A stretch of DNA of 62,898 bases, filler included, from Globobulimina sp. (lineage: Eukaryota): assembly GCA_003354225.1 (NCBI GenBank). It is 36 parts of 36 records of this genome, joined end to end, with 100 filler letters (N's around TTAATTAATTAA, not from the genome) between each part and the next. Parts side by side here need not be neighbours in the genome. Positions count along the whole stretch, not along the records: positions 35,011 to 36,660 come from PIVH01013622.1; 35 more parts are not named here. One strand, given 5' to 3'. The position numbers and the translations under genes are program-made. The notes beneath the pieces are model-generated. The model had not been told where the DNA came from. It was given only the letters and a program-made list of their open reading frames with translations, and did no database searches. Positions 1 through 62,898 of this stretch are shown here, in pieces. Each line of letters opens with the position of its first letter. The stretch's first letter is position 1.

Positions 1-173
1 AAGATGTAGAAATAGATTATAATTGGTCTGCGTGCTTCTATTGCTCTGTGTGATGATGTTGTTGTGTTCTGGTCTTTGTTTAAACGTATTTTGCGTGATA
101 ACAAATAAAAAGCAATGCTGTAGCCGACCAGTAATAATGTGAATATTGGCATTGCCACATAGATGTATGACAT
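1..173 (-). CDS. 5' fragment of a putative membrane-anchored protein (runs off the window edge)
   Basis: ATG at 173 opens a frame to position 1: MSYIYVAMPIFTLLLVGYSIAFYLLSRK, a hydrophobic N-terminal helix; divergent from the ORF at 286. Confidence 0.35.
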   Translation of the reverse strand, partial: MSYIYVAMPIFTLLLVGYSIAFYLLSRKIRLNKDQNTTTSSHRAIEARRPIIIYFYI

Positions 174-285
174 TGTTAATATATTTACTGGTGAGACAAC
201 TGACATCGTTGGCTGCTGTTTTCTAGTTCGTGAGCTAGTGTCGAAGCAGTAACATCAAAAACATCGATTTATTTCACAGTATTAA

Positions 286-819
286 ATGTCTTGCACAATT
301 CATAAGAAAAGAAGACGCGAGGAATTTAATGAAGAGAAAGATTCGTGTGAATCAAATTTAACATTGGAACAACCTCCAACCAAAAAAAGAAGAATAAATA
401 ATATTGAAGATAAAGAAAATGTGTCTGTTCATACTACAGATACATTAGAAAATACTTCGTTTAATAGTAAAATAAATAAGACATCAAACACTTTAGCAAA
501 TGGATTAGATTCAAAAAAAAATCTAAATCGGAAAAGTAGAACAATGCGAACTCGAAAACAAAATGTTGCAAAAATAGCAACAAAAATAATTAAAAGACGG
601 AAATCTTTGCCCGCTCCAGAGACATCAACACAAATTATAATGAGTGCAATTACTAATCATTGGAAATCCGGAAAGGATGAAATGGAAATGAAAGTGTTAT
701 ACGAAGTAGTTTCGGAAAAACAAATCAAACCACAACAATGTTTAGCGATTGTTAAAGAATTGGATGATAATTTATATGTATATTTGCAACTTGACCAAAC
801 AGCCATTCATAAACTATGA
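286..819 (+). CDS. Hypothetical basic protein, possible C-terminal winged-helix
   Basis: Complete 177-aa ORF; NLS-like KKRRR and KKRR; C-terminal helix-helix-strand pattern reminiscent of a winged helix. Confidence 0.5.
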   Translation: MSCTIHKKRRREEFNEEKDSCESNLTLEQPPTKKRRINNIEDKENVSVHTTDTLENTSFNSKINKTSNTLANGLDSKKNLNRKSRTMRTRKQNVAKIATKIIKRRKSLPAPETSTQIIMSAITNHWKSGKDEMEMKVLYEVVSEKQIKPQQCLAIVKELDDNLYVYLQLDQTAIHKL

Positions 820-1384
820 ACATCTACTAAATGACTACATTTTTGTGATTCAAGCTTAACGTATAAAGTGTTCTTATTATTTGATATTTAAATCCGCATA
901 TATTTTCATATTTTGTTCCTTCAGTGAAGTTACAAAGAAGTCGATAAATGCATGAATATACTTTAATTATACAGCAACGTACAATTAATGAAATATGCAC
1001 CAAAAATAAAATCACAGCACAAAATAATTTATAAATTTTATAATACTAACTTTTTGTACCAATTCCTTTAAAATTGATAACCAAAAAAATTAAAAGGAAT
1101 AGAAAAAAACAATTACTAAGGAAAAATTCCACAAAATAAAGTATATAATAATTAAATGCAAATAAAGGGAAAAAAAAGGGAAATAAAATGTGTTATTACA
1201 TAAAATAACACATACTCGCAACTGACACATTTGTAAAAAAATAAGAAGAAAACTAGCGCAAAACAATGTAAACACAGAACAAAAAAACAAAAATCTGTAA
1301 ATGTCAAAGCAAAATAAATTAGAAATATTGTTAATGTTAAAATGAATGAATCAATGTGTATAAATATAAAAACATTTGCCAGTT

Positions 1385-1597
1385 TTATCGTTTTTCAAAC
1401 ACAGCGTCAGTAAATCGATTTTTTACATATTTTACAAATCTAAAATTATAAACATTTATTATTAAACGATACGTCTCAATAACTGCACCATCAAATACTC
1501 TTAAAAAATCATCGTAATTTTGAAATTTATCCAATGTTTCAGCACCGGCTCCAAATAAATATCTCAATTGCTTTGCTACATCATACCCTAAATTCAC
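1385..1597 (-). CDS. Probable terminal exon of a hypothetical protein
   Basis: 70-codon frame with protein-like composition, preceded by a T-rich tract and a CAG acceptor. Confidence 0.3.
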   Translation of the reverse strand: MNLGYDVAKQLRYLFGAGAETLDKFQNYDDFLRVFDGAVIETYRLIINVYNFRFVKYVKNRFTDAVFEKR

Positions 1598-1651
1598 CTG
1601 AATATTTCCGCAATAAATTCAAAAAAAAACAATTAAAAAACAAAATAGATT

Positions 1652-1751
1652 NNNNNNNNNNNNNNNNNNNNNNNNNNNNNNNNNNNNNNNNNNNNTTAAT
1701 TAATTAANNNNNNNNNNNNNNNNNNNNNNNNNNNNNNNNNNNNNNNNNNNN
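1652..1751. other. Artificial contig linker (N-run + TTAATTAATTAA + N-run, 100 nt); the same design recurs 35 times about every 1.75 kb
   Basis: Same 100-nt structure with stops in all six frames; the intervening contigs are 1651, 1650 and then 1649 bp. Confidence 0.99.
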
Positions 1752-1753
1752 AT

Positions 1754-3402
1754 ATTACAATTCAACCATATTTTGATCAGGTTATAAATGATGAAAAGCA
1801 GTCACCAGATATAAAAGTAATTGATTTGCAATCCACGTTTGTTTCTGTTGAGTCAATCAATGATTTTGACAATACAGAATTTGATGGTTTTCTATACGGA
1901 TTTACTATAAAAAGGGAGGACAATCAACATTTTACGTGTTTATTGGATAGTAATAATCGTCGATTTGCATGGATATCACACATCCAATTTATACTAAACA
2001 ACAAAGAATTTATTGGCAGGCGATATTGCTCGAAATTAACAGGTAAACGTCTAACGATGCTTCATTTAGATACAGATTTATTTATTGTGAACCATAAATG
2101 TAATAATACTGATAATTGTACGTATATTGAATATTTAATTGCAATCAATAAATTATATATCAATCACAGTATGGCTGATGTTGTTGAAATTATATTACAT
2201 CGTAAAATATCACTTGTTTCCATACATGACAGTTATATACATTGTATTATTAATCCTGACCATAATCAATTATTGTTTGATAAATTTATCGATACAAAAT
2301 GTAATCTTTCAAATTGTATTCATTTTAAACGCTTTGATGCAGATAAAAATTGCACAGAAAATAGGCAACGATATTATAAAATAAAAATAATGCCAAATTG
2401 TGATATTATTCACATTTTAGATCAAATACATTGTTATTTATACCACACAGAGTATAGGGAAAATAATGATGATCAGAATATTAATAATTATAATCGGAGA
2501 AGACAAAATTCGCTAAAATTCATACGGAATTTATCGTTTTCACCACGTTATAAAACAAAGCTTTTATTGGAAGGGGATGATAATGATAATAATGATGATG
2601 ATGAAAAGAATGAAAAAAAGGAGGAAAATGGCAAAAATGTACAATATTTTAGTGGTCGATTAATTGATTATTGGTCAGCAGCAAAAAGAGATTATAATGA
2701 ATTCGAAAGCAGTGAAGATTTAATTGCTGATAATTTTGAAGATTTATGTGACGGAATTGTTGTATTCCCAAAATATGATTCATTAAAACAAGAAGTTACA
2801 CAAAATATTGTATGCAAATTGAATGAAGAGGATTATAATGATATTTATCAGCGATCCCTGATATTATTGAATACAACGCATTGTATGAAGAATATGGTAG
2901 CATTGCATGATAATAAATTGAATGAAAAGATGTGCGTAGCAGCAGGCGAATACATTACAATCAATCATGTAATATCAATCATAATTTATTGTAACTATTT
3001 TAATGTTTGTAGGGAATGGTTAGAATTTCAGCGCAATAATCAACAAAATAACACTTTTGATGATGGCGAATTCGCCCATTTTTATCGATATTTATGTGAA
3101 ATTTGTCAATTATTTGGACAAAATATGAGAAATGACGAATATTTATATATTATTCCTACAAATAATATATTGTTTAAACAATGGAAGCAAATGATATATT
3201 TTCCAATGTCTGTATCGCCGCCACTTGATATTACACAGAGTTTTACGAAAGAATTGTTGCATAATAATAATAATAGTAATAATAATAATTATAACATATT
3301 AAAATTAGGAACTACGGACAATGATAAGTGTGATACACAATTTACACATACAACACATACCCGATATTTTGATGTTCGATGGCTCAGTGATTCGTACAAT
3401 GA
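1754..3402 (+). CDS. Partial protein with PH-like N-terminal segment and divergent mono-ADP-ribosyltransferase-like C-terminal region
   Basis: Frame open across the whole contig; PH-like tail YGFTIK...RRFAWISHIQ; ART-like blocks HVISIIIYCNY, FPMSVS and YFDVRWLSDSYN. Confidence 0.5.
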
Positions 3403-3561
3403 NNNNNNNNNNNNNNNNNNNNNNNNNNNNNNNNNNNNNNNNNNNNTTAATTAATTAANNNNNNNNNNNNNNNNNNNNNNNNNNNNNNNNNNNNNNNNNN
3501 NNTAACTAACACGGAGGTTATTTATCAAAACCCGTCATTTAACTTACCACAATTACCAACC

Positions 3562-4994
3562 ATGTACACCATGTTTCGCAACAAACTCTCAAAATTACAA
3601 TTTGTTCACACCGTCAACGTTGGATCATCCTATGTATTGTCAATGCATTTGTCCACAAAAGAACATTATAACCAAAACCAATTTGACAGAAATACCGTTG
3701 GTGCATTGGATGAATTGGAGAGGACCTTTGTTCGCCCGGCTTACTTTTGTCAAACCTTAAAGCAAAACGATTTTCATTTTTACAGCGGTGTTCCAGATTC
3801 GTTATTAAAAGACTTCTGTGGTTATATCACGGATAATGTGCCCAGCGGCAATCACAAAATGGCCGCCAACGAAGGAGCAGCCATTGGCATCGCCACTGGA
3901 TATTATTTAAACACAGGTAAAAACCCGGTGGTTTATTTCCAAAATTCAGGCTTAGGAAATGCCATAAATCCGTTGTTGTCCCTCGCACATCAAAATGTAT
4001 ACAGTATCCCCATGTTATTAATCATTGGATGGCGCGGCGAAGTCGGTAAAAAAGACGAACCGCAGCATTTAGTGACTGGTCAAATCATGTGCGATATGTT
4101 GAAATTGTTGCAAATCCCTTATGATGTGTTACCAGATTACGAGGAAGGTATACAACATTCTGTGCAGACCGCTGCTCAGTATTTAAGGACAAACCGCTCG
4201 CCGTATGCCTTATTAGTAAGGAAGAGGACCTTTGAAAACTATAAGTTCGTCGGTGCCGAGGTCAGCGATACTTTGTTGTCGCGAAAAGAAGTGCTTGAGC
4301 TCATTGTCGATAATATTCATCCCGACTCTGCCTTCATTTCCACCACAGGTTAAATGTATAGATATATAATTGTGTATAGTATGAGATTTATAAATTATAA
4401 TCGTGTATAATTGTAATTGTATATAATTTAAGAGTTATTTGTAAAATAGGTTTTACATCGCGAGAATTAGATGAAATTCGAGCAGAGTATCAAAAAAAGC
4501 ATAATTGTAAAGACATTAAAGAGTTTCTGACGGTCGGTTCGATGGGCCATGCCAGCTCGATTGCGTTGGGAATGGCATTAGGCTCAAATTGTAATGGCTC
4601 AAATTGTTGTGATACGGTGTGTATTGATGGGGATGGCGCGTGTTTGATGCATATGGGCTCGATGAGTACCATTGGAAACAGCGGGTTGAAGAATTATAAG
4701 CATATTTTGATCAATAATGCTTGCCATGACAGTGTTGGTGGACAGCCTACCAATGCGTGGAAGACTGATTTTGTTTCCATTGCGAAATCGTGTGGCTATA
4801 AAAAAAGTATTTCAGTGTCAACAGAAGAAGAGATTGTTGATGCGATTGCATCGTTGCATGAAGAGGAGGGACCGATGTTTGTTGAAATTGCGACGAATGC
4901 GGGTGCTGCGAAAAATTTATCTCGGCCCAAATCGACTCCTGAACAAAATAAACATGCTTTTATGGTTTTTGTTGAAAAAACAAAAGCAAAATAA
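3562..4994 (+). CDS. ppd: Phosphonopyruvate decarboxylase (fused alpha/beta, TPP-dependent), 2 exons (3562-4348, 4450-4994), about 443 aa
   Basis: Motifs FYSGVPDSLLK, ANEGAAIG, QNSGLGN, GWRGE..DEPQH, GSMGHASSIALG, TPP motif DGDG...NN and HDSVGGQPT; GT-AG intron 4349-4449 restores STTGFTSREL. Confidence 0.9.
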
Positions 4995-5377
4995 ATGTAC
5001 CATCGAGCATCGTGTGTTAATATCGAGCATCGTGTACATGTAAAAAATCTAAAAGTTTTATTTTGATATATCATTTTAAACATTTTTATTTTTTATTTTG
5101 ATATATCTAAAATTTTTTATTTATTTTGATTTTTTTACATTGTGTATCATTTTNNNNNNNNNNNNNNNNNNNNNNNNNNNNNNNNNNNNNNNNNNNNTTA
5201 ATTAATTAANNNNNNNNNNNNNNNNNNNNNNNNNNNNNNNNNNNNNNNNNNNNCGATGCCTGCCAGTAGCATGTTGGAAATCGTGCATATTTAATAGTTG
5301 CCACGTTGAAGTCGGTGCAGTTTATTATTTCAACAAGGTTTTGAATGTTTTAATATACCCCAAGTGCAGCCTGTAGT

Positions 5378-6052
5378 CACGGCGTCAATCGCACGTACAT
5401 TGAACACAGTGTAACCAATGCGTGGTGGCAAAAATACCCCAATCTACATTCCTTGCAAGTGAGCGAAGTGGATACCATCGACCGGTCACTAGACACCAAC
5501 ACCGGTGAGTTAGTCACACGGCGCCTAATATCGGCCCAATTAAACCCGCCCTCTTGGATGGCGGCCATTGGCTTTCCAAATTATTGCTATGTGTTGGAAG
5601 AGACGCGAGTCAATCCTCACTCTAAAAACATGCTATTGAAATCGGTCAATGTGACTGGAAATTCGCTACTGCAAATCCAAGAAACGTGCAATTATTCCGT
5701 AGCGGAGGGCGATCAGACACAGACATTGTATGAGCAATCCGCGGCAATCACGAGCTGTGTGCCGGTGGTTTACAGTGCCATCGAGTCCTATTCGTTAGGC
5801 ATACATTCGGGGAATGCGTCAAAAGGATTGAGAGCAATGGAAGAATTATGTGAGAAATATGTGAAACTCGGCCAAGAAGGTTTCAGTGAAATATTGAATT
5901 TGAGATTGGATACGATTTTATTAATGACGGATTTGGAAACTTTTCGTCGGTTAACTCAGTTTGATTTGGAGGAGTTTAAAAATTTAAAATTCGTCCAATG
6001 GACTTCGCAATTTGCCGATGAACTGTTTAATAAACATGCTTTTCAATTGTAA
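5378..6052 (+). CDS. PRELI/MSF1-domain mitochondrial lipid-transfer protein (start unresolved)
   Basis: AWWQKYPN..QV.EVDTIDR, RRLI, PSW and the LEETRVNP..K.M.LKS.N pattern. Confidence 0.8.
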   Translation, partial: HGVNRTYIEHSVTNAWWQKYPNLHSLQVSEVDTIDRSLDTNTGELVTRRLISAQLNPPSWMAAIGFPNYCYVLEETRVNPHSKNMLLKSVNVTGNSLLQIQETCNYSVAEGDQTQTLYEQSAAITSCVPVVYSAIESYSLGIHSGNASKGLRAMEELCEKYVKLGQEGFSEILNLRLDTILLMTDLETFRRLTQFDLEEFKNLKFVQWTSQFADELFNKHAFQL

Positions 6053-6376
6053 ATGCTGATTATTTGCAATGTTTACTTTATTTACAACTATGCATTTATG
6101 CATTGATAATATATTTTACTCGTACTGGGATGCTTGCTTTTTTTTAATATTTTTCATTAATTTTTTTCAATGAACAGTTATTAGAACACTAGAATTATTG
6201 AGATTGTAATTCATTATGTAACTGAGCCTGACTGGCTTTGGGCCCATTGTCAAAATGTTTTTAGATTGTTTCTTGATCTTTAACTTAAAAAACTTCTATG
6301 TTGAAGATAAAGTTTATATGATTTTTATTGAAGCAAACCGTTTCTGGTGACTGACAAAGGCAACAATTATAAATAT

Positions 6377-6904
6377 TTATTGGTTGTCAAGCCAGTCTCT
6401 AATTTTCGTGTGTACCACAGCAACATCATACATATAATCCTCTTTATAGTTTGACAAAGTTGCTTTTTCCATATATTCCTTTGCCAAATGATTGTTATTT
6501 CGTGTTTCTTCATATAACGCAAGATAGAAATGAGCATAAAATGCATCTTTATGAGATTTTGAAACCATTTTTAATAAATCATTGTCTGTTGCTTTATCCT
6601 GAAATAAGTTATATGAAATTCGCATAACTTCCCTGTCATCGTGAACATAATCCACATGTAGCCAATCTTTGAGTGCTTGTTCACAAATAAAACACCAGAT
6701 AGCTTCTTCTGTGTCATTTGGATTTTGCGAAACATCAAATCTAAATTGTTTTGCAGCCTCTTTAAATCTATTCAAATAGAACAGCGTTATCCCTCTTTGC
6801 CATAATTTTTTCTTTGACTCAATATTTATTTGAACCAACAAATCAAAACATTCCAATGATTTTTGCAACTCTTGTTTTGTTTTTGCATTCCGAAAATATA
6901 GTGT
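6377..6904 (-). CDS. TPR-containing NlpI-like protein, 5'-truncated
   Basis: LWQRGITLFY...AAKQFR.DV..NPNDTEEAIW and FYAHFYLALY motifs. Confidence 0.75.
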   Translation of the reverse strand, partial: TLYFRNAKTKQELQKSLECFDLLVQINIESKKKLWQRGITLFYLNRFKEAAKQFRFDVSQNPNDTEEAIWCFICEQALKDWLHVDYVHDDREVMRISYNLFQDKATDNDLLKMVSKSHKDAFYAHFYLALYEETRNNNHLAKEYMEKATLSNYKEDYMYDVAVVHTKIRDWLDNQ

Positions 6905-7017
6905 NNNNNNNNNNNNNNNNNNNNNNNNNNNNNNNNNNNNNNNNNNNNTTAATTAATTAANNNNNNNNNNNNNNNNNNNNNNNNNNNNNNNNNNNNNNNN
7001 NNNNTCTATATAAATAT

Positions 7018-7440
7018 ATGTCAAAGAGCGTGGAAAACAACAACAATCACAACAGCAACAGCGACACAAACCCAATTAGGAATGAAGCAAAACCCTCACC
7101 CACACCAAACGTTGCCTTAGGAGATGCAATCACTAGCTTACCAGGATTGGATACAAACACGTTCAACAAATATAGCATGTTCAGCGGTTATATCGACGTG
7201 TATCCGGCGCATAACCGTAACATTTTCTATTGGTTTATTGAGAGTTTGAACGACCCAAAGTCTGATCCGGTGGCGGTTTGGACGAACGGTGGCCATGGCG
7301 CGTCCGGGCTTATTGGCATGTTTACCGAGCATGGACCGTTCCGTCCTTTGCAGAATTTGACATTGCGCGTGCAACCGTGGTCGTCGGTCAATGTAGCGAA
7401 TATGATTTACATCGAGGCTCCGTCTGGAGTGGCTTTTCTT
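7018..7440 (+). pseudogene. N-terminal fragment of an S10 serine carboxypeptidase
   Basis: ITSLPGL, FSGYIDV, IFYWFIES..DP..DPVAVWTNGG, GMFTEHGPF, ANMIYIEAPSGV; conserved GGPG reads GGHG and homology stops at about 7440. Confidence 0.75.
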
Positions 7441-7497
7441 ACTAATAATAATACCAACAGCAACAGCAATAATAATACTGTTAAGAAGAAAGAGAAA

Positions 7498-7611
7498 ATA
7501 CAACATTTGGGATTTGGTAAGAGACTAATGTCAGCTGCGGAGAAGATTAGTATTCTGCATGGGTTTGATAAAATCTCAGTCATCGCTGGCATTGGTACAC
7601 GCAATTACTAG
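7498..7611 (+). pseudogene. ELP3: C-terminal fragment of Elongator ELP3 acetyltransferase fused in frame to the S10 fragment
   Basis: QHLGFGKRLMSAAEKI...KISVIAGIGTRNY matches the ELP3 GNAT C-terminus; it stops at NY instead of continuing YYR..GY. Confidence 0.7.
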
Positions 7612-7814
7612 ATAGATAATCGTGTCAGCACCTCCTTTGATTTTTGCATCTTGTATATCTTTTTGCATGAAACTGCTACAACCAAGCTGCTTTGTGACGG
7701 TGACTAAATAACTTTAATAAAGACCGCTATACGATTTGCTGTTAATTGTCTTTTTTATTATCATACTTATACTTATGCTTATACCGGTTGTTATTCCGGT
7801 CATTATTATAATAT

Positions 7815-8027
7815 TTATACAGTCTGGAATTGGTGCTTATAAAATAAGTACACCTCCTCATACTTCGAGCGTTCGGTACACACTGGCCAATCAATCGCGT
7901 ACGGGTCGTAGTTATTGCCAGCATTGCTGCGCATAGCATTTCGAGCGGTGGTACACGCGTTCGAAGACACATCGCCATCGTGGCAAGCGCTCATCCATTG
8001 ACCACATTCACGTTTATAATTAATCAT
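7815..8027 (-). pseudogene. Inverted internal fragment of an S10 carboxypeptidase
   Basis: Cys-containing segment ending NYDPYAIDWPVC, typical of the S10 linker region; opposite strand to 7018-7440. Confidence 0.5.
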
Positions 8028-8759
8028 TTATTATTGCTTGCTTTAGTTTCCATTGCATTCTGCGCCGCGAACGCAATGAACCTTTTTGCCGTTGGAACTG
8101 AAATCCGATAGTTTTCAAACGGCAAATTACTAACCCAACCAATAATTTCTTTTCTAAGGTATTTGACTTTCGTAATCAAAAAATAAAAAGCCTGCCATAC
8201 ACTACACTTCACTCATTCTACGACCCGCGAACATACATTTTTTCCTTTTTTTACATTTTCCAGGACCGTTTCCACAAAAACAATGAAAACAATGCTGCCT
8301 CTGCCCGTAAAGAACCATCAAAATCAATCATATGTATGTGCTGGTGGAGCTGAACTGTTCGAATTGGTATTCGCATTGACAGCTGCCTGCTGTGCTCCTC
8401 CTTCTGCCCCACCACCAGCCGCATTTCACGAGTTTACCACCATGGATTTGGATTCAAATGTTGTAAGTCTAAAATCTATGAATCCTGCATTGAACTTATC
8501 ATATTCTGATGGCACATTTTTTGCGGAACAGAAGTGTAGCGCTTTTGCTATGTTTTATGGAACAATCATTGCGGAAATGTCAACGTGAGATGTAGTGAGT
8601 TTATGGAACAGTTTCTTAAAGTGCGGAAACGCAAAGCGGATAATATATAAAGCTCNNNNNNNNNNNNNNNNNNNNNNNNNNNNNNNNNNNNNNNNNNNNT
8701 TAATTAATTAANNNNNNNNNNNNNNNNNNNNNNNNNNNNNNNNNNNNNNNNNNNNTTTG

Positions 8760-8763
<4 letters not shown>

Positions 8764-8812
<49 letters not shown>
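8764..8812. repeat. Poly(T) homopolymer near a contig start
   Basis: About 49 consecutive T. Confidence 0.95.
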
Positions 8813-9390
8813 CCTTTTTTTCTTTTTTCTTTTTTTATCTCTATTTTTGTTTGTTTTTTTTCTATGGATTTTTCCTTTTATTGTTTTTTTGTGTTTGAAT
8901 GTTTTGAATTAGTGTGAGATGCGCAAAAGACCTGCAATCATTCAATAACAATGATGAAGAAGCATTATTTTTTAAATTTTATTAAGTACTATTGTTTCAA
9001 AAGTGGGCCAACCAAACACAATCACAATTTGCTGGAATATCCATGTGAGAGATTGCACGAATTATACCTTTTATACAAATGCAAACCACATCTGATTCAC
9101 TCAGTTTTTAACTTTTTATATAAATTATTTTTAGATTGTAAAATTGTTGATTTTTGATTGTTGATATACAAATTACCTCAAAACAAAGTTATAACAAATC
9201 CAATTAGTCACTGTGCGACAATCCAATTGCTTTTTAGGTTCACACTTCTAAACACTTATTTTGCGGCTATTATTAGGCTACATTTAGGGACAGTGCTCAG
9301 GCAACGCTCTGCAAAAATTAAACTTTAAAAAACTTTAGAATTCGAAGTGAACCTCAAAAGTCAAATCTATTTAAAAACACCACGCTTAGA

Positions 9391-10366
9391 ATGTCCGCTC
9401 AACCACTTCAGCACTCAGCCGATAATATTTCCATATCATCCCACCAAATGAGAATGGTCAACACTTACGTCTCGAAAAATGTACGTTATAGTTTGTACTA
9501 TATTTTGTTTGTCCATTTTAACATGCTTTCTAAGTTTGATTTTGTACCGCACCAAATTCCAACAGAGACAAATCTGGGTTCCTATATGCCGCAAAATTCT
9601 TATTGTATGCACTATATAGTTTTTTTTTATTTGTACACAACTTTTTTATACGCATACTATAGGACAATGAAAGTAAAAACATTCAAACGAGAGCGATATT
9701 TTGGACCGAATTGGTCAACACTTCCACGCAGAAAACAATTGAAAGAATACGTCATATATTAATCGAAGCAAACATTAAACTTTCTCCTTATTCGCAATAT
9801 CTGTTTACAGTGAGTCAGCCATTGAAATATTTACATTTTTTATGTGAATGGAATGGCTTAAAACTGCAACAAATGCAAACAACGCCTAAAACCTTTGACG
9901 AATTCCAATCCAAAGCCAAAAATTGGTTAAATGGCAGGAAGGCACCCAATTACGCTCTGACATTATTTCCCGAAATGGTACACACCGCTGAATACGTATG
10001 CGTTTGTATTTTGTTTTTAGTTAATTTAGTTTGATTGTATTTATTTGCGAAGCAAACTAACCCAAAAACATTTATACGCAAACCTTTATATTTACAAATA
10101 ATTAAGTTTGGTGAGCAGCAGTCCTATAAAATATTTCCACAAAGCAAAGAATGTCTCAATTTATTGAGTACAGCGTTAAGATACTCATATTTAGCGGGCT
10201 TATGTAGTAAACGCGTCTTATTGACCGTGTCTGGACGGACTGTTCCTTTGTTAATACCAAATGTGGTGAAATCGCGAAAAAGTGCAATTACAAAAATATT
10301 CAATGCCTATGGCAGTGATCATCGTTCTATCTGGGGAGCAGCCACATATTTTAAAGTTAATTGCTT
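9391..10366 (+). CDS. Multi-exon hypothetical protein (exon boundaries approximate)
   Basis: Coding-like blocks at about 9391-9480, 9663-9995 and 10098-10356, separated by AT-rich segments starting GT. Confidence 0.35.
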
Positions 10367-10508
10367 AATTTATATTTTCTTGTTACTTAATCACACGAAT
10401 CTGTGCNNNNNNNNNNNNNNNNNNNNNNNNNNNNNNNNNNNNNNNNNNNNTTAATTAATTAANNNNNNNNNNNNNNNNNNNNNNNNNNNNNNNNNNNNNN
10501 NNNNNNTA

Positions 10509-10679
10509 GTTGAGACTATTTTAAATTATGGCAACGAAAAAAGTGTAAAAAAACTATTCGAACTAATAGGAATAAAAAAAGTAGCAGAAATATTCTATCT
10601 TCAGACATCACGTCAGAGGGTAAATTATCACCCACGAACAGTTAATTATTTTACTCAGTATTTTAAACGGCATGCATAA
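10509..10679 (+). CDS. Bacterial small protein, putative antitoxin partner of the downstream AbiEii toxin (DUF6922-like), 5'-truncated
   Basis: VETILNYGNEKSVKKLFELIG...NYFTQYFKRHA; its 3' end overlaps the next ORF by 8 nt (ATGCATAA). Confidence 0.6.
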   Translation, partial: VETILNYGNEKSVKKLFELIGIKKVAEIFYLQTSRQRVNYHPRTVNYFTQYFKRHA

Positions 10680-11289
10680 AAACATACTTACAGATAAACA
10701 GATTGCTCTTTTACCTGTGATCCAGAAATTTTCAAAAGAATACTATCTGGCCGGCGGCACAGCAATTGCTTTGTATATAGGGCATCGGAGATCTATCGAT
10801 TTCGATTTATTTTCAAGTAGTGCTATTAAACGCAAACGTATAAAAACAATTATAGATAAGAGTGGATTCCCTGTTTCTGAAATAATATATGAAGCTTATG
10901 ATCAACTCCATCTAATTGTAAATGACGTCAAACTGACATTTTTTAATTTCCCATACAATGTTAAAAGCGAAAATGATTTTGATGGATTTATAAAACTCCC
11001 ATCTTTAATTGATTTAGCAGCAATGAAAGCTCACGCTTTAGGCGGCCGGGCGAAATGGAAAGATTATGTTGATTTATATTATCTATTAAAGGACCACTTT
11101 AATATAGATGAAATATCATCTAAAGCAAAAATTATCTTTGGAAATTATTTTAATGAAAAATTGTTTCGAGAACAATTGGCATACTTTAAAGACATTGATT
11201 ATCGTGAGTCAATTGAATTTATTATCGATGAAATAGAAGAAGATAAAATCAAAGAATATTTGACTGAAATTTCATTATCCCCCTTTTAG
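10672..11289 (+). CDS. AbiEii-family nucleotidyltransferase toxin (type IV TA), bacterial
   Basis: YLAGGTAIAL..GHRRSIDFDLF and AAMKAHAL..R...KDYVDLY motifs; intronless. Confidence 0.85.
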   Translation: MHKNILTDKQIALLPVIQKFSKEYYLAGGTAIALYIGHRRSIDFDLFSSSAIKRKRIKTIIDKSGFPVSEIIYEAYDQLHLIVNDVKLTFFNFPYNVKSENDFDGFIKLPSLIDLAAMKAHALGGRAKWKDYVDLYYLLKDHFNIDEISSKAKIIFGNYFNEKLFREQLAYFKDIDYRESIEFIIDEIEEDKIKEYLTEISLSPF

Positions 11290-11325
11290 AACAGCCATAT
11301 ATTGATCTAAAGAATTATATAACCT

Positions 11326-12153
11326 ATGACCAGATACGCGTTATTTACACATATACTTTTTGCTAATGCTTTGTTTGTATTGGCTTGCGCTATATGCTGG
11401 TTACTGATAAAGCGTGTACGAATAATGGATATCCCCAATATCCGATCTTCTCATGACACTCCTATTCCAAAATGCGGTGGTATCGTAATTGTTGCTACTT
11501 TTCTGATAGGTGTTATGGCGATATATTTTTTTGGTGATGTAACAATGATTAACAAGAAGTATTTTTGGGGATTTGTCCTTTCTTCATTAATGATAGCAGG
11601 ATTTTCCTTTTATGATGATATTTCTGATAAACCATTCATATTCAAATTATTATGCCAAATAGTTGCTGTATTAATTGTTATGAAATTTGGCATTGTAATA
11701 ACTGAATTTTCTCTTCCATGGTTTGGAAAAGTTCAATTAGGCATATGGGGATATATCCTAACATTTTTGTGGATTATCGGTTTAACCAATGCATATAATT
11801 TTATGGATGGATTAAACGGTATGGCAGCAGGACCTGCCGTGATTACCGCTCTTTTTTTATGTATTTTGAGCTTTTATCAGGGAAGTACTTTTGTTTATAT
11901 TATCTGTTATACGATAATATCAGGTGCATTAGGATTTATGGTGTTTAATTTCCCTAATGCAAAATTATTTATGGGGGATGTGGGCAGTGCGTTTTTAGGA
12001 TTTGTTTTTGCTAACCTGGCAATTATTGCATCATTATATGATCATTCACATACTTCTTTTTTTGTTATACCTTTGCTGCTGTTTAATTTTATTTATGATA
12101 CCTCCTTTACGTTTATTCGCCGTTTTTTACGAAAGGAAAATGTCTTTTTTTAA
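11326..12153 (+). CDS. Glycosyltransferase family 4 (WecA/MraY-like polyprenyl-phosphate GlcNAc-1-P transferase), bacterial, 3'-truncated near the contig end
   Basis: RSSH..P.P..GG, YDD, NAYNFMDGLNG and FNFP.AKLFMGDVGS motifs; multiple transmembrane helices. Confidence 0.9.
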   Translation: MTRYALFTHILFANALFVLACAICWLLIKRVRIMDIPNIRSSHDTPIPKCGGIVIVATFLIGVMAIYFFGDVTMINKKYFWGFVLSSLMIAGFSFYDDISDKPFIFKLLCQIVAVLIVMKFGIVITEFSLPWFGKVQLGIWGYILTFLWIIGLTNAYNFMDGLNGMAAGPAVITALFLCILSFYQGSTFVYIICYTIISGALGFMVFNFPNAKLFMGDVGSAFLGFVFANLAIIASLYDHSHTSFFVIPLLLFNFIYDTSFTFIRRFLRKENVFF

Positions 12154-12257
12154 AAAANNNNNNNNNNNNNNNNNNNNNNNNNNNNNNNNNNNNNNNNNNN
12201 NTTAATTAATTAANNNNNNNNNNNNNNNNNNNNNNNNNNNNNNNNNNNNNNNNNNNN

Positions 12258-12435
12258 TTGATAACAATGTGCCGTCAGAGGATAACACCATTACACACAA
12301 TATGCCTTCCCCCACTATTTTTGACAATGACTTGGTAAATGCCCCCCAATCTATTACATTGTCCACCACTGCTAACTCTCCATTGTCATACTTATGCTCT
12401 GGTAAAGGCTCTAAGTGAGCTAAAACTGCTGACAT
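12258..12435 (-). CDS. 5' fragment of a Roadblock/LAMTOR2-like protein
   Basis: AFTKSLSKIVGEGILCVMVLSSDGTLLS resembles the LAMTOR2 N-terminal helix-strand-G.LL pattern. Confidence 0.45.
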
Positions 12436-12491
12436 GCTCTGAAAATATATTTAAGTTTTTTTCATGTCAGCAGTTTTAGCTCACTTAGAGC
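12408..12491. repeat. Perfect 29-bp inverted repeat (12408-12436 / 12463-12491) containing both divergent start codons
   Basis: catgtcagcagttttagctcacttagagc and its exact reverse complement, 26-nt spacer. Confidence 0.95.
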
Positions 12492-13639
12492 AATTAATAA
12501 ATTGCTTTGATATTAAAACTCCATCCACAATATTTGAAAGTCTCGGGTCGCCGAAATACATTTTAGCGCCAATGGTACTTGAGTCCGAATTGGCCTTTCG
12601 AATGTTTTGCAGGAAATATGGAACCACGTTATGTTACACACCAATGATTACATCAGATCGACTCATAAACGATTATGAAAAATATGGAAGTATTGGCATC
12701 AACAAACATATGATTACATGCGGCACAGACAGACCTTTGGTGGTTCAGTTGTGCTCAAATAATGTGAGTGAATTGACCTTCGCTGCGCAAATAATTGAAA
12801 ACAACATCAAATGTGATGCGATTGATATAAATTTAGGATGTCCGTCGCCCAGAGCTGAAAAGTATAGGTTTGGGGCATTCTTATTACACAAACCAGATTT
12901 AGTTTGTTTAATGGTTCAATCATTAATTAAGCATTGCAAATTGCCGATTTTTGCGAAAATCCGTTTACTGCCAACATTTGCAGAAACATTAAAATTTATA
13001 AAAATGTTGGAAAAGTCGGGGGTTTCATTGATAGCAATTCATGGAAGACAGATCGGAGCAAAAAATGAAGGAAGCGCTGATTTAAAAATGATTAAAAAAA
13101 TAAAAGAAAAATGCGAGAAAATAGCAATTATTTCGAATGGAAATATTAACAGTTTTAGGGACATTGAAAAAAATTTATCTTATACAAAATGTGATGGCGT
13201 GATGTCAGCGGAAAGGATAAGAATTTATCCATATTTATTTTATAACAATGGAGAGGATTTTATAATAATGGAAAGCAGACATTGTATTGATATATGTTGG
13301 GAATATTTACATTTTGTGGAGAGATACGGTGTAACAAATACAGAGTCGATAAATAAACATATTTTACACTTTTGTCACAAATATTTAATGGATTTGGAGT
13401 ATGGACAAAGTATAAAATGTGAAAAAAAACGAAAACAAATTGTTTTGATCAGAAACTTATTGAGATTGCCGAAAATATGTAAATCTATAATTCAATATAA
13501 ATCTATTTTGGATTTATTGGAAAGAATTATTGAAAAAAAAACATTTAAACACCCAAATGTTAAAATCTTTACAATTAACAGAATTAAAAAGGAACCGGGA
13601 TATATTAGGTATTGGCATAAACATAATAAAAAATCATGA
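12464..13639 (+). CDS. tRNA-dihydrouridine synthase (DUS1-like)
   Basis: GSPKYILAPMV, YTPMI, DRPLVVQ, DINLGCP (catalytic Cys), AKIR, IHGR, NGNI and DGVMSAE. Confidence 0.9.
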   Translation: MSAVLAHLEQLINCFDIKTPSTIFESLGSPKYILAPMVLESELAFRMFCRKYGTTLCYTPMITSDRLINDYEKYGSIGINKHMITCGTDRPLVVQLCSNNVSELTFAAQIIENNIKCDAIDINLGCPSPRAEKYRFGAFLLHKPDLVCLMVQSLIKHCKLPIFAKIRLLPTFAETLKFIKMLEKSGVSLIAIHGRQIGAKNEGSADLKMIKKIKEKCEKIAIISNGNINSFRDIEKNLSYTKCDGVMSAERIRIYPYLFYNNGEDFIIMESRHCIDICWEYLHFVERYGVTNTESINKHILHFCHKYLMDLEYGQSIKCEKKRKQIVLIRNLLRLPKICKSIIQYKSILDLLERIIEKKTFKHPNVKIFTINRIKKEPGYIRYWHKHNKKS

Positions 13640-13845
13640 ATTATAGCATAAAAAATCTGGCAATGAAACATGATATGCTATGGATTTGATTACAACTTAC
13701 TTCAAAAACTTCTTTTTCCAACTTTTTACATTTAAAGCATAGCATAGACACTTAAGTTGACACGCCACAATTAATTAAATACAACCATCAAATCATCACA
13801 ATTTCATTTCATATACGCAGACGCTGCTAATAAGTAATAACAAGA

Positions 13846-13861
13846 GCTGCTATAGCTCAGC

Positions 13862-13895
<34 letters not shown>

Positions 13896-13908
13896 GGTTC
13901 GATCCCGG
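13846..13908 (+). tRNA. tRNA-Phe(GAA), truncated at the contig end
   Basis: D-arm TAGCTCAGCTGGGAGAGC, anticodon arm TCAGA-CTGAAGA-TCTGA (GAA at 13879-13881), T-loop GGTTCGATCCC. Confidence 0.92.
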
Positions 13909-14019
13909 NNNNNNNNNNNNNNNNNNNNNNNNNNNNNNNNNNNNNNNNNNNNTTAATTAATTAANNNNNNNNNNNNNNNNNNNNNNNNNNNNNNNNNNNN
14001 NNNNNNNNGTGAGAAAAAA

Positions 14020-15659
14020 ATGGAAAATATATCATTGGAGATGGAAATATTAAAAATGGAGAATGAAAAATTAAAATCAAAATTAGAAAATAATAAAAAA
14101 GAAAATGATGAAAATGAATTGAAAGATGCAGTACAAACTTTGGGTGATTTTACAGATTCAGTGTCGAGCTCGGAAAGTTTTGATGATATTAAATTAAATA
14201 TTGATACAATTGATAGCATATCGAGATGGGAAGAGCGGCTAAAAAGAGCGGCGAAAAGAATTTATAATGATGATAATATTTGGCAATGGAATAAAAGAGA
14301 TAAATATTTGGCATGGGAAGGGGTACCCGATGGTATTTGGATAGCGTATTCTGATTATATTAGTGCACAAATAGATAAATTAAATGCGGATAGCGATTTA
14401 TTAGAGTCATTTAAATGCGATATCAACAATCATACATATTTAATTACAAAATTATCGGTAAACAGAGCAGTTCAAACAAATTTAGCAACAAATACGGTCA
14501 GAGATGTCAGACGGAAACCAATTGCAAATGCGGATAGTAACAATACTACCAATGATGATGAAAAATTAAAAGAATGTGAAGATTTAAAAAAAAGAATTGG
14601 ATATAAAATGGAATGGCAATGGAAAGAGAATAATAAATGGAAATCAAGTGTGCAGCTTACAAAACGTGCTGAAAAGGTCAAGATTGGTGGAATGTATGTT
14701 GGTGTAATTTGGTCGCATGCTATTAATGATTATATAATAGACAGATATTCGTTTAATAGAGGCACATTAAAATTGGGTATTTCACAGAAATGGCCATTGC
14801 GTAGAAAAGAATCTGTATCAAACAGGTTTCGATATAAATATCCAGTTTGGTGGCTCCGTAATGTACGTAATCAGCCGGGACTGCCGGGTTCGTGTAGAAA
14901 ATATGAAAAACCCATTTTAATTGATATGCATAATAGCAATGCAACCAAAGATATCCTACAAATGTTTCATAAATATATGTCGCGGTATGATATCGTTGGA
15001 ATACAAGGCATACAAAATCGACGATTATTTGAGAAATATGAAATTGAAAAAGAATCGTTATCGAAAATAACCAGAGTGAATGAGAAAATATTATACCATG
15101 AAACTTCGAGAAGCGCCATTGAATTAATAAAGAATGAAGGTTTTCGGAATGAATTCTGTAAAAAAGATCGAGATTTTCATGGCAAGGGAATTTATTTTGG
15201 AGTCCGACCGGATATATCACATTCATTTGTTAATGTAGCTGATCAGAATGGTGTACATCGCACAATTGTATGTAAGGTAATTACTGGGGAATGCGCCATT
15301 GGCCGTCGTTCGTATACTTTAACAAATTGGCCAAGAAAACAAAATAAATTAATGGTTGATTCATTAGTGAGTAAAGATGGAAATATATATGTGATTCATG
15401 AGAATGGCCGAGCATATCCAATGTTTATTGTGCGTTTTAGATCAAAGAAATGTAAACATAACAAGTTTAATAAAATTACAAGTCGTGATCCACCACCACC
15501 ACAGCATCGTAATTATGGCAGTTATAATCCGCCATCACATCATTGTAATCATTATGATCATGACGATAATGCACACGGTTCGCCATCATCAAATGATAAC
15601 GCTTCAGTTCAATCAAGTAATTACCAAAAGGACATTTTGTTTGATACGCCTGGTGCTGA
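14020..15659 (+). CDS. WWE-domain PARP-family (ARTD) protein, partial
   Basis: Two WWE-like starts (IWQW...W.AY, WQWKENNKWK); PARP blocks IQN..L..KY, EKILYH.T, GKGIYF, C.V.TG and IYVIH...AYP.F.V.F. Confidence 0.82.
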
Positions 15660-15759
15660 NNNNNNNNNNNNNNNNNNNNNNNNNNNNNNNNNNNNNNNNN
15701 NNNTTAATTAATTAANNNNNNNNNNNNNNNNNNNNNNNNNNNNNNNNNNNNNNNNNNNN

Positions 15760-17410
15760 AACCTACTTTTCAACCAACACATTATCCAACCAATATCCCT
15801 ACCATAAATCCTACATTATATCCAACCAATAATCCTACAAATGATCCAACAACTAAACCAACATCCATTCCTACATTGATTCCTACTCAAAATCCAACAC
15901 ATTATCCAACTAAATCACCCACAATCGATCCTACACAAAATCCTACAGTGCAACCCACAAATTATCCAACCACAACACCATCTAAAACACCAACTGCCAG
16001 ACCTACCAATGAGCCAACTATCCCACCAACAACTGTTCCAACCAAGTTTCCATCAGAATATCCAACAGAAATACCGTCTGAAATTCCAACTATTGGTCCT
16101 ACAAATGAACCGACTGTAGAACCAACAAATACTAACATTGATTCACTGAGATCTTTACAATGGTATCAATCCACAGCATTGAGATATATTTACATGATCT
16201 TTGCAGGAATATTGTTAATGATTTTTATTTATTCAATATATGAAACTATTTGTTTTGCCAAAAAACATTCTGCGATAAAATCGTTCCTGTCTCTTATTTC
16301 GGGGATTGTTGTAATTGGAATTATATCATTTATATATTCAATAACCTGCATTTTAAGAGAACATATGAATAAAGAAACTAAATTAGCATTTATATTAATA
16401 CCACAACTTTTATATTTTATGATATTTACCTTTGTTTGTTATACATATTTTAGTTTTGCTGATACGATTTTTGTGCCTCTTACTCTTAAAAAAAAATCAA
16501 TGATAACTTTAATTGTTTTGAATATATTTATGTTGATTATGTTGGCAATATACTTCATTTTAATACATTTCAATATGAAATTATATTTGAGTGTGTATTC
16601 ATTTATTTGGTGCTTAATATTAACATTGTTCTCTATGGCAATAACTATTTATTTACGTTTAATCAGAAATGCATTATATATCAATAACTCACATACAGTA
16701 TTTTTAACTATCAACGTATTTATTTCATTATATTTTATTTTTCATTTTTTTATATTATTACCACACACTTCAATGCCAGAAATATTTTTCGATCTAATTA
16801 TGTATCTCCATATATTTTGTTTATTTTTGTTATATAAACATTCAATGAAAATTGTAATTAAATTGCATTCCAATTCAAAAACAAAAAAGAAACAAAATGT
16901 AAAAACATATAACACCGATTGTAACTTTCCAAAAATGAATGACGATCATACGTCATTAGTTGAAGCATATAATAATGAAGAAAAAGGAAATATGGATTTT
17001 CAAACTATTACAAAAGAACAACCAAATAATAAATCATTAGTAAATGATGCACCGTCCACAACGTTCGACGATGAATTGAATAGAAATAATAATACGTACA
17101 TTGCGCAGAACCCATCCAATTCGATGTTAAAAATAATCTGTACCTCCATTGACGAACAAAATGAAAGTGACAACATCAATTTATATAAATTTAATTTTAA
17201 TAATCCAGTATGCACAGATAAAATACCCATAGAAATGACAACAGTGCAACAAACGCCATCACTTGTGATGCAAGCAAGCAATCCATCAAATAACACAAAA
17301 CAAAAAAATGCAAACCTTTTATTACATGTTGGTTATTCTGCAGAGTCCAATGAGATTAGTAGCACTCAGAGAGAAAGTATGAGTTCGTTTAGGTCGTTAT
17401 CACCCGGAAA
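15760..17410 (+). CDS. Membrane protein with a PT-repeat stalk and 7 transmembrane helices (THH1/TOM1/GPR137-like), partial
   Basis: About 30 PTxx repeats, then seven hydrophobic segments including LIPQLLYFMIFTF, then a hydrophilic tail. Confidence 0.6.
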
Positions 17411-17533
17411 NNNNNNNNNNNNNNNNNNNNNNNNNNNNNNNNNNNNNNNNNNNNTTAATTAATTAANNNNNNNNNNNNNNNNNNNNNNNNNNNNNNNNNN
17501 NNNNNNNNNNTCGCGACCAAAACAAGTTTCTCT

Positions 17534-19160
17534 GTGTACAATTATTTCAATCACTTTATGCATTTCATCACAACAGAATGCGTTTCGGGGTATATGATAT
17601 GTACCGAAAAGCATGAACATACGCGGAAATTGTACAGATTCATTGAGAGATATCAGCATCGAATACGGAAATTGTATAAATACATCAAAATAATAATGGA
17701 TAAATCACTACGTTGGGTCACATTACGAATGCCACAGCATCGGTATCATCCCATTAAAGCTTTCATTGTAGGCAAATTTCCGAAACATATTAGGATTAGA
17801 TTCAAGAAAATACCTTACAATAAAGCGACTATTGAGCAGACAGTTTACAAACAGCTCCATGCTTTTAACAAGAGCCCATCGAAAATCTTAACTCTGTTTG
17901 ACTTCATAGTAAAAAACAATTATGTGGAGAACGACCCTATTTTGCAGCAATCCACTGCCAACAACAAGTACCATATAAAATGGTTCGTCCCGACAGATAA
18001 AAAAGTCCGTGAGATACGTAACCATTGGCAGGGCGTACACAATGATCTGAACATAAACATCCACTCTTTGCACAGAGATAACTGGATCAACAACCAGAAA
18101 AATAATGCGATTGTTTCCCTCAGACAGATATATAAACACGCAATAAACAGATATCACACAAATAATAACACACTCCGAGAATACAAAAATTATATGGTCA
18201 GCAAGGTGATACATGATTATGTCACCAATGAGCGGCACTCCAACACCGATATTCCAGAAATAATCCTTAAATATCCCTTCATGCAAATGTATGCGCCCAA
18301 TGTAGCACCAATAACATCCACTCAAATCCGAATAAAAAACCTAAAAATTGGTTTCCTAAACATCAGCGGCAACGCAAAAACAAAAATAAACCAAATGCAT
18401 CCATATATGCAACAGCTTGTAATGCACCACAAACTGGATATAATCCTCTTAATTGATACCAGAATCATCCATCGCCCCAATTGGAAACTTCCAGGCTATA
18501 AACTATTGATCCACAAAGCGCCCAATTCTACGAACAATCCACGCAATGTAGGAGGTATTCTAATTTACCATAAATATAATCTACGTAATAAACTGCAGTT
18601 ACTTCATAAAACGAGAGGGCATAACACTGCTTGGATTTCAGTCCAAATCCCAAATCAATCCAAACCTTCCTACATTGCCATTAATTATGCCCGGCCATTC
18701 AAGACAAAGCTCGCCGATCGCAGCTATAACTTCTACCAATCATTGACATCTGATATTAACAAATATAAGCAATGTTGCCACTCAATGTATGTCATTGGCG
18801 ATTTCAACGCCAGAATGGGAGCATTGACCATGGATCATAACACAAACGGGCATTATCGATATATGAAGCAAATGTTGGACGACACCGATCTAAAAATAGC
18901 CAATCCGCAATTTGCGCCCAAATTCCTGACGTGTCTAGCCAAGGGAACACAGAATACCGGTGGTTCTATAATAGACTATGTGATAACAGATAAACTTGAA
19001 ACCATACAGACAATGAACGTTGACACGCATCCGATATTTATGGATCACCGGCCAGTTGTTTTCACACTTAACAACATAAAATGTGAAACAAATAATAATG
19101 ATAAACATATGGTGCTACGTACAAATAAACCCAATGATGAACTGACTAAAATCCATGAAA
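17534..19160 (+). mobile_element. Non-LTR retrotransposon ORF with APE-type endonuclease, partial
   Basis: KIGFLNISG, DII.L.DT, GG.LIY, INYARP, IGDFNAR, SIIDYV and DHRPV; intronless and A-rich sense strand. Confidence 0.8.
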
Positions 19161-19260
19161 NNNNNNNNNNNNNNNNNNNNNNNNNNNNNNNNNNNNNNNN
19201 NNNNTTAATTAATTAANNNNNNNNNNNNNNNNNNNNNNNNNNNNNNNNNNNNNNNNNNNN

Positions 19261-20823
19261 GGGATTGTAAACGATATTCCTTGAATTGGAAATAAAATAT
19301 ATCTCAAATTATTTCTATTTTTATTTAACATCATATCCATCCAAATGCCATTTAATGGCGCAGATAAAACACCCATTGCTGGGAACAAACCACTTATCAA
19401 TGCTGACAACAACAACAATTATTCATTCACTGTTGAAAATTGGATGATTATAAAAACTGTTATCTTGAGATATTTTAGTACAAAATGATGAGAATTAACT
19501 TTTAATATTCAAACATTGTCCTCATTTTGTTCTAAAATATTTTATAATATTCGATTTTCACACAGTGTCAAAATACTATCAATGAATAACATGGTTATGA
19601 CTTATGACATACCAGCAACAGCGTCACTTGCACCAACCTTTGATTCTAAATAATCAGCAGTATACATTTGGAAAAAGGTGCGTAATGTACTCAAATATAA
19701 ATTGAATAAAATAATAAAATAAAACATCATTTGTGACAGCAATGGTTTTAGTAATATCCAACTTTTTGATTGTGATAACTTTGAATGTGATTTGGTTGCT
19801 AATTTCAGCTCCTCTGCAATATCATTATCTGCAGTATTATCCGCAACGACTTCTTTATCATTTTTAATTAATACAGAATGATAATTATTTGTTTCTTTTT
19901 TTGGTGTTAATGACTTGACATTTTCTTTATAATATACATTATCAGGATTTGCTTTTGGTTTATTTAGACCTTTTTTGGTTGGCGAATCTTTAACAAATAT
20001 CAATAAAGGAATTACTGCAATTATCGTCATAATTGATGCAAAATAAAATATTGCTCGCCAACCATTCATTTTCTCGAAAGTTAAAACATATGAAAATATG
20101 CCACGTGTTACAGCATCACCAGCTAAAATGCAATATATTCACAATTAACATGTCAAACAACCGACACTTTCAATATATTTGTACATACAGTACACGTTTT
20201 TTTTGATGAAGATACGCATTTCAGATTGACTCAAAAGTTTATAATATAATCACTTTTGTTCCAATCCGAAATGATACGACTTACATAAAACGATTGTGTT
20301 CTTCATATATTATAGAATATGACATGTTAAGTTTGATCATACCTAAAAAAGATAATGACATCAACGACACCACGCGACCATAATATTGATAATCAATCCA
20401 ATCTGAAATTATTTTAACAACACCCGACCACATTGGCGCTTGGCATACATTGGTCAATGTCCACATTAATAAAACAAATAAAATGCGATATGTATAGTCT
20501 TTAATGATAAATAATGCAATGATTGTGGTACATATCGGCACACCAATTAAACCAAAGGCAAATGGTTTCACCCCAGAATTTATTTTTGTGTCAATTAAAA
20601 ATGAACAAATTAATTTGGAAATAAAAAAGCCGGCCTGGCCCAATGAATACATAATGCCTAACCATTTTTGAGCATTTTTATCATTATTTGGATCTAGATA
20701 TTCTTTGAATTTACTGGTTGTAATATATACATGATTTCTTGTGAAGTAATTAAAACCATAGGTTATGAAACACGTAGTAATCACCACAGTTTGCCAAAAT
20801 CTCACGCAATTGTCACAAAACAA
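19261..20823 (-). CDS. MFS transporter (GlpT/SLC37-like), at least 3 exons, partial; exact start unresolved
   Basis: YGFNYFTR, QAPMWSGVVKIISDW, GWRAIF; introns 20123-20342 and 19403-19612 give continuous SLSFLAGDAVTRG and VAALISGLFP. Confidence 0.8.
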
Positions 20824-21251
20824 TCACCTACAGTTTGCAAGAGATATTTCCTCATTATTCGGTAGAAAACTTATATATCCTGAAATTATATTAACTGAAT
20901 CAAATGAAATNNNNNNNNNNNNNNNNNNNNNNNNNNNNNNNNNNNNNNNNNNNNTTAATTAATTAANNNNNNNNNNNNNNNNNNNNNNNNNNNNNNNNNN
21001 NNNNNNNNNNAAAAATATAAATATCTCGGATTTATTGTTAATTGTTCTATCGTTAAGGAGATTGGTACTTTTCCTGAAAGTATGATGATAAGAGAGATAT
21101 ATACATATCACTGTTTTTTTTCATTTTCAACACACTTTTCAGCAGACAGCTGTGTAAAATGCTCAAATCGTGAAGGAAAGTTGATCATGGCTGACTAGCT
21201 AACTTCAAGAAAATCTTTAAAATACCAAACCATGGCATTAAAACTATAGTT

Positions 21252-22660
21252 TTGAGTACAATGATTTCTTCTGTATATGTAGTTGTGTTGGGTCATGAAG
21301 CAAAATGCAAGAAAATATTGAGACAAAATGTGAGAAAGCTACAAATACAATGCATTGGACATTGCTACAAATTCTTTGTTACGTATACTGATGACAACAT
21401 AAACAATGTGATAAAATATACATCCATTGCAGATTTTGTACTGTTATTAGCGTCAAGAAATTCCATAAGAAGCATCAAACAACAAATGAAAATATGCTAC
21501 ACATTTGGTATCAAACAAATCGCTGTTTGTATAAATCAAAGTGAACAGAGTCAATTTGACCAAATAAAAACAAAATTATCAACAATGTTAAAAAAGATTG
21601 GCTACAAACTCAACACCATTCCTTTTATCCCAATCAATACCTCTTTTGGCTTTAACATGACTGAAAGATCAAACGCTGATCAATTAAAATGGTACAAAGG
21701 ATTCCAAGTTCAAGTAGAAAACAAAAATATTACTGGATATACAGTAAGCGATGTGTTAGAAAATGTTTTTATTATTCCAAATAGATTTGGATTAATTGCG
21801 AAACCCCTTCGCTTGCAGGTATATGATATATACCCATTGATATGTAAAGTAAGACAAGGGGCCATATACGAATGCATTAAATATCATGTCTATCCACATA
21901 AAAATCATGTTAGTGGTACTGGTATACGTACGGGCACAATAACTCGTATTCGAAAGAATGGCAAACAAGTTGCCTTTGCCCAAGTTGGTGATATTGTGAG
22001 ATTAAGCATAAGTGACAAAGCTAAGCATTCTGTTTCTGTTGCAGTTGCAGTTGGAGATATAATTTGTGCTGAAAATGGTACAGCTCCAAATATTTCCAAG
22101 CATATAACTGCAATCGTGTATGTTGAATTGGTTGAGATTAAAGCGATTTGTAAGTATTATTGTCAAGAATATGGAGATACAATGTATCCAGTAGCAAAAT
22201 TCAAGTATAGTTTCACGTTACATTGTGGTACAAAGGTGTGTCGGTGTAAAATATTACAAATAAATTGGAAGAAAGAAGCACAGCAATATATGAAAACATA
22301 TTTGCCATCATCTGTGGCAATGGGTGACATTGCAGAAGTTGTACTTGAATGTAATAAAGAATTTGTTGTCGATACTTTTAAAGATACGCCATCCTCAATA
22401 CTGAGCAGAGTTATTATAATGGATGCAAAATCTACAAAGTTGGCTATGTATGGAAAGGTTGTGGATATAATGAATGATTGGAGTCACAGTTCTGAATTAT
22501 TTCGTTTTGTAATTGATGCCTATTTTAGAAATTGTTTTCAATGTAATCATTGTTCATTGAATGAAGTTAAACAAATTATTCAATCAATGATTAGTACTTT
22601 ATGCGTAAGAGAATGGACTAAAATTGTTATCGATAGAATTTCAAATAAAGTCAAAACAAT
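21252..22660 (+). CDS. Highly divergent EFL/EF-1alpha-like protein with degenerate GTPase motifs, 3'-truncated
   Basis: ADF.LLL, GIKQIAVCIN, MLKKIGY..IPFIPI...G.N, KWYKG, KPLRL, C....CKI..INWK, AEVV..VVDTF, SR..IMD and M.GKV. Confidence 0.75.
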
Positions 22661-22760
22661 NNNNNNNNNNNNNNNNNNNNNNNNNNNNNNNNNNNNNNNN
22701 NNNNTTAATTAATTAANNNNNNNNNNNNNNNNNNNNNNNNNNNNNNNNNNNNNNNNNNNN

Positions 22761-23277
22761 CTTTTTGCACTGCGCATTCCATGGCTTCTTGAGGTTTATT
22801 TACATAATCAAACGTTTTCAAATATTTTGGTAGTTTTCGGGCGACCAAAGCTGAGACATTGTGTCCATACTCGCCGTGACCGTCACATACACCAAATAAA
22901 CGACAATTGTCCGTTCCATCGAAATTATAATCACAGAAATACGAATCTTGATTCACTTTGTTTTTGTTGTAGGGAACGTAGCCTTTCTTTGAAATTGCTA
23001 CGAATTTTTTTGGTTGAGCTGAAATATGATCTTTTGAAACTGTCGAATGTCTTCGTTTTTTTTGGAATTTTGAAATGTCACCGACCTGTTCAGGTGCTAC
23101 GGATAGACGACGTCGTTGCTTTTTTGCATCAACTTTTCGTCTGACTGGGGATGGTAATTTGGCTGCTTTCCCTGCTTTGGTTACATTGTTTGTCTTAGTG
23201 TTTGTTAAGTCGTCTTTTGATTTCTCCATATCCGATGTGGCGATGCCAACATCATCATTGCTGCAGCAAATACCCAT
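22761..23277 (-). CDS. PPM/PP2C protein phosphatase, N-terminal part
   Basis: KVNQDSY and LFGVCDGHGEYGH.VS motifs; N-terminal MGICCS acylation signal; RRLS and RRHS basophilic kinase sites. Confidence 0.88.
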
Positions 23278-23554
23278 ATTATTTGATGGGAATAAAATCT
23301 ATTTTCATGAAGTAATGGTGACGTAATTTATTCATCACATAATCACCATCCTTCAACGGGTAATCTTCACCATTTTGAACATTTAAAAAAATATGTATTA
23401 TCCATATATAATGGTAAGTGGTAACCAATTAAAGTATATAACCAAAGTTGCCCAACATGCTCGAATGTTTTTTTTAATTCAAATAATTAAGTTAATTAAT
23501 CTAAAAAATCGTCAATAATCTTATGATTCACATTTCACACTGACATCTTTGGTC

Positions 23555-24319
23555 ATGTCTACAGAGATTGATTGGTCAATGACTGATATGACTTTAAAAA
23601 AACAATTATTGAAACTTTCCAAACTCCAATTAATTAAAACTTGCAAATCTCAAAAGGTTTCATACAATGGGAACAAGAATGAGATAGTCAATCGTTTATT
23701 AAATAAAAAGAAAAAATCAAATCAAAAACAACCAAAAAAGAAATTGGTGAAAAAAATCAAGAAAAAATTAAAACACAAACAATGGAAAAAAATTGCATTC
23801 ATTTCCACCGACGCCGCAGAACTCATTGTTCAGTGCAAATTAATTTTATTTGAGTTGTTGGGATATTCTCAATTTGACATTTTGGTTTCCTGTCTCGCGC
23901 CAAATGATAAAAACGAAATTGTTGCTTTTTGGAAACGCTTTGAATCCAAAGAACAAAGACAAAGCCGAGAGAATGGATTAATTTCTAAATTGAATGCATT
24001 TGAGCAAAGCAAAGATGTGGATGGCTTTGCAGTGATTGATAAGAAATCGTATTCTGTTTGTTTCAAAATTGTAAATCAAAATGGCACTGCAAACAGAAAC
24101 TTATGTGCTTTGGAATGGGTGGCAGATAAAAGAAATATGAAGTTTTGGTCTTGGTTTTCTGATCAAAAATCGAGTATGCGATTTGATTTGTTGTTGGAGC
24201 TTGAAAATCCATCATTTTGTGATATCTCCGATTGTCCCCTAAAAGACAAAATATCAGACCAAAATATCGGTGATATTTTCAAAATTTGGGTGCCGAAATC
24301 TGAAAATATCAACATGTGA
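23555..24319 (+). CDS. Hypothetical protein with an N-terminal SAP-like motif
   Basis: LSKLQLIKTCKSQKVSYNGNKNEIVNRL. Confidence 0.55.
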   Translation: MSTEIDWSMTDMTLKKQLLKLSKLQLIKTCKSQKVSYNGNKNEIVNRLLNKKKKSNQKQPKKKLVKKIKKKLKHKQWKKIAFISTDAAELIVQCKLILFELLGYSQFDILVSCLAPNDKNEIVAFWKRFESKEQRQSRENGLISKLNAFEQSKDVDGFAVIDKKSYSVCFKIVNQNGTANRNLCALEWVADKRNMKFWSWFSDQKSSMRFDLLLELENPSFCDISDCPLKDKISDQNIGDIFKIWVPKSENINM

Positions 24320-24510
24320 ATTATGAGAAGAATTTTATGTTAAATTTATAGAGGAAATCTGAGATATCATAGGCATATTACGGTTTATTGTGACAAAATA
24401 CCGGTTGAATNNNNNNNNNNNNNNNNNNNNNNNNNNNNNNNNNNNNNNNNNNNNTTAATTAATTAANNNNNNNNNNNNNNNNNNNNNNNNNNNNNNNNNN
24501 NNNNNNNNNN

Positions 24511-25184
24511 CAATAATTTATCACATTCATTTAGTGCCAATTCTATGTCTTGTCGATAATCGGTAATATTCGACATTTCTTTATTTATATTCTCTAATTT
24601 CGTCAATTTCCATTCTTCGATCTGATACATTTGAAATATAAACAAAATAAAATAAATTGTATATTCCACATAACCTCAACTTGTTTATACAATGATTGTT
24701 TTCGTTTATTTAAATTATTGAGAATAGCATCAAATTCCTGATCAATGTTTAATTTATTTTCCTTAACACACTCTTCGATTTCATTAAAATGTTTGGAGAA
24801 TAATATTTGAACATTTTCAGTATTTTTATATCTGCGTTTTAATGTTGTTAAATATTCTTCTTCCTTCATTGTAATTGCTACAACATGTCTTTCCGATTTT
24901 TTCTGTGGTTTATATTTTAATTGAATTTGTTTTATCGCTGCTTTAAATTTCAATTTGATTGTAAATGATAAGTTTAATTGTTCTCTGCCACACAATACCT
25001 TTAAATCATCATTTTCTATGAACAATAACTCATTCCAACCAACTCCCATTTCTACTAATTTCGAATACACATCAGCAGCAACACCATGTTCTGATAATAC
25101 TTGCTTTAGAGTTGGTATTGTTGACTGTGATACTGATCCTTCCTCGTCTCTTCTACTAGTTGTTTCCAACAGTTCCTGTGCCAT
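24511..25184 (-). CDS. SAM-like domain plus coiled-coil protein, partial, intron 24622-24680
   Basis: LKQVLSEHGV...L.EMGV....LL.I..DDLK.L...K.KF.AAI; a 59-nt GT-AG intron joins LYKQ to IEEW. Confidence 0.6.
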
Positions 25185-25417
25185 TATACTCTAATACACT
25201 GACACAAGTTTAAAAACCCTTTGTGATATCATGTGTACTCTGTTTTGGTCTGAAAGCTCAGTTAGAACAACATTTGAAAGTTAATGTCAAGTTTTAAAAT
25301 TATGTTCGCACTTTATAAAACATTATGTTCGCACTTTATAAAACCTAGAAAATATAAATGTAATTTAAATAACGGAAAAAAAATAAAAACGTATGTAGTC
25401 AATCAAAGACAAAAAAT

Positions 25418-26146
25418 TCAATCCTGATTTATAATATTTTGTAGATATCTATTTTCATTGTTGAGCATTTCTTCATCTCCATCATCATCATCGTCCTCAT
25501 CGTCAATGACTTTGAACGACACCAAAGCATCAACTTTATGTATATTTGTATTAAATGATCGCAATCGGACCACTTCCGAATTTGTAATGTATTTTGGCTG
25601 TGACTCTTGCCATAATTTGGGTATTTTACAGCCTTTATCCGTATGAGCTAAGATATCAAATGAACACGGAACCTCTAACAATGGTAAAAATGTCACCGAT
25701 GAGGTTATTTGACGAATTATGCCACGAATCTCATTCTGGATATCTTTTATCGACTTATTATTTTTGGTTTTAGTTTTTTTATTATTGTTAATAGTTTGTT
25801 TGTCAGTTTGTACATTGAATAACCATCTTTCCAGCGGGGTGCCATCATCAATCGAAGCAATCACTAACACTAATTTTTGTATATCGCCTTTTAATAACCA
25901 CTGTTGTATTTGTTGCAAGATATTATTTAAATAATTTTGTAATTCTTCGTTTTTTGTAACCATTACTTGCAATTTATATTGTTTTTTGGCTTCAAATGTG
26001 CTTTCGGGGTAAATTCCGCGTTGATATAATATTGAATTAATTGCATAACCAAAGAATTCGGTTACGATGGCGGTGGAACCACGTAATGTTATGTTGTTCT
26101 GTACTACTTTAGATGTTGATGTCTTGTTTTGCAGTGAGTCAAATGT
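25418..26146 (-). CDS. MAD2: Spindle checkpoint protein MAD2 (HORMA domain)
   Basis: ITLRGSTAIVTEFFGYAINSIIYQRGIYP, LERWLF, IQNEIRGIIRQITSSVTFLPLL and VRLRSF.T..HKV. Confidence 0.95.
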   Translation of the reverse strand, partial: TFDSLQNKTSTSKVVQNNITLRGSTAIVTEFFGYAINSILYQRGIYPESTFEAKKQYKLQVMVTKNEELQNYLNNILQQIQQWLLKGDIQKLVLVIASIDDGTPLERWLFNVQTDKQTINNNKKTKTKNNKSIKDIQNEIRGIIRQITSSVTFLPLLEVPCSFDILAHTDKGCKIPKLWQESQPKYITNSEVVRLRSFNTNIHKVDALVSFKVIDDEDDDDDGDEEMLNNENRYLQNIINQD

Positions 26147-26405
26147 TTATTGTTGAAATGNNNNNNNNNNNNNNNNNNNNNNNNNNNNNNNNNNNNNNNN
26201 NNNNTTAATTAATTAANNNNNNNNNNNNNNNNNNNNNNNNNNNNNNNNNNNNNNNNNNNNATTCGTAGTAGAAATGGAATTAATATTTACATTATCATTC
26301 CTTTGAATGGCTAGCAGTGCACAACCAGATCAAGTGGTAGTTGCACATCCTGAAAAAAACAAAACACTCAAAAAATAGTGCATCTCCGAATCATATTTTT
26401 TACTA

Positions 26406-27754
26406 TCAAGAAATTGGATAATTTTTCATTCCCGGACATTGTGCTTGATTCGGTGTAATTTTATCCATCCAACTTTTATACTCTTTCCATTCACATAATC
26501 GGTATTTATTTGTTTTTTGTGATGGACAATATTCGGTGGGCAATGTCAATATTTTCCCATTATAACTAATTTGAAGATAATATTTTTGATTTTGATCCTC
26601 ATACAATTCAATTCCGAGCATACAGGCATATTCCACCCACGTTGTCAATTCCTGTCCAAATGCACCTAACAAAGGACACATTGCATTGCCATCGTGGACG
26701 CCATACAGCCACATTTTATGATAACTGCCATTTCCATTGTTATTGACTGCATATTCCAGTCTGTGATACATTAATCTCAACAAAGGACCAATACGATAAA
26801 TGGTGGAAGTTGTATAATTTGGATAAAAATTAGAATAATTAGCATACCACGCATGGTCAGACTGCAATTCATCCAACAAAGATTGCGTAAAATTGTCTGG
26901 TACTTGATACTGATGACAAGAATAACAATTACCACAATCTCTGATTTGTACGGCAGTGCGGTTTGAGCCATACATAAATGACTTTGCTTCTCCTTGCAAA
27001 GGCTCAGTGATTCTGCTTTGATGTGTTATATATTCTGGCGATGATTTCATATTATTTTGGAGCGTCGCTAAATAGGGACAACATTGATATTTGTTTGAGT
27101 CAATGCATAATCGTCCTGTTCTGTGTTAATATGAATATTATATTTTAATGCAGCGGAAACATTATCAGCCAAATTGGAGTATAATCCCTCAAATAATGCC
27201 ATCACAGATTGTTGAACTCGAAGACTTGAATCAGAATGAATGAATAAGACAGAATTTATATCATCGGAATTCTCAAATGTTGCCGGAATGATATGATAAG
27301 TTTCAATATATCTCGATGACAAACCATATCCATTCGACACTTGTTGTTGAAATCCAATCGATGTTAACTGCCCAGAAAGACAATTGCCAGCAATTATATT
27401 TACATCATTTGCAGTAAGCAGTTGGAAATTGAATGATAATGGATATTGTTTAGAATTCGGACTTGATTCACTCGAATAACGCGTATTTGGCTGAATACCA
27501 ATGGTTTGCGAGCAATTCCAAACAGTTTCATGCTCATTAGAGCTCCAACATTGTTCATTATGAGCTACGGTTCTATCTCCATGGCGGCTCAATATATGTG
27601 ATTGCAACAATTTAAATGATGAATTTGGTGGTGATACAGATTCCCATTCTGCGAAATCTATATTTGGACCGCAAATTCCTTTTAAAATATGGCACTTCAC
27701 CTTTTGTGCAATGATTAACAAACAAATCAACCATAGCTTCAGAAACAGTGCCAT
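26406..27754 (-). CDS. Secreted histidine acid phosphatase with one frameshift near 27095
   Basis: Signal peptide, RHGDRT, GQLT..G..Q, RVQQS and HD motifs; inserting one base restores DYALT.NKYQCCPYL into the second ORF. Confidence 0.85.
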
Positions 27755-28790
27755 GAGTTAATGATTTTTTACATAGCTAAGCACATCTGATACTACCAGT
27801 ACAGTCTACGTACATCATCAAGAAATCAGGCAAAAATAAAAAAGAGTAGGCCAAAAAACAAATATTGCAAGTGTTTAAGTTGAACAATGACTGGGTAGAT
27901 GCACCACCAANNNNNNNNNNNNNNNNNNNNNNNNNNNNNNNNNNNNNNNNNNNNTTAATTAATTAANNNNNNNNNNNNNNNNNNNNNNNNNNNNNNNNNN
28001 NNNNNNNNNNAAATTATTATAAAATATATCTGAAAATTCGTCCTCAAATTCAATGGCTTCAATTTGTGCATAAAATGACTGTCATTTTAATTCATCCGCA
28101 ATCGTAGCTTGTCGATGTATAGCACGCCGTGGTAAACTTATTCTTATCATTGGCATCCATTTGTAAGCGAAATAACTGCCATTCTGCATATAATGAATAC
28201 TATTTAATATCGCATTGATCATTTAGTTTGAATTGGTTTGTGCATCATTGATACATAGATCCTTAATTCGATTCCAATCACTATGTACACAATATATTAA
28301 TATTAAACTAGAGTTGCATCAATGTACATATGTTTCCGGAAACAATTATACAAAATATCATGCATAAGCGTTTTTGTATTATTGTTTGGCATTGTTATTG
28401 TAAATAATGTCAAATATTTTGTATAGTCATTAATTGATTTGAGCAGCTACACGATGTCACATGTAATTAATTTAACTAGCTGTCATTGTCATAATCGAGG
28501 AAACGATTTTCATAATCACAATGCCGTGGGTACGTGGGTACGAATCCGCATTAATGCAATGGGAATGGGAATGGCATAGCGATAGAATTATAAAGGCCTG
28601 CCATCAATTGAGGTAGGTTGCGAGTTCAGTGATAACGTACAACAAAAAACACTAAACACAAAAAAAGAAAAATAGAGAGATAATAAGATGCACAATATAT
28701 AAAAGTGAAAAAGTAACATAAAAATATAAGGAATATAAAATGCAAAAAGTAAATAAAATAGAACAAAAATATAATAATAATAATATAGGA

Positions 28791-29660
28791 TCATGAATAA
28801 TATTCTTCCATACATTCTAAACACACAATAATGTCATCACATTTTGAACATGAATAAGCAATGGAGTTTTTCTCAAAATCTGTCTCATTGCATTTATCGC
28901 ATTTATTTCTTCCATCAAAAGTTGTTTTTTTTAATTCCATTGGATGCTCATCACATGCAATGCGATTAATTTTCGTAGGTTGTGTATGATAAATTTGATA
29001 ATTCACCACATCATTACTTATTTTTTCTTCTTCCAACGTTTCCAATTTAAATTCACCACATTTCCATTCTTTTTGTAGCTCCAAAATACAATGACGCTCT
29101 TTGCCATATTGGTCCATTTTCTTTCCTGCTTTCCAGAAATCAATCCATTTCTCCAGCCTTTCTTTTCTAAGCACACCATTACATTCGTTCTTTTTTGAAC
29201 ATGAATCATGGATTTTTTTTGTTTTCTCCACTGTATATACACCAAATGATTTACCACACGCCATCAGGCACGGAATTTGTATCCCGCCCAAATCCTTTGT
29301 AACTTCGGTTTGCGTCCAATGAGTTTTTATTTGGAAAAATTTATTTGGGAGATACTCACATTGATCTCCATGGACTGTACATACTGTTTTCCCCGAATAT
29401 GTCAACAATATATAAGTCAGATTATGTTCAATTGCATATACTGTTTGTACCAATGTGCTTCTTCTGAAGTTAGGTTTATTTATGTCCGACCCACTACTTT
29501 TCAATTTCGGCCAAACTACTTTCAGAATTTCATATTCTTCTTTCATTTTTATAAAAATGTCGGAGAGAAATAATAATAATCGACAATAACAATTGACATC
29601 ATCTTTAAGGTTTTGTTTGAAATTTTCAGTTGGTTGTAATGGTGACAAATCCACATAAAA
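28791..29660 (-). CDS. Hypothetical protein with a C-terminal Cys/His zinc finger (C1/ZZ-like), 5'-truncated
   Basis: C..H.M...CDKC...YSCSKCD..VCLEC. Confidence 0.55.
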   Translation of the reverse strand, partial: FYVDLSPLQPTENFKQNLKDDVNCYCRLLLFLSDIFIKMKEEYEILKVVWPKLKSSGSDINKPNFRRSTLVQTVYAIEHNLTYILLTYSGKTVCTVHGDQCEYLPNKFFQIKTHWTQTEVTKDLGGIQIPCLMACGKSFGVYTVEKTKKIHDSCSKKNECNGVLRKERLEKWIDFWKAGKKMDQYGKERHCILELQKEWKCGEFKLETLEEEKISNDVVNYQIYHTQPTKINRIACDEHPMELKKTTFDGRNKCDKCNETDFEKNSIAYSCSKCDDIIVCLECMEEYYS

Positions 29661-30127
29661 NNNNNNNNNNNNNNNNNNNNNNNNNNNNNNNNNNNNNNNN
29701 NNNNTTAATTAATTAANNNNNNNNNNNNNNNNNNNNNNNNNNNNNNNNNNNNNNNNNNNNGCATCCAATGAATGGCCACCCGGTCATTCATTGGCTGGTA
29801 AGGCAAAGAGGCGGAGCCTCTTTCGGAAGCGGCCATCAGGCCGCTTAAGCCGTCACTTCGGCAGTATTTGTACACACGCCCCCCCACCCACCCCATTAAA
29901 AGGGGAGCAGTATGGTTTTGCTACTAGGAAAAGTTTGCACAAATTGATATACTTGCGGTGTACATATATTACAGAATATTATAAGATAAATATATATATA
30001 TATATGGTTCTATAGGTGATTGTTTCATAAACGATAGTACATATGATGCATAGACATGCAATGTACATACAATATATTATGATATATCATAAAGTATATA
30101 TATTTATATATATGGGGTTTTTTCTAG

Positions 30128-31145
30128 GTCATCATTGGAATCAACAGGGACTTAAACATCAGGCAATATACAACGATGGGCTTTTTGCCCTGATTTCTGA
30201 GGCAAAGGACCAATTGGATAGTGGCGATGCGCACACTCTTGGGTCAAACCGAAAAGAAAATCAAGTAAATATTTTTTGCCCATTTTTTGGAAACTACCTC
30301 ACATACATTGTTTTGCAGCGACAGACAACGATATTTATTTGCGGCAAATGAATATGGTTATGCAGTGGCAGATAAAGCGTTTGGAAATGCTCAAGCTCAA
30401 CTTGGAACGGACGAACTCAAGAAAGTAAATGAAGCACAGCTTATGTTGGCTAAGCTGGATAAAACGGTTAGTAGAATTATATTTTATACAAAAAGAAAAA
30501 CTGTAGAGTAGTACATACTGTAGAGTGTTATCCAACTTAGCTTTACAGTACACACACATACATGCATGCATGCATGCATGCATGCATACATACATACATA
30601 CATACATACATACATACATACATACATACATACATACATACATACATACATACATACATACAAACAAACAAACAAACAAACAAACAAACAAACAAAGCAA
30701 AGGTTATCTATTGACCTATTTCTTATGTAGGTGAGGGAATTACGTTTTTCATGCTTCAAATTACGTTTTTTCTGGGACAAAAACTCAGATCAATTATAAC
30801 TCTATGTCCACTATTTTGAAAGAACTTTTACAGAAAGTAGGAGTGGATCCCGCTAAATATGGCCTCCACAGTCTGCGAGCTGGCGGAGCATCTCTTGCTG
30901 CTAAGAAAGGGGTCCCCAGGGATTTGATTCAGAGACATGGGAGATGGAGGGATTCGGAATCGTTGCAAACTTACATTAATCCCTCCACTCAAGCTAAATT
31001 CGACATTACTAGACAGATGTTTACTTTAGGTTCAACTACTACCCAATCTACAATGCCCTCTGGACCCCCTAGTACGCTCATGGACAAGCTCCGTCAAGCA
31101 CTCAACCTCAAGACTGCACCCATGATTCTTCGTCCTGATAAATGA
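30128..31145 (+). mobile_element. Degenerate tyrosine-recombinase (DIRS/Ngaro-like) retroelement: gag-like exons plus YR C-terminus
   Basis: YR box II YGLHSLRAGGAS...IQRHGRW....Y (30804-31145); upstream WNQQG..HQAIYN...DRQRYLFAANEYGY resembles DIRS-type gag. Confidence 0.7.
30551..30696. repeat. Compound tetranucleotide microsatellite (CATG)n(CATA)n(CAAA)n inside a putative intron (30467-30730)
   Basis: Directly visible. Confidence 0.97.
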
Positions 31146-31510
31146 TAATAATATAATGTGACATATAATATGTACTATGATGTATGTATATTGACATACA
31201 GTATGTCATACTGTATGATATTGGTGATCGCGTGATGTGTACCTTTGTCTGTCATCGCTCTTTTCTGGAGATAAAATTGTCCAATTTTATAATGGCCGAA
31301 AACGAATAAATAATTATGTTTATTTCGCAGAAATAAAATGGATTATTTTAGCTAGAGAAATATCGTACGGGGGTGCATTTTTTTATTTTTTGCTTATTGA
31401 AGGAGCAAAANNNNNNNNNNNNNNNNNNNNNNNNNNNNNNNNNNNNNNNNNNNNTTAATTAATTAANNNNNNNNNNNNNNNNNNNNNNNNNNNNNNNNNN
31501 NNNNNNNNNN

Positions 31511-31861
31511 ATTTACAGAATATGATGCATTGTATTTTATAGTGCATACGTTTGGAATCATTTTATTCTCATTTGGGCCATAAAAATCTAAATATATGTA
31601 CTCAAAGCATTCTTTATTGAGTTGAATAGAGTTGTTTTGATTGTTTGCATTGTGGGGTTTGGCTAAAAATAAAATATCGTGCTGTTTATCAGATTGCCAT
31701 CTTTTTGGTGATGGTCCAGCAGAATGTTTAGCAACTAATAGCAAATTATTTCCCACAGTATCTGACCAGCGGAAAATTGTTTGAATAATGGCAAAATTCA
31801 ATATTATAAATAGACCAAATAGCGTATAAACTTTTGGAAACTGTTTGCTTAGTCTGCTCAT
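31511..31861 (-). CDS. 5' part of a type II membrane protein
   Basis: Short cytosolic N-terminus, one transmembrane helix, then a polar stem; truncated by the contig end. Confidence 0.45.
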
Positions 31862-31945
31862 GCCCTGAGGTCCGCGGTCTAGCTGAAAAACTTAAAAAAC
31901 ATTGGATGAATTCGAAGTCAGTGTTTTCGAGAAGGTTCTTGGCTT

Positions 31946-33160
31946 TCATAACAGAAATAATTTTTTCCATGATCCCAAGTCAGTAAATGAGTTTTGTATC
32001 GATCTTCTGCATGTCGGACAGTTCATATTCCTACTAATCACATCATATGCATCTGTTTTACAGAATTTATGTCCACAAGGAACAAATACAATATCTGCAC
32101 AGCCGTAAGCACCATAACATATTGTACATTCATTGTGTTCCTGCTCAAATATTAATTGTTTATATTGTGACTTATGCGCAAACCGAATCAAACTCCATAA
32201 ACCAAACAATTCGGCCATTTGTATTTGTGTCATAAACCGCGTTGTATTACCAACAACTCCGTCAAACATTGTTTTTATAAATAAATCCTTTAAATGGTTC
32301 ATTTTACTATTTATAATGTATCTATTTTGCTGTTTTATCAATGGATAACATAATGTTCTACAGATAACGGGCGGTATCCACCAAATACAAAACATGGAAT
32401 ATTCGAATGGATCGTTCTTTTTTGATAAATATCTATTTACAAAGCCAATTGAATGTAATTTTGGTGATATCTCAATCAATAATTCTCGGCAATAATGGAC
32501 CAATGATTCATATAAGGCGTTGTATGCCAAATGCATAAAATAGCCGTTATACAATGATATATGCTCAGCGACCATTTGCTTGCCAATATCAACAATGTTG
32601 CTGCATAATCCATTCACGTCATATCTAAATTCGATGCCTTCCTTTCCAATCTCACCAAAATCTAATGCAATTCCAACATATATGGAATATAAAGGAAATG
32701 TCAATAATGAACATAATGAAGAAATCACTATTTTTCTTACTAATTTGTCATGTTCCCAGTTATGTTGATATCCGCCATTGTCATTAGCATCGGCATCGGC
32801 ATTGGCATTTATTGCGTTTGCGTCAACAATTTGATTATTTGGTACTGTTGTATGTATATTTTGTAGTTTACATTTATTGTATAAATGCATTGAACAACTG
32901 TAATAATATCGTTTTTGGTTGTTTTTGTTATCAGCAATAAATAATGTATTTGGTATAATTTTATCCAATAAATAAGCGGATAAATGAGATATTAAACTGA
33001 TACTAAATAATATGGGAATGCCTCGTAGTTTATTTGGTATGCCATTGTTTGGTAAGGTTTGCAAGTATTTATTGAGATCTCTTCGTTTTTTGCCATCTAA
33101 ATTGACATTAATTCCAATTGTTGGTATTTTTAAATCTGATCGATATTCGTATAAAAGAGA
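31946..33160 (-). CDS. Degenerate mitochondrial-carrier-like (SLC25/MTCH-like) protein fused to a C-terminal RING finger, 5'-truncated
   Basis: Carrier-like blocks LLTFPL, Y..NG...IVD...ISLYNGY and LCYPL...NR; RING CTIC...PCGH.FC..D...CPTCR. Confidence 0.6.
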   Translation of the reverse strand, partial: SLLYEYRSDLKIPTIGINVNLDGKKRRDLNKYLQTLPNNGIPNKLRGIPILFSISLISHLSAYLLDKIIPNTLFIADNKNNQKRYYYSCSMHLYNKCKLQNIHTTVPNNQIVDANAINANADADANDNGGYQHNWEHDKLVRKIVISSLCSLLTFPLYSIYVGIALDFGEIGKEGIEFRYDVNGLCSNIVDIGKQMVAEHISLYNGYFMHLAYNALYESLVHYCRELLIEISPKLHSIGFVNRYLSKKNDPFEYSMFCIWWIPPVICRTLCYPLIKQQNRYIINSKMNHLKDLFIKTMFDGVVGNTTRFMTQIQMAELFGLWSLIRFAHKSQYKQLIFEQEHNECTICYGAYGCADIVFVPCGHKFCKTDAYDVISRNMNCPTCRRSIQNSFTDLGSWKKLFLL

Positions 33161-33260
33161 NNNNNNNNNNNNNNNNNNNNNNNNNNNNNNNNNNNNNNNN
33201 NNNNTTAATTAATTAANNNNNNNNNNNNNNNNNNNNNNNNNNNNNNNNNNNNNNNNNNNN

Positions 33261-34699
33261 CCACCGTTTGTCCATTCTGTTTTGTGTTTGGTTGTATAGT
33301 TACATTCCACAATTAAATCATCTCCCGGCAATAATGTTATTTCATGTTGATGTGGCACTGCTTCTTGAAAGTTAAAATCATAATTTTTATTGACAGCGAC
33401 TGGTTTTAATTCTTGTCCATTTCGAATATGCTGTACTTGTAACCCAACAGCTTGTAAATGTGCATGTAACAATGTTGCAAACATTTTCACCCCATTTTTT
33501 GGGAGTGTATGAGATGTACATTCTGATGGACAATAACCATAGTTATTAGCTAATGGCATACCTGGTGGAATAATGTGTGTTAGAGATGTCCCCATTCCAG
33601 TCGTCAGCAGTCCTGCATCATATTGTCGAAGTGTTGGCGTGTAATACCATCTGATTCCCGAAGAATCATAAATTGGACTGCGAGCCGAAGGATTATCATA
33701 ATGGATTTGCATCATTACATATTGCAATATGTCTCCACGAGCTTTATTATTTGTACCCGACATTTCCAATCCAACATGTGGAGGAAAGCTAAATCCATTT
33801 CCACCAACAGCCCATCCACCAATCATTGCGCCATTGTGACAATCTTGTATAGAATCTGGCATATTTGGAGAACGTGTTACACCACAACGTCTTTGAAAAC
33901 CAACATGTGATTCGTTAACTATTGCAGATGGACAGTAATATGTTAATATATGATGTACAGTGGCTTCATTTCCTGCAGTTATAATTGGTTCAAACCGAAT
34001 AATGTGTTGAGATAATGGAGTTTCTGGTAATTTAAATAAGCCACAATAATAACTTGTTTTATCTGCTGAAACACTGATATTATTCATTGTTAATTCTGTT
34101 GTTACATAATCCGAAGGTAAGTCGACCTTAAATCCATCAATTCCAGTTTCAAAATTAATTGACTTTGTTCCTCTGTTGCTTAATAAATGTGGTTCAATGC
34201 TGTTATCCGCAGTATTTACCTCAGGATCCATTGAGTTAAAGGCATAAATTAAGCGCGTTGTACCTTGAGCCAAATTATAAATATTTTCATCTTCATAACA
34301 TGGATATTTATCTCTTTTAAATCGTATTTTTGTTTTTTTATTTGTTTGTTCCCCTTCAATCAATGTTAAATGGTTTTGAATGCTGTTTAATTTTGGTGTT
34401 ATTTTGGTTGAATCTGTGTAGCGACTTTGTAAATAAACTTTATTTGTATTGTCATCGATCCACATCAACATTATATCTGAATTTGCCATGTCACCATTTG
34501 GTGAAATACCAATGGCGCACCACCCTAAATTCATACATTCGACACCAAATTCAATTGTATCATTTCCAATGTTATTCCAATACAATTCAAATGTGTGTTC
34601 AATTAAACTTACATGATGCACAAAATCTGATTCATCCCACATTGATAAGCTGTTTATTATCAATATCTGAATCATTAACATTCTTTTCATCATTGTCAT
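33261..34699 (-). CDS. DOMON plus copper type II ascorbate-dependent monooxygenase (DBH/MOXD1-like), 3'-truncated
   Basis: Signal peptide; DOMON GW.AIG.SP.G.M..SD; Cu-binding VHHIL, QIHYDNP and LHAHL; YDFNFQ; GDDLI.EC.Y.T. Confidence 0.92.
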
Positions 34700-35010
34700 A
34701 GTAATACTTTTCTGTACCGTTTCGTGATTAATCTCGCTTTGTGACTTTGTGTTGAATTAATTTAATAATTAATTTATATTTATAGAATTATGGAAAAAAT
34801 ACTATACAAACACCGCTTTTGTTTTTCATCAGCTACAGAATCAATGTTTGGAATTATATAATATCAATATTGATTATTGATGGATTATATATATTCGCAG
34901 CCACAAGAATNNNNNNNNNNNNNNNNNNNNNNNNNNNNNNNNNNNNNNNNNNNNTTAATTAATTAANNNNNNNNNNNNNNNNNNNNNNNNNNNNNNNNNN
35001 NNNNNNNNNN

Positions 35011-35649
35011 TATTTCTCCATACTCCCGACCAATCAATACAAACAAGTTACTGTCTTCAATTGGATGTCTCAACAAGTCACCATTCGTTTTTTTGTATTC
35101 GTCCATTATAATTGGTGCTAAAACAAACAAAGAAATTATTTCTGTACTTTCATACAGAAATGTTTACCTAAATCCAGAAAGTAAATAATAGATTGTCGTC
35201 CCCAAATGACACAACCTTCCCGAGTAGGTCTGAGACCAGTTTCAATTTCTGCATCTGGTAAATATACTCTGAAAAAGTGTGATGAAATCAAAAGAAATAA
35301 AGAAAAACTGTTAATTTTACCTAATATGAAGTCCAATTTCCTGACGATAAAAACCAAGATATCCATAATATCCTTCACCAAGATCAAAATATCTGCCAGT
35401 TGGTGTACTTTCATGTTTCTCAAAACAACTTCCAGGTTTGCCTGTTTTCTTGGATGTTTTCGATAATGGTTGATACTTTGTGGAATAATCACCAGTTGAT
35501 GCACTCCTTTTGTTACCATACTGCCTATCTCGATGCACATTGTTGTAGTTGTTTTGTTGTGTAGGTGCTGGTGGTGGAGCAAAAACTCTCAAAGCAGATC
35601 TGGTCCTATATCCACCAGCCGCTTTTGTTTTCGATCTGGTATTGTACAT
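35011..35649 (-). CDS. PC4-like ssDNA-binding protein (probably tandem PC4 domains), 3 exons (35649-35321, 35268-35168, 35117 to contig end)
   Basis: Spliced product reads FDLGEGYYGYLGFYRQEIGLHIRVYLPDAEIETGLRPTREGCVIW; GT-AG introns 35269-35320 (52 nt) and 35118-35167 (50 nt) keep the frame. Confidence 0.7.
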
Positions 35650-35724
35650 GCTAAAATATTTTTATTTAAAAATCGATACATATATACAATACATATAACA
35701 ATAGCCACTGAAGCAGAAAACACA

Positions 35725-35905
35725 GCGCGCGCCTATAGGCGCGCGCGATATCAAAACAAGATAAGGCCGCTTCAGCGGCCTATTTTATTTTTCAGCCACA
35801 TATGTGGCTGAAAAATGCGCGCGCGATCGAAAGAAAAGTTTAAAGTTCCGACTCACATCCCGCGCCCCATGGCGCGGCGGCTACAGGCCGCCGCGCCGGG
35901 GCGCG
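35725..35905. promoter_or_regulatory. Cluster of four palindromes/hairpins between the polB and PC4-like genes
   Basis: 22-bp perfect palindrome 35725-35746; 7-8 bp hairpin 35764-35781; 30-bp perfect palindrome 35787-35816; 19-bp all-GC stem 35861-35905. Function unknown. Confidence 0.6.
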
Positions 35906-35950
35906 TGAAGGGTCAGAAGAACACAATATGTACATGGCTATTATATGGAT

Positions 35951-36660
35951 CTATTCTCCTCCTCCTACACACCAACCCCATGGAAATAAACGATAATTAA
36001 AACGATCAAAATCACAATATACAAATTGTCTCTTAGTCATAGAATATTGAACTTTCTTAAGTGAAGTTTCTAAGTTCTGCAATATTCCTCCTTCTAAGAT
36101 ATTTCTACGAATTTTAGAATCCCTAAGCTTAAGATGCATGGGCTGATTTGGCAATTTGTGTACAGCTGTTAATAAAAGTTGTTTCATTTTGTCAAAACAA
36201 AGTTCGTCTTTGCCATTTTGTGTCAGTCCTTTGAATTTGATTTCCACTGAACCCGAATTCGTTTCGTAGCAGTAGGATTTGTTTCCTGCAAACAAAATTT
36301 TAAATGACTTCACACTATACTCTAAAAAATTTTTTTTACCAAGAACGACCAGCTTTGTAATAAAATCGCCATCATTGAGTTCATTTTTGAGATAACCAAG
36401 GTGATCAGAAGTGGCTACAGGTATGACATCTTTGTAGTGAAAAATAATTGAATCCTACAATTATATTATTGATCATGTTATTACAACGACTATACTAACT
36501 TACAGTATCCAAGTAAGCAACAGAAAATTCAATTGGTTCTATGACTTTCAATAACTTAAGGCGGGCCAATGCAGTTGTCCAACTTGAAATAACAACATTG
36601 GATGTACTGTGCACCACATCGATTAATTCTAAATCCTTTTGGGTTTGCACGAGTAATACA
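35951..36660 (-). mobile_element. C-terminal part of a protein-primed family B DNA polymerase (Polinton/Maverick-like) with two introns
   Basis: SNVVISSWTTALARLKL, AYLDT|DSIIF, LGYLKNEL, G|NKSYCY, KFKGLT, KR and PWGW; introns 36455-36503 (49 nt) and 36286-36339 (54 nt). Confidence 0.85.
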
Positions 36661-37114
36661 NNNNNNNNNNNNNNNNNNNNNNNNNNNNNNNNNNNNNNNN
36701 NNNNTTAATTAATTAANNNNNNNNNNNNNNNNNNNNNNNNNNNNNNNNNNNNNNNNNNNNTTTAATTCAACAAAGTCCAAATTAAAGCTTGATGCAGAAA
36801 TACTATCCAATAGATTTCAGAGAATTAATTCGCTTAAAAATAATAAAGAAAACCGTAGAAACTCTATGTTTAATAATTCTCGCAATATTTCAGTTATTAG
36901 TATTTAATATATACATTTTTTCATTTCTTTCAATATTGTTTGTATACATATACACAAAACAAAATTGTAGAAAGCAAATAAAAATACCAATAGAAGATTT
37001 TCCAATATATACATTCCGTCGTCAACAAATACATCAAATAACAAAACAAATGATGAACAAACGCAAAGTGAAAATACAAAGATTTTCTTTGAAAATAAAG
37101 AATATTATTCTTCA

Positions 37115-38209
37115 TTGTACACTAAGCACAACCCACGGAAATCAAATATTCGTTCTGTCCATAATTACTTTGATTCATTAAAAAGTGATGAAAACACAAT
37201 AAAAACTAGATTGCGACAGAAATGGCAAGAGCTAAAAAAAGATGTCAACAAATTAAATTATTTCAACAACAACAAACTGAACAAAACAACACAAAAAATA
37301 AATTTGAACAACACAACCATGCAACAGCCATCTGTTAAAACCGAAGCAACCAAACTTAAATATTATCCAACACCAAAATCGAATCTAACCTATTGCTTCA
37401 AACTGCCACCACAAAAAGAACAAAAAGATCCAGAATCACAGTCAAATGAAACAATCACACAACTCGAACCGGAAATGTTTGAGGATAATATATCGAAAAC
37501 GCCGAAGAACGAAGAGATCACAGTGGAGAGTGTGGGAAATATACAACAAAGTGATATTATTGAAGATACGCATGATCACTCCTCAATATATTGCTTATCC
37601 AACGTTGCGAAATCGAATGAATACTGGGATTTTTCCGTCCGCCAACTAAAAAATAAATTGTTAAATATGAATGTATCCATTAATAATTGCATAGAGAAGA
37701 AAGACTTAATCGAGAAAATCAAAACGGGTGCGACTGCGACCAATAACAATGAATCTACAAATACTTTAAATAATAAATATTACAGAAAACAAGCACCCAA
37801 ATCTGCGAAAGATGTACATAGCAAATGTATACGTACATCTTTTTCGAATAAAAATAAACCATCGATACTGTATGACACAATATTTAATGATACGCGAGAG
37901 AGTAAGCAACAAATAATGAAGAGAATTGATGTATGGATTCATAGATGGAGTTATCGCCGAAACTTTCGTCAATTATTAAATTCCATTTTTGAATATAAAT
38001 TAAATGATAAGCGGTACCTATCTCGTCATGATGACAATTATTTGTTAATGATGAAACTGTATAAAAAAGCAATATTACTAATCCATCCGGACAAACACGT
38101 TAATTCATCATTTGAAATTAAATATAAATCTGCGGAAATGTTTAAAATTTTAATCAATATCGCTGATAGATATAAAAAAAAACATGAAATACGAAACAAG
38201 ATGTATTAG
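37115..38209 (+). CDS. Protein with a C-terminal auxilin-type J domain (start uncertain)
   Basis: W..RRNFRQLLNSI...YKKAILLIHPDK; internal SVRQLK..L...V....CIEKKDL helical motif. Confidence 0.75.
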   Translation: MYTKHNPRKSNIRSVHNYFDSLKSDENTIKTRLRQKWQELKKDVNKLNYFNNNKLNKTTQKINLNNTTMQQPSVKTEATKLKYYPTPKSNLTYCFKLPPQKEQKDPESQSNETITQLEPEMFEDNISKTPKNEEITVESVGNIQQSDIIEDTHDHSSIYCLSNVAKSNEYWDFSVRQLKNKLLNMNVSINNCIEKKDLIEKIKTGATATNNNESTNTLNNKYYRKQAPKSAKDVHSKCIRTSFSNKNKPSILYDTIFNDTRESKQQIMKRIDVWIHRWSYRRNFRQLLNSIFEYKLNDKRYLSRHDDNYLLMMKLYKKAILLIHPDKHVNSSFEIKYKSAEMFKILINIADRYKKKHEIRNKMY

Positions 38210-38510
38210 TTTGTATTGTTTGTGTATCTCTATGTATTTTGTGTATTGTATGTGGTATTTAAATAAATTGCGATGTTAATCGATAAGTTGTTTGTTGAAC
38301 AACCTTTTGAATAGGAATAATAGTGTTTTTTGTTTGTTATTTTTCTATGCGATGTTTTGTTGCATCTTAGGCAGAGTACCAAGGCTCTCTGATATTTGTG
38401 GCATTGCTTCNNNNNNNNNNNNNNNNNNNNNNNNNNNNNNNNNNNNNNNNNNNNTTAATTAATTAANNNNNNNNNNNNNNNNNNNNNNNNNNNNNNNNNN
38501 NNNNNNNNNN

Positions 38511-39146
38511 TATAATGATAAAAGTATAACATTGGAATGTTGTGACATTGGATGTGGTTCCGGCAGAGATTCTATTTGGTTATGTCTTAGAAAATGGAAA
38601 TTGTGGAATGTTGACTGTGTTGATTATAATTGTAAAATGTTGGAAAGAGTATCTCAATTTGCATTGGATGCTAATGTCTCTCATAAAATATCAGTCATAA
38701 AATCTAAAATAAGGGGTGATAATAAAATAAATTTATATAAAGATATTCATGATAATGTACCATTTTTAGTTCACGATTTGAATGATTTGAATGAGGAATT
38801 GCAAGAAACTAAAGTCAATCAACAAGAAAGTCAAGAATCAAAATTGTATTTTTTTGAAAAACAGTATGATTTGATTCTTTGTTGTCGTTTCTTGGAAAGA
38901 TGTGTTGTAAATAAATTATGGAAAAACGGTAAAATGTTGAAACAGAATGGATATTTATTGATGTTTACTTTCATGGAAGGTTCAGAAAAATTTGGTAAGC
39001 CGAAAAATCCAAATTATTTGTTAAAAAAAGGAGAACTTAAACAAATTTTTAGTGATGAAACGATGTTTAAAATCATCATTGATCAACAGTTCACATTAGA
39101 TGATGGTCGCCCGATGCAAGCGTTTTTGTGTCAAAAATTACAGTAA
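38511..39146 (+). CDS. Class I SAM-dependent methyltransferase (TehB-like), 5'-truncated
   Basis: DIGCGSGRD, YDLILC.RFL.R, LK.NG.L and LL..GEL. Confidence 0.8.
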   Translation, partial: YNDKSITLECCDIGCGSGRDSIWLCLRKWKLWNVDCVDYNCKMLERVSQFALDANVSHKISVIKSKIRGDNKINLYKDIHDNVPFLVHDLNDLNEELQETKVNQQESQESKLYFFEKQYDLILCCRFLERCVVNKLWKNGKMLKQNGYLLMFTFMEGSEKFGKPKNPNYLLKKGELKQIFSDETMFKIIIDQQFTLDDGRPMQAFLCQKLQ

Positions 39147-39219
39147 AATGTAACAATATGACATATTGAAGTTTTCTTGAAGTGAGTTAGTAAATTGTTA
39201 AAAGGCGTTTGGCAAAAAC

Positions 39220-39906
39220 ATGGCAGAAGATGAGCTAGTTACGAAAGTGGTAGTTATACAACAAGATTACAATAATATATACGATGATAATGTAACCATA
39301 GCTGACATAGCAGGATCAGAAGCAACACCAATAATATCAATAGGAAGAACGTCATACACCGATAGCTACCCAAGAGTGATAAGTAACAAATTAATGTTAA
39401 AACGGCCACCATTTGTCTGTATGGACACAATATGTCAAATGATGAATTGTTTTGCATTGATTGTATTAAATATCTCTATAATATTGCTTTATGACGAAAA
39501 TAAGTTCAAAAGAGTGGATATCTTTTGGGCAATATTTGCATTCAGCGGCGTATCAATGATACTACTCAACAGATATAAATATGCTTTGCTATCAGAACTT
39601 GCTCAATGTATACTTTATTCGTGGTTTTGTAATTGGAATAAATGGATTTGGGCTACCAGCAATAAAGCATTACTCTCATTTTCCGTCTTATTGTTGGTGC
39701 TGTTTGGCTGCAAATTATTGCCCTGCATCGCAAATAGGTTCTGTACGCATCCAACGTGGTATATAATAAACCAATCTGTCTCAACCAAACGGAAAAACAT
39801 ACTCAAACATCAAAGTAATATGAATTTTCAATGTCAGTGTGAGGGGATTTTTATTGTAGTAACCACTGTTCCCTTGTTTTATTTTAATCAAAGTTGGTAT
39901 ATATAA
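39220..39906 (+). CDS. Hypothetical multi-pass membrane protein
   Basis: 228-aa ORF with several hydrophobic segments. Confidence 0.45.
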   Translation: MAEDELVTKVVVIQQDYNNIYDDNVTIADIAGSEATPIISIGRTSYTDSYPRVISNKLMLKRPPFVCMDTICQMMNCFALIVLNISIILLYDENKFKRVDIFWAIFAFSGVSMILLNRYKYALLSELAQCILYSWFCNWNKWIWATSNKALLSFSVLLLVLFGCKLLPCIANRFCTHPTWYIINQSVSTKRKNILKHQSNMNFQCQCEGIFIVVTTVPLFYFNQSWYI

Positions 39907-40569
39907 TATATGTTTGATCCATATTTGTATAACAAAATAGTAACACATAACTTCCAATATTTTAGATCGAGTATGGGGTGAAACGTGCCTTGCCATTGTT
40001 GTAGTTGTCATATCATCGTATCATCAAATTATCTATGTCGGACTATTGATGTTAAAGAATTATTATGTTGGCCAAATGAAGGATGATATGATTGGGAGAT
40101 CAAATAAATTAAAATATGATCAACATTGAGAAACATACGTACTTGAAACAGAATTCAGGANNNNNNNNNNNNNNNNNNNNNNNNNNNNNNNNNNNNNNNN
40201 NNNNTTAATTAATTAANNNNNNNNNNNNNNNNNNNNNNNNNNNNNNNNNNNNNNNNNNNNTTTGCGTTGTTTATCTCTGTCCTTTTGTGGGGCTTTCGAG
40301 TTACGCGATTTATTATTAATAGCGGTGATGCTATTTATGTTTTGATTACGATTATGATTATTTGCTTTAGTGGCTGCTGAATATGAGCGATTTGAGTTTA
40401 TATTGGATTGTGCCATTTTGAGTATATGGTATATTTGATTGCGAATCAAAAGTATATTGATATATTGAAAGATGTGGAGACAAGAGCGATCAATTCACTT
40501 CTCTTGTATGTCTTTGCTAATTAGTGACTATGAGTTGTCAACTTGTGAGAATTAATATGGCGAAGCCAT

Positions 40570-40608
40570 GTTTAGAAGTTTAGAAGTTTAGTGTTTAGAA
40601 GTTTAGAG
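40570..40608. repeat. Short tandem array of GTTTAGAA-like 8-mers at the PLE truncation point
   Basis: gtttagaa gtttagaa gtttagt gtttagaa gtttagag. Confidence 0.85.
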
Positions 40609-41179
40609 GCCGAGCGGCTAATTTTGGCGTATTATCATCATTTAATTTATGCGCCTTAGATATAGGTTGATGTACAGGCAATTTATAAAAGAATGATTTG
40701 ATTTTATTAATGATACGTCGGCGATTTATAAATAAATGTGCGAAATTCGTGTTTTTTAATATAATGTTTATCAATTTATGAATATGAACTAATAATTCAT
40801 CAGAAATCCAGGTTGTTTCTTGTTCATTGTTTGATAAAACAGTGTAAAATTTGCATTTATTTATAGTATCAATATTGAGTTTATCCCAATCACTTTTTAT
40901 ATTAATGATAGGGCCCAGATTCTTGTCCGAATTTCCAATGTATAAATCTGGGAATATGTTATTGATATTGTTTAATATTTGAATATCTTTCATAGTCGCT
41001 GTTGGTTTGTTGACTTTGCGTAAAGTTTTAAAATGTTTGAGTTGTTTAAATTTGACAAAGTCTAAAAACTTTTGGTATTTATCATTTAGTTCCATGGTCT
41101 CGTTGAGTGTGCATTTATTGTTAACTAAATGTTTCATATGTTGTTTATTAAATGATTTTACAATTTGTTTATATGCCAT
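40595..41179 (-). mobile_element. Penelope-like retroelement RT N-terminal region, truncated
   Basis: I.NSDKNLG.I motif and P....SKAHK......ARPL block that precede the RT core in PLEs. Confidence 0.6.
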
Positions 41180-41201
41180 TTTTTGTATTTTGATATATTT
41201 A

Positions 41202-41735
41202 TTATTGTTTATCTTTTGTAGATTTGTTGAGAATTTTATGTAACGGCGGACATAAATTATTGATTTTTGTATTGGATCGATTGTGGTAATTGGTGGCGTC
41301 GAAATCTTTTATGTTTGAGATGATATTAATTATTATATTGAAACAAAGATTAATTATTTTTATGGTCATATCAAAATGACAAATAATATGACCATTATTA
41401 GTATTTTTGTTGTTGTTTATTATTTTGTACGTGTTTGGAGTATTTGTTGTACTTTCCATTTGTTTTAATTCAGCCATTTTTATTTCAATAGCTAGGTCCT
41501 TCGACATAAGCTGTTGTCTAAATTGATCCATTTGTAATTTCATGTCGTAATTATTTCTCTGTAATTGATCAATTTGTTGCTTTAGTTCTAATTTTTCGTT
41601 TCCATTATCACGCTCTTTCTCATTTATTTTCATTTGCTGCAATTTATATTGATCAATTAATTGAATATTTTCTTTTTTTAGTACTTCTTTTTCGTTTCTT
41701 TCTTGTTGCCATTGTTTTTTATAATATATACTCAC
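41202..41735 (-). CDS. Coiled-coil ORF upstream of the PLE RT fragment
   Basis: Heptad Q/K/E-rich stretch on the same strand as the RT fragment. Confidence 0.4.
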   Translation of the reverse strand: MSIYYKKQWQQERNEKEVLKKENIQLIDQYKLQQMKINEKERDNGNEKLELKQQIDQLQRNNYDMKLQMDQFRQQLMSKDLAIEIKMAELKQMESTTNTPNTYKIINNNKNTNNGHIICHFDMTIKIINLCFNIIINIISNIKDFDATNYHNRSNTKINNLCPPLHKILNKSTKDKQ

Positions 41736-42104
41736 ATCATATTGCTCAGATATTTCATTATTTGCTTCATCGATGAGAGTTTCATTAATTGTTTCATTTA
41801 TTATTGATTTGTCATCGCTTTTATCGAATTCTTTCGAATCATTGCTTTTATTTCTGAACCCATAATCGAATAATTTATTATTATCATTTATTTGATATTT
41901 TTGAGAGAAANNNNNNNNNNNNNNNNNNNNNNNNNNNNNNNNNNNNNNNNNNNNTTAATTAATTAANNNNNNNNNNNNNNNNNNNNNNNNNNNNNNNNNN
42001 NNNNNNNNNNCGGTAATTAGCGGGGAATGATATGTAGCTGCTATGATAATTGATTTCGTCACGTTTTCGTTCATTTAGATAATTGATTTCGTCACGAATG
42101 ATAA

Positions 42105-43482
42105 TTGTATTCAAAATCCGTTCATTTATATGATAACACGCATAGGTTACCGGATGGTGCGACTTTATATGGCTTAGTAAAGCATTCGCATAATGTGGCT
42201 GTTTTGGGTTTTGGTAATTTTAAAAACGAAGCAGGTGATGGAGAAGACGTAGTGTTGCAAAATGTGCATATTCGCGATTTACAACATGGTTTGAATGAAA
42301 TACCGGCAACTTATTTTGATAAATGTGACAGTTCAAACACAAACGCAATGACACCAATAAAGGGACCGTTTGCCGATGTTTTAGATTTGCGAAAGATGGT
42401 TGGTGTGGACAATGAACATGTTATTGACAAAGGAGGCAGTGCATATCGGGAGTTATCGTATGACGGTAACCCATTAAGTGATGCCCAAATCGCATTAGCT
42501 ATCTATGGCTCGCAATATCAGCAACTAAATTTTGGCTCTGTTGGAATGGATCAACATTCACATTTCCTGCAGTGGGCATTGGATGAATATGAAGGGAAAC
42601 ACTATGACGGTTTGCCGCGGTGTACAGCATTTATGTGTAATGGCGATATTATGTTACATACAAACAAAGGTATAATCGGTGCGAGATTTGATTTGATTGA
42701 GGACATTACAATAAATAATATACAAATTACCAATTTGCACAATAAATCGCCACTTAGCAGGTGTGTATTGCATATAATATAAGTTTATATCTCTTAATGT
42801 CTCACAATATGGGAAATTGGAAATGGATATACATAGCTTTGCCTGTGAGGATTATACCGGAGAGCATGATGGCGGCAGTAAAGGACAGTTGGATTTGGAA
42901 GGTTCGATGGGAACGGATGTGACAGGGTTTTCGATGTATGGCGGAAATGTACTGTTTGAAGGAGATAACAATGTATTTGATGAGATACAGAGTGATTATG
43001 GCAGTGCAATGGCCATACATTTAATGAGCGATGCTGCCGTGGAAGTGGATGATGCGTCAAATATTCAGATATTGCAAGAACATATAAAATCAGGATTGTT
43101 GATGGATAAGCAGCAAATTTTAAACTTAATAAAAGAAAATAAATATCCGTATCCGAATAATTTCTATGAATCAAATATAATGTTAGGAGATAACTGCAAT
43201 GCACCAAGTAATGATATTGAACTATCGCCAAATCCACCAAATGGTGTGGATCAGATATTTTGTAGGAAAAACGCTTTGGTTCTATCCGTAGATCCTGATA
43301 TTACACAGCAACCGACCTCAAACACTGTAAATAATAAACCGATATCAAACCAACAAGGCATGTGGCTCGATAATAGATATAAAGAAAAGGAAAGTAAATC
43401 ATCCTCATCCAGTTCATCATCGTCATCCTCTTCCTCATCGAGTTCAAATGAATATGGGATGGGAAGTAGATATCGATGGTAA
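42105..43482 (+). CDS. Hypothetical protein, 3' part, intron 42761-42836
   Basis: A 76-nt GT-AG intron joins the two ORFs in frame (SPLSSFACEDY); N/I/G-rich, beta-helix-like; C-terminal poly-Ser. Confidence 0.6.
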
Positions 43483-43759
43483 AATATTATATTATAAATT
43501 TTTCACAGAAAATATATTTTTTTTGCCTTTCTTGGCTCATTATTAATTTTGATAATTTTGTGTCTGTTTGTTATATTTTTTAATTATGCATGTCCTGTTA
43601 TAATACGACTTTTTTTCTTGTTTTTTTTTCTACATTGTATTATTGTGTGGTTGGGTATANNNNNNNNNNNNNNNNNNNNNNNNNNNNNNNNNNNNNNNNN
43701 NNNTTAATTAATTAANNNNNNNNNNNNNNNNNNNNNNNNNNNNNNNNNNNNNNNNNNNN

Positions 43760-45037
43760 CGCAAACAGATCGCCAAAGCAAAAGTATTCGTAAAATTAAA
43801 ATCCGCGCCAATGCCAGCTCCAAAAGGCGTGATCATCAGCAATGATTTGGACATTATCCCGACGCGCAAAATGGAGACCGACGCGGATATCGAATTGAGA
43901 CTAAAATTAGAGAAAATATTAAACGATTCACGCAACGAACAATTAGAAAACCAACAATGTCCGATTTGTGGCGAATATATCAACATTTTGCACTTATCGC
44001 AACATATTCGGATCGAGCTATTGGACCCAAAATGGAAGGAACAAAAAGAATCATTGAAACTAAAACTATCGCAAACCACATTAGCTTCCAATCAGCAGAT
44101 TTCTGAGAATTTAATCAAATTCAACCAAGCACAGAACATAGACGCCAACGACAACAACAACCCGACTTTGGATGGCGTGCAGCCATGGAATGGCCATCAA
44201 GACTCATTGGCGCAGCAGAAACAGTTGAAAGCGGCGCAGGAAGAGCTGAAAAAACAGGAGAAATTATTAAAAGAGCAAGCGAAGGAAAAGGAGAGGGCCT
44301 CAAACGAAGCAAACAACAAACCCCCTCCACCGCAGCCACACTATCCTCCGATGCCAATTCCAATGCAGCCCCGACACACTGGTCACAGTCACAGCCAACA
44401 GAGCTATCTGAACCCAATGATGAATGCGCACTTTGCGCGGCCTCCCCATCCGCCGCCGCACCCGCACGCTCATATTATGCTGCCACCGCACCATCCATAC
44501 CACCATCACAGACCGCATGTGCCTCCCTTTGTGCATATGGGACAGCCTCCCTTTCCTCCACCGCCCGCAATGCGGCACCCACAGCAACCGCAGCACCCAC
44601 AGCCATCGCAGCCGCAGCAGGCAATGATGCAGCAGCCGGCGGCGAAGAAGATGAAATTGAATAATAATAAAGTGGTCGGAGTTGGCGGTGGGAATAAGAT
44701 GGAAGGATTGATTGAGGAAAACGAGTTTATTCAACAAAATGGCGGTGTTGGGAATAGTGTGAAAATCCGGATAAAAGTACCCAAGGATGAGAAGAAGAAA
44801 CAGTTTAATTTCAATGGACAGACTTTGACGTTTACGATGCAATTAAAGCAGAATGTAAATGAATTGAAGCAGCGGATACACAGTGTGTTGAGTATACCGA
44901 CAAACAAACAGAAATTGAGGATACAAACCAATGGCATTTGGGTCAAGGATGCCAACTCTTTGGCGTTTTATAATATTAACTCTTCGTCGATGTTGGAGTT
45001 GGCCACAAGAACCAGAGGCGGTAAAAAAAATAAATAA
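43760..45037 (+). CDS. SF3A1: Splicing factor 3A subunit 1 (Prp21), C-terminal part
   Basis: CPICGE.I....L..HIRIELLDPKWKEQK, Pro-rich linker, C-terminal ubiquitin-like domain ending SLAFYN...RTRGGKK. Confidence 0.9.
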   Translation, partial: RKQIAKAKVFVKLKSAPMPAPKGVIISNDLDIIPTRKMETDADIELRLKLEKILNDSRNEQLENQQCPICGEYINILHLSQHIRIELLDPKWKEQKESLKLKLSQTTLASNQQISENLIKFNQAQNIDANDNNNPTLDGVQPWNGHQDSLAQQKQLKAAQEELKKQEKLLKEQAKEKERASNEANNKPPPPQPHYPPMPIPMQPRHTGHSHSQQSYLNPMMNAHFARPPHPPPHPHAHIMLPPHHPYHHHRPHVPPFVHMGQPPFPPPPAMRHPQQPQHPQPSQPQQAMMQQPAAKKMKLNNNKVVGVGGGNKMEGLIEENEFIQQNGGVGNSVKIRIKVPKDEKKKQFNFNGQTLTFTMQLKQNVNELKQRIHSVLSIPTNKQKLRIQTNGIWVKDANSLAFYNINSSSMLELATRTRGGKKNK

Positions 45038-45191
45038 TATTGTAATGTTTTTATTGACAGAAATTGTTTTTTTTTTCGAAAAACTTTAACTTAAATTCAT
45101 ATTAAACTCTGTCTGGTTTTATTAATATTAAGGTCTATAATAAAAACAACAATGATTGCACCCAACATCTAAAAAATAAGCTATCAGTCTC

Positions 45192-45408
45192 TCACTGTTG
45201 ATCCTTTTCATCCTGCGCTGGCATCAACATTCGTCCATCCGCAAACACTCCGGATTTAGTCAACAAGCCCGGTAGATGCGGCACATAGGCGATTTGCTTC
45301 AATCCCGTCATAGCGTCAGCTTGCAACTTCATCGCAGCTAACTGTGTCCCCAACTTAGTACTTTCCAACAAGCGCGAATATTCGCTCTCCCCCTGACCAG
45401 ACAATTCC
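45192..45408 (-). CDS. C-terminal fragment, possibly of an SPFH/band-7-like protein
   Basis: G.GESEYSRLL..T.LG.QLA.M..Q..AM.GL..IAYVP pattern. Confidence 0.35.
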
Positions 45409-45915
45409 NNNNNNNNNNNNNNNNNNNNNNNNNNNNNNNNNNNNNNNNNNNNTTAATTAATTAANNNNNNNNNNNNNNNNNNNNNNNNNNNNNNNNNNNN
45501 NNNNNNNNTTGGCCACTGCTTTTGTATCTAAACACAGTAGAGCTGAGGATTGCTTTTTTGACAGACAAAATTTGGTGTACCCCAAAATGAGTTAACACGC
45601 CTTGATCAAATCATGTGCAAAATATCGATCAGGGGCATGGTATCTATTACAACTCATAGTTTAACCCGGTATACAGTATGAGAAATATGCGATAAGTACA
45701 ACTCGATCAGGGCCAAGAGAAATATGCGGTATACAGTGGGGGGGTTATCTATCTGAATATATCTTTAGTGTTTTGGACAACTGCATTTTCAATCGTATTC
45801 GGAAAAGCATTATGTTCAATTATCTCGTGGAGTCTGTCTCGCGATATGTGTATGACTTTTCCAACGCACTATTTGCATTTTTCATTGGCAAGAAATTTAT
45901 ATTAATTTATATAGA

Positions 45916-46671
45916 ATGTATCAGTTAGAAGAAGAAAACGAATCATTATTGCAAGAACTGAATGATATTAAACGTAAACACAGGCAAAAACTTACTGTTC
46001 TCGAACACCAACTCGCTTCACATAAAGATTTAGATATTGTGAATAAGGCAAAATTAAACGATGCTGAAAATGAAATACAATGTTTAAATGCGAGATTGTC
46101 GCAAAATTATGTCAATATAAAGACTTTGAACGATGAAATTAAAGGATTAACCAAAGAAAATGAAGAATTACAAAGGAAAAGCAATGAATTGAATTTATTA
46201 TTTGACGCTAAAATGAATGAAATCGTGCAATTAGCGGAAGAATGTAATAATTTCAAGGTGTCATTGGATCGGGAAATTGAATCAAATGCTGCCGAATTAG
46301 AAACATATTCAAATGTATCATATCAAATTATAAATGAATTAAAACAAAATATTAATACGAAAACAGTCGAATATAATAAACAGAACAAAAAATATAAGAA
46401 ATTAAATGATGAGTTCAATAAATTACAGAATGAGTATGAAAATAAAATAAAACCGACGAATATCATACAAACTACGTTTTATTCACTCTTTGTTTTTATG
46501 AGAAATCAACAGGAAAAGCAACATAATAAAAATTATGAATATTTACATTATTTTAAAAATGCAGTTAAAATGTTTATTGTTGTTATGTTGGTTTATAAAT
46601 TTTTTGTTTTTCTACGAGGAAATAAGTTATTTCTTACGTATTTTGGAGGAAAGAAAACATTGAAAAATTGA
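45916..46671 (+). CDS. Coiled-coil protein with a C-terminal membrane anchor
   Basis: Long heptad region followed by a hydrophobic MFIVVMLVYKFFVFL segment. Confidence 0.6.
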   Translation: MYQLEEENESLLQELNDIKRKHRQKLTVLEHQLASHKDLDIVNKAKLNDAENEIQCLNARLSQNYVNIKTLNDEIKGLTKENEELQRKSNELNLLFDAKMNEIVQLAEECNNFKVSLDREIESNAAELETYSNVSYQIINELKQNINTKTVEYNKQNKKYKKLNDEFNKLQNEYENKIKPTNIIQTTFYSLFVFMRNQQEKQHNKNYEYLHYFKNAVKMFIVVMLVYKFFVFLRGNKLFLTYFGGKKTLKN

Positions 46672-47287
46672 AATGTAACAATCACGTTTTTGACCATTGG
46701 TATTTGACATGTAATTAATCGGTATATTGGTACATTGCTTTTATAATAAAATAAATATTGCTTTTATATGATTTATGTGACTTGGTTATGATTAGCAACG
46801 TACAAAAAGTATTGTTTACGTTTAACTGTACATGTTTTAAACATATATTTTATTTGCAATAATCATATTAAATCAACGTAACTCACTCAATGTACACGTA
46901 GCAATATACCAATTGTTAATTTCCAAAAAAGACTTTTATGCTCCGCTCATTGTTTGTTTTTTGTGTTTATTTGCTTGTTGTTTTATTAAGTACATAGTAA
47001 TTATTGTGTTTTTGTTTTTTATCTAGATCTTCAAAATCAACGCAGTGAACGATATATCCCATTGGATTGATTTGCAAACCCACATAAAGCTAAAATGTAT
47101 ACAACTTATTGTCAGTCCAATTGATTTCTTAGTGTTTTGAAGAAGAAACACTTCTTTNNNNNNNNNNNNNNNNNNNNNNNNNNNNNNNNNNNNNNNNNNN
47201 NTTAATTAATTAANNNNNNNNNNNNNNNNNNNNNNNNNNNNNNNNNNNNNNNNNNNNTAAGTAGTCTAATGCAACACTATATAAACA

Positions 47288-48690
47288 ATGAGTGTATATA
47301 TTTATTTATTTTTAATCTCAAGATGCATTCAAATAAAATCAAGTGCAAATGTATGGCATACGATATCTAATGTAAACTTACCAGCCGCGTTACATGGCCA
47401 TGCACTCGGAATCTATAACAATACATTATTCATAATAGGCGGTAGTCACTCATCAACACAGGAACCATTTTCCACAAAATTATATTACAAAACTATTTAC
47501 AACTACAATATAACAAATTACACAAATATCCTATTAAATAATAGTCCATCACCATCACCATCACCATCATATGCATGGAAATCAATTGCAAATATGGTGG
47601 ATGGTCGATATTATTTTGGTTTTAAATGTAAAGGGCAATGTTACACATTTTATAATCAATATCTATTTATAATCAACGCAGAATCAATGTTTTCTGATTA
47701 TACCGGCTATTTATTAATATATAATATGGCAACCTATCAATTTATTGATCCCATATTATTCAATAACACTTTAATTTATCTCGAAGCCGGAATATGTGCC
47801 ACCAACAACAATACGCATATATTTGCCATTGGAAGGTACGGTATATTTGCTATCTATGTGCAAGGATATTAATATAATACCACCTAAAACGTATATTTTT
47901 GTTGATTTTCCTGTCGTTTTCTGTAAAAAAAAACATGTTTTGCAATTACAATGGCGTACAATCAATGAATTCCGATGATATAACAAATAAAAAAAGTGCA
48001 TAAAACTGCATTTTTATCATCGGAATGCATTGGATATTTGCATTGATTTCCGAGCGTGTAACATGTGTCAAAATGGTCGAACTGCAATATGCTGATTTTT
48101 GTGATGCGATTTGATTTGTATATAGTAAATGTATTGGATGCCGAACAGCTCATAAAGACATTCAAATATATGAAATAGACACAAGTGGCCCATGGACCAT
48201 TGCTGGAAATATGAGTATTGGCCGATATTACAGTGGATGTACAGTGGACACACATGGATATTTGTATATATTTGGCGGATATTTAAATCATAATCGCATC
48301 AATGATACAGGCGATGTTTGTAATTACATTGAAAAATGTGACTTGTTCGAAGGCGATGAGATCATATGTTCCAATTTAACACAAACACAATTAAACATTG
48401 CAAGAGCACAACATCAAGTCATTACGAATAAGAATAATTTAATATTTATCATTGGTGGTTATAATGATCAAGCTGAGATGATCGAAATTGTGGAGATATT
48501 TCAAGATGGGCTTATTTTGAATAATGAATGGTTTACATATATTCGACGCGGAATCAATGAATTTGCCACATTTTATGATGAAACATGGGATGTTTTATAC
48601 ATTATTGGTGGTATTGATAATACTTTAAATGTATTATCAGATATCAAATATTTTCCTGTTTGCCAAGTATGTGAAAAATGTCTTACATAA
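47288..48690 (+). CDS. Secreted or membrane kelch-repeat protein, intron 47836-48125
   Basis: Repeated LFIIGG/LYIFGG/IFIIGG motifs; a 290-nt GT-AG intron joins IFAIGS to KCIG...W.IAGNM in frame. Confidence 0.8.
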
Positions 48691-49006
48691 AAGCTGTTTC
48701 CAGGTTGACATGTTTTAGTCTTCAAGTTTTCAGTGAAAATTATCTCTAACCATGACAGCCATGCAAAAATGGTGAAGAATTCTATCTATTTTCTTCTAAA
48801 CATTTTTCATATACATTGTCTCTTTATAAGTTGTATGATAATTGTTACACACCGCCCGTGACCGATAATATTCTGTCATGCTACGATACCATCAATGTAT
48901 CGATCANNNNNNNNNNNNNNNNNNNNNNNNNNNNNNNNNNNNNNNNNNNNTTAATTAATTAANNNNNNNNNNNNNNNNNNNNNNNNNNNNNNNNNNNNNN
49001 NNNNNN

Positions 49007-49161
49007 GTGGGGGTGGGGGCTTTGATTGCACGCGGAGTCCAATGCGGCTTTGGTTTTTTCCCGCAACATCCAAAGGCATGCGATAAATTGAATAAATTGA
49101 TCAAAATGATCAGTACTGACAAAGCTGACATCATAGTTGAAAATGATGTTTTTGGAATCAA
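49007..49161 (-). CDS. 5' fragment of a secreted protein entering a PT-rich region
   Basis: Signal-peptide-like MMSALSVLIILINLFNLSHA followed by KAPTP. Confidence 0.45.
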
Positions 49162-49185
49162 CCACTTAACAATTCAATCTTCAAC

Positions 49186-50655
49186 TTGGGTGACATGGAT
49201 GCTCTCTCAGCATCCTCTGTTGTACGTGGGATCACATCATGTTCGAAACAAAACATTTTGTCATGCTTATCATCAATGACACAATCAGATTTACAAAATA
49301 TTTTACTTATTTTCCTGCAGAATGATAAACATCCTTTTATGAAAGAGGTCGTATGCTCTCAGTGGAACTCTCAGTGGAATGATGTGCATTATCCAAAAGT
49401 TAAATATTCATTATCTCCATCATTTGTTATCCATACAATCGCTTACTTATCAAAACAAGCAAAAAGAGATTGAATGTGTAGCCAAAATTAAAGACTTTTT
49501 CATCAATAAAAATCCTGCTACAATTTCATCAACAAACAATGAAACAAACTGTAGCTTAATTAAAATGATGCCGTCATCAATTGCCGCACATATGATATCA
49601 TTTTGTAATATGAAGGACAGATTGAGATATTCTTTAATCTGTAAATCGTTTTATAAATATTGTCAGATACCAATGGCCAGACAACATTTGATCATCGACC
49701 ATGCCTTTGTTAAAGGTTTATATTACGGAACATTGGATTATACAAAATATACACATATCAAATCATTAGATGTCAATTATGCATTTTCCGATTCTCCAGT
49801 TTCAACCAATAAGTATGTAGGTTTTCAGAGTACTTATTATGAAAAAATCGCAGAAATATTACTTAAATCACCGGAATTACATACTATTAATTACCGATTA
49901 ACATATAAAAGATTTAAATATAATTTAGAAGAGAATGGCGTTGGGGATTCTATGACTGGGCAAGTTGGGCATTTATTTACTTGGTTGGACGAAATTGTTA
50001 CATGTTGTAGCAAAGCTCGCGGTTTGTTTTGGCGGTTTCTTAGTGAGCCTGATGAGAACCACTGGGATGATGTTAATCTGTTTAAAAATGTTACAAAATT
50101 GATCTATACGCCGTCTCAGCCGTATTTTGCACACCATTGGGGATGGCAGCGTGAATGGAGGGAGCGCCCGCGTTTATTTTATGCTTTTTTCCCGCGGTTA
50201 CAATCCTTAGTTATGCCCAGAACAAAATTATATAAATCAGGCGGTCGGTGGCAAACTATAAACGATTATGGCGATAAGGATTTAGAGTGGTTTATGTTTA
50301 AACAGCCGTATTATTATGATACATTACAACATTTGGATGTGAATATGATGCCGCAATATACAACAACTCAGAGCAGAAACGAGCCTCTTTTTCATGTAAA
50401 TCTGTCAAACCATCCGCTTTTTCATTTTTATCAATTTGAAAATCTGAAATCATTGCAATTGAAATTACCAATTTTTGAAGAATGCTGCACTTATTATGGC
50501 CTGTTATTGATTGATGCGTTGGTTGAAGTGTATGGCAGTTTGTATTGTTTACAAATGCAGAAATTAGAAATTGAATTTGAAATGACAGCAATCAATGATT
50601 TTTTAGGGAAGAGAAATAATTTGGATGTGAATGTTGCTACAGATTATAAAGTTGT
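49186..50655 (+). CDS. F-box-like protein, partial; two overlapping frames imply a frameshift near 49360-49470
   Basis: SLIKMMPSSIAAHMISFCNMKDRLRYSLICKSFY followed by LRR-like LQSL, LQHLDV and LKSLQL. Confidence 0.55.
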
Positions 50656-51452
50656 NNNNNNNNNNNNNNNNNNNNNNNNNNNNNNNNNNNNNNNNNNNNT
50701 TAATTAATTAANNNNNNNNNNNNNNNNNNNNNNNNNNNNNNNNNNNNNNNNNNNNATGAGTGGTTACAGTTTCTTCGGATAGTTTAACTATATTTTCATT
50801 TGTGTGTCGTTTATAGCAATTCCCCATCGCGAATTAATTCGTGGTCGAACGAAAGCAGTTCACAAACGAATGAGTGCGTTCTGGGAACTAAATATAATAT
50901 AAGCGATTATTTTTTGCATTTTTATAGTTTATACCTAAAACCGTTTGGATCCACAAAAAAAATGGTATGTGTTTGTCGGGTAATTCTTTCACCTTTGTTT
51001 TGTTGCATATTTGTTGTTTGTGGCAAATATTGCAAATATTTAGATGAGATTTAAAATGATTACTATTTAATTGGGTTGCTCCAGTTATTGAGGCACGACG
51101 TAATTATAATGATCGAAGTTATTGAGGCCGTTCAAGCATCTCAAAAGAACCCTCATGTGAGTTACCCATAAATTGCGGTAATCGATTTTAAGTGATACGT
51201 ATTTTGATTTGCTTTTTGTTTTTGTAGTTTCTACTGTGATACGATGTGATGATACTGTACTAAGTGTGCTTCGTGTATGCAACAAACAAATGTGAAGGAA
51301 TTATCCACGACGTCTGCTTTTGTCTTTGTCTTCGGTTTTAGGTATGACTAATTAATGAAGGATGGAGTCGACATACTAATGATTTTCAAAATACTTTAAA
51401 AAGTTCAGTCACTTTAGTGAGTAATGTCACCCTCAGTATTCTAACAGACGCC

Positions 51453-52404
51453 ATGGGAGTGTGTTGTTCATTTAGTAAGAATGATAATTCTTTGCAAGAT
51501 GGATTGAATGAGAATATAAATAATAATGATGAAGCACTAAACGAGTCCAGTTTAAATACAATGAGTGTGACAACCTCAACGATTGCAGATCATCCCATCC
51601 CTGTTGATGACGACGACAATGAATACGGCCACGGTTCGCCAAATAGAATGCATAAACGCAAGAATTTAAAATCGTATTTAACCCAAGTCAAAAAATCCAA
51701 AAAACAATGCATTACAAAAGAAAAGAAATTAAAAGAATTACTATTGGACAAATCAAATGAATTGGAATATAGCACAGCATTTGGCCGTCGATTTGAAGGC
51801 TTATCGTCACGCACAGTGTTACCACGGATATCGTTCAGAGAATGGATTATGAACGAAAGTGTTTGCTTAAATAACATCATCAATGAATTGTACATTTTGC
51901 CTTTGGAGCTAGCCACGATAATTTTTGGTTATACCTTGGATTTATTGCCAGGCATTTATGAGTTTGTCGGTGCAATGGATTATAATGGGACGGCAGCTGA
52001 CGATGAGGACTCTAATCTCCATTGCAATGATGGTGCGTTTATAGGTAATGGACACAATGAGTGCCGCTGTCAAATTGTTTTGAGTTCGCGCAGTGAGATT
52101 ATTGGTGGGTATTTTGGCGAAAATTCAATGAAATATCATATAACATTTGGGAGCTACAGCTATGAACATCCACTGTACATAGAATTCACCAAAGAATATT
52201 TCAATTTGAACAATAATTATAAATATAAAGTGTATGGTGAGATCTCCAGAGATCATAAAGAAAATTTGCAGTTTAATGGGTATTGGAAGTTATTGAATGG
52301 ATTAAGAGGCGGAAATATTAAAATGAAGTATGTGCGGAAAGCAGTGGAAAATAATAAGTTAAATGCAGGGAAATATGAATTTTATGGGCATTTTAATTGT
52401 TTAC
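51453..52404 (+). CDS. Hypothetical protein with an N-terminal acylation signal, 3'-truncated
   Basis: MGVCCS start; LP.EL..IIFGY motif; repeated G.YEF.G. Confidence 0.55.
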
Positions 52405-52504
52405 NNNNNNNNNNNNNNNNNNNNNNNNNNNNNNNNNNNNNNNNNNNNTTAATTAATTAANNNNNNNNNNNNNNNNNNNNNNNNNNNNNNNNNNNNNNNN
52501 NNNN

Positions 52505-53035
52505 TTTCCAACAGTCGACGAGAAAACATCGCCTAGGAAATGAATAATGAAGATATCGAGATCGCAGCCAATGATTCACATTCCTGATATTTAATATAAA
52601 TGTCGAGTTCAAATATTGTGTCGATAATATTTCATACAAAAACGTATTGTTTCCGAATGCAATCCACGGTGTAAAATCTGCATAAAACCTATAACGATGA
52701 CTGAAATCAATTAACACTGATTCGTGTCGTAAGTATCTTTGTTGCATGGATTGTCTGATTTCTTTATGCCTATAAATATGATGAATGGATGAAATATTGT
52801 TTCGCGCAAAAAAACTTGTTAATGTTGTTGTGCCGCATTTGTTAAAACCAATTTGAAATATATACATATCCAATGATTCTTTCTTTGTCATATTCTGCAT
52901 CGGTGTGGCAAGAGTATTATTGGTCTGCTTTGAAATGGAAACAAAACCCAATATCACATAACATATGGTAGCTGCACACACGACTGCCAGTATACAAATG
53001 CCCTTTAAACGTTTGTGACTGCATTTGAGTGCCAT
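52505..53035 (-). CDS. Type II membrane sulfotransferase-family protein, 3'-truncated
   Basis: N-terminal transmembrane helix; 5'-PAPS loop IFQIGFNKCGTTTL; FILNIR....WLRSR. Confidence 0.75.
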
Positions 53036-53682
53036 AGTAAACTGAAGCAATCAGAACTTCTGTAATCTGTTATTTGTAGTATTTCTCCAAGACAGTGTCA
53101 AATGCCTTGCTAATAGTCAGCCATGGACCAATTTACTTTGGATTAAAACCAGCTTAAATAAATCTTACTGTTGGCCAGAAATGCACATTCTCCGAACACA
53201 AAAACATGTACAACGTTGCTTGTCTCTGAACGAGTAAACAAAGAATACACGTGAAAGAATACAAAAAAATGAATAAGCAAGACATACAATTAAGGCGTAC
53301 AATCAATGTGTATTGTTATTGTCATTATGTTTGTATTGTGATTATTGTTGATATTGTATGGCACATCGTGGTCATACAAAATGGATTTGGATGCACGACA
53401 CACTTAAAAAATATGCTGTATTTCGATACTTATGTTTATTCAGTTGGTTTGACTGCTAATTTTTAACCAATTTCAACCCTGTAAACATTGCTCACATCAG
53501 ACAATTCTAGCTTTACTTCATCGTTATGGAAATTTGAATATGGAAATTTGAATTGGAGGATGGATGACATGATGAGAGAGAACAACTCATTCAATCAAAT
53601 TCTTTACCAATACAAACCCGTTCAGAGACAAACAACGTTGCTGTACTTATTTTTTTGTGTTCGTAGAATGTATTATATTAAA

Positions 53683-54059
53683 ATGCGGTCGTACTTTGTC
53701 GTCTTATTAGCGGCATTTGGGTGCTTACTATTGCGGCATTCATATGTGCAGTCAAAGCCATTCGTTATGGAGCCAGTCACATTTTGTTTAGAAGGCTTTC
53801 TATGTGCAATTTCCAGGCAATGCATCAATACCGATATGATTTGTGATGGCAAACAAGACTGTCCAGACAATGAAGATGAGAGTGAATGTAGTATATGTTT
53901 CAGTGATTTATTTGAAATATTTGGAGGTCCGTTTGAGTATTTTGCGTACAACATCCAGACTCAATCATTTGTTTATCAAAATTCAATCAATAATTATTAT
54001 CTGTATCATGCAAATACATCTGAGTGGGGTTATATTGTCAGTATGGATTATATGCCATC
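53683..54059 (+). CDS. Secreted LDL-receptor class A domain protein, interrupted by a fold-back duplication
   Basis: Signal peptide then C.EGFLC....QCI....CDGKQDCPDNEDESEC. Confidence 0.7.
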
Positions 54060-54153
54060 ATACTACATTCACTCTCATCTTCATTGTCTGGACAGTCTTG
54101 TTTGCCATCACAAATCATATCGGTATTGATGCATTGCCTGGAAATTGCACATA
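53801..54153. repeat. Perfect 94-bp inverted duplication (53801-53894 / 54060-54153) running to the contig end
   Basis: Exact reverse complement of the LDLa-coding segment. Confidence 0.93.
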
Positions 54154-54253
54154 NNNNNNNNNNNNNNNNNNNNNNNNNNNNNNNNNNNNNNNNNNNNTTA
54201 ATTAATTAANNNNNNNNNNNNNNNNNNNNNNNNNNNNNNNNNNNNNNNNNNNN

Positions 54254-55902
54254 CACTTTCAGCCATTGCAACAGCAACATCATTACTGTTATCATTGTTG
54301 TTGTTATCATTGCTGTTATCACCCTGATGAATTGCATCGATATCATCATTTTTAGCACTCTCATCAACTTTCATTCTATTTGAATTAAATTGCTGTAACC
54401 TCGGTATCCTCGAACAACATAAATCAAATAATATATCCGTTAGCAATATAATAAAATGTAACACCAATCCAGCAATAATGCCATAAGCAATGGAATATGT
54501 AAATGGCATAATAATAATAGTAAGAAATGCTGGTACTGATTGTCTATAATTTTTCCAATTAACAACCACAATGTCATCCATCATGAGTGCCCCCACCAAC
54601 ACCAGAGCAGGACCCGTGGCCCACGGAGGGATGGACGCAAACACCGGACTGAAAAATAACGAGAAGAAAAACCATAAACCAACAATCAGTGCAGTTATTC
54701 CTGTCTTACCCCCTTCATTTATACCCGCCGCAGACTCAATATACGCGGTAATATCTGTTGTACCAATGGTGGCACCCACCACCGTCCCAATCGCATCCGA
54801 ACAGAATGCTTGCTTCGAACGTGGAAAATTGTCATTTTTAACTTGTCCTGCAAACGTAGCCATGCTGTATAACGTTCCCGTTGTGTCCAATATGTCCACA
54901 TAAAGCATAGTCAACAGAGCTACCACTAATTCCCAGTTAAACTCAGACCAGTTCTCAGTATCAAATAGCACACCGCCAGTTTTCTCAATCGAGTGCCAAT
55001 GCACTCCTTTTTTAAAATAATCAAAGCGAATATTCCCAGCAGTTGTATCTGGGAAATAGGTTACTTTCGTGTCACGAAACCATGACACAAAGGACACAAA
55101 TAAAATGCCAATAATGATGCCGCCTTTTACTTTATTAATGTAACATATGACCATAAGCAAAAAGCCAACAATACCAAGCCAAGTGGTGGCGCCTTCCAAC
55201 ACTGAGCAGGGAGGACAGCCACATTCTAAACCAAACTCATTACACTGCAAATCTGCAACTTTGTCATGGCCACAGCCACCTAATGTTACATTGGTCGCTG
55301 CGTCGGATACTACCAAACCAATACCTTCGTCTACCTGCAATCCAATTAATGCCAAAAACAAACCAATGCCTGTTTATATTTGCATATTACAATGACATAT
55401 TCAAATCATATTCAAATCATATTCAAATCATTGGCATATTCAAATCATATTACAATGACATATTCAAATCATATTCAAATCATTTGCATATTACAATGAC
55501 ATATTCAAATTGTTGGCATATTCAAATGCATATTGTATACAGTACCTGTGGTGATGGCGGATTTAAGATAAGTTGGAATTAGTTTGGCGATGTAGCGTCT
55601 GCCGCCAGTCAGTGCTAAAAGAAGGAAAATCCAGCCCTCAATAAACACTGCGAAGAGTCCCATTTCATAACTTACTTTTCCAGGTTCGAACCATGGGCCA
55701 ACTACACTGTATGTAAAATATGCATTGATCCCCATTCCCGGTGCCAGCGCTATGGGCATATTGGCAGCTAATCCCATTACAAAACATGCGATGAAGGCAC
55801 CAACTGCGGTGGCTGTAATTAGGTCTAAACGGACTATTTCTTTACATTCCATAAAGTCTGCCAAGTCTGCGCCTTCTGATGGTAATTGACATGGTCCTCC
55901 AG
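54254..55902 (-). CDS. AzgA-type NCS2 purine permease, partial, intron 55370-55545
   Basis: ANMPIALAPGMGINAYF, AITTG|IGLFLALIGL, DILDTTGTL, AYIESAAGI.EGGKTG and MPFTYSIAYG. Confidence 0.92.
55382..55534. repeat. Intronic minisatellite built from CATATTCAAAT and CATATTACAATGA units
   Basis: Directly visible interleaved 11-13 nt units. Confidence 0.9.
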
Positions 55903-56376
55903 NNNNNNNNNNNNNNNNNNNNNNNNNNNNNNNNNNNNNNNNNNNNTTAATTAATTAANNNNNNNNNNNNNNNNNNNNNNNNNNNNNNNNNNNNNNNNNN
56001 NNTTTCAAACTAACTATGTACACTTTTTTTAATTTTGGGTAACCCGACGACGACGACGATTCATTTTTTTTTTGAAACTAACTATAAACGGAGTCCTCCG
56101 CAAGCTCCGGCCACCGAATAAATACAACCAATGGGCTCCACCATAATTATTGTTCACTTTTCCATCAAAAAAAGTAACGACTACTGCCGCAACACTTGAA
56201 TTCCATACCAAATAGATACAATAATAAAAATCCGTACAAATATTATTCCATAACTTGTATTTATATTTTCTGTAAACTGAGTCGTCGTCATGGGTTTAAG
56301 AATAAGTAATGTATCCCGTTCCTGACTATCTAATGCAATTTTAGCGACATTAATGGAACTTGACTGCAAAAAAAAC

Positions 56377-57092
56377 TTATTTAAAATTATGTTACACGTT
56401 ATTTTTATGTTGAAGAGCATATCCCATACAAGCCTTTGCAGAATCTGGTTGGCGATGTGTTACCCACATTTTACGATCTAGAATTGGTAATCGATATTGT
56501 ATTGGTAACCCATAAGATGTCTCGATATGTATTTTAGATGTACCGATATGTATTTTATATATATAAATCTATATTTTAAAAAAAAAATCAACCAACACAA
56601 AATCTATTTTTTTTGTACATTTTTAAAAAGAAAATCCACTGTTTTTAAAAAATCACCAAATACAAAATGTATATTGTTTTTTACATTTAATGAAACAAAG
56701 ATCACAAAATTCATAGATTTCTTAGCGGTATGCATTTGTTATTTTATTTCTTGTTTCTATTATATAAATGTACTGCATTTTAAGGATATGTTTTTAACCA
56801 CACTTTTACTTATGGTTTCAGAAAGCGTTTTTAAGTTTGCTTAGTGAAGCACTTCAAAAACATTAGTAAGGACAGTTTATGGATGGGGATTTATATACAT
56901 ATATATCCGCGAGATTTATATATATAAAATACATATTGATACATCTGTTCATTTAAAATACATATGGTATCGAGACATCAATAATATTCACTACATAAAA
57001 TGTGGGTAACACATCGCCAACCAGATTCGGCAAAGGCTTGTATGGGATATGCTCTTCAACATAAAAATAACGTGTAACATAATTTTAAATAA
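56377..57092. repeat. Fold-back structure with 97-bp inverted arms (56377-56473 / 56996-57092, 1 mismatch) plus degenerate inner arms
   Basis: Arms aligned by eye; a second imperfect pair lies at about 56516-56570 / 56912-56978. Confidence 0.88.
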
Positions 57093-57651
57093 CGTGTAAA
57101 TAGTCTTTTTTGTTTATAGTTTTTAGTTGGAATTCTCTTGTAGATGAACAAATATATGATTCCTGGATCTGCGAATGTAAATTGGGATCATAATAATCCA
57201 CAAAACTATAGGTTGCAAAAAACTTTGCCCAACCTCCTTGTTGCATAGCAGACCGTAACTCTTGCCCTCTTTTATAAAACCAACTGGCAGAACCACGAAG
57301 TCGTCGACAGACACGATACATAAATCTAATTACGCCTTTGTCTTTTTTGTTTAATAATTCTGCAACTTCACCAACTGTTAAATTTTGATACTCTTCTTGT
57401 TTTTCAAGGTAATGATTGGTGTTGCGTAATATATCCTTTCTTCTCACTAAATTAAATGCCCAAAATGCCCAATATTTATGTTTTTGGAACGGCCAAATAA
57501 ATTTTTTAGGATTATTTGGATCTTTGTGGGCCAAACCAAGTAAATGACGTATGGCTTCTTTATTTGTAACGTCTATTTTTCGATTACTTTTGTTTGTCGG
57601 ATCTGCTTTACCGTTCCAAAATACTTCTGGATGTGTCAATGTATAAATGCA
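57085..57651 (-). mobile_element. Helitron-like Rep/helicase N-terminal region (Helitron_like_N), fragment
   Basis: P..F..GK.D, HLL, F..H....F.A.N...R, LRGS...F....EL.....Q.G....F.T.S..D..DP.LH. Confidence 0.72.
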
Positions 57652-57811
57652 NNNNNNNNNNNNNNNNNNNNNNNNNNNNNNNNNNNNNNNNNNNNTTAAT
57701 TAATTAANNNNNNNNNNNNNNNNNNNNNNNNNNNNNNNNNNNNNNNNNNNNGAGTACGTTGATCAAAATGGTGTTTTTAGTAAAAAACTCAGGAGTTTCT
57801 AATGGAGCAAT

Positions 57812-58999
57812 TTACTGTATACAAAAACCCAAATCCTGACAGTAATCAATCCGTACCATATTTACTAAATGTTCAAAACGAATGGATAATGTCTGTGCAA
57901 TGATACCGCCCAAAATACCATTCCCTAATATGAACAGTTTCTTTTTTGGATATAATTTTTCAATTAAACCAGCAATATCTGAGGATAATAAATCAATGGA
58001 ATAACTATTTTGTAGCGAGGCAGAAACGGATATTCCAGTTTGACCAATTCCGCGCATATCGAATGTTATAACCATTCTATTGGAACTTAATAATTTTGGC
58101 AATAATAGCCAGTCTTCTTTACATTGCCCATACTCCGATATTAATATTAATGGAGTTCGTTGAGAATATAAATGCTTGCAATTGTTTGTTGGATGATATA
58201 TTTTATAATATAATTTTATACCATTTATTTGCACAAAATCTACATTTTTTAATAAGTTTTGATTGATGCAAATAATATCTTTTATTTTTTTTATATAATA
58301 TCTGTCTCTTTCATCCAATTGCAAGCCATGGCCACTTTTATTAAGCTGTAAGTCATGCGTTTTAAGATAATATTCATTCAAATATTTAACAATTTCTGTT
58401 GGCAAATTGAACATATTATTATCAATTGAAAACTGCTCAATTCTTTTTAATTTTTCTTGTTGACCGCCTTTTTTATTCTCTTTTTCAAACCAATTATACA
58501 GTGATAAAAATGATGTATAATTATTTTTACTCTCAGTGGCAATCATATTTCTTTCTTTATAATATTGATTATAAAAATCTAACAACGACAATAATTCTTT
58601 ATTACTAAAATTATTCGGTGATTTTAATTCGATTTTATACGTTTTTATCACAGACGGTTTCCAATCCTTTATTTCTTGATATATATAATTATAATCAACC
58701 GTATCATTGCTTGGTGTCGGTAAAGATGATGTAAATGAAGATGAAGCATTTTGTGATACGCCCGATGTGTGTCGTGATCGCGTTTGTACATTTTTTTCAA
58801 AATTATCAAGTGTTGTTAAATTGGGATCATCATTATTATCATCGTTCACATACTGGATGGTCTTGTTTGTTCCTTTTGTTTTATCATTTTTATCCATTAC
58901 TTTCCATGAAATATTTGTAGTTACGGCATCATAATCAATCGATCCCTTTTTCCTTAATAATGGCTCACCGTTATTTTTCTTTGAACAACAACAACCCAT
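57812..58999 (-). CDS. Acylated protein with a C-terminal alpha/beta-hydrolase fold (probably continues in further exons)
   Basis: MGCCCS start; PLILI, VITFDMRGIGQT, YSID.L..D...L; nucleophile elbow reads LGNGILGG. Confidence 0.75.
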   Translation of the reverse strand: MGCCCSKKNNGEPLLRKKGSIDYDAVTTNISWKVMDKNDKTKGTNKTIQYVNDDNNDDPNLTTLDNFEKNVQTRSRHTSGVSQNASSSFTSSLPTPSNDTVDYNYIYQEIKDWKPSVIKTYKIELKSPNNFSNKELLSLLDFYNQYYKERNMIATESKNNYTSFLSLYNWFEKENKKGGQQEKLKRIEQFSIDNNMFNLPTEIVKYLNEYYLKTHDLQLNKSGHGLQLDERDRYYIKKIKDIICINQNLLKNVDFVQINGIKLYYKIYHPTNNCKHLYSQRTPLILISEYGQCKEDWLLLPKLLSSNRMVITFDMRGIGQTGISVSASLQNSYSIDLLSSDIAGLIEKLYPKKKLFILGNGILGGIIAQTLSIRFEHLVNMVRIDYCQDLGFCIQ

Positions 59000-59082
59000 G
59001 TTTTTATTTTAAAGTAAGGTTTTCCAAAAGTTTGCCTGTGTGCATGTGTTCGAGCTGAAGCCTGATCGAAGTGGAAGAGATC

Positions 59083-59400
59083 TGATGAAGACCCTGTTGA
59101 ACAGCAGCAAGAGGAGCATTAAGCAGCCTCATTGCCGACTATTTAGTACAGCCTTTGATCCATGGCACTATTTGCATTCAGATACAGTAAAAAAAGAGCA
59201 AGCAGAGTCATTTCGTAAAGTGTGGAATTCAAATATTGGTAATTTTAAAGAACTATTAACTTCGTCAGAAATAGAATTGTTTGAATCGCGTGTATCAAAA
59301 AGTGCGTGTTTTGATGAATTTTATAATAAAATGAAAGAATTATTTTCGCCGCGTCGACATGATGCCATTCGAAATACGCGTACATGGCAATTGACGCATG
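59083..59400 (+). CDS. 5' fragment of a possibly mitochondrion-targeted protein
   Basis: Basic, Ser-rich N-terminus ending RLFST; divergent from 58999 with an 83-nt gap. Confidence 0.4.
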
Positions 59401-59500
59401 NNNNNNNNNNNNNNNNNNNNNNNNNNNNNNNNNNNNNNNNNNNNTTAATTAATTAANNNNNNNNNNNNNNNNNNNNNNNNNNNNNNNNNNNNNNNNNNNN

Positions 59501-60198
59501 GATAACCATTCTTCACCGGCTTTAATTTTTTTCTTATCCAAATCAAATTGTTCAATAAACGTGTTGAATATGACAGTACAATTTTCAGTACATTTGTTAA
59601 AATATGAATTATATCCATCAAGTTCCACGGGGTAAGCGATGACTTTTTGACCCTGAAAACATTGCTTTTCCCCGGTTTTTATAGTGACCCCCTTTGGCGA
59701 AAATCCAAATTCATCAATTTCCTTATTGTTCTTTATCTGCCACATTTTCTTGGAGTATGATTTAATATATTTTTCATAAAGGCGTTCACCGACTGAATTG
59801 ATCCAGTATTCCTCAAAATTGCCGGCTTTTTTATCTTTCGGCCTTTGCTCAAGCTCCCTGCATATTAACTCCTTATCGGGCATCTGCTCTATTTCGTCGG
59901 CGTGAATCGGATATGTATAAAAACAGTGATCCTGATTAACATATGTCAGCGTATGGTGCTTTAACTCCCTCAGCGTAAGAAATCGACTAAAAAAATCCCA
60001 GACAAACATTTCATCCGTATTAATAAGCAAATGGTGTGGACCGTATGTAAAGGGATGACCATGATCAAAATACGTTCGGCATCCGCCGCCCAGACCGTCA
60101 CTTCCTTCAACCAGTGTCACATCAAATCCTTTTTCATTCAACATATATGCAATGGTGCACCCGGCAAAACCGCCCCCAATAACAATTGCAGACTTCAT
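59501..60198 (-). CDS. UDP-galactopyranose mutase-like FAD enzyme, bacterial, 3'-truncated
   Basis: IVIGGGFAG, LGGGC, YGPH, YPIH, VG..LYE.YI..YS.K.W and P...GY; intronless. Confidence 0.8.
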
Positions 60199-60255
60199 AA
60201 ATTCACTTCCTTAGTGATAATAAGTTATATTCCATGATGGAATGATTCTGTTGCA

Positions 60256-61149
60256 TCATTCCGTAAGTGTTACAATGGTGCCTCTAAAATTATTCTTCCG
60301 TAATCTCTGCGTAATCGCATGTTGATGCAAAAAAGCCGTTATTACCACCGTTTGATTATCCGTTACATCAGCATTTCTCGGATTTACAACCGGAACAACC
60401 TGATCTTTGCTATACAAAAAAAGATTCTCAAAGTGCTCTGTATCATCCAATGCGATTTTTATTCGTGGGTTCTCACCCAGAACGCTTAACAATGATACTG
60501 CATGCCATGCAGCGCCATAAAAAAGGACAGGCTCATCTTCTTTCAATAGTTTATGTTTAATGTTATGAAGATGTGCCGATAAACGGTTCCCGAGATTTTT
60601 ATCGCCGCATGGTCTTATTTTCTCTCTATGAATCCGTGTGCCGGAACGTAATATGAACCCCATATCATGTCCCCCCTTGATATCCAGTTCTCCCGCACTT
60701 TCAAGACCGGCCTTTTCAATAAGCTCAATTAAATTACGCCGATAAAAATAGTGCACATGTGCGTTATGGAAATCAATAAAGGCATTATGGTTTTCGATAT
60801 AGGACGCATTGGGTACTTCGATATACAGACACCCCTTTGGATTCAAAGCCTTTTTCATGTCCATAAGTAGCTCAAGGGGGTCTGAGACATGTTCGAGGAC
60901 CTGACGGCAGATAACTAAATCCGCTTTTTGACGGATGCGCCTCACAGAAAAGCCCTCATTAACCAGTGTTATATTGGGTTCCGGCACCATTTCCGGAAGG
61001 AGCGCAGGATTTGGCTCAAATACCTGTACCGATCGTGCGTATTGCGCCAAAGCTCTGGCAAAGTAACCACTCCCTGCCCCGACTTCAATTACATCCTTAT
61101 CAGCAATACGGTCCAATCCGATCCATTCGAGTATGCTTCCTAAGAACTG
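60256..61149 (-). CDS. Class I SAM methyltransferase (sugar C-methyltransferase-like), bacterial, 5'-truncated
   Basis: VIEVGAGSG, DLVICRQVLEHV.DP, L.P.G.LYIEVPN, H.HYF and C-terminal FYGA. Confidence 0.85.
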   Translation of the reverse strand, partial: QFLGSILEWIGLDRIADKDVIEVGAGSGYFARALAQYARSVQVFEPNPALLPEMVPEPNITLVNEGFSVRRIRQKADLVICRQVLEHVSDPLELLMDMKKALNPKGCLYIEVPNASYIENHNAFIDFHNAHVHYFYRRNLIELIEKAGLESAGELDIKGGHDMGFILRSGTRIHREKIRPCGDKNLGNRLSAHLHNIKHKLLKEDEPVLFYGAAWHAVSLLSVLGENPRIKIALDDTEHFENLFLYSKDQVVPVVNPRNADVTDNQTVVITAFLHQHAITQRLRKNNFRGTIVTLTE

Positions 61150-61834
61150 NNNNNNNNNNNNNNNNNNNNNNNNNNNNNNNNNNNNNNNNNNNNTTAATTA
61201 ATTAANNNNNNNNNNNNNNNNNNNNNNNNNNNNNNNNNNNNNNNNNNNNAAAAACAATAAAAACTTTGCATTGTGTGGTAATGAAGCAGCTCTGTATAAC
61301 TAGCAACCATATGTAATATTATTACAGAATGGAATACAGATGTCATACTATGCGCTGCTTCTAGAACCACAAGGACTGGGATTATAAGATATTGGTCGAG
61401 AATGAGTCTGATATCGCTGATATCGGGGTAAGTATGTGATATTTTAACTGATATCGGGTGAGCCGTAATATACGATATATATATTAATATAAACCGTTTT
61501 TGTTTCAAAAATCCGAACATATTTTGTAAAATGGTTATGTTTGCTTTGTTATCAACGGTCAATAATTGTTGATTCAAACATGATTTTATTTGTACGATAA
61601 TTGTTGATTCAAACATGATTTTATCATGTACACAGATCTCATGAGTAGCTTTTTTTTATAATTCATTATCTCGGACGAGATCCCCTTTATTTCATAAATA
61701 ATATCTAAATATATGATTCTGCGTCTTATAGCAGTTATCCCTGTACTTTCAAGAATAATATTATTCCCAATAGTTTTCATTTTTTCTGTGATTTTTTTCC
61801 TTAAAATATTTGCGTTACTATCAAATACATTAGT

Positions 61835-61997
61835 GTTCCCGATAAGATATACGCATATGAGTAGCTTTTTATTAGTACTCATATATATATTAGATATAAT
61901 AGTATATATTAGACCTTGACAGGTCCACCATTTAGTAAATATATTAGTTACAGCTAATATATATTAGCTACTCATATGGGTATATCTTATCGGGAAC
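61835..61997. repeat. 32-bp inverted repeat (61835-61866 / 61966-61997, 1 mismatch)
   Basis: gttcccgataagatatacgcatatgagtagct versus its reverse complement, about 100-nt AT-rich spacer. Confidence 0.85.
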
Positions 61998-62898
61998 TTC
62001 AATTGGAATTTCTTTTTTGCAACTTCAATTACTGCATTTTTTACAGAATATAATCCAGATTTTCTATCTTTATCCACTTGTTGTAAAGTTTGAGCGCTTC
62101 CTAAATACAATGAATCGTTTGATTTGTTAAAAATATCACAAATTTGTTATGGAATTATTTAAAAAAAAAAAATTATTCTGCCCTCAACAGTAACCGTCTC
62201 AAACAGTAACCGTCTCAAATAAAATCCACCCTTATACATACTCATACAAACGCCAAATTATACGCGTTTAAAATAAAAAAAATCCAAACCATTATACGAA
62301 ATCTCAAAACCAATCCTTCCAAACCAATCTACAGGGAAAGTATTTAAAAAGGCAAAAAAACATTGCAGTTAATATCTATATAAGAAAGAAAATGATCTGT
62401 TCTCTGTCCAGTATACAACTGACTTTTTAGGCTTAAAACTGACTTTATGGAGCATACAATGTTGTTGTTCTGCTTTGCTTTTTGTACGAAACCGGCGGGC
62501 GGGCTGTACCAAAAAATGCTGTTGTGCTTAGATTGGTGCTTATATATTTTCATTGGTGCTTAGATTAAAACAGCTTAAATGGGACTTTCTGATCAGTTAA
62601 TCAGAGCACGAAAACGGATTACACGGAAGTAAATGGCAAGAAAGCTAGTCATCTTCTACTAGTAATTGGAAGGTGCACGGATATCTGCATCGATGATGTC
62701 TCAGATTCTGCGTCAAATCTCCGATTGAATATTGAATATGTAATTCACCATCACCCTTTTCAACTATTTCAAAAACCATAGGTTTCCATTCTTTAATCAT
62801 CAACATTATTTTTCCAAATATGTCATTTTCGTTTATCACCATTTCTTTAACATTTTTAATGCAGAATGCAGATCAAATCAAAACGAACATAAACACCT

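Follow-up and report, generated by a model that had tools for sequence, protein, structure and literature searches.

A PC4-like gene candidate beside a protein-primed DNA polymerase on an intron-bearing contig of a Globobulimina assembly

The contig and its two genes

The window, i.e., the whole stretch of 62,898 nucleotides which was analysed (Globobulimina sp., GenBank assembly GCA_003354225.1), is made up of 36 unrelated contigs of about 1650 nt each, joined by N-padded linkers, and only the contig at positions 35011–36660 provides the context of the gene described here, ORF2. On its minus strand this contig (1650 nt) carries the C-terminus of a protein-primed DNA polymerase (pPolB), a spacer, and then ORF2 in the same orientation (Table 1). 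A preliminary description of this DNA had placed the gene downstream of and co-oriented with the polymerase, and its start is indeed found 301 nt past the pPolB stop codon.

Table 1. Features of the contig at positions 35011–36660 of the window, in the order of the minus strand.
Feature	Position	Strand	Remarks
pPolB upstream exon	36504..36660	(-)	cut by contig start; matches P0006
pPolB intron	36455..36503	(-)	49 nt, interrupts YxDTDS motif
pPolB middle exon	36340..36454	(-)	second half of YxDTDS motif onward
pPolB intron	36286..36339	(-)	54 nt, in frame; P0001, P0004 and P0005 differ at the site
pPolB last exon with stop codon	35951..36285	(-)	P0001 at 85–87% identity; weaker matches to pPolB fragments
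Spacer	35650..35950		301 nt, 47% GC, 27 CpG, four GC-rich inverted repeats
Spacer inverted repeats	35863–35905, 35787–35816, 35753–35792, 35725–35746		GC-rich
ORF2 exon 1	35321..35649	(-)	ATG, basic disordered N-terminus of about 84 residues, three predicted beta-strands (residues 85–109)
ORF2 intron 1	35269..35320	(-)	52 nt, GT-AG, phase 2
ORF2 exon 2	35168..35268	(-)	loop, PT-R-x-G motif, fourth strand, start of amphipathic helix
ORF2 intron 2	35118..35167	(-)	50 nt, GT-AG, phase 1
ORF2 exon 3	35011..35117	(-)	helix end and about 26 further residues; cut by contig end, stop-less
Putative PC4-like unit	35089..35388	(-)	codons 88 to about 153; both introns inside

From its sequence, the neighbour of ORF2 is a pPolB of the Polinton/Maverick type; the features of such a protein-primed polymerase were found over about 200 C-terminal codons only. 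It contains the YxDTDS, LG and KxY motifs and is closest to Maverick-type fragments; the integrase, capsid and ATPase genes and the terminal inverted repeats of Polintons (polintoviruses, adintoviruses) are not on the 1650-nt contig. The first exon showed 38% identity to P0006 over 42 amino acids (E 2e-8), and P0006 in turn matches PF03175 at an E-value of 2.5e-5, just under the cut-off. The same upstream exon matched a DNA polymerase of PHROG at E 0.01. A phmmer search with pPolB gave nine matches at E<=0.001, consisting of P0001 (85% identity), an unrelated repeat protein and seven weaker matches to pPolB-like fragments. A match of Fer4_ETF_QO on a polymerase exon was below the cut-off and was rejected. 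Two diverged polymerase-like pieces, which match 36134–36187 and 36607–36660 with 8 and 5 differences in 54 nt (85–91% alike), were present in run X1, and several related elements should thus occur in the sample.

Four GT-AG segments of 49, 54, 52 and 50 nt can be recognised, the removal of which restores the reading frames or takes out an insertion; the earlier statement that all introns of this contig are 49–54 nt long (pPolB 49 and 54, ORF2 52 and 50) was thereby confirmed. They contain 76–78% AT, the exons 34–39% GC, and all four start with GTAA and have TT at positions -6/-5 of the acceptor; both ORF2 introns combine GTAA donors with YAG acceptors. The pattern GTAA...TTnYAG with a length of 45–58 nt, which was formulated post hoc, finds exactly these four on the minus strand of the contig and none on the plus strand. 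With this post hoc pattern, four candidates were reached in two of 2000 dinucleotide shuffles, and also on one of 71 other contig strands. The frame breaks persist under the ciliate code 6, which was therefore discarded. At the 54-nt intron of the polymerase, the similarity of P0001 breaks off exactly upstream of the acceptor; P0004 and P0005 carry in-frame insertions there. This suggests that the position of the intron is old and shared, since three other fragments are concerned, two of them only 30–40% identical. In an independent marine metagenome (run X2) a contig was identical over 328 nt except for a 2-nt deletion at 36329, inside the 54-nt intron; this evidence is weak, as it consists of one contig with a depth of 2.2, and the deletion lies in a homopolymer.

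ORF2 begins with an ATG at position 35649 of the minus strand. Its three exons make up an open frame of 179 codons which reaches the contig end at 35011, and the two tiny GT-AG introns (52 and 50 nt) of the preliminary description were borne out in the sequence. If intron 2 is left in, a stop codon follows within 14 codons. Of 43 GT-AG candidates for this intron, ten leave no stop before the contig ends, and the PC4 score (see below) is higher for two others; we would prefer the intron given in Table 1 for its donor, acceptor, size and open frame, a choice independent of the PC4 score. The matching contigs of the runs are all unspliced. The first 84 residues contain 16 K/R, 4 D/E and 19 S/T, and the AlphaFold model of exon 1 shows no structure there; composition and model thus agree with the basic disordered N-terminus which had been described. 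ORF2 is a real gene with predicted introns, which would be removed by splicing.

Among 2 candidates, one cluster of relatives of ORF2 was obtained: P0010/P0011, whose ENA contigs measure 716 and 616 nt. They have the same start and N-terminal motif as exon 1, and at the end of the exon 23 of 25 and 40 of 46 terminal residues are identical; in the linker only 6 of 39 columns are. The alignment of P0010 with exon 1 showed 64% identity. P0010 and P0011 end at the same Arg as the unspliced ORF of the window, i.e., at the Arg of exon 1, as would be expected if the same donor follows. By these comparisons, exon 1 is conserved at the protein level where the putative PC4-like fold lies, the linker excepted. 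Protein searches yielded no relative covering exons 2 and 3; a word-based protein search, which is weak evidence, gave no longer relatives of the polymerase or ORF2, and locus searches of IMG/VR and of JGI metagenomes gave no relatives of either. AT-rich DNA produces many GT-AG pairs (245 candidates of 35–90 nt on the minus strand of the contig), and one could suspect an artefact without a gene, or frame shifts due to the decay of a dead copy. Such an explanation is highly improbable, considering the conservation of exon 1 in P0010/P0011 with the same end point, the AT content of the removed pieces compared to that of the exons, the common splice signals, and the recurrence of the polymerase intron site in three other proteins.

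Spacer, linkage and host of the element

Single-strand folding of the spacer gave a z-value of -9.3, and none of 200 shuffles was as stable. Its repeats include two perfect palindromes (30 and 22 nt), the shorter occurring only once in the window, and recurrent GCGCGCGC words. Rfam contained nothing that matched the spacer at gathering score, and five matches far below the gathering scores were dismissed as chance hairpin matches. A sigma-70 scan remained at chance level, and no terminal-repeat signature was seen by eye. The spacer may contain a promoter, a 3'-end signal or a binding site. A TTTTAG resembling an acceptor is found at 35651–35668 (minus strand), separated by one base from the ATG of ORF2; about 12 nt upstream of it is an AATAAA, and a second AATAAA is located near 35790. 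This TTTTAG could belong to a 5'-UTR intron, or be a trans-splice site behind a polyadenylation signal.

Run X1 (Logan contigs), the probable source run, covers 35121–35862 and 35998–36660. The gap at 35863–35997 opens exactly at the strongest hairpin, and the contigs on both sides of it are of similar depth, about 4 to 6. Since the X1 contigs do not span the gap, it is the assembly in the window alone which links the polymerase to ORF2. X1 shares its sample with runs X3 and X4, in which only short, chance-like matches occurred; absence is not proven by this. One X1 contig (depth 2.4) differs by a single letter at 35367, which is a likely error. No relative with both polymerase and ORF2 on one contig was found by protein searches and searches of IMG/VR and JGI metagenomes. 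Of two IMG/VR searches for pPolB motifs one gave 0 loci and the other 7, two of them in frame and none with PC4, numbers which are too few to judge; conversely, a Polinton-type pPolB C-terminus was present in the flanks of none of the PC4 loci L028–L116.

The PC4-like gene might thus be thought to lie outside the element, either as a diverged host paralogue flanking an insertion or as a chimera of assembly or amplification at the hairpin. This would fit the unbridged stretch starting at the strongest hairpin and the finding of P0001 and P0010 on separate contigs (656 and 716 nt). Extra host copies do exist in some animals: the main text of PMC9223095 gives 5 to 18 PC4 genes for bivalves, some of them intronless, and a protein of 212 amino acids with 12–14 predicted strands. 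We consider an origin outside the element improbable nevertheless, because both genes have introns of the same size, the same style of splice sites and a similar GC content, the X1 contigs flanking the gap are alike in depth, the spacer showed no sign of a terminal repeat to the eye, and the protein, whose exons are without a PF02229 match, is much further diverged than one would expect of a Sub1 orthologue.

The introns of host-like genes in the window, as judged from the reading frames, measure about 76, 101, 155–201, 176 and 290 nt, and two are ambiguous (57 or 75, and 53 or 59 nt). The preliminary description had put the introns of the contig just below a host range of 59–290 nt; this is roughly right, although the separation is not sharp. 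All four introns of the element, and one of seven host-like introns inferred from the frame, have TT at -6/-5 of the acceptor (post hoc Fisher test, p 0.015). Because of this acceptor style and the mostly longer host-like introns, a different eukaryote with small introns in the sample may be the source of the contig; the style of the introns suggests a host of the element which differs from the foraminiferan-like bulk. It is reminiscent of the introns of nematodes.

The remaining contigs contain mostly AT-rich, protist-type genes, which we take to be foraminiferan-like. Two contigs at 10507–12157 and 59501–61149 look bacterial and point to a mixed assembly; their gene pairs are an AbiEii-type nucleotidyltransferase with a glycosyltransferase of family 4, and a UDP-galactopyranose mutase-like gene with a methyltransferase. 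Fragments of other mobile elements are present as well (a Helitron-like N domain, a non-LTR endonuclease and a tyrosine recombinase; 57088–57651 (-), 17513–19159 (+) and 30735–31142 (+)). A spliced eukaryotic gene for a TPP enzyme occupies 3505–4991 (+), with Pfam TPP_enzyme_N and TPP_enzyme_C; it resembles a phosphonopyruvate decarboxylase and would then hint at phosphonate synthesis by the host. The gene of a histidine phosphatase contains a frame change at 26980–27200 (-), where no GT-AG candidate of 40–300 nt was found under the filter used, and a frameshift or an assembly error is possible. A tRNA-like sequence, recognised by eye, extends from about 13850 to 13908 (+) up to a contig end, behind a dihydrouridine synthase gene.

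Similarity of ORF2 to PC4/Sub1 proteins

The separate exons of ORF2 gave no matches in Pfam, PHROGs, a PDB sequence search or phage tblastn. PF02229 (cut-off of 25 bits) was matched by no single exon and not by P0010; the domain is split over three exons. ESM Atlas was blank with the whole of exon 1, and Foldseek with the model of exon 1, a 25-residue meander of low confidence, gave nothing at E<=0.001.

Four profiles were used for comparison. Profile A was made from nine viral proteins with the DIR pattern and two of the T5 type. Profile B consisted of 18 representatives including the set found with an HIR pattern derived from the window, and its scores are circular. Profile C contained 18 bacterial proteins chosen by Pfam alone, without use of the window, and profile D was the sum of A and C. 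For profile C, PF02229 was matched in 17 of 401 genomes; 18 of 19 matches were over the cut-off and were used, and the one below was dropped. A locus from a scan of genome contigs, which had served as a centre for the search for profile C, was without a PF02229 match. All of nine sampled proteins of the fetched sets passed the PF02229 cut-off, and a profile A4 retrieved T5 4bg7, human PC4, BPSL1147 and MoSub1 from the PDB.

The exon model was scored with the natural Arg kept, which is also read by the unspliced frame and by P0010, and with X for the next codon. Profile A then gave 4.8 bits, a value reached by 10 of 5000 shuffles; the corresponding figures were 1.4 bits (122 of 5000) for C, 2.7 bits (46 of 5000) for D and 14.4 bits (0 of 5000) for the circular profile B. 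In hhalign, as many as 6 (A), 2 (C), 6 (D) and 0 (B) of 150 shuffles each were as good. When X was put on this invariant Arg, the scores with A, C and D were no longer significant (298, 986 and 963 of 5000 shuffles), that with the circular B being reached by 3 of 5000; in hhalign the non-circular profiles then gave 69, 39 and 87 of 300 shuffles. The best probability in hhalign was 45%, obtained only with the circular profile B. Among 34 alternative excisions, intron 1 ranked first with profile B and second with A, and it was outside the top five with C or D. The pattern HIR...PT[KR]xG derived from the window selected 120 loci in IMG/VR, of which 107 matched profile A (E<1e-3). Those 107, among the loci L037–L156, represent a large set of marine phage PC4 proteins in which His replaces the Asp of the DIR motif.

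With residues 66–110 of P0010, ESM Atlas listed a PC4 cluster (28% of 137 members, score 0.79) in third place, after two clusters without a name. No other cluster bearing a family was shown, and the ten best matches with a family all belonged to that family or clan. On the tool's own scale this result is a lead, for a family which had been named beforehand, and about one third of shuffled proteins also obtain ten matches from one family. AlphaFold predicted strands in exon 1 at residues 85–91, 94–101 and 104–109 (pLDDT 58–72) and, in exon 3 folded apart, a short helix at the start with low confidence. The helical hydrophobic moment is about 0.9 across residues 132–161.

The conserved motifs [DH]IR and P-[TG]-[KR]-x-G are present in this order as H108-I109-R110 and P124-T125-R126-E127-G128, and ORF2 has all the residues which are invariant or nearly so in A4 (I, R, P, T, G), in sequence and with the right spacing, except for a two-residue insertion in the loop. 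Aligned by eye with human PC4, ORF2 is gapless from Y71 to R86 and has two additional residues ahead of the fourth strand; 10 of 35 residues of the core are identical (about 29%, by eye). The human residues F77, R86, K97, P98, R100 and G102 correspond to Y101, R110, R123, P124, R126 and G128. Equivalents of I85 and Y88 are kept, D84 is His, W89 is Leu113, and R70, R75 and K101 are Tyr, Gly and Glu; Glu or Asp at the position of K101 is common in the phage PC4 set. A passage of PMC4350104 names the DNA-contacting residues of human PC4 and states that the exchange W89A abolishes binding of ssDNA. Tyr 94 and 97, which are conserved in P0010, could substitute for the stacking by W89.

ORF2 probably carries a fold of the PC4/Sub1 type, for which there are several weak, agreeing lines of evidence and no single strong match. 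The earlier designation of the gene as PC4-like therefore holds as far as weak profile scores, the Atlas lead, the register of residues and the predicted strands followed by a helix are concerned, but not for library matches of the separate exons. A real element gene of another kind, with a basic arm and a small beta-meander from a different family (e.g., a core or DNA-condensing protein) and PC4 motifs by chance, is distinctly unlikely. It would account for the blank library searches with the exons, for non-circular scores of 1.4 to 4.8 bits which vanish when one residue is masked, for one-family Atlas matches being common with shuffled proteins, and for the non-aromatic residue at the W89 position; it would leave to coincidence that four profiles, the Atlas lead and the order of four strands and a helix agree on a family named in advance, and that the A4 columns are complete, ordered and, apart from the insertion, correctly spaced.

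A second PC4 repeat starting at the contig end, which had been suggested before, was not supported: the comparison of the tail with the first unit was no better than that of 4746 of 5000 shuffles, only about 19 residues are available, and the AlphaFold model of exon 3 shows nothing but its short helix. Since a lone PC4 unit must pair, according to a passage of PMC7549692, and since the gene is cut by the contig end, a second unit is still conceivable. As an ordinary Sub1 orthologue ORF2 would appear far too diverged, with its low identity to the core of human PC4, no Pfam match on the exons and a pPolB at a distance of 301 nt.

Proposed function and known systems

We think it possible, with a probability of roughly 45%, that the contig represents a fragment of an element of the Polinton/Maverick type with introns and that ORF2 is an element-encoded, strongly diverged protein of the PC4 family which binds single-stranded DNA (an SSB). 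The spliceosomes of the host would process the transcripts of both pPolB and ORF2. The protein would consist of a disordered basic arm and a unit of four strands and a helix, which would pair with a second unit, either on another chain or in a repeat past the contig end. It would bind single-stranded or melted DNA independently of sequence by aromatic and basic residues of the sheet, with the stacking role of W89 taken over by tyrosines 94, 97 and 101 and His108. The arm with its basic residues might add affinity or nuclear import. In this way ORF2 would coat and protect the strand which is displaced by the neighbouring protein-primed polymerase.

The role as an SSB, proposed from the fold and position of ORF2 and by analogy, falls a little short of even odds, a transcription cofactor being the main rival. 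ORF2 would in that case be a PC4-fold protein, likewise borne by the element, which acts mainly in transcription by stabilising melted promoter DNA or as a cofactor of Pol II, like human PC4 and yeast Sub1, and the hairpin-rich spacer would serve as its promoter or target. The architecture is of the eukaryotic type: the domain is preceded by a long basic arm, which is disordered, and by a Lys-rich stretch, which is conserved, features mostly missing from the phage and bacterial PC4 proteins which were fetched. PC4 is also described in PMC7549692 as a cofactor of replication and transcription alike. The host, however, is expected to have its own Sub1, and ORF2 immediately follows the polymerase and is co-oriented with it. 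An SSB is needed for protein-primed strand displacement, according to 10.1101/2021.03.25.437074. We regard a mainly transcriptional function as unlikely; the two roles are mutually compatible.

Among known proteins, the C-terminal domain of human PC4 (SUB1) and fungal Sub1/MoSub1 (PF02229; PDB 1pcf, 4usg, 4bhm) likewise follow a disordered basic N-terminus. ORF2 is in register with strands 2–4 and the helix of human PC4, with equivalents of F77 (as Tyr), I85, R86, Y88, P98, R100 and G102; it differs in its low identity over 35 residues, in the exchanges of W89 and D84, in the loss of R70, R75 and K101 and in its location beside a pPolB. T5.115 of phage T5 (PDB 4bg7) and the viral PC4 proteins of IMG/VR are virus-encoded and linked to replication, and variants with HIR and PT[KR][DE]G are common among them; a passage of PMC7549692 ties the T5 homologue to recombination-dependent replication. 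In contrast to ORF2, these proteins are intronless, have 68–112 amino acids, belong to tailed phages and are without the long basic arm. For the function, the closest counterparts would be p5 of phi29, the SSB of Bam35, P12 of PRD1 and the DBP of adenovirus, element-encoded binders of ssDNA for a strand-displacing pPolB, which is the role proposed for ORF2. Such replicons encode an SSB which stimulates their polymerase, a function shown there and only proposed for ORF2; these SSBs possess divergent OB-like or DBP folds, not PC4 (10.1101/2021.03.25.437074, in part).

Core genes of a nematode Maverick are described as intronless in a section of 10.1101/2022.07.12.499685, and introner-derived introns occur in Polinton-like elements of dinoflagellates, as a passage of PMC12166617 reports. 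We found no report of PC4 together with a Polinton, Maverick or adintovirus in the accessible literature, subscription papers and supplement tables of preprints being mostly beyond reach. By term search, neither PC4 nor SSB appeared in the text of PMC11161782, PMC8502044 with one supplement file, PMC11131425 and 10.64898/2026.10.13.758929, PC4 was absent from a nematode Polinton preprint and a preprint on horizontal transfer of Mavericks, and the main text of PMC9223095 contained no word beginning with "transpos". The parts are known (viral PC4, Polinton-like introns, expanded families of bivalve PC4), and their combination looks new. In invertebrate databases, PC4-annotated proteins may occur near Maverick-like genes.

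Protein-primed polymerases displace a strand. The well-studied systems come with an SSB of their own, but the papers on Polintons and Mavericks which were checked name none. A PC4-like gene right behind a pPolB is a concrete candidate for this SSB; coming from one truncated contig, it is a lead rather than a result. Cut by introns of about 50 nt, both genes are missed entirely by ORF-based screens for viruses and by Pfam scans, and such modules may therefore be under-counted. It is a bolder and rather unlikely idea that an intron-bearing Polinton lineage of a small-intron marine eukaryote has a protein with the PC4 fold, perhaps a single chain with tandem units, which serves as dedicated SSB in its protein-primed replication by strand displacement. 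If true, this would name a missing replication factor of these elements and provide a third structural solution beside the OB-like SSBs and the adenovirus DBP, and part of the additional PC4 paralogues found in marine invertebrates might be derived from such elements.

Follow-up and report, generated by a model that had tools for sequence, protein, structure and literature searches.

The contig at positions 35011-36660 (1650 bp; GC 0.37) carries on its minus strand the last 201 codons of a DNA polymerase gene. This is about 17% of the gene, and the first ~1000 codons lie off the contig. The codons are split among three exons by two segments that have the form of introns. Beyond the stop codon lie a 300-nt spacer with a cluster of G+C-rich hairpins and then a predicted gene on the same strand (Table 1). 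The window, that is, the whole stretch of 62,898 bases that we analyzed, is not one locus: it consists of 36 contigs of 1649-1651 bp (GC 0.28 to 0.44) that were joined by N...TTAATTAATTAA...N spacers, and the sequence outside 35011-36660 is unlinked to the polymerase gene. The source DNA is from an AT-rich marine eukaryote. The other 35 contigs encode ordinary eukaryotic proteins and a few bacterial-looking ones; one of them encodes a PRP21-like splicing-factor domain. A single tRNA was the only Rfam match in a scan of the window, and an eEF1A-like GTPase ORF used as a query had three matches, none of them named.

Table 1. Features of the polymerase contig (positions count along the window)
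Feature	Position	Strand	Description
pPolB exon 1, partial, open at contig end	36659-36504	-	52 codons upstream of motif C, ending ..AYLDT
Intron 1 (putative)	36503-36455	-	49 nt, GTAAGT...TTGTAG, phase 0, between Thr and Asp of YLDT/DS
pPolB exon 2	36454-36340	-	DSIIF...LGYLKNEL...VVLG; from the latter half of motif C through the Gly that precedes KxY
Intron 2 (putative)	36339-36286	-	54 nt, GTAAAA...TTGCAG, phase 1, in the Gly codon of G-N-K-S-Y
pPolB exon 3	36285-35954	-	110 codons + 2 nt of the split Gly codon; KxY motif (NKSYCY), C-terminal thumb region
Polymerase stop codon, TAG	35953-35951	-	NKSYCY + 104 further codons precede
Four G+C-rich hairpins/palindromes	35725-35905	.	Inverted repeats I1, I4, I8, I14
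Predicted downstream gene, open at contig end	35011-35649	-	ATG at 35649; from reading frames and GT-AG ends
Predicted downstream exons	35649-35321, 35268-35168, 35117-35011	-	Frame model
Predicted downstream intron 1	35320-35269	-	52 nt, GTAAAA..TTTCAG
Predicted downstream intron 2	35167-35118	-	50 nt, GTAAAC..TTTTAG

Exon 1 contains the stretch TTALARLKL and ends with the first half of the motif YxDTDS. It aligns with residues ~1024-1058 of P0017, which is one of the full-length polymerases described below, and it has a weak match to PHROG 1907, "DNA polymerase" (profile positions 461-496). Intron 1 contains an in-frame stop, and its length is not a multiple of 3, so it shifts the frame. Intron 2 is in frame and free of stops, and the raw ORF reads it as an 18-aa insert. 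If both are removed, a stop-free peptide of 201 residues results. Once intron 1 is taken out, motif C reads Y-L-D-T-D-S, with both catalytic-site aspartates present, and aligns with the columns Y1055, D1057, T1058, and D1059, which are invariant in 12 reference polymerases. Once intron 2 is taken out, the KxY motif of the thumb reads N-K-S-Y-C-Y, and K1099, Y1101, and Y1103 are kept. We re-read the sequence at each position given in the original prediction, and all of its coordinates and motifs were correct.

The introns of the predicted downstream gene are of the same size and style (GTAA..YAG) as those of the polymerase gene. Its product had no match in Pfam (for any exon, even at E ≤ 10), in PHROG, in the ESM Atlas, or by tblastn in 80 Polinton-type loci. 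A likeness to PC4-type single-stranded DNA-binding domains, which we considered, is not supported by Pfam or by tblastn.

The hairpin cluster has a GC content of 0.60-0.64 (versus ~0.33 in its flanks). Two of the four hairpins are perfect (11+11 and 15+15 nt), and the computed RNA fold of the cluster is -130.5 kcal/mol (z = -8.9 against shuffles). The window has one other GC island, at 44433-44471. The cluster matched no Rfam family at threshold, an exact search of IMG/VR for one of its palindromes found nothing, and the related loci have no comparable G+C-rich palindromes 3' of polB. It might mark where a transcript or the element ends, or it might be a repeat that was inserted here. In many of the related loci, the sequence ends no more than a few hundred bases from the polB stop codon. 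If polB were the outermost gene, this would fit those locus ends, and we speculate that the hairpin cluster could then be the end of the element.

Relatives of the polymerase

Pfam does not find any polymerase family in the separate ORFs, nor a match to DNA_pol_B_2 at E ≤ 1. (The DNA_pol_B_2 model ends just before motif C, and only ~30 residues of the fragment could match it.) With PHROGs, the separate exons have weak but collinear matches to phrog_1907 (E = 0.01 and 0.017). With the 167-aa ORF as the query, a phmmer search against 1.84 billion representatives found only 9 proteins at E ≤ 0.001; a homologue search that was limited to longer proteins found none; and the ESM Atlas returned unnamed clusters. 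A tblastn search against a phage collection gave no match. One of the phmmer matches, P0002, is a cadherin-like bacterial repeat protein of 2517 aa that is 17% identical over 12 stretches, and we treat it as unrelated. The other phmmer matches are short fragments with YxDTDS and/or GPKSYAY. (Our alignments and our tree leave out P0002 as well as P0134-P0136, which are host GTPase matches.) It had been predicted that ORF-based screens would miss this gene, and the blank Pfam results and the short list from phmmer bear this out: the two introns, one of which splits the catalytic motif, hide the gene from ORF-based virus screens.

Longer relatives were reached from P0006, which matches positions 376-462 of the 468 in DNA_pol_B_2 (23.8 bits, versus a cutoff of 25.8) and has 371 longer relatives at E ≤ 0.001. 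Among the matches listed, which are 120 of the 371, every one has PF03175, and most are 1100-1400 aa. The contigs that carry the listed relatives are either ~5-30 kb long or eukaryotic and of megabase size; one relative is named as coming from a coral and another from an oyster. The spliced peptide from the window aligns to PF03175 proteins with 76-87 bits, including P0006 (87.0 bits), P0017 (83.4 bits), and P0014 (82.6 bits).

When metagenome contigs were searched using an aligned set of 12 relatives, 80 loci were found. Fourteen of the longer ones supplied 106 flanking ORFs for annotation, and these include 8 with the Pox_A32 packaging ATPase, 5 with the rve integrase, 4 with Chromo, 2 with Peptidase_C5 (an adenovirus-type or adenain-like protease), and 1 with a domain that resembles the double-jelly-roll (DJR) fold. 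The relatives lie beside ATPase, integrase, protease, and DJR genes, and they are therefore polymerases of Polintons/Mavericks or of polinton-like viruses (PLVs) that encode a protein-primed family-B polymerase (pPolB). When a profile of the relatives was compared to solved structures, PDB 1xhx matched best (at motif C; E = 9e-4), ahead of archaeal PolBs. In the names of the 27 chains listed, eukaryotic Pol alpha, delta, and zeta do not appear.

By homology, we identify the gene as a Polinton-type pPolB. This agrees with the original prediction of a polymerase of the Polinton or virus type, as the best matches are ~1200-aa PF03175 proteins whose neighbors are Polinton genes. Family-B polymerases have the exonuclease motifs ExoI-III and the polymerase motifs A (DxxSLYPS) and B (KxxxNSxYG), and protein-primed PolBs are defined by the TPR1 and TPR2 insertions and by a terminal-protein partner. 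The regions for Exo, motifs A and B, and TPR lie off the contig, and the assignment of this C-terminal fragment to its class rests on homology to full-length PF03175 proteins.

Could the gene instead encode a cellular replicative family-B polymerase, or the polymerase of an organellar or cytoplasmic linear plasmid? All family-B polymerases share YxDTDS and KxY, and our tree (below) has no outgroups. However, all of the significant relatives that we found are PF03175 proteins of the Polinton kind, the structure search points to 1xhx, with no listed chain named as Pol alpha, delta, or zeta, and GT-AG introns argue against an organellar location. We consider this origin to be extremely improbable.

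Evidence that the two segments are introns

The 201-residue spliced peptide aligns without gaps, across both junctions, to ~1200-aa PF03175 polymerases. At the first junction, AYLDT/DSIIF aligns with LYCDTDSVIY of P0017, and at the second, VVLG/NKSYCY aligns with VSTGPKSYAY of the same protein. The scores against P0017 rise from 12.5 bits for exon 1 alone and 30.6 bits for the raw, unspliced ORF of 167 aa to 52.4 bits if intron 2 is removed, 62.6 bits if only intron 1 is removed, and 83.4 bits if both are. The same order, with a stepwise gain as the exons are joined, was seen with all 9 of the 9 targets, and the removal of intron 2 adds 15-22 bits against each of them.

A profile of 12 polymerases was also used to score every stop-free choice of GT-AG ends, and the proposed form, at 135.4 bits, came first for each intron. 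For intron 1, there were 5 stop-free alternatives, and the next best scored 110.1 bits. For intron 2, there were 16 alternatives; the next best scored 129.3 bits, and no removal gave 117.4 bits. A naive scan of all of the contigs for GT-AG pairs and ORFs was too noisy to give an intron profile for the host.

Related DNA from other samples bears on intron 2. In a marine metagenome from another study, a contig of 328 nt is identical to the window over 36087-36416 apart from a 2-nt deletion at 36329. This deletion lies in an A/T run of intron 2, and it would shift the reading frame of a coding segment. (The depth of the contig is just 2.2, and a homopolymer assembly error could account for the 2-nt deletion.) P0001, a 120-aa ORF from a 656-bp contig, is 85% identical to the window's protein over 115 aligned residues. 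The residues that derive from the tail of the intron match at only 3 of 7 positions, and two of these three are the A-G encoded by the AG. Because of the 2-nt deletion and the poor match to P0001 in the intron's tail, we conclude from these comparisons that intron 2 behaves as non-coding sequence. A contig from run X1 is identical to the window over 35998-36634 and spans both introns in unspliced form. All of the matching contigs in the four runs that we compared are unspliced DNA, with no joints, and the unspliced form occurs in the DNA of two studies.

The original prediction of two introns agrees with these results: both segments have canonical GT-AG ends, their removal restores the frame and the gap-free homology, and no alternative scores as well. 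On the form of the splice sites and on homology, the view that both segments are introns is strongly supported.

If the two segments were instead intron-like insertions, then the polymerase would be dead and the gene would be a decaying pseudogene. The 49-nt segment does break the frame. Also, at six positions where all 12 reference polymerases agree, the window's residue is a different one (A1031S, L1054A, D1079Y, F1093L, P1098N, and L1119Q), and the gene is on a long branch in the tree. On the other hand, both segments run from GTAA to YAG exactly where their removal restores the gap-free alignment, and the three exons are free of stops over 201 codons, for which the probability is 3.4e-7 at the base composition of the polymerase contig. 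The catalytic residues are kept, and the C-terminal 115 residues are conserved with P0001 while those derived from the intron are not. Decay therefore seems very unlikely to us. The gene looks intact because of its 201 stop-free codons and because 25 of the 31 columns without variation in the references are kept, among them Y, D, T, and D in motif C and both fixed residues of KxY. Outside of P0001, the best identity is 51%, so the lineage is very divergent. Judging from the sequence, what we see is the real end of an intron-bearing pPolB gene of the Polinton type, and this gene is probably functional.

Origin of the gene

The site of intron 2 may also be interrupted in other proteins. P0004 (41% identity to the window's ORF; 1.5-kb contig) and P0005 (32% identity; 7.2-kb contig) have in-frame inserts of 19 and 18 residues between the Gly and (P/C)KSY, which is the site of intron 2, and the ORF of P0001 starts inside this site. 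In both inserts, the first residue is Gly, and the codons for the last residues can end in A, followed by Gly. As far as protein letters can tell, the inserts would fit a phase-1 GT...AG intron that is read through in frame. P0005 has a further insert of 18 residues between the DT and the DS. If this is an intron, then it would be one base off from intron 1 of the window and would need a GTY donor, so for us it is no more than a hint. At the DT/DS site, P0004 has no insert. No relatives of P0004 or P0005 were found in IMG/VR.

In a tree of 133 C-terminal regions, with no outgroups, the only resolved placement is that of the window with P0001 (SH-aLRT of 99). The stem that leads to this pair is very long, at 1.38 changes per column. 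P0005 joins the pair with weak support (77), which comes with a warning of long-branch effects, whereas P0003, P0004, and all of the full-length proteins are distant from the window (paths of 2.1-3.3). A tree had been proposed as a check on the polymerase's identity; it does pair the window with P0001, and, as it has no outgroups, the gene may lie either inside or beside the Polinton pPolBs.

P0001, P0004, and P0005 thus give hints of an intron-bearing lineage. We suggest, tentatively and with more doubt than confidence, that the window belongs to an old intron-bearing pPolB lineage of several marine eukaryotes, in which the intron in the Gly codon before KxY was kept at 32-41% identity (in the window, P0001, P0004, and P0005). 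If this is true, then either there are Polinton-like viruses that are obligately spliced by the host and that carry introns between hosts, or a pPolB was domesticated as a cellular gene. If the shared position is confirmed, it would be a marker for tracing the element's lineage or the domestication event.

Domestication would mean that an element-derived pPolB is now a vertically inherited nuclear gene with a cellular role and with no element around it. The two introns are in the style of the host, and a co-oriented neighbor, which is predicted to have introns too, is only 300 nt away. The intron position that is apparently common to P0004 and P0005, at such low identity, would suit a gene of great age; the length of the branch points to altered constraints; and the frame and the catalytic residues are intact. 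No element genes lie nearby: integrase, ATPase, protease, and capsid genes are absent from the polymerase contig, and no terminal repeat is linked to this copy. The original prediction had named these same genes as ones to look for on the remaining contigs, and tblastn, with the 106 ORFs from Polinton-type loci as queries, found no Polinton genes on any of the 35, a 59-kb sample from which little can be concluded. There is no polymerase sequence on those contigs either. Against domestication, the contig is too short to show the 5' neighbors, and the shared intron positions are deduced from proteins only. Furthermore, the possible diverged copies in the same sample (see below) and the 85% identical relative from elsewhere fit a family of repeats. 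In the papers on these elements that we consulted for other purposes, no domesticated pPolB is mentioned. Overall, we view domestication as unlikely, with some chance of being correct.

Two other short contigs of run X1 each resemble the gene over 54 nt, with 5 differences in one and 8 in the other, and are unlike it beyond that stretch. Together with P0001, these two 54-nt matches, which are thin evidence, suggest a family of diverged copies. The contigs from X1 that cover the gene have depths of 3.8-6.

A free DNA virus or linear plasmid, either of the organism or of an associate in its culture, might also replicate in the nucleus and have its genes spliced by the host. There are precedents for splicing, as the mRNA for the adenovirus polymerase is spliced and the polymerase gene of the chlorovirus PBCV-1 has a spliceosomal intron. 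The compact, co-oriented genes would be in keeping with a virus, as would the G+C-rich hairpins in the spacer, which are unlike the rest of the window, and the presence of the same sequence in a marine metagenome from another study. But in GC content and in the style of its introns, the gene is like the other contigs and its neighbor, and a search of IMG/VR with exon 3 found no match. The depth in X1 gives no sign of an episome, although contig depth is a poor measure of this. We think that a free virus or plasmid is quite unlikely.

The explanation that we prefer, and that we consider fairly likely, is that the gene is a copy within a complete, endogenous, multi-copy Polinton-like element. 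The host's machinery would transcribe the polymerase gene in the nucleus, and the spliceosome would remove the 49-nt and 54-nt introns. The mRNA would then encode a polymerase in which motif C of the palm (Y-L-D-T-D-S) and K-x-Y of the thumb are rejoined, and this polymerase would use a protein primer to replicate the linear DNA of the element. The family of elements would have lived in intron-using nuclear genomes for long enough to gain introns, and the introns would be kept because such elements multiply as DNA. We infer the splicing, the nuclear location, the protein priming, and the membership in a complete element from the features described above.

Comparison with known systems

Both of the junction sites are uninterrupted in 76 of the 80 related loci, in that a single tblastn segment spans both. 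Published descriptions point the same way. Passages in PMC8097293 describe intact vertebrate Mavericks as intronless and report the "no introns" statement of Kapitonov and Jurka 2006. Similarly, parts of PMC9356565 describe the Tetraselmis PLVs as intronless, and parts of PMC8547959 do so for the virophage-like elements of Cafeteria. For endogenous viruses of protists, the portion of PMC10120064 on gene calling assumes that genes are intronless. More broadly, surveys for endogenous Polinton-like viruses rely, in the passages that deal with their gene finding, on prokaryote-style ORF finders and on the assumption of no introns (PMC10120064, PMC9356565, 10.1101/2025.04.19.649669).

In dinoflagellates, according to parts of PMC12166617, introner transposons are found in about one-quarter of the integrated viral elements, most of which are polinton-like. 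Introns in Polinton-like elements are rare in the record, then, but not unheard of. The dinoflagellate eupolintoviral proviruses resemble the window's gene in that they are Polinton-like, some have pPolB, and they contain intron-forming sequence; as far as those parts of PMC12166617 go, they indicate that such elements can acquire introns in intron-rich nuclear genomes. The dinoflagellate introners, as described there, belong to recognizable transposon families, whereas the introns in the window are 49 and 54 nt and no repeat family has been shown for them. Also, relative to the introners in that description, one of the window's introns lies in motif C and the other is apparently common to distant homologs.

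The gene illustrates what is lost if introns are assumed to be absent: a catalytic motif that is split, ORFs that are blank in Pfam, and 9 proteins out of 1.84 billion. Introns in a Polinton polymerase would imply transcription in the nucleus and long residence in a genome that uses introns, although this case is limited by its 1.65-kb context.

Among solved structures, 1xhx, like 2pyj, is what we take to be the DNA polymerase of phage phi29, which is the prototype of protein-primed replication. The phi29 polymerase is the best match to the relatives' profile, at motif C. Unlike the window's polymerase, it is a phage enzyme of 575 aa with no introns in its gene, and the similarity covers just ~30 residues.

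The polymerase genes of adenovirus and PBCV-1 are like the window's gene in being viral family-B genes that are expressed through nuclear splicing by the host. The adenovirus polymerase is protein-primed and the PBCV-1 polymerase is not. Both come from other groups of viruses, and we liken them to the window's gene by description, not by sequence.

According to the abstract of PMC5499653, polintoviruses are defined by the combination of pPolB and a retrovirus-like rve integrase. Polintons/Mavericks further have a morphogenesis module (a double-jelly-roll major capsid protein, a penton protein, an A32-like ATPase, and an adenain-like protease) as well as terminal inverted repeats and a target-site duplication; the polymerase contig covers one side of the gene, where the hairpin cluster at 35725-35905 is a candidate boundary. 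The polymerases of Polintons/Mavericks (polintoviruses, adintoviruses) and of the PLVs with pPolB are like the window's polymerase in that the C-terminal 201 residues are collinear and gap-free, with YxDTDS, the LGxLxxEL stretch, KxY, and the C-terminal KR..P positions in common. The window's gene differs from them in having two introns of the spliceosomal type and in belonging to a lineage on a long branch.

Possible intron positions in homologues, and matching metagenomic contigs

Three homologous protein fragments from other sources (P0001, P0004 and P0005, which are 85%, 41% and 32% identical to the window's ORF) have either an in-frame insert of 18-19 residues or the start of their ORF exactly at the position of the polymerase's intron 2, the intron just before the KxY motif. 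P0005 has a further 18-residue insert, which falls between the DT and the DS of motif C. These inserts and ORF starts are possibly introns that are conserved in distant homologues.

A 328-nt contig from a marine metagenome run of another study is identical to 36087-36416 except for a 2-nt deletion at 36329, and this deletion falls within intron 2. In run X1 (the sequencing run with a contig identical to the window over 35998-36634), two other short contigs match the polymerase gene over 54 nt each: one at 36134-36187 with 8 differences, and the other at 36607-36660 with 5 differences. Both diverge outside of the match, and they may represent paralogous copies of the polymerase.

Surroundings of the polymerase gene and other contigs

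The window (1-62898) consists of 36 contigs of 1649-1651 bp that were sorted by length and placed end to end, with N..TTAATTAATTAA..N spacers between them, so features on either side of a spacer are not linked to each other.

Features in the window
Feature	Position	Strand	Remarks
tRNA match	13853-13909		39.6 bits (Rfam); reaches the end of its contig (13908)
Predicted intron-bearing gene, no family assigned	35011-35649	minus	directly downstream of the polymerase
Four G+C-rich hairpins/palindromes	35725-35905		in the AT-rich spacer directly 3' of the polymerase stop codon

Two of the four hairpins/palindromes are perfect (11+11 and 15+15 nt), and the cluster has a fold z-score of -8.9. It matches no known RNA family, and we found no counterpart in the related loci. 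The predicted introns of the downstream gene are 52 and 50 nt. By eye, this gene gave the impression of a PC4-like ssDNA-binding domain, which no tool backed.

The tRNA match was the only Rfam hit at gathering score across the window. The ORFs at 10507-12157 and 59501-61149 look bacterial by eye, possibly through contamination of the assembly or through gene transfer. AbiEii, family-4 glycosyltransferase, and methyltransferase domains are present among the ORFs of the window as a whole (this result does not specify contigs). Judging from their translations, ORFs at 17511-19160 and 40261-41910 resemble a retrotransposon-type endonuclease and reverse transcriptase.

Position of polB in related loci

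In many metagenomic Polinton-type contigs (L025, L048, L020, and others), the polB stop codon lies at most a few hundred bases from the contig end. Such a layout is consistent with linear genomes in which polB is the outermost gene and faces outward.
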